From a virus (taxonomy: Duplodnaviria > Caudoviricetes): 24,991 nucleotides of DNA. The notes below the pieces were generated by a model, which searched no databases, had not been told where the DNA came from, and saw nothing but the letters and a program-made list of their open reading frames with translations. The stretch's first letter is position 1, and each line of letters starts with the position of its first letter. This document shows positions 1 through 24,991 of this stretch, piece after piece. The position numbers were made by a program, and so were the translations under genes. The stretch covers positions 1 through 24,991 of IMG/VR virus record IMGVR_UViG_3300050153_000007; one strand, given 5' to 3'.

Positions 1-2
1 TT

Positions 3-944
3 GCCCCGCCCGGGCGCAAGCTGGTGGTCTCCGACTTGTCCAACATCGAAGGCCGGGTGCTGGCCTGGCTGGCAGGCGAGTCCTGGAAGCTGCAGGCCTT
101 CCGCGACTTCGACGCAGGCCTTGGCGCCGACCTCTACAAGCTGGCCTACGCCAAGGCCTTTGGTATCCACCCCGACGAGGTGGACGACGGCGACATGCGC
201 CAGGTCGGCAAGGTCATGGAGCTGGCCCTGGGCTATGAGGGCGGGGTCGGCGCCTTCCTCACGTTCGCCGCGGTCTACGGCATCGACCTGGAAGCCCTGG
301 CCGAGGTGGCATGGGCCACGATCCCCGCCCACATCCTGGAGGAGGCCGAAGGGTTCTACGCCTGGGCCGTCAAGCAAAAGCGCAGCACCTTTGGCCTGAG
401 CGAGAAGGCCTTCGTGGTCTGCGACTCACTCAAGCGCATGTGGCGCGAGGCTCACCACTCGACCGCCAGCTTTTGGAAGGAGCTGCAGGCAGCGTGCATC
501 GACGCCACTGAAAACCCCGGTGTCACCATTCAGTGCCGCAAGCTCAAGGTCCGACGCGACGGTGCGTGGCTGCGTATCGCCCTGCCATCGGGCCGGGCGC
601 TGTGCTATCCCTATCCTCAAGTGCGCGACGGCAAGCTGTCCTACATGGGCATGAACCAGTACACGCGCCAATGGCAGCGCCTGGGCACCTATGGCGGCAA
701 GCTGGTGGAGAACGTCACCCAGGCCGTGGCCCGCGACATCATCGCTGCGAACATGCCAGCGGCCGAGGCAGCTGGCTACGAGATCGTGCTGACCGTGCAC
801 GACGAGGACATCACCGAGACCCCCGACACGCCGGAGTTCAACCCCGACGGCCTGGCCGCCATCATGTCGACACGCCCCGCGTGGGCCCCTGACTTGCCGC
901 TGGCTGCTGCTGGGTTTGAGGGCCGTAGGTATCGCAAGGACTGA
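3..944 (+). CDS. Phage DNA polymerase family A, C-terminal part (5' truncated by window)
   Basis: Frame is open from base 3 ([10 protein letters not shown]). Motif A DLSNIEGR, motif [14 protein letters not shown] and motif C VHDE are present, plus [16 protein letters not shown], typical of the APSE/SPO2-like PolA group. Confidence 0.96.
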
Positions 945-947
945 GTC

Positions 948-1274
948 GTGCTCAAGTACGACAACCTCTACCACCGGCTTGTGGCCAACGTCACGGTGCC
1001 AGAGCACCAGTGTGAGAGCACGGGCTGCTGGGAGCACCCTGGCGCGTTGAACAAACGGTACGGCTACCCCAGGGTGAACGTGCGGCGGGGCGGCAAGCAC
1101 GTCTGCGCCTACGCGCACGTGCTCATGTTCGTACATTGCTACGGGCCCGTGCCAGCAGGGCACGAGGTCGATCACACGTGCCACAACCACAGGTGTATCA
1201 ACCCTGACCACTTGCGCGCCCTGACCGTGGCCGAGAACCGACGGCGCAACCAGTGGTCGCTGCGGGACAGCTAA
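948..1274 (+). CDS. HNH (His-Me finger) endonuclease, free-standing
   Basis: CWEHPG...YGYP...YAH...GPVP..EVDHTCHNHRCINPDHL..LTVAEN pattern; starts 3 nt after the polA stop. Confidence 0.9.
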   Translation: MLKYDNLYHRLVANVTVPEHQCESTGCWEHPGALNKRYGYPRVNVRRGGKHVCAYAHVLMFVHCYGPVPAGHEVDHTCHNHRCINPDHLRALTVAENRRRNQWSLRDS

Positions 1275-1305
1275 AAATAAATAGCGATATAAGCACACAC
1301 AGCCG

Positions 1306-1322
1306 TTAGCACGTGCTAAAGT
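1306..1322 (+). promoter_or_regulatory. Perfect 14-bp palindrome TTAGCACGTGCTAA (candidate operator) overlapping an extended -10-like element TGcTAAAGT
   Basis: Palindrome at 1306-1319 in an AT-rich intergenic gap. TGnTAAAGT at 1314-1322. AGGAG SD before the ATG at 1360. No convincing -35. Confidence 0.6.
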
Positions 1323-1359
1323 TCACCCATCGACTGACCAACCGCAACAGGAGCTAAAT

Positions 1360-1572
1360 ATGCTGAGTATTCACCAAGCCAGGGGCCTAGCCGACTGGGT
1401 CAACACCCACGACGACGGCACGCCCCAACCGCGCGCCGAGATTGAAGCGCTTCGCGTACCGGGCCGCTGGCGCGTGGCCATTCGCAGCACCGTGCTCGCT
1501 AACGGCGAGGACGCAGTGGAGACCGATCATGCCGCCTCACTCGCTGAAGCGCGCAACATTCTGGGGTACTGA
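1360..1572 (+). CDS. Hypothetical phage protein, 70 aa
   Basis: Strong AGGAG SD, ATG start, C-terminal EARNILGY; tightly followed by the next ORF. Confidence 0.75.
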   Translation: MLSIHQARGLADWVNTHDDGTPQPRAEIEALRVPGRWRVAIRSTVLANGEDAVETDHAASLAEARNILGY

Positions 1573-1574
1573 CT

Positions 1575-1841
1575 ATGGGCCACCTCGCCAAAGCCCACTG
1601 GGCCTCGAAGGCCCGCACCATGACAGCCCGCTACGCTGGCAAGTGCTCCGTCACTGGCAAGGCCATCAAGCCAGGTGACACCATCGAGTACCTGCCCGCC
1701 ACCCGCGAGTCGCGCCTGGTCGCGTCAAACACCCAACCGCAACGCATCAGCGATGTGATCGAGACATCGGGCGGCGTGTTCTACCGCAACAAAAGCGGCC
1801 GTTGCGAGGATGCCCCTTGCTGTGGCTGCTGCACCATCTGA
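1575..1841 (+). CDS. Small Cys-rich phage protein (ARYAGKC...IKPGD and GRCEDAPCCGCC motifs)
   Basis: ATG 2 nt after the previous stop. Zn-finger-like N-terminal segment and C-terminal Cys cluster of a kind seen in small phage proteins. Confidence 0.8.
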   Translation: MGHLAKAHWASKARTMTARYAGKCSVTGKAIKPGDTIEYLPATRESRLVASNTQPQRISDVIETSGGVFYRNKSGRCEDAPCCGCCTI

Positions 1842-1851
1842 GGAGATCGCC

Positions 1852-1965
1852 ATGCCCGATGAAGACCCCTTCAACATCCTGCAGTTCTCCTACTGCAAGC
1901 TGTACCTATACGCCGCCCTCGTGGCGGCGGCCATCACCGCCATCGTCATTGCCCTTGTGGGTTGA
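1852..1965 (+). CDS. Small membrane peptide, 37 aa (MPDEDPFNILQFSYCKLYLYAALVAAAITAIVIALVG); not in ORF track
   Basis: GAGGAG SD at 1840-1845, ATG 1852, TGA 1963-1965, one C-terminal hydrophobic helix. Confidence 0.7.
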   Translation: MPDEDPFNILQFSYCKLYLYAALVAAAITAIVIALVG

Positions 1966-1976
1966 AAGCTGAGAAC

Positions 1977-2048
1977 ATGATCGACAAACTGTACGCGGCG
2001 GCCACCATCGTGCTGATGATCGGCGTGATGCTGGCCTGGAGGGGTTGA
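1977..2048 (+). CDS. Possible 23-aa hydrophobic peptide (MIDKLYAAATIVLMIGVMLAWRG); not in ORF track
   Basis: Fills the gap between the 37-aa ORF and VRR-NUC with GC3-rich codons; weak SD (GAG). Confidence 0.5.
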   Translation: MIDKLYAAATIVLMIGVMLAWRG

Positions 2049-2051
2049 GCC

Positions 2052-2348
2052 ATGCGCGAATCTGAAATTGAAAAGCACCTGGTCAAGCGGGTCAAAGAGC
2101 TGGGCGGCGAGTGCCGCAAGATCCAGTTCATTGGCCGACGTGGAGCGCCCGACCGCCTCGTGATGCTGCCCCGTGGCCGCGCAAGCACCGGAAGGTTCAC
2201 GACGTGCTCGACCATCTGGGTCGAGCTCAAAGCGCCGGGCAAGAAGGCCGAGCCACACCAGGCCCGCGAGCACGAGCGCATGCGGGCCATGGGCCAGATG
2301 GTTGTGGTGATTGACTCCATCGAAGGGGTTGAGGAGTTGCTGTCGTGA
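2052..2348 (+). CDS. VRR-NUC domain nuclease (PD-(D/E)xK)
   Basis: MRESEIEKHL...GRRGAPDRLV...WVELKAPG...HQAREH; GGAGG SD; typical polA/VRR-NUC/SNF2 context. Confidence 0.92.
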   Translation: MRESEIEKHLVKRVKELGGECRKIQFIGRRGAPDRLVMLPRGRASTGRFTTCSTIWVELKAPGKKAEPHQAREHERMRAMGQMVVVIDSIEGVEELLS

Positions 2349-2512
2349 AAGCCATGTCAACAGAAGCTGCCGCGCGGCTGGGGTACTCGGCCGACAAGCG
2401 CAAGCGACGCCGGCAGCACCGCGCCAACGCCCGTGAGCTTGGCCTTTACGGCGGGAGCATCTTCGCAAGCGTGCGATGGTGGAACCTGCAACAAGCACGG
2501 AGTATTAAGTGA
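2345..2512 (+). CDS. Hypothetical basic protein, 55 aa; not in ORF track
   Basis: GTGA overlap with the VRR-NUC stop and TGATG overlap with the next start, so coupled at both ends. Arg/Lys run KRKRRRQHR. Confidence 0.6.
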   Translation: MKAMSTEAAARLGYSADKRKRRRQHRANARELGLYGGSIFASVRWWNLQQARSIK

Positions 2513-2736
2513 TGCCAAGAGGAACCAACGTCGACCGGGTTGCAGCCGCCGTTCAGCTGCTGACCAAGGCCCCCCGCACCGTGCAGGAGCTGGGCCGCCT
2601 GCTGGGTATCCCCGCCCCCGCCTGGCTGCGCCATTGGCTGAAGGCCTTCGAGGCTGAAGGCCTGATCGAGCAAGATGGCAAGCGGCGCGAGAACGGCAGC
2701 CGCAAGCCCAGTGTCATATGGAAGTGGGTAGCATGA
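2512..2736 (+). CDS. Small winged helix-turn-helix protein
   Basis: [13 protein letters not shown]...[15 protein letters not shown] followed by a wing-like segment ending IWKWV. ATG at 2512 via TGATG overlap. Confidence 0.75.
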
Positions 2737-3209
2737 TGGCCAAGTGGAAGGACATTCCTGGTGGGCGGTACGAGGTCAGCACCGACGGGCAAGTGCGGCG
2801 CAAAGCCTACCTGCTTAAACCGCACCCAACAAAGAACGGGGGCCACATGCAGCTCATTGTCGGCGGCGCCAACACATACGTGCACCGCCTCGTGGCGGAA
2901 GCCTTTCTCCCCAACCCGCTTGGCAAGAGGACAGTCAACCACATAAACGGCGACCCATCGGATAACCGGCTGTCGAATCTTGAATGGGCTACCCACGGCG
3001 AGAACATCTCCCACGGCTACCAGAGCAACGGCCGCGTTGGGTATAACTGTGTTCGAGTCGCCTCGGTAAACGTGGCGGACGGGGAGACCGTGCAAGCCTT
3101 CGGTAGCATGTCGGCTGCCGCAAAGGCCCATGGGGTCTCAAGAGGCGCAATTCGTGCGGCGGTTGCCGCCTACGGAACCTGCTGCGGGCTGCGGTGGGTG
3201 AGGCTATGA
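2733..3209 (+). CDS. NUMOD4-HNH homing endonuclease with C-terminal NUMOD1/IENR1-like HTH
   Basis: [16 protein letters not shown] (NUMOD4), [13 protein letters not shown]...[22 protein letters not shown] (HNH), [12 protein letters not shown] (NUMOD1-like). Start is 2733 or 2736. Confidence 0.93.
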
Positions 3210-4585
3210 CAAGAAGAGAATACACCCCTAGGCCTTGGCAGCCGCAAATGACAAAACACATCCTGGACGTGGAGCGCTGCGCGTTGTTTTGCCCCATGGG
3301 CTCCGGTAAAACTGGAGCTGCCCTGACCGCAATCGACTCTCTGTTTCTCGCGGGGGAGGACCACCCGGTGCTTGTCGTTGCCCCGTTGCGTGTGGCCAAG
3401 ACTGTGTGGTTGGAAGAGACGCGCAAGTGGAATCACCTGCGGCATGTCTCAGTGATGCCGGTCGTGGGCACCGAGGCTGAACGACGCTCTGCCTTGCGCT
3501 ACGATGCCAGCGTCTTCACCACCAACTTCGAGAACCTCGAATGGCTCGTTGAGCACTTCGGCGAGCGCTGGCCATTTCGCACCATCGTTGCTGACGAGCT
3601 GACCAAGCTGAAGTCCTTCCGGCTCAAGCAAGGCGGCAAGCGGGCCACGGCCCTGGCCAAGGTGGCGCACCCCAAGGTGCAGCGCTTCATCGGCCTGACC
3701 GGTACGCCCTCCCCCAACGGCCTGCAGGACCTGTGGGGGCAGGTGTGGTTCCTTGATGGGGGCGAGCGACTGGGCCGCAGCTTCGAGGCCTTCAAGCAGC
3801 GCTGGTTCCAAAAGCGCCACGACGGCTATGGTCTGGACCCGCTGCCCTTTGCGCAAGAGCAGATCCAGGACAAGCTGCGCGACATCTGCCTGACGGTCGA
3901 CCTGGCCGACTACCTGGACTTGGAAAAGCCAGTGGTCAACAACATCTACGTGGACCTGCCGCCACGGGCCCGTGCGCTGTACCGGGACATGGAGCGCAAG
4001 ATGTTCATGGAGCTGGAGGGCCACGGGGTCGAGGTGTTCAACGCTGCGGCGCGCACGGGCAAGTGTCTGCAGATCGCCAATGGCGCCGCGTACATCGACG
4101 ACAAACAGAACTGGAAAGAGATCCACGACGAGAAGCTGCAGGCCCTGGAGGACATCATCGAAGAGAGCAGCGGCAGCCCGGTGCTGGTGGCGTTCAACTT
4201 CAAGTCGGACCTGGCCCGTTTGCAGAAGGCCTTCCCCAAGGGCAAGACCCTGTCGAACGACAGTCAGATGAAAGACTTCAAAACCGGCAAGTTCGAGGTG
4301 GGCTTTGGGCACCCGGCCAGCATGGGCCATGGCGTTGACGGTTTGCAGGAGCACTGCCACACCATCGTCTTCTTTGGGTTAAATTGGAACCTCGAAGAGC
4401 GGCTGCAGTTCGTCGAACGGGTGGGCCCGGTGCGCCAGATGCAAGCTGGCAAGAAGCGCATCGTCACCATCCACAACATCATCGCCCGTGGGACAGTCGA
4501 TGAGATGGTTCTGGAACGCGTTGACTCTAAGCGCGAGGTGCAGGACATCCTATTGGCAGCCATGAACCGAGGTAGAAGCACATGA
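3206..4585 (+). CDS. SNF2-family (SF2) phage helicase
   Basis: PRPWQ Q-motif, PMGSGKT Walker A, IVADE Walker B, GLTGTP motif [16 protein letters not shown] motif V, ERVGPVRQ motif VI. ATGA overlap at 3206. Confidence 0.95.
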
Positions 4586-5097
4586 TAAAAATACCTGTCG
4601 CCGAACTACGCGCCCGACTAATTCTGGATCTTGCCACTGGGGTTCTGACGTGGCGGGCGACGCACGCACCAGGGTCCTGGGACTCACGCCATGCCGGGAG
4701 GAGGGCGGGCGCCGACAAAGGCAATGGCTACCGGGTGCTTAGAATAGGCGGCGTCAGCTACCAGGAGCATCGAATAGTGTTCGCGCTGGCGTTTGGCTTT
4801 GACCCTGCAGCTTCTCTCGTTGACCACATAAATGGTGTGAGACACGACAACCGGCCATCTAATCTGCAACTGGCTTCTAGTGCGGAGAACGTGAGCAAAC
4901 GCCACCGCAAAAACGCCAACAACACGACGGGCGTGCACGGCGTTAGCGCGCATAAAGCATCGGGGAAGTTCATGGCGCAAATAAAGGTGCGCCGCCGTAA
5001 TTTGTATCTTGGCCTGTTCTGTACCCCAGAGGCCGCTGCAGAGGCTCGGGCGGCGGCGGAGCGAGAGCACTTCAAGGCGTTTGCGCCGAAACTTTGA
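4582..5097 (+). CDS. HNH-AP2 homing endonuclease
   Basis: HRIVF...VDHINGVRHDNRPSNL...EN, then NNTTGVHGV...KFMAQI....LYLGLF.TPEAAAEA (AP2 domain). More A/T-ending codons than the flanking genes. Confidence 0.93.
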   Translation: MIKIPVAELRARLILDLATGVLTWRATHAPGSWDSRHAGRRAGADKGNGYRVLRIGGVSYQEHRIVFALAFGFDPAASLVDHINGVRHDNRPSNLQLASSAENVSKRHRKNANNTTGVHGVSAHKASGKFMAQIKVRRRNLYLGLFCTPEAAAEARAAAEREHFKAFAPKL

Positions 5098-5110
5098 AAA
5101 AGACAACGCC

Positions 5111-5338
5111 ATGACCACAGCTACAACCACCTCAGCCCTCGATGTGCAGGTCACGGGAGATCACTACAAGAGCCTGAAGATCCAGCCCATCGAGTACATC
5201 CACGCCAACGGCATCCCCTTCGCCGAGGGTAGCGTCATCAAGTACGTCACCCGCTGGCGCGACAAAGGCGGCATCAAGGACCTGGAGAAGGCCCGCCACT
5301 TCCTAGACTTGCTGATAGAACTGGAGAGCCGCAAGTGA
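5111..5338 (+). CDS. DUF3310 family protein (T7 gp1.7 nucleotide kinase-like)
   Basis: QVTGDHY...IQPIEYI...F.EGSVIKYVTRW..KGGIKDLEKARHFL. The ATG at 5111 is preferred over the ORF-track start inside the HNH gene. Confidence 0.88.
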   Translation: MTTATTTSALDVQVTGDHYKSLKIQPIEYIHANGIPFAEGSVIKYVTRWRDKGGIKDLEKARHFLDLLIELESRK

Positions 5339-5673
5339 ACCACCAAGACGCCATCGCCAAAGCGGTCGACGACTGGATCGAGATGGAGGCGAAGGCCCTG
5401 GCCTTCGATCTGCTGTGGGATTACCTGGCGGACCAGAAGCCTGGTTGGGTGCGCAACAACGAAGTGCTGGACCGAATGGCCTTACTTACCGGCCAGCATC
5501 TCGGTCTTGCGCCCGCTGTCGTGCGTGGTGCCGAACCAGAAGGCCATCACCATGCCCCAGCCCGTGCCGAGGGAGCCGAGCATGAGCAGCAGGGCCTGGC
5601 TGTCACTGACCTTGAGGTCCCCCAGGAGCATGCCGATCAGGATGCCGAAGTACCCAGTGGTGACGACAAATGA
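5335..5673 (+). CDS. Hypothetical protein; 3' 192 nt antiparallel to the holin-like gene
   Basis: GTGA coupling to the DUF3310 stop and GGAG SD. The first ~50 aa look protein-like; the rest is the antisense of 5482-5994. Confidence 0.55.
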   Translation: MNHQDAIAKAVDDWIEMEAKALAFDLLWDYLADQKPGWVRNNEVLDRMALLTGQHLGLAPAVVRGAEPEGHHHAPARAEGAEHEQQGLAVTDLEVPQEHADQDAEVPSGDDK

Positions 5674-5994
5674 CAGCAGGGCGGGTGTCTTGGCCCGCGT
5701 GGTCTTGAGCAAGTCGCGGGCGTCCTTGCGGTCGCCAGCTGCGATGGCTTCGAGGTCGGCCACCTGCTTGAAGCCCAGCTCCTGCATGCGCAGTGCAAAG
5801 TCCTGGTCAGCCTTCTTGAGCGCGAGCATCTGGTCGGGGGTGACGCCGACCAGGGCCTGCTTCACTGCGTCAGTGGTCTTCTCACTGACGCCCCAAGCAT
5901 CGGCGATGGCCCCCACGGCCATGCCGCCAAGCGGCCCGCCCAGCGCGGTGCCGATCCACGGCGCCACGGTCTTGATGATGCTTTGCCATTCCAT
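5482..5994 (-). CDS. Holin-like membrane protein (GTA 3TM holin-like)
   Basis: VAPWIGTALGGPLGG N-terminus, DRKDAR motif, two C-terminal TM helices ending FWFGTT; AAGGAG SD; directly after the lysozyme. Confidence 0.75.
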   Translation of the reverse strand: MEWQSIIKTVAPWIGTALGGPLGGMAVGAIADAWGVSEKTTDAVKQALVGVTPDQMLALKKADQDFALRMQELGFKQVADLEAIAAGDRKDARDLLKTTRAKTPALLSFVVTTGYFGILIGMLLGDLKVSDSQALLLMLGSLGTGWGMVMAFWFGTTHDSGRKTEMLAGK

Positions 5995-5995
5995 G

Positions 5996-6433
5996 TCAGA
6001 CTCCTTTTTCCATCAGCACTGCCAGGCGTTCCGCGCGTGGGCCGACTTGCCTGGCCCACAGGGACTGGCGCATGCCCTTGGCAGCGTCCGCCCATCGGCC
6101 CTCATTGATGGCGCGGATGGTGTTGCTGAAGCCCGCCAGGCGCCGGTAGCCGAGGTTGAAGGCCATGTTGACCATGGCCCGCTGCCGGGCTTCACTCAGG
6201 CCGTCGAAGTGGGGCAGGAGCTTGCGCGCGTCCAACTCCGCATCTGCGATGTCCTGCTCCAGGTACAGGCTTGACTCGTGGGGCTCGATCTCCATGCCCT
6301 CGTGCACCTCCGGCCCGGTGTGCCCGACGCCGATTGTCCACGGCTCGGCCTTGGTCAAGGGGTCAGGGTAGGCCTTGAGCTTCTCGCCCTCGTCGCGGCG
6401 TAGGTCAAAGCGAAGTTGGTCGCGGTAGCTCAC
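5996..6433 (-). CDS. Endolysin, T4-lysozyme-like (GH24) muramidase
   Basis: DEG...AYPD......WTIGVGH catalytic E/D/T pattern, VNMAFNLG, SLWARQVGPRAERL. GTG at 6433 overlaps the upstream stop (GTGA). Confidence 0.92.
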   Translation of the reverse strand: MSYRDQLRFDLRRDEGEKLKAYPDPLTKAEPWTIGVGHTGPEVHEGMEIEPHESSLYLEQDIADAELDARKLLPHFDGLSEARQRAMVNMAFNLGYRRLAGFSNTIRAINEGRWADAAKGMRQSLWARQVGPRAERLAVLMEKGV

Positions 6434-6699
6434 GGCATGCCTTTCAGACTGAGGTGTTGCAGCAGCCAGGTCAGCAGGCCCCCGAAGGTTGCCGACGCGC
6501 CGCCGAGCAGCATCATCATCCGCCACCCGCCACGGGCCTCCGACATCGTGGTGTTCACGTTGTTCAGGGCTGCGGTCAACCGCTCGACCGCACCGGCCAA
6601 GAGGTCCACGTCACGGCGCAGGTGGGACAACTCCGCTTTCAGGACGGCGATGTCCAGGTTGGCTTGATGGACGTCTTGGTGGAAGGTGGTGTCTGGCAT
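6430..6699 (-). CDS. Coiled-coil plus C-terminal TM protein upstream of endolysin (holin/XhlA-like)
   Basis: Heptad pattern IAVLKAELSHLRRDVDLL, then ARGGWR and a hydrophobic segment; coupled to the lysozyme. Confidence 0.7.
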   Translation of the reverse strand: MPDTTFHQDVHQANLDIAVLKAELSHLRRDVDLLAGAVERLTAALNNVNTTMSEARGGWRMMMLLGGASATFGGLLTWLLQHLSLKGMP

Positions 6700-6706
6700 T
6701 GGCGTC

Positions 6707-7066
6707 TCAGAATGGGTGCTCGATGGACAGGGTCACGCCCGTCGTGCTCGTCTTCACTTTGGCGAGGTAGGACGCGCGCAACCACCAGCGCTCGTCCAGC
6801 GAGACGGCGACGGAAGGCACGAGCAGCGAAAAAACGGGGCGGGCTTTGTACCCGGCGACGAGGCCCGCAACCAGGCCGGCTTTGGCTTTGACAAGGCCGA
6901 GGGTGATTGTGTTGGTCTCGGGAGCCCAGCCTGCCCAAGCGCCGAGGCGGCACTCGGAGTTTTTGAAGATGCCAGCGGTGTACTCGTCCACCACGAGGTA
7001 CGCGCCCATCGTGTTGCTGCACGGTACAGGCGCATCGTGGAAGGTGTGGAGTAGGAGGCCGATCAT
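6707..7066 (-). CDS. Putative small beta-barrel protein (PagP-like motif pattern)
   Basis: H...N.MGAY...GIFKNS..R...WAG...GLVAGY...P...VPS, alternating beta strands and a terminal Phe (SIEHPF). GAGGG SD precedes the ATG at 7066. Confidence 0.55.
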   Translation of the reverse strand: MIGLLLHTFHDAPVPCSNTMGAYLVVDEYTAGIFKNSECRLGAWAGWAPETNTITLGLVKAKAGLVAGLVAGYKARPVFSLLVPSVAVSLDERWWLRASYLAKVKTSTTGVTLSIEHPF

Positions 7067-7070
7067 GGTG

Positions 7071-8204
7071 TCAGCCCTCAATGAAAACAGTAGCGGCCCC
7101 AGAGTTGAAGTTCAGGGCTGAGTCATAAGACTTGATTCTGAACTGCGTCAGCGGCCCCGTTAGGGCTACCGCCCCATGAGCGATCTGCGTCCCGCTATTT
7201 GCTGCGGAGTCAAGGGAGCCGGCGGTTTGAACCCAGTTTGTGCCGACAGACCCTGTACTGGAAATTAACCAAGAATCTCCCTGCATACGGGTGAGAATAA
7301 TCTCACCATAAAACAGTGATGCGGCTTGGTAAATGGTCCCAAATACACAGCTATCAGTCATCGTTGATGATTGCGATGTGCCATCCCCCCTGTAGCTGCG
7401 GTAAATCGAGGAGTAGAAGTTAGTTTTAAGCCCTGAAGACATCCCAAGCTGAAGCGAGAGGCGTCCGGCGGCTGTCATGCCACACCCCGTAATGCAAATC
7501 CGAACGCGCTTTGCCCAACCAGGGATCGACCCAACATCAAGCGATGCGAGGCCGGATAGGGCTACCACGTCATTGTCTTGAATCTTCCGATACCCACCCA
7601 ACTGCTGCAACGGCACCGCCTGTAGCGGCGCTGTTGCGTTGCCTGTGAGAATGGGCAAGGTGGCGGCGCTGACGGCTGCTGCTGCTGCACTTCCCGACGC
7701 CGACGTGGCACTGCCCGACGCCGACGTGGCACTGCTCTGGGCCGTCGACACCGCAGCCGACAACACGGACAGGTAGCCGTCAGGGGTGATGGGTGCCGAG
7801 CTGCTGATGGGCACCTTGAACGACCGGCTGACCTGCTCCTGCAGCTGCTGCGCCAGGATCGTCACCCGGTCCATCATGTCGTTGATGACGGTGGGGAAGA
7901 ACCCGCCGGTGTTGGTCAGCACCGTGGGCTGGGTCTGCGCCACCTGGCTACCCAAGGTGGTCAGATAGCCGGCTGCGGGGGGCACCAGCAGCGTGACCGT
8001 CCCGCCCGGTGTGGTGTCCTGGTTGGTATTGAGGCTGACCGTGTACTGCGAGGTGAGCGTGAGCACCGTCTCGATGCCTGCCAGGTCCGTCGCCACCACC
8101 AGCACATCGCTGGCCTGGAACACCTTGAAGGTGAACGGGAAAGAGGCGTTGACCCCGTCACCGGTGAACGGCCCTGCTTTGCGGACGGTGTTGCTGATGC
8201 TCAT
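7071..8204 (-). CDS. Tail fibre / receptor-binding protein
   Basis: N-terminal podovirus fibre anchor (GPFTGDGVNASFPFTFKVF...DRVTILAQQL), Ser/Ala linker, beta-rich C-terminal domain. Confidence 0.85.
   Translation of the reverse strand: MSISNTVRKAGPFTGDGVNASFPFTFKVFQASDVLVVATDLAGIETVLTLTSQYTVSLNTNQDTTPGGTVTLLVPPAAGYLTTLGSQVAQTQPTVLTNTGGFFPTVINDMMDRVTILAQQLQEQVSRSFKVPISSSAPITPDGYLSVLSAAVSTAQSSATSASGSATSASGSAAAAAVSAATLPILTGNATAPLQAVPLQQLGGYRKIQDNDVVALSGLASLDVGSIPGWAKRVRICITGCGMTAAGRLSLQLGMSSGLKTNFYSSIYRSYRGDGTSQSSTMTDSCVFGTIYQAASLFYGEIILTRMQGDSWLISSTGSVGTNWVQTAGSLDSAANSGTQIAHGAVALTGPLTQFRIKSYDSALNFNSGAATVFIEG
7693..7734. repeat. Tandem 21-bp repeat x2 (cccgacgccgacgtggcactg), coding the SATSASG linker
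   Basis: Exact copies at 7693-7713 and 7714-7734. Confidence 0.9.
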
Positions 8205-8259
8205 GGGGTTCTCGCTTTTCCGGGTGGATTTTCAGTGTGCGGGCTGCAGATATGGAAAC

Positions 8260-11200
8260 TTAGTGCTTGTGCATGTCGCCCGTTGTCAGGCCCCGCCACC
8301 AGTCAGCGATGTCCTGCGGGTCCTGGTGCCCTGTCCAGATGTCGGACAGGAACTGCGAGGTGCTACCAACTTGGCCCAAAGGCATGCCCAGGATGTAACC
8401 CGCCTCGGTCATGGCGTGCTTGATGAAGCGGTCGCCATCGGCCTGGCCGTTCACGTCCTTGAGCAAGCGATCGGTGCTGCCCACGATAGAGGCCACAGGA
8501 CTCATTTCGTAGTCCTTGCCGCCAGCGAAGTGGCCCACCACGTCACGCGCCAGAGGAACGCCGCCGAAGGCCGACAGCGCCATCTGCTTGCCGAACCACT
8601 CCAGCCACCCCTCGGGGTTCTGCTCGTCTTCCTTGGGCGGGTGCATCATGTGGTGAACCGCCTGCACACCCAGCGTGTACATGAAGGTGCGCAGCACCAA
8701 GGTGCCGACATCCCCACGGAATCCCGCCCAGTCGCCACTGGTTTGCGCTTCACCATAAGTGCGGGGCAATTCCTTGACCCGCTTTGCCGTGTCCATGATG
8801 CGGTTGATGTTGTGGTTCCAGAACGTGTAGAACATGGTGAACAACTTCTGGAACTCGTTGCCCCGCTGAATGGCCGCCATGTCCTTGACGCCGCCGCCGC
8901 CGTGGGCGTTGCGCACGGTCTTGTCAGCGAAGTAAACCGCATCGCCCTCGCCCATGCCCAGGCCGCCCTTCTCCGGCGCCTCCATGGCTTTGATGTAGGC
9001 GCCCATCCACGTGGGCAAAGCCGAGGCCATGTCCAGCATGGCAATGCCCTGGTAAGCCCGCGAGGTGATCGACAGCTTGGCCCGCTCCAGCGTGCTGGTG
9101 GCGGGGTCCATCAGTTCCAAGTGGATGGCGCGCAACTGCTCACGCACATCACGCTCGGTCTCGGTAGAGCGGTGGCGCATCTCGGCGCTACGCTCGAAGA
9201 TGAAGTCCCGGTTGGCCTCGAACTGGTCGGAGCGGATGAAGTTGCTTAACCCCTTTTGCAGCCACTCGGGGCCGATGGTTGTCATGGCCGCTGCGGTGCG
9301 CTTGTCGAAGATGCCTTGGCCCATGGTCTTGAAACCGGCCTCGGCCACCGACTCGCCAGCAGCGGTGGTGCCGTGCATCACCATTGTCGACACCCGGAAG
9401 CCCAGGCCCACCATGGTGGTGCGCGTGCGGATCTCGTGGGCGACGCGGTCCCACATCTGCAGCTCGCTGGGCTTGACCATGGCATCGTTGGCCAACGACA
9501 GCAGCCAGCCGTTGAAGGTGTCGTAGTGCTCGACCGACAGCGCGCTGCTGATGGCGCGGCGCACATCGGGGTGGCTCAAGAAGCGGTCGGCTTCGATGAT
9601 GGCCTTGCGCGTGGAGATGTCCCGGATCTCGTCCTTCAAGACACGCGGCAGCACGTCGATCGACAGCAACATCGGCTTGGCGTAGTTGTCGTTTCGAGTC
9701 TGCTCGCGCCCTGTGCTGGTATCCGCGCGGGTGTAGATGTTGTCCTCGAACAGCGAGGCCTCGTGCTTGGCGTTGCGCTCCTTGACCGAATGGCTGCGCG
9801 CAGGGTCGTAGGTGATGGGCCAGTACCAGCCAGGCATGCCGCCATGCGCCGTGTCGAAGGGGATGTGCTCGACGGCTTTGGGGCTGGTGTTGCCCAGATC
9901 GCGCATCATCTGCTGCTTCAAAGGGAACAACTCTTGAAAGGTCTCGGCCAGGCCGCGCACGAAATGCCACTCTCCGGGCGCCATGTTCTTGTCGAGGAAG
10001 TCAAGCACCGCTTCGGGATCCCACTTCTCACCCTTGAGCAGCTTGGCAAAATGCCCTGCGTCGCCACGGATGCCAGCCAGCGCGATCTTTTCGCCCCAGG
10101 TCAAGCGCTGCGTCTTGCCTGTCAAGCCGTCAATCACGCCAGGCATCTCCACCGCACCGCGGTTGTTCTTCAGGATCTCGCGCGGCAGGGCCGCCACGTG
10201 CGCCTCCCACGCCTGCGAGATGCGCAGGTCCAAGTCGTTGCGCACCCCCTCCGCGTCGGCGATCTTGCGGAACACCAGGCGGTTGAAAACGCCGTTGGGC
10301 TTGTAGTCGTCAAGCCAGTCGATCATCTGCTCCATCTTGAGCAGCGAGGCTTGCAAGCTGCGGCCGAAGGCTTTGGTGTTGATCCACTTCTCCTCGATGC
10401 GCGACAACCCGCGGTTGGTGTCGGCCGTGCGCTGTGGCAGCTTCTCCAACTGCGCCACCGCTTCGGCGGCCACGTCGGCCAGCAGGCGGGACTCGTTGCC
10501 GTCGGTGACCTTCTGCACTTCACGGCCCAGGTGGTCGAGGGACTTGACAGCGTCGACCAGACCCCGGAAAGCCTCGACGCTCATGTCTTTGTAGTGCATG
10601 CGTTCGGCGTTGGTCAGCATGCTCTCGGGCACGTCCACGCTGAACTTCATGGCGGCCAGCTTCTCGACGAACGCCTCCAGCGAGGCCATGTTCTTGTCTC
10701 GGGCCTGCTCGGGGCTCAGGCTTGAGCGCAGGTCGTAGCGTGCCAACAGGGCGTCGATCTGGTCACGGAAGGCCACGTCGATCTTCTCGCGCACAGTGGG
10801 CTTGGCCAGCTTCTTGAAATACTCCAGGCCCTTCTTCACGTCGGCGATAGCCTCGGTGGATGACTTGACCAACTGGTTGTTGAGCAGGCTGGAGCGCTGC
10901 GCTTGCACTGCCCCGGCGGGGTCTTTGGCAACGAGCTTGAGCACTGCCTTGTTGGCCTTGGCTTCCGCCGCTTCGTACTGGCGGGGGTTGAGGTCGCGCA
11001 CCTTCTTTGCGGCCACCGCGCCATCGGCCGCTTCGCGTGCGCCGCGCAGCAGTTCACGAGCGTGGATCGGCGACTTGGTCAGCACCTTCAGGCCGGTGGC
11101 GATGAACCGCGCGCGGGCCTCGTTGTGGATAGCGTCGTTGGCAGCACGCTCGATGTCAGCGGGGTTGGACAGCTCGCCATGTTCTTCAAGCATGCGGCGG

Positions 11201-14200
11201 TCTGTCAAGGCGTCGACCAACTCCTTCTTGGGTTCGGACTCCATGATGCTGCGCAGCATCTCTTCGCCGGAGGGGAAGCCATGCACCTCGGCCACCTGGT
11301 CGAAGTCGATGTCGGGCTTGGACAGCACGGGCCGCAGGTTCTCGCGGTCCCACTCGATCATGTGGCGCTCGACGTTGTTGTCGATCTCGCGCTTGGCTTT
11401 GGCCAGTGCCTGGCCTTTTTCCAAGCCGGTCTTGTCGCCCGCTGCGCGCTCCCTCTCGGCAGAACGCACGCGGGCCTCTTCGACACGCCGACTGTCCATC
11501 CAGTCGTCAATCGCCGTGCGGGCCTTCTCCGGTGCGGGGTTGGCTTCGACCCAGTCTGCGCGCTGGTCCTTGGGCTGCTTGTCGCGCTGCTCGCGCCACG
11601 TCGCCATGGCCGCCTTGTATTCGCGGTTGGGTGCAGTGAGGTCATCCAGGTATGCCTTGGCCTGGTAGACAGGCATGGCGTCGACCTGCTCTTGCACTTG
11701 GTCCTGCACATCGCGGCGCGCCGCCTTGGCCTGAGCTTGCGATGCGCGCAGGGCCTTGCTCTTGGCGCCGCTAACCCACTTCATATCCCGCAAAGACTTG
11801 GCCTGCATGTCGTCGACAGCTTGTTCAGTGGCCGTGCGGCCGAGGGTCTGGTAGTCGTCCCACTCTTGGGGCGTCATGCTGTCAGGCTTGTCCTTGAACA
11901 ACGGCTCGAACACACGGGACGATTCGGCTTGCGCGATGGCGTCTTCACTGGCCAGCATGCGGTCGAACACGCCGCGCACCTCGGGGGTGAGGCTGACGTT
12001 CAGGCCCTGCAGCGACTTGTAAATGTCGACCATCCACGAGCGGATGCGACGGAAGAAGGGGACCAGCTCTTGGCTCGGGGCCTTACCCTCCATGAGGTAC
12101 GCCTCGAAGCCACGTGCAAACTGCTCGTGGTGCGGGCGCTGCTCGTCGATGGACATGGCGTTCCACTTGTCCAGGGACTCGACACCAAACCACTTGAGCA
12201 CGTGCTCCATGTCGGCCTTGATCTCGGCCGGTGCGCCTTCGACCGTTGCGATCTTGGCGTAGGTGTCCAGCGCCCAGTGGCCGGTCTCGTGCAAGTAGGT
12301 CGACAGGTTGGCGTCCTTCAGCAGCGCGATGGTCTGGGTGCTTGGGCTGTAGGTGCCGCGTGCTTCTTGGTAGAAGGAGTATTCGTGGGCCAGCACACCG
12401 CCTATGGTGGTGTCTAGCTCCTCGTTCACATCGGCATTGCGCAGTTTCCACAACGCGCTGGCGAAAGTGTCCCGCGCGTATCCATCGTCGGGGGCGATGT
12501 TTATGTTGGCGTCGCCAAAGCTTACCCCTCTGTTCACGTTCGAGTGATCTGAAACTCTCACGTTCAACGACACTTCGCGTTTGTACCCGTCGGGGGTTTC
12601 CCCAAGGGTCTTGAACACTCGAAAGTATTTTGAGCCAACGCCGGATACTTCATACCCCTCTGCTTGCGCCATCGCGGCGAAGGCGTGCGACTTTGCCGAG
12701 ATATCGGCGGACTCGTCGATGTCGCCCCCGCCACCATTCGCCGTGAACTCCGCTTCGACTACACGAGCCAACTCAGGTCCAAGCGCTTGCTCAGGGGCGC
12801 CGCGTGCTGACTGGGCCAGCATGTTGGGGTTGGTGGGGTCGAACTTGCCGAAGTTCTGCACCGACTTGAACTGCTCGGGCTCGAAGGCCACGTAGACCGT
12901 GGCAGGGTCGAAGGGGTTTGTGGCGCCGCCGCCGTCGTCAAGCACCTCGTGGATGACAGCGCCATCACGCCCTTTGGACTTGCGGGCCTCCGAAACCACA
13001 CCAGGTGTGGACTCGAAGTGGTCCTCCGCCGCGTTGACTTCGGAGTCGGGGTGCCGCGCGGCAAGCGCTTCCGCGTCCTCTCGGGTCTCAAAAAAGCCCT
13101 TGCCGTCTTCGGTGTAGAGCCGCTCGCCGTCGGCGCTGTCGACTTGGTACTTGCCTGCGCGCTGGCCGTCCCAGTTCGCACCCTCAAAGTACGATTCAAG
13201 CGGGTTGCGCAGGTTCAAGAAACCGGCATACACATTGCCTCCGCCCCCGCCGACGAGGTCGATCTCTCGCGCACGCCCCTTGCGCACGTAGCTTGCTGCG
13301 GTGGCCCAGTCGGGGGATGTGAAGATGCCTTCGTTTCTCCACCCACCGGAGGGGGCGTTGAACTCCTCAAACCCCGCCTTGTCGGTGCCGTGGTAGACCA
13401 CGAGTGGCTCGCCGTTTTCGTCAACGACCTTCGAGACATCGCTGGCCGCCCAGATGTTCCCCTCACCGGCGGCGTACTTCTCCCAGTCGCCGAACCAGCC
13501 TTTGAACTCGGGAGTGCGCACCATCGCATGGTGCGCGGGGGACAGCTTGCTGGGCTTGCCGTTGGGCGCGAGAGGCTCGCCCTGGCGGAACACCTCGGCC
13601 GCTTCCATCTGGTTGGCCTCGTTCAGGGCCCACCCCTCGCGGCTCAGCTCACCCAGCGCTTCGGAGGTGGCCTTGCCGCTGGCCATCAGCTCGTTGGTCT
13701 TGGCGTCGATTTCGGCCAGCAGGGCATCGCGCTCTTCGCGCGTGGTGGTGCGCATCAGCTCGTCGGCGCGTGCGTTCAGCTTCTCGTTCGATGCCGACTG
13801 CGCGAAGCTGCCCTGCTCGGGCATGTCTCCAGCACGCCCTTCGGTCCAAGTCCACTCAGGCATGAGGCCGGTCTTCTGGTCGGCGAAGACAGTGTCCTCG
13901 ACCTTGGCCGCGCGGTTGGCCTCGCCATGCGGGCCGTAGTTCAGCCAGCTGTTCTGGCCACGGGTCTCGGTGGTGATGGCGCCCAGGGCCGAGCCGGTGA
14001 ACAGACGCGAGTGCGCCTGCCATGCGTTCTCCTCGCCCTCGGCGCGAAAGCCGGCGCCCTCCAGGCCATGGCCGAAGGCGTCGTGCACCGCGCGGAACAG
14101 GTCATTGGCCAGCACAGGCACCAGGGGGCCATCGGGCCCGCCCATGGGCCAGCGCAGGCCCGTGTCTGCCAGCAGCGGGTTGGCCTTGGGGTCGAAGTCC

Positions 14201-17055
14201 TCCTTCGTGCCAAAGCCTTCAGCCGTTGGGAAGACGCCCATCTCCTTGTTGGCGCGGATGTCGCGCATGGCGTTCCAAGGCGTCGAGGCGTACCCGGCGT
14301 TGTCGGCCTTACTCAGGTCGATGAACCAGAACTTGTAACCGGCTTTGTCCAGTGCTTTGTACTGCTCGGTCGTCTGCTTGATCAGGTTCTCGTATGCCTC
14401 CTTGACCACCGGGTCTTGAGGATCATGGGGCATGGCCTCGTAGGCGTCCGCGATGCGCTTGGCGCGGTCAGGGTCTACTCGGACATATCCTGACTGTCGC
14501 TTGAGGGCGATGCCGTTGTCGCTGGCGTACTGCTCTGCGACTCCGACAAGGCTCGGGTCTGGGCCATGAAAGCCTTTGACTGCTGGAGCGCCTTCAAGCG
14601 GCGCAAGTTTCCGGCCAGCTTGCCGTCCGCTTCCGTCTCCGGCTGCTCCGCCTTGGGCTGTGGTGCTCGCTTCTTGGCCATCTGTGGCTCCTTGGGTTGG
14701 TTGCTTCTTGCGGGCCTGCAGTTCACGGCCCTCGATGCGCAGGTCGTAGTCTTCCCATGACGGGCTGGCCTGCATGCGCTCCAGCTTGGCCTGCAGCATG
14801 GCGGGCTCGCCGCTGCTCTGCACGTCCCACTTCACCTCGCCTTGGGGCAGGGCGGGCGGGCGCTCGCCGCCGTCGATGCGCGACTTGGCGCCAAGCAGTT
14901 CGGCCTTGAGCGACTGGGGCCCGAGCATGATGACCTGGCCTTGCGAGGCCCCGCCCATGCGGCTGAGGTATCCCGAGTAGCCAGCGTCCAGCAGCTTGCT
15001 CTCGAAGTCACGGGCGTTGGCCGAGCGTAGCTTCAGGGGGTCGAGGTCGCTGTCGTAGACATTGGAGAGCTTGACACGGTGCCCCCGGCCGCCCACGCCG
15101 CTCTCAGGCAGGATGCCCTTGCCGGTGTCGACGTAGAACGACAGGCGCTTTTGCACGCGCTTGTCGGGGTGGTTCATGATGTCGTCGCGGGCGCTGCCCT
15201 TCAGGCCGGAGCCGAAGTGGTCAGAGCTCAGGGTCTCGCGGTCGGCCTTGCTGAAGTGGTAGCCGTCGACCGTGATGGCGCCGGGGCGGGCCTGGTCAAG
15301 CTCGGCGCCCTTTTGCCCCACGTCGGCCAGCTTGGCCCCGTACTTGGCGAAGGCCTCCTCGGGCGTGACGCCCTCGCGTGCCGCGATGCGCGACAGGATG
15401 GCGCCCTGCACTGTGGCGTTGATGCGGTTGACCTCGGAAGGGAAGCGCCCCAGAGTGTCGAGTTGACCGTGGATCTGGTCGACCACCGCCTCTTGCGAGG
15501 TGCGGAAAGCATCGCGCTCGCCCTTGTCGGACACCATCTTTGCGGCAGCCTCTTTCATCTGCTCGGCCTGCTGCTGCTGGAACTCACGAGCTTCAGCGTA
15601 GGTTTTGCCCCCGGGATCTGTCTTGAGATGCTGCAGCAGCACGTCGCCCAGCGCCGGGTTGATCTTCGTGAAGAAGTCTGCGGTGGGGATCTTCACGTAG
15701 CCGTCGGTGTGCAAGGCCTCCGTCATCTGGCCCGCCACCTCGGGCATCTTGTTGACCAGGTCGGCCGCCTTCACACCGGCCGAGTCGAGAGCGTCGGCGA
15801 AGGTGCGACCATCGACATACACGTGCGACAGGTGACCATCTTCGGTGACGGCCTGCAGGTACTGACGCATGCCCTCCGGGTCGTTGGCCATGAGCTTCGT
15901 GGCATGTGCCACCTGGCCGATGGCCGACAGCGTGCCGAAGTCTCGCTCGGCAGCGTCGGAATGCGCGGTTTCGTTGACCAGGGCGCGGGGAGAGCCAGCA
16001 CCGTGCAGGGAGAAGAAGCCGTTCATCACGGTGTTGAAAAGCACGTCGGCCTTCTCAGCGTCGCTCTTGCCGCCCCAGTCTGCGAACTCAGACAGAGGGA
16101 TCTCGCCGTTGGCTGCGGAGGTGCCCACGGTGTTGGCCGCAAAGCGCCCCAGGAACGAGGCCACGCCTGGCCCGGGGATGGCGTGAGCCACCGCGCCAAA
16201 CACCGCGCCCGTGGCCGTGCCGCTGGCGACGGCCTGGGCCTCCTTCTTGGCGCCGGTGGCGAGGTCGGGGGAGTTGATGGCTTCGCCGACATTGGAGATG
16301 CCTGTGGCCGTGCCGAGGGTCAGGGCGCCCTTGGCGGTGGCGCGCACGCCAGCCTTCAGCGCGGTGTCTGCGGCGGTGCGCTCCAGTGCCTTGATGCCCA
16401 GCCCACCCACCAGCTTCTCGGCGCCCACCACAGGCAGGCCCAGAATGAAGCCGCCTAGGCGCCCGGCAGCGCCCGCGGCCTGGCCCGCGAACGTGTCGGC
16501 GGGGCCTGCCACGTCGGGGACGGCCCCAGCAGTGAACTCGTGGGTGAACTTGCTGATGGCCTGCTGCACGGGGCTGCGGGCCGTGAGCATAGGCATGCCT
16601 TGGGCCAGCGTGTTCTGGGCGATGGCGCGTTGGCGCGCGGTGACGCCGAACACGTTGTTGAGCCAATCGTGGGCGCGCTCGCCCAACGATGGGTTCCAGG
16701 GGGCGGCCACCGCCTGCTCAATGGACGACAGCGCAGGGATGTCCTCGTGCATGGCGTTGGCGTTGTTCTGGTCTGTCAAGAAGCGGGACAGCACAGGCGC
16801 CTTCTGCACCAGGCCGGGAGCGTCAAGCTGCTGAACCTTGACCTGACGCCGCACGTCATCAGGGAAGGCCGCGGCCGACTCGGCGGGAATCTTGAGGAAG
16901 CGGGCCGCGACGTTGGCCTTGGCCGCTGCGTCGGGGTTGACCGTTGCCGCGTTGTGCACACTGTTGGCCACTTGCGGCGCCAGTTGTTGCTCGCGCATTT
17001 TGCGCGATGCTTCCGCCCAGGCGTCCGCGCCGGTGATGTCGTCAGTGCTTGCCAT
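8260..17055 (-). CDS. Giant internal virion / large polyvalent protein, 2931 aa, with ART-like and zincin-like modules
   Basis: Occupies the T7 gp16-equivalent position after two internal virion genes. Contains VVDENGEPLVVYHGT (ART-PolyVal-like), STYLHETGH...EQFARGFE (HExxH zincin), FRAVHDAFGH and a long helical C-terminal core. Confidence 0.9.
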   Translation of the reverse strand: MASTDDITGADAWAEASRKMREQQLAPQVANSVHNAATVNPDAAAKANVAARFLKIPAESAAAFPDDVRRQVKVQQLDAPGLVQKAPVLSRFLTDQNNANAMHEDIPALSSIEQAVAAPWNPSLGERAHDWLNNVFGVTARQRAIAQNTLAQGMPMLTARSPVQQAISKFTHEFTAGAVPDVAGPADTFAGQAAGAAGRLGGFILGLPVVGAEKLVGGLGIKALERTAADTALKAGVRATAKGALTLGTATGISNVGEAINSPDLATGAKKEAQAVASGTATGAVFGAVAHAIPGPGVASFLGRFAANTVGTSAANGEIPLSEFADWGGKSDAEKADVLFNTVMNGFFSLHGAGSPRALVNETAHSDAAERDFGTLSAIGQVAHATKLMANDPEGMRQYLQAVTEDGHLSHVYVDGRTFADALDSAGVKAADLVNKMPEVAGQMTEALHTDGYVKIPTADFFTKINPALGDVLLQHLKTDPGGKTYAEAREFQQQQAEQMKEAAAKMVSDKGERDAFRTSQEAVVDQIHGQLDTLGRFPSEVNRINATVQGAILSRIAAREGVTPEEAFAKYGAKLADVGQKGAELDQARPGAITVDGYHFSKADRETLSSDHFGSGLKGSARDDIMNHPDKRVQKRLSFYVDTGKGILPESGVGGRGHRVKLSNVYDSDLDPLKLRSANARDFESKLLDAGYSGYLSRMGGASQGQVIMLGPQSLKAELLGAKSRIDGGERPPALPQGEVKWDVQSSGEPAMLQAKLERMQASPSWEDYDLRIEGRELQARKKQPTQGATDGQEASTTAQGGAAGDGSGRQAGRKLAPLEGAPAVKGFHGPDPSLVGVAEQYASDNGIALKRQSGYVRVDPDRAKRIADAYEAMPHDPQDPVVKEAYENLIKQTTEQYKALDKAGYKFWFIDLSKADNAGYASTPWNAMRDIRANKEMGVFPTAEGFGTKEDFDPKANPLLADTGLRWPMGGPDGPLVPVLANDLFRAVHDAFGHGLEGAGFRAEGEENAWQAHSRLFTGSALGAITTETRGQNSWLNYGPHGEANRAAKVEDTVFADQKTGLMPEWTWTEGRAGDMPEQGSFAQSASNEKLNARADELMRTTTREERDALLAEIDAKTNELMASGKATSEALGELSREGWALNEANQMEAAEVFRQGEPLAPNGKPSKLSPAHHAMVRTPEFKGWFGDWEKYAAGEGNIWAASDVSKVVDENGEPLVVYHGTDKAGFEEFNAPSGGWRNEGIFTSPDWATAASYVRKGRAREIDLVGGGGGNVYAGFLNLRNPLESYFEGANWDGQRAGKYQVDSADGERLYTEDGKGFFETREDAEALAARHPDSEVNAAEDHFESTPGVVSEARKSKGRDGAVIHEVLDDGGGATNPFDPATVYVAFEPEQFKSVQNFGKFDPTNPNMLAQSARGAPEQALGPELARVVEAEFTANGGGGDIDESADISAKSHAFAAMAQAEGYEVSGVGSKYFRVFKTLGETPDGYKREVSLNVRVSDHSNVNRGVSFGDANINIAPDDGYARDTFASALWKLRNADVNEELDTTIGGVLAHEYSFYQEARGTYSPSTQTIALLKDANLSTYLHETGHWALDTYAKIATVEGAPAEIKADMEHVLKWFGVESLDKWNAMSIDEQRPHHEQFARGFEAYLMEGKAPSQELVPFFRRIRSWMVDIYKSLQGLNVSLTPEVRGVFDRMLASEDAIAQAESSRVFEPLFKDKPDSMTPQEWDDYQTLGRTATEQAVDDMQAKSLRDMKWVSGAKSKALRASQAQAKAARRDVQDQVQEQVDAMPVYQAKAYLDDLTAPNREYKAAMATWREQRDKQPKDQRADWVEANPAPEKARTAIDDWMDSRRVEEARVRSAERERAAGDKTGLEKGQALAKAKREIDNNVERHMIEWDRENLRPVLSKPDIDFDQVAEVHGFPSGEEMLRSIMESEPKKELVDALTDRRMLEEHGELSNPADIERAANDAIHNEARARFIATGLKVLTKSPIHARELLRGAREAADGAVAAKKVRDLNPRQYEAAEAKANKAVLKLVAKDPAGAVQAQRSSLLNNQLVKSSTEAIADVKKGLEYFKKLAKPTVREKIDVAFRDQIDALLARYDLRSSLSPEQARDKNMASLEAFVEKLAAMKFSVDVPESMLTNAERMHYKDMSVEAFRGLVDAVKSLDHLGREVQKVTDGNESRLLADVAAEAVAQLEKLPQRTADTNRGLSRIEEKWINTKAFGRSLQASLLKMEQMIDWLDDYKPNGVFNRLVFRKIADAEGVRNDLDLRISQAWEAHVAALPREILKNNRGAVEMPGVIDGLTGKTQRLTWGEKIALAGIRGDAGHFAKLLKGEKWDPEAVLDFLDKNMAPGEWHFVRGLAETFQELFPLKQQMMRDLGNTSPKAVEHIPFDTAHGGMPGWYWPITYDPARSHSVKERNAKHEASLFEDNIYTRADTSTGREQTRNDNYAKPMLLSIDVLPRVLKDEIRDISTRKAIIEADRFLSHPDVRRAISSALSVEHYDTFNGWLLSLANDAMVKPSELQMWDRVAHEIRTRTTMVGLGFRVSTMVMHGTTAAGESVAEAGFKTMGQGIFDKRTAAAMTTIGPEWLQKGLSNFIRSDQFEANRDFIFERSAEMRHRSTETERDVREQLRAIHLELMDPATSTLERAKLSITSRAYQGIAMLDMASALPTWMGAYIKAMEAPEKGGLGMGEGDAVYFADKTVRNAHGGGGVKDMAAIQRGNEFQKLFTMFYTFWNHNINRIMDTAKRVKELPRTYGEAQTSGDWAGFRGDVGTLVLRTFMYTLGVQAVHHMMHPPKEDEQNPEGWLEWFGKQMALSAFGGVPLARDVVGHFAGGKDYEMSPVASIVGSTDRLLKDVNGQADGDRFIKHAMTEAGYILGMPLGQVGSTSQFLSDIWTGHQDPQDIADWWRGLTTGDMHKH
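14475..14681 (-). CDS. Candidate overprinted gene (68 aa, MAKKRAPQPKAEQ...) nested in the +1 frame of the giant protein
   Basis: AAGGAG SD 6 nt before the ATG at 14681. Over its first 49 codons GC3 is 41/49 in this frame but only 23/49 in the host frame (hand count). Confidence 0.55.
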   Translation of the reverse strand: MAKKRAPQPKAEQPETEADGKLAGNLRRLKALQQSKAFMAQTRALSESQSSTPATTASPSSDSQDMSE

Positions 17056-18871
17056 GCAGGCTCCAGTATTGGGTCAGGATGTCGCGGTCGGTCGGGGCCG
17101 AGTTGCCGCTGCGGATCAGGTCTTGCTTGAGGCCATCATAAGCCCCAGCAGGCAGGTCCTTGACGGTCATGCCCATCATGCGCTGGGATGTGCTGCCGCC
17201 TTTGTACAAACCGCCCAGGTATTCGGTGCGGAAGCCGATGTTCGTGGCAAAGAGCTTGTCCAGCGCCTGCTGGGTTTCCTGCTGGTTGAAGCGTTTCCCC
17301 GCAGCCTGCTGCTCAGAGATGACGTATTGGGAGGCGTACTGCTGGATGGCGCCGATGCGCTCCTTGTCCTCGGTCGACTTGGCTTTGGTTGGGTTCACCC
17401 CGATCGAGATCATGCGGCTGTTTAACGCAGCGTTGAAGCCTTGCACGTGCAGGTTGCCGGGGTCTTTACCGGGGGCGACGATGCCCTGCTTCAAGTCGGT
17501 GCGCTGTTGGTCCCAGTCCAACCAGTCCTTGCGGGACATGCTGCCCTTCATGTTGATCCAGTCGGTGTCAGACAGCTTGCCGATGTCGAGGTCACTGCCG
17601 TCACCGAAGTGGGTGTACAGGTTGTGCGAGATGACAGGGTCGGTCGGCTTGTTGCTCTCGCGGCTGGCGAAAGAGTCGATGGCCGCCAGGTGCCCCTTGG
17701 CTTGGAGCGCCACGTAAATGTTGCGGGGCAGGTCAGTCACTGAGGCGCCGGGGTTGCGGATCAGGAAGTCCTGGGCCTGGCCCACGACGCTGGCCATGCC
17801 CTTGTCGGCGTTGGACTCTTGCTGTGACTGCAGCCGATCGAGCGCCACCATGGCGTGCTCGTAGATGGCCCCGTTGACCCTGACGCCGCCGATCTCGCCC
17901 TTGCTGTCGAAGGCATCGCCCAAGGCTTTGCGCTTGGCCGCAATGCCGCCGGGGGCGTTCTCCAGCGCGCGCTTGACCGTGACGATGTTGTCCTGCTGCG
18001 AGCTTGCATCAAGCACCGGCTTGATGTGGTCTACCTGCTCGGGCGAGAGTTGGTCCTGGATCTTGGCGAAATACTGTTGGGCCATGGCCAACGAGCCCGG
18101 GTCGGCGGCCTTGCCCTTCTTGCCACCCAGCAGGTAGAACAGCGTGCCAACGTAAGCCTGGCTCAGTGCTTGCTTGACGTTGGCGTCGACCACGTCTTTG
18201 TCAATCACGCCGGCGTTAGCCAGCAGCGTCTTGGTCTCCGACGCCACGGTCTGCAGGTACTGCTGGTACTGGCTGTTTGACTCGGGCTTGTCTTGATCGA
18301 AGTTTAGAGTCGGCGTGTCGGTCATCGGGTTGAAAGCGGGTGCCGCGCCATCCGATGCCACCTTCGCGCGAGTCTGCCCTGCCGACTGCAGGTAGATGTA
18401 GGCCTGTTGGTCCCTGTGCTGAATCGCCGCTTGGATGGCCGACTGCACGCGCATCTGCGCGGTCGTCTTGACCATCTCCTGCTGCGCGGTTGACATCCCT
18501 TCACTGTGCGTTGCCGCCAGGCTTTGGAGCTTCTGCACCGTCTTGTCGAGGGTGTCCCCGACAGCGTTGCCGCCTTTCTTGTTCACGTACCCCGAAGCCG
18601 GGTCGTCGGGCGTGCCGTACAACACGCCCTGGATCGAGCCCATCAGCCCGGCGTCGAACTCTTTGGCCTTGGCCTCGTTCTGGTGGATCTGGTCCTGAGT
18701 GGCCATCTCCAGCCCTTTGACCCCGGCGGCGGTCAAAGCCTGCCCGGTCTTCATCTGCTCCTGTGGGCCGATCTGTGCGGCCTGCATCAGGCGGAAGGGC
18801 GTGCTCTGGCGGGCGTCGGGGACGTTCTGCGGCGCGACTGTGGGGGCGCTGTAGACTGGCACGTTTGGCAT
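17042..18871 (-). CDS. Internal virion protein (gp15-equivalent position), 609 aa
   Basis: MPNVPVY N-terminus, helical Ala/Gln-rich sequence, lies between the gp14-like and giant genes; 14-nt overlap with the giant gene. Confidence 0.75.
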   Translation of the reverse strand: MPNVPVYSAPTVAPQNVPDARQSTPFRLMQAAQIGPQEQMKTGQALTAAGVKGLEMATQDQIHQNEAKAKEFDAGLMGSIQGVLYGTPDDPASGYVNKKGGNAVGDTLDKTVQKLQSLAATHSEGMSTAQQEMVKTTAQMRVQSAIQAAIQHRDQQAYIYLQSAGQTRAKVASDGAAPAFNPMTDTPTLNFDQDKPESNSQYQQYLQTVASETKTLLANAGVIDKDVVDANVKQALSQAYVGTLFYLLGGKKGKAADPGSLAMAQQYFAKIQDQLSPEQVDHIKPVLDASSQQDNIVTVKRALENAPGGIAAKRKALGDAFDSKGEIGGVRVNGAIYEHAMVALDRLQSQQESNADKGMASVVGQAQDFLIRNPGASVTDLPRNIYVALQAKGHLAAIDSFASRESNKPTDPVISHNLYTHFGDGSDLDIGKLSDTDWINMKGSMSRKDWLDWDQQRTDLKQGIVAPGKDPGNLHVQGFNAALNSRMISIGVNPTKAKSTEDKERIGAIQQYASQYVISEQQAAGKRFNQQETQQALDKLFATNIGFRTEYLGGLYKGGSTSQRMMGMTVKDLPAGAYDGLKQDLIRSGNSAPTDRDILTQYWSLHGKH

Positions 18872-18872
18872 A

Positions 18873-19388
18873 TCAGGCCTTCACTTTGTTGTAGCTGACC
18901 CATGCGCTGGCCACTTGGCCTGCGCCTGTCAGGAGGGAGCTCACGCCGGCCATGGTGGGGTTGATGGCACTGCCGGTGGCTTTGTCGGCCGCCGCCTCTG
19001 CTGCGTAGTTCGCGCCCTGGTTCTTGTACGCCCACGCCTGGCGCGATGCGTTGTCGCGGATTGTCAGCGCGTCGCGCTCGCCCATGAACTTAGTGGTGGC
19101 CAGGATCTCGGTGGCCGAGCCTTCGCCCAGGTCAACCCCGTTGGCGGCCAGCGCGGCGCGTTGGTCCCCCATCATGCCAGCGGTCTTGAGGCGTTGCGTC
19201 TGCTCCGCCACTTCGCCGTTTTGCACAGCCAGGTCGGCCTGGTAGTTTGCGATCTTCTGGTTGTTGAGAGCGACCGCGGCCTCGTAAGCCAATGTGGCCT
19301 TCTGCGCTTTGGCGTTGTTGATCGACCCGATGGTCGACATCAAAGTGCCTGCTGCACCAAGCCCGACGGCTGCTGTTGCCATTGACAT
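18873..19388 (-). CDS. Internal virion protein (T7 gp14-like), 171 aa
   Basis: Gly/Ala hydrophobic N-terminus and the G.QRAALAANGVDL.EGS motif. Confidence 0.82.
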   Translation of the reverse strand: MSMATAAVGLGAAGTLMSTIGSINNAKAQKATLAYEAAVALNNQKIANYQADLAVQNGEVAEQTQRLKTAGMMGDQRAALAANGVDLGEGSATEILATTKFMGERDALTIRDNASRQAWAYKNQGANYAAEAAADKATGSAINPTMAGVSSLLTGAGQVASAWVSYNKVKA

Positions 19389-19389
19389 T

Positions 19390-21846
19390 TCAGTTCCCCA
19401 GTGCGACCTCTAGGGTCATGGATGTCAAGTCTAAAGGCAACGGGTCGGTCTGCTCGATGCAGACCTGGCCGCCCGCTGCCCAGGAGGGGTTCAGCACCAT
19501 CTCAATCTCGTCGCTCACCAGGTTGGGGGGCGAGCCATAGCTCTCGGTGGTGCGCAGCGCGACAGGGTCAAGCGAGTTGAAGTCAGGCCCGGCTGAGATA
19601 CCGCTGGAGCGCACCACGCGCATCCAGATTTTGTTCACGTTCTTGACGCGACCTTGGCCCGCGCCGCCATCGCTCTGCGTGGCGACCGGCAGGGTCTGGA
19701 GTTGCGCGACGATGGGCAACCCCACGGTGATCTTGCTGCAGGGCTGGTCGATGGCGATGGCCCCGCCGGTGACTACCTGGGGTGGGAAGGTGGCGCCGTC
19801 GCCCAGGATGTTGACGGTCTGACCTTCCAGCCAGGTCAGGCCGGTGACGGTGCGGGTGGGTTCCCCGCTGTAGGTCGAGCCGCAGTCAACGAAGAAGGCG
19901 TCGGCCAGGGTGGCGAACAGCCGGGTGTGCAGGCGCTCGATGAAGCGTGTGGTGGCCCCGTTGATCGTGCGCTTGACCACCAGGTACAGCATGTCCTCGT
20001 TGTTCTCAGTGATCACGCAGCAGGACTCGAACACGCCGGACGCGCCGGTGTCGTGGCGGTGCCATGCGCTGACCTGCTGCTCGGGCACGTAGGTCAAGCC
20101 CAACAACAAGCCGTTGCTGGAGATGGCCCATAGCACGGGCACGGGGCCGCGCGAGTAGGTCATGTCGACGATGGTGTTGTAGTCGAACAAGTGAGGCGCC
20201 ATCAGGCTGATGTCCCCGGACACGTAGCTGCTGGCCTGCCACGAGTAGGAGAGCTCGCGGATGTGGCCGCCACGCGCAGCGGCGTACAACACGATGTTGT
20301 TGACCACCACCGGCACCACGTTGCTGGCGCCGTTGTAGGACTGAGGCGTGATGCTGATGCTGGTGGGGGTGAGCACGTCGCCGCTGGACGAGCCGCACTT
20401 CCACTCACACGTTGCGGTCAACAGCAGGAGCTGGCCAGCGGGGACGATGTGGCGGATGGCCGATGCCTCACGCGCGGCGATGCGGACCGCGATGCGGTTG
20501 TCCGACTGCACCGGGATGGTGTAGCTCATGTTGGACTCAGTGCCGCTGCGCGTCGCCCATAGGTTCTGGGGGGCGTTGGCGGTGCCCCCGAACAGGCGGC
20601 GCTGCTGGTAGTAGCTCACGGCAGCGGGGTACCCCCCGGCGGCGTTGAAGCCCGAGGAGGCGTCGCTGATGGGCGGGGTCTTGCTGACGTCGGCCGTGAT
20701 GTTGTTGTCGACGAAGCTGCCCGAGCCGGACTGCCCGATGTAGCCGTACAAGCCGTTAGACAGCTTGTAGATGTAGTACCGCACGTTCGTGCCTGCGGTG
20801 CTCGAATCGGCGAACGTGATCGTGTTGACGTTCCCCGCGGTGGCCAGGTTGTTGGTGCACGACGCGGCCCCCGAGGCCACTGTCTCTTCCAACCCTTCAG
20901 TCCTCACCGCGGTCACGACGTAGGTGTAGCCAACCGCGCCGACGCCGGTTGCGGTTGCAGTCACGCCGGTGAGCGGGTTGGCAGGAGGGGCGAACGATGG
21001 CAGCGCCGTGCGCCAGTCGGTGGCGCCGTAGCGGCGCAACTCCATGGGCGGGTAGTTGGGGTGCGTGATGGTGAGCACGTCAGCCGACTGCACATAGTGC
21101 AGGTCCATCAGGTCCGCCGCCGCGTAGGGGTTTGGGATCTCGTAGATGTTGGGCGCGCTGGGCATGGCGTACCAGGTTTTGGCGGACCCGGCAGCCCCCG
21201 GTGTGACGTTGTTGGATGCGGTCCCACCCCCCGAGTACACGCCGGAAAAAACGCTGCCGACAAGGTCAAACACGGTCACGGGAGGGAAGCCCACCATTGA
21301 CATGTTGCTCACAACCCACTCACCATTTGCGCCCGGCACTCCGCCCACACCGGCGACAAGCACCCGGTCGCCATTTGCAAAACTTTGATCGAAAACGCCA
21401 AGGGTAAGTCTAACGAGGCCAGCGCCGTTGTTGGCGGCGTTCGCCACCCCGTCAGCAAACCCGACGACCTTGCGGTAGTAGTTCACGCCGCCAGAGCTGG
21501 CCATGCTGCCGACCGTGTACGCCGTGGCCCCGTTGTACGCCGCCGGGGTGCTGTACAGCAGGGTGGCGGCGTTGGTGTGCCAGCGGAAGTAGCCCGCCCC
21601 CACCTCGACCACGAAGGTCTGGGTGTTGTTGTAGCTGAAGGGGATCACCCGCGTCACGTTGGCCGAGGTTTTGACGGGGCGCACGAACTCAGTGCCCGGG
21701 CGGTTGGTGGCCGGGCCGTGCGGAAGTGTGATGAAGTTGCGGCAAAGAGCCAGGCCTTCCTGCCGCTTGGTCAGGTCAATGCGGCCGAAGAGCTCGGGCG
21801 TGATCTCGCCAGCCGAGAACGAGCGGTGCAGGACGCGGACTGCCAT
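19390..21846 (-). CDS. Tail tubular protein B / nozzle (T7 gp12-like)
   Basis: SFSAGEITPELFGRIDL, NFITLPHGP...RPGT, QSADVL..HP.YPP, YPAAVSYYQQR, EQQVSAWHRH. ATG at 21846 via TGATG overlap. Confidence 0.92.
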   Translation of the reverse strand: MAVRVLHRSFSAGEITPELFGRIDLTKRQEGLALCRNFITLPHGPATNRPGTEFVRPVKTSANVTRVIPFSYNNTQTFVVEVGAGYFRWHTNAATLLYSTPAAYNGATAYTVGSMASSGGVNYYRKVVGFADGVANAANNGAGLVRLTLGVFDQSFANGDRVLVAGVGGVPGANGEWVVSNMSMVGFPPVTVFDLVGSVFSGVYSGGGTASNNVTPGAAGSAKTWYAMPSAPNIYEIPNPYAAADLMDLHYVQSADVLTITHPNYPPMELRRYGATDWRTALPSFAPPANPLTGVTATATGVGAVGYTYVVTAVRTEGLEETVASGAASCTNNLATAGNVNTITFADSSTAGTNVRYYIYKLSNGLYGYIGQSGSGSFVDNNITADVSKTPPISDASSGFNAAGGYPAAVSYYQQRRLFGGTANAPQNLWATRSGTESNMSYTIPVQSDNRIAVRIAAREASAIRHIVPAGQLLLLTATCEWKCGSSSGDVLTPTSISITPQSYNGASNVVPVVVNNIVLYAAARGGHIRELSYSWQASSYVSGDISLMAPHLFDYNTIVDMTYSRGPVPVLWAISSNGLLLGLTYVPEQQVSAWHRHDTGASGVFESCCVITENNEDMLYLVVKRTINGATTRFIERLHTRLFATLADAFFVDCGSTYSGEPTRTVTGLTWLEGQTVNILGDGATFPPQVVTGGAIAIDQPCSKITVGLPIVAQLQTLPVATQSDGGAGQGRVKNVNKIWMRVVRSSGISAGPDFNSLDPVALRTTESYGSPPNLVSDEIEMVLNPSWAAGGQVCIEQTDPLPLDLTSMTLEVALGN

Positions 21847-22520
21847 CAGCGATTCACCATCCAAGGGGCGCCAGCAGCGGGGCGCACGCGGCGCTGGTTG
21901 GCGTCGGACCCTTCGGCCTGGGCCTGGAAGCCCATGGCCAGCTTGAGCTGGGCCTCAGACACGCGAATGCCTTCGGTGCCTTTGATCAAAGGCCCGGCCA
22001 GCATGCTGGCCAGGTAGTGCGACAGCGTCAGCACGAAGAGGGGTGACCACTTGGTGGGGTCCGACACGCTCTTGGTGTAGCGCAGGATGGCGAACTCCTG
22101 GTTGGTCAGGATGATGTCGTTGTCGTCGTAGTCGGTCTCAACCACGAAGGCTTGCGGGGTGTAGACCCCGAGGCCCACGACCGGCGCGCTGTAGGGGCCG
22201 ACGCCAGCCATCTGCACGCCGACGCTGTAGTCGTCGGTGGCGTTGGGGTCCATGACCTCTAGATAGTTGATGACGTTCGAGGGCGCGGCGTAGCAGAACT
22301 TCCACGACGAGGAGGGGTTCGTGGCGTTCAGCGCGAGCGTGGTGCGCTTGGTCGAGAAGCCCCAGCTGTGCATCTCCAGCAGCGCGTCCCGCGCGATGGG
22401 GTAGAACCGCGCGCAGTGGGATGACTGGGCGTTGCCCGAGGGTGGGTTGATGCTGGCCACCGTCGCGGTGTCACCCAGGTGCGCGAGCGCTAGGTTGCAA
22501 ATGTCGACGTCAGAAGGCAC
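21846..22520 (-). CDS. Tail tubular protein A / adaptor (T7 gp11-like)
   Basis: SDVDICNLALAHLG, CARFYPIARDALLE.H.W.F, F...L...LA..LAGPL; GAGGAG SD. Confidence 0.92.
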   Translation of the reverse strand: MPSDVDICNLALAHLGDTATVASINPPSGNAQSSHCARFYPIARDALLEMHSWGFSTKRTTLALNATNPSSSWKFCYAAPSNVINYLEVMDPNATDDYSVGVQMAGVGPYSAPVVGLGVYTPQAFVVETDYDDNDIILTNQEFAILRYTKSVSDPTKWSPLFVLTLSHYLASMLAGPLIKGTEGIRVSEAQLKLAMGFQAQAEGSDANQRRVRPAAGAPWMVNR

Positions 22521-22531
22521 AGCTCACTCCT

Positions 22532-22562
22532 CAAGAAAATACAGGGGCCGCAAAGCCCCTGT
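22532..22562 (-). terminator. Rho-independent terminator after the capsid module
   Basis: On the - strand ACAGGGGC-tttgcg-GCCCCTGT followed by ATTTTCTT. Confidence 0.75.
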
Positions 22563-22584
22563 CTGATTGCCAGGTGGCAGGGCC

Positions 22585-22896
22585 TCAGACCAGGTCGCCA
22601 GCACCGGCGGCGGGGGCGCCAGCGGCAGCCTTGGCCAGGACTTCAGCGGCAGCGGCAGCGGCGGCGTTGGCGGCGGCCACGGTGTTGATGTCATCAGGGC
22701 TGGCGCCAGCAGCGGCCACACGTTGGCGGGCAGCGGAGCGGGTGTTGGCGGACTTGGCGCCTTCAGCTGCCTGCTCGGCGGGCTTGTCCAGCGCTTCGAG
22801 GTTGCTGGAGGGTTCGCCGTCGTAGTCGATGACGGCGCCTTCATCGACCAGGCCGTTGTTGACGAAAGACTTGACGAGGACGCGATACTTGGGCAT
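22585..22896 (-). CDS. Hypothetical virion-module protein, 103 aa, Ala-rich tail
   Basis: AGGAG SD; MPKYRVLVKSFVNNGL..EG.VI.YDG.P..NLE pattern typical of the gene after the cement protein in BPP-1-like phages. Confidence 0.85.
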   Translation of the reverse strand: MPKYRVLVKSFVNNGLVDEGAVIDYDGEPSSNLEALDKPAEQAAEGAKSANTRSAARQRVAAAGASPDDINTVAAANAAAAAAAEVLAKAAAGAPAAGAGDLV

Positions 22897-22912
22897 GTGG
22901 TGCTCCTGGTGC

Positions 22913-22932
22913 GGCCCGCCCGAAGGCGGGCC
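22913..22932 (-). other. Intergenic GC hairpin with cUUCGg tetraloop
   Basis: On the - strand GGCCCGCC-TTCG-GGCGGGCC, a perfect 8-bp stem with no U tract. Confidence 0.8.
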
Positions 22933-22938
22933 TGTGGT

Positions 22939-23430
22939 TTACAGAACGGAGAAGCCGACGGGGTAGAACTTCTGCCCGTCCTGGATCTCAGCGCCCAGGT
23001 CGGCGTAGATCGAGCCGGCAGTGTTGTTGCCAACGTTGACCGTGCGGGCGCCCACATAGCGCTGGCCCTTCGAGCCGATCACGGGGTTGATCTGGCATGC
23101 GAAGCGCGCAGTCGACGTGAGCTGCGCCACGGGGATGGCGCCGGTGGTGCCGATGACCTTGACGTTCGTGGTCAGCGCGGCGTCGTCCGCCGTGATGATC
23201 TGGAACTCAGCCGAGGTGCCGCCTGCAAAAGCAGTCGTCACTTCAAAGCGGCCAAAGATGAAGTCGCTGCCCGCGCCGATGTCGCGGACTTGACCGGACG
23301 GGGTACCGCCAGTGGCCAGGTCCACGGTGTTCGTGGACAGCACCGAGGTGCCGTTGCCGAACACCGCTTGACCGGTGACAGTGTTGCCGAGGATGGAGCC
23401 CGAGAGGGCCAAGAGTGCGTCAGTGATCAT
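22939..23430 (-). CDS. Capsid cement/decoration protein (Bbp16-like)
   Basis: MITDALL...STNTVDL...RDIGAG...V.TAF.GGTS...RYVG; GGAG SD before the ATG at 23430; follows the major capsid gene. Confidence 0.88.
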   Translation of the reverse strand: MITDALLALSGSILGNTVTGQAVFGNGTSVLSTNTVDLATGGTPSGQVRDIGAGSDFIFGRFEVTTAFAGGTSAEFQIITADDAALTTNVKVIGTTGAIPVAQLTSTARFACQINPVIGSKGQRYVGARTVNVGNNTAGSIYADLGAEIQDGQKFYPVGFSVL

Positions 23431-23456
23431 GGTGATCTCCAGTTGATTCGAGTGGC

Positions 23457-24461
23457 TTAGACCACGCGGGATTCGGTGTTGAGGATCTGGTCGACGCGAC
23501 GCAGGGGCACGCCCTCGAAGTTCAGCCAGGACATGGGCGAACCGAACTGGTTCAGACCCTTCTCGACGGCCAGCGCGTAGTTGCTCTTCTGCAGAGCTTG
23601 CAAGCGCAGGATCGAGTAGACGGTGCGGTTCATGTAGAACGCGCCACGGCCCATGCCGAAGTTGGGGATGCGGTCCAGCGCGCGAGACATCAGCGCGATC
23701 AAGTCGGCGGCGGCGGTGTTGGCCACCAGGTTCGCCGTGTTGATGTTGCAGATGCGCACGATGTAGCGCCAGTCCTTCACGACCAGGCCGTTCTTCCACT
23801 GGTAGTGGGTCTGGTATGCCTGGTAGGGGTTGTTGTTGCTGTCATAGACAGTCAGCACGCCCATGTCTTCGTGGGTCAGGCCGGCCTTGGCGCCCTTGGG
23901 GAAGGTGCAGAAGCAGGTGTTCTCACCCCACAGCACCAGCCAGATGGACGTGTTGTTGGAGGCAGTGCCGCCAGCGTCCAGGATGTTCTGGTTGTTGCCG
24001 GCGCCGGAGATGGCGCCGAAGCGAGGAGCCAAGCCCAGGTACTGGCGGGGGTCCGAGGCGGGGTTGCCGTAGAACATGGTCTGCGCTTGGGTCTGGTTCA
24101 TCGCTTCCAGGAAAGCGGTGTCTTCAGACAAGCGGAACGACGCGGTGTTGCCGTTCAGTTCGGCCAGGTCCTTGTCGACGCGGCAGTAGGCCTCCAGCAT
24201 GCCGACGGACTCGTCGACTTGCGCGGTGGCCGACTTGCTGGAGGGCACGCCCTGGTTCAGCGAGCGCCAGTAGACAGCGGGCAGACCCGTGCGGATCGTG
24301 ACGCGGTGGCCGGTGGGGAGGTTGCCTTCTTGGAAGACAGCGTCCTCCAGGATCTCGTTGGACTGCGACAGCAGTTCAGCGACGACAGGGACACGACCGT
24401 CAGGGTCGATGCGCTTGGCCCAGTCCGCGAGGGTCAGGGCGCCGTTGGTGAGAGTTGCCAT
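23457..24461 (-). CDS. Major capsid protein (BPP-1 Bbp17-like)
   Basis: TLADWAKR.DPDG, ELLSQSNEILED, EGNLPTGH...RTGLP, DWRYIVRICNI, F.GVP.RRVDQI.NTE. Confidence 0.95.
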   Translation of the reverse strand: MATLTNGALTLADWAKRIDPDGRVPVVAELLSQSNEILEDAVFQEGNLPTGHRVTIRTGLPAVYWRSLNQGVPSSKSATAQVDESVGMLEAYCRVDKDLAELNGNTASFRLSEDTAFLEAMNQTQAQTMFYGNPASDPRQYLGLAPRFGAISGAGNNQNILDAGGTASNNTSIWLVLWGENTCFCTFPKGAKAGLTHEDMGVLTVYDSNNNPYQAYQTHYQWKNGLVVKDWRYIVRICNINTANLVANTAAADLIALMSRALDRIPNFGMGRGAFYMNRTVYSILRLQALQKSNYALAVEKGLNQFGSPMSWLNFEGVPLRRVDQILNTESRVV

Positions 24462-24476
24462 TTTGAAAGCTCCGTA

Positions 24477-24989
24477 TTAAGCGGGTTGGTTCGGGTAGAG
24501 GGACTTGGCGTGGGTGGTCTCGCCCTTGGTGGGCTGGCGACCGCCAGGCACAAACTTGTCCTCGCTGATGGCTTTGCCGGCATTGAAGAACGCCCGGATG
24601 ATCTCGGGGTGGTTGCCCAGCCCGGTGCCTTTGGGGTTGTTCTGCATGTCGAACTTGCCGAGCAACGCGCGCAACTCCGGCGTGCCGAAGGCCGCAAGGG
24701 CCTTCTCGGCAACCGCAAGATTCTCTTGCAGCTTGTCGCCGCCCAGGGTCTTGTCCGCTTTGGTGTCAGTGACCCATTGCGAGACGGCCGTGTTGTAGGC
24801 TTCCAGCTGGCGGGCTTGGAAGCGCTCGGCGACCTTGGGCGCGATAGCGTCAAGGATCTTCTGCGCAGCACCTTGGGACAGGTCCAGATCCTTGACGACT
24901 TCAGAGAACGTCCCGATCACCTCGTCATCGAACTTGCCGCCCTCGGGCGGTTTGAACTCGTAGGTCTCAGGAGCGCCGAGAACGCTCTC
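24477..24989 (-). CDS. Capsid assembly scaffold protein (5' truncated by window)
   Basis: Frame is open to the window edge (ESVLGAPETYEFKPPEG). GLGNHPEIIRAF...GKAISED and terminal LYPN motifs; directly upstream of the capsid gene. Confidence 0.85.
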   Translation of the reverse strand, partial: ESVLGAPETYEFKPPEGGKFDDEVIGTFSEVVKDLDLSQGAAQKILDAIAPKVAERFQARQLEAYNTAVSQWVTDTKADKTLGGDKLQENLAVAEKALAAFGTPELRALLGKFDMQNNPKGTGLGNHPEIIRAFFNAGKAISEDKFVPGGRQPTKGETTHAKSLYPNQPA

Positions 24990-24991
24990 GA

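Follow-up and report, generated by a model that had tools for sequence, protein, structure and literature searches.

What is the role of a short word, phenylalanine or leucine followed by any residue and glutamine, that recurs between the modules of a giant podoviral protein? The window analysed here is a stretch of 24,991 bases that comprises an entire viral contig, with the gene content of a BPP-1-like podovirus (capsid, tail and internal virion genes; Pfam, PHROG). It encodes a Bbp10-type polyvalent ejection protein of 2931 amino acids on the minus strand (8260..17055; the same strand applies to all features of this protein given below). A preliminary description had read five [FL]xQ junctions in this protein as cleavage sites, possibly for a neighbouring HExxH zincin, and/or as recombination joints of a swappable payload.

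The protein is an orthologue of BPP-1 Bbp10, based on sequence (43% across the zincin plus the C-terminal part) and on gene order. It occupies the IVP-D position, after the tail nozzle and internal virion genes and before the tail fibre, and its flanks carry further virion genes (capsid, tail tube). Table 2 of Hardies (2016; PMC4819975) gives Bbp10 as an IVP-D ejection protein homologue, and together with synteny this indicates that the protein is likely packaged and ejected with the DNA. For the adjacent gene at the IVP-C position (17042-18871, 609 aa), neither Pfam nor PHROG gives a match, whereas BPP-1 Bbp11 and several relatives have a lysozyme or transglycosylase there. Elsewhere in the window, two HNH endonuclease genes (2718-3209 and 4582-5097) are found on either side of a SNF2-type helicase. 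BPP-1 Bbp10 itself and orthologues in L002, L004, L006 and L013 bear the annotation of crystallin-motif protein or lysin; for the window protein there is no crystallin or lysin match in Pfam. Its single chain, encoded among virion genes, combines an LPD22 domain (aa 32-117, 16705..16962; Pfam PF18834, E 1.7e-08, above cut-off), an ART-PolyVal domain also above the Pfam cut-off and an HExxH..E zincin motif. In this respect it resembles the large polyvalent proteins of virion gene modules described in Iyer et al. (2017; PMC5512222), as do its relatives with their additional PBECR, LPD3, LPD23, RadC and GNAT modules.

The five junctions of the preliminary description, as well as the words YHFS, HDAFGH, YHGT, RVSDH and HETGH, are all confirmed in place. 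Junction 1 (L-D-Q, aa 586-588, 15292..15300) is a left tag borne by the scaffold. It is followed by module A (YHFS, aa 589-785, 14701..15291), which consists of a core to residue 735 and a short extension. Its ART-like character is limited to a residue pattern (H, Y, GY): it has no Pfam, NCBIfam or PDB match, and an hhalign comparison with module D, made without secondary structure, is not significant (probability 0.2%). Module A has 72 relatives among the fetched proteins and a mobile position in the module order. The word LPQ at aa 736-738 was considered as a sixth junction and rejected, as the close relatives L028 and P0145 read LPA. Between modules A and B lies a linker (14653..14700) in which both tags are degenerate (PTQ, aa 786-788; TAQ, aa 799-801), at a position where relatives carry LEQ, FNQ or YSQ. 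YHFS and HDxxGH had been listed together between one pair of junctions; they are two separately mobile modules that lack a canonical tag between them here.

Module B (H-D/E-x-x-G-H ... GEENAW..H, aa 802-1083, 13807..14652; PHROG 3170) has five residues that are invariant in 42 of 42 sequences (H991, H996, E1008, E1009 and H1015); the word is HDxxGH in 41 of them and has HE in one. This pattern makes it a likely metal-binding enzyme. Its AF2 model (pLDDT 87.8) has no Foldseek match at E<=0.001, its profile does not match the scaffold zincin, a PDB sequence search gave nothing significant, and in the ESM Atlas it falls in unnamed viral clusters only (0.91-0.95). Junction 2 (F-A-Q, aa 1084-1086, 13798..13806) and junction 3 (F-R-Q, aa 1156-1158, 13582..13590) enclose module C, a helical-looking stretch of 69 residues (13591..13797) between B and D with no relative among the fetched proteins. 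In P0151, P0160, P0140 and P0164 modules B and D are directly joined by one tag, and judging from this comparison module C is a gain specific to the window protein within that sample. Module D (YHGT, aa 1159-1412, 12820..13581) is an ADP-ribosyltransferase of the ART-PolyVal family, with Pfam PF18760 at aa 1212-1401 (E 2.2e-19; 71 bits, cut-off 31.2), a His in strand 1 and a Tyr in strand 2. Junction 4 (L-A-Q, aa 1413-1415, 12811..12819) precedes module E (RVSDHxNVNRG, aa 1416-1560, 12376..12810), which has 17 relatives in three scaffold types; it has no Pfam, NCBIfam or ESM Atlas assignment, and a single-sequence scan found no locus. Its ESM Atlas leads, metalloproteases included, are weak (<0.9) and were not trusted. 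Junction 5 (F-Y-Q, aa 1561-1563, 12367..12375) is located two residues ahead of the RG strand of the zincin. As to the suggested early anti-host or anti-defence enzymes, module D alone has a family match, host protein modification by ART-PolyVal domains being a postulate of Iyer et al. (2017); A, B, C and E have no assigned function, and an anti-defence function of the cargo is a guess.

Within the window protein the motif hardly stands out, which is what a chance pattern in a mosaic protein would give: [FL]xQ occurs 14 times against 13.6 expected in the whole chain, without enrichment, and six times against 3.8 expected in the cassette region. The family data refute this explanation, to which practically no weight can be given. 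A search with the zincin region returned at least 3447 protein clusters, of which we fetched 120 members and added 19 loci (139 in total). Edges were counted in 131 proteins including that of the window (115 with cargo, 16 empty), anchored on the conserved flanks of the variable region. Eight entries were left out: P0069, P0099, L012, L014 and L017 for want of a left anchor, P0111 for a poor anchor, L001 as a duplicate and P0026 for a tandem repeat. In the latter, aa 560-1600 form a near-exact repeat of N-half, module and zincin with three HExxH copies, either a duplication or an assembly artefact. Among the 115 filled proteins, [FL]xQ lies within 22 residues of the left scaffold anchor in 94 (background 10.9% of cassette-interior windows) and within 12 residues of the zincin RG in 97 (background 5.6%), the mis-picked RG anchors of L007, L015 and L016 being scored as misses. 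With Y and M also allowed, both edges reach 105 of 115. Thirteen of the 16 empty alleles carry [FL]xQ as well. Internal boundaries were projected by homology with the motif masked before BLAST, and 60 of 96 fall within 12 residues of [FLYM]xQ against a background of 18.6%, although the proteins are related to each other and a binomial p is no true probability here. Hence the motif is indeed commoner at module boundaries than elsewhere, as had been anticipated, and the post-Q breaks and scaffold-dependent tags described below point in the same direction.

Further regularities accompany the tag. The residue following Q is S, A, G or P at 103 of 190 boundaries. The spacer between Q and RG is two residues in 71 of 117 cases and five in 28, which suggests a fixed geometry at the strand preceding the active-site helix. 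Module order varies among relatives, and insert length ranges from 12 to 2045 residues (199 proteins and loci); the Vibrio phages MZH0603 and 1.185.O form an empty/filled pair. A second length-variable region is present downstream of the zincin (10700-11650, aa about 1800-1920), ending near an FDQ at aa 1918-1920, where homology to many relatives picks up again. The tag is not universal. By crude tag patterns, which score L166 and L167 as S despite a Q tag before RG, the left Q is missing in 8 of 12 proteins that start with module A versus 14 of 135 others, and by the same patterns module B has neither tag in 44 of 77 loci of mixed scaffolds, Q being present in all six with a window-type zincin in view. 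Two inserts at a second site and some nested inserts are untagged. P0064, P0093, P0145, P0161 and P0120 have untagged modules within module B, at recurring positions. Since the tag is short and conservation of Phi-x-Q (hydrophobic-x-Q) extends to several scaffold columns that bear no insertion, accessibility must matter.

The point of exchange is sharply defined. In 73 pairs from 71 proteins with a like left scaffold and an unlike first module, identity amounts to 0.48-0.85 over the 12 residues before Q and 0.01-0.10 over the 12 residues from Q+1; the pairs were selected by more distant positions and aligned at Q, and some proteins and loci are identical in sequence. This collapse right after Q makes the module with its C-terminal tag the unit of exchange. 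In combination with the tags at the edges and at internal boundaries in the aligned relatives, it upholds the idea of a swappable payload whose gains and losses map to hydrophobic-x-Q sites. Breakpoints exactly past the Q codon, and filled alleles that resemble empty ones with the motif duplicated (L009 versus L010), would also suit a translated DNA recombination site or insertion scar without protein function. Yet across 112 junctions conservation is confined to the bases that coding forces: codons for Leu, Phe, Tyr and Met all occur, and Gln is encoded by either of its codons at a ratio near the gene background (CAG:CAA 74:38 versus 5843:2227). No repeat family links the five junctions of the window, no conserved DNA site of the kind found in integron- or shufflon-like cassettes is seen at the junctions, and scars would decay. 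The synonymous and Leu/Phe variation already largely refutes a site or scar, which we consider very improbable, and the proposed recombination joint fails as a DNA signal, even though breaks do fall just past the Q codon. Microhomology at the tag codons may help swaps.

The surroundings of the cassette offer a more specific clue. HETGH had been placed after the cassette, and it is found there, but the zincin does not merely follow the cargo, since it is predicted to enclose it. A two-chain model assigns to its N-terminal half a helix (aa 545-557) and a strand (aa 574-578) upstream of junction 1 (15316..15438), and its C-terminal half (11956..12360) contains the RG strand, strand 3, HETGH (aa 1589-1593, nt 12277-12291) and a predicted third ligand, E1644. 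The motif and E1644 agree with the HExxH helix and downstream Glu of zincin-like MPTases, and H, E, H and the downstream E are invariant in 29 of 29 and 13 of 13 alignment rows. The two-half model scores 0.90, compared to 0.14 for the best of three controls; at least 86% of contacts are shared between its runs and partner pLDDT is at least 85. In a benchmark that is roughly applicable here, 116 of 157 solved pairs attained this level, as did 2 of 215 mismatched ones. In the model, K575-L576 touch T1575-I1576, the N-half helix packs against the HExxH helix, and the interface includes aa 583-587 and the catalytic E1590. An empty allele is predicted by AF2 as one domain (pLDDT 89) with the elements H44-65, E78-82, E97-100, E110-114, H120-138 and H170-190, and its tag lies in the loop between strands 78-82 and 97-100. 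This is the MPTase topology of an N-terminal helix, a three-stranded sheet and two C-terminal helices, and the window halves dock accordingly. The prediction thereby places the cassette within the zincin fold, with strand 1 on one side and the RG strand on the other.

All 120 fetched family members have HExxH, with no zincin-dead allele among them, the search query itself being the HExxH region. A PDB sequence search with the zincin gave nothing significant, and single-sequence scans found one viral locus and no genome locus. In two relatives a second cargo site is present between the HExxH helix and the Glu helix, with module E tagged on both sides (P0122, aa 1647-1790; P0123, aa 1110-1250). 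P0044 and L012 have untagged inserts at this site.

Tags also follow the zincin type. Among the 95 of 120 ART-module matches that could be anchored, Phi-x-Q closes the module in 23 of the 24 proteins that have the window-type zincin but in 1 of the 71 others, 54 of which show R-x-S in the same register. Relatives of module E behave similarly: all six with the window-type zincin end in [FY]xQ (FYQ, FAQ or YFQ), compared to none of 11 others, of which seven end in [RKM]-F-S-[RVK], a word that occurs three to six times in each such protein, three in DYFF and one without a tag. The module trees force at least three tag switches for the ART module and at least two for module E (Q label); for the ART module three independent pairs are concordant, too few for significance (p 0.25). 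At the sequence level, these comparisons show that tag identity goes with the scaffold, since a given module is tagged differently when it sits in a different scaffold. In polyvalent proteins that contain InPase or LPD38 domains (P0170-P0254, P0124-P0137), the word between modules is I-R-x-S or R-F-S-R; P0177 and P0190 have I-T-F-S/A, and almost all of the ten ART ends in P0193 read I-R-F-S. An HExxxH zincin is present in several of the LPD38 proteins. P0180 has Phi-x-Q at four ART ends despite a scaffold without the window-type zincin profile.

We therefore favour, with a probability of roughly 60%, a mechanism in which the zincin cuts at the Phi-x-Q tag and releases the modules while its own halves keep the scaffold together. 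Swappable modules ending in Phi-x-Q would interrupt the predicted zincin of a likely ejected podovirus core protein, and as the helix and strand before the cassette are predicted to complete the zincin fold, removal of the cargo would leave the N-part and C-part joined via the zincin sheet. Modules start at Q+1, a position with a preference for small residues, so the cut would most likely fall after Q, with pieces of about 61 (N-part), 54 (A+B), 8, 28, 16 and 154 (C-part) kDa. Many metalloproteases read P1', so a cut before Q is possible too. Cutting might take place in the head or on ejection, and would set free, as infection begins, one ADP-ribosyltransferase along with three uncharacterised proteins. 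We infer that the empty one-tag allele may represent an ancestral self-processing loop, at which cargo accumulated as module+tag units.

The same interface could also be read differently, with the tag as a non-cleaved docking or latency element that binds the zincin cleft or a packaging or ejection partner, in a protein that works at full length and whose zincin attacks a host target. The fixed spacing between tag and RG strand, the predicted interface at aa 583-587 and the tolerated loss of the tag beside module A would fit, and passages of Iyer et al. (2017) describe several MPTase proteins, together with N4 vRNAP, ArdC and TraC1, as delivered whole. However, a single cleft has no room for up to six tags simultaneously, internal tags are retained even at a great distance from the zincin and become re-specified when the module changes scaffold, and modules start straight after Q; in P0080 and P0115, for example, position 1-2 of the Pfam LPD23 profile adjoins the tag. 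We regard docking as unlikely.

Still less probable is that another protease cuts the tags, be it a phage enzyme of head maturation, one of the host or module B itself. As described in PMC10052503, prohead proteases of T4-like and jumbo phages recognise P3-x-P1 words in head and ejection proteins (A-X-E for SPN3US gp245), and they share with the cutting proposed here a short word, a small P1' residue and ejection proteins in the head as substrates. They are, however, separate enzymes that act in trans, mainly in propeptide removal, with Glu at P1, instead of Gln, a predicted in-chain metalloprotease and proposed release of internal modules. A candidate is nevertheless at hand: the gene from 24477 onward is labelled 'protease' in PHROG 458 and in BPP-1 Bbp18 (RefSeq), although neither Bbp18 nor the window copy has a protease match in Pfam or PDB, which is absence only. 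The window copy (24477-24991) has the look of a scaffolding protein. The invariant HD/ExxGH..EE set of module B would suit a protease as well, but the module is missing from most tagged family members. For a host protease, there is no obvious account of a scaffold-dependent tag or of a cassette inside a zincin.

Polyvalent proteins and MPTase autoproteolysis within them are known proposals (Iyer, Burroughs, Anand, de Souza and Aravind, 2017). The main-text passages of that paper covered here mention no cleavage motif, cassette within an MPTase fold or scaffold-specific tags, and its supplements might list such motifs. Neither did we find a report of Phi-x-Q tags, a split zincin or tag switching in the literature searched, mostly outside subscription papers, nor processing data for Bbp10 or epsilon15-group IVP-D ejection proteins; in the parts of the phi24B and A1002 papers covered there are no data on tag cleavage of such proteins. 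As told in Iyer et al. (2017), P1 DdrB is an MPTase-bearing virion protein that is processed before packaging, but it is set apart by description, with a C-terminal MPTase, one known product and no tag or cassette described. BPP-1 Bbp10 has one module between FDQ and FYQ, in contrast to five modules in the window protein. More distant, and with no homology implied, is the likeness to the viral 3C-like proteases. These cysteine proteases of RNA viruses process polyproteins at Q followed by small residues, and the scheme proposed here equally involves one chain, its own protease and Gln before a small residue.

More tentatively, as a possibility that falls somewhat short of even odds, self-processing magazines may exist in the ejection proteins of many podoviruses, each lineage having its own zincin and tag (Phi-x-Q, or R-x-S or R-F-S in InPase/LPD38 scaffolds) and modules being re-tagged on a change of lineage. 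In the case described here, the zincin would be a split clamp that excises looped cargo and leaves the DNA-ejection scaffold in one piece. The tags would give the 2017 autoproteolysis proposal exact predicted cut sites across a family that comprises 3447 protein clusters or more. Some members are from phages in culture (BPP-1, Caulobacter Jess A, Carin-1 and Vibrio 1.185.O), and the family offers one catalytic residue to mutate, in addition to natural empty and filled alleles. As a rule to parse polyvalent proteins into likely mature products, the tag delimits A, B, C and E, presumably early-acting modules of uncharacterised function, as candidate units for assays against bacterial defence. 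It also suggests how cargo of 0 to 2000 residues can be accommodated in a protein that has to build the ejection channel.
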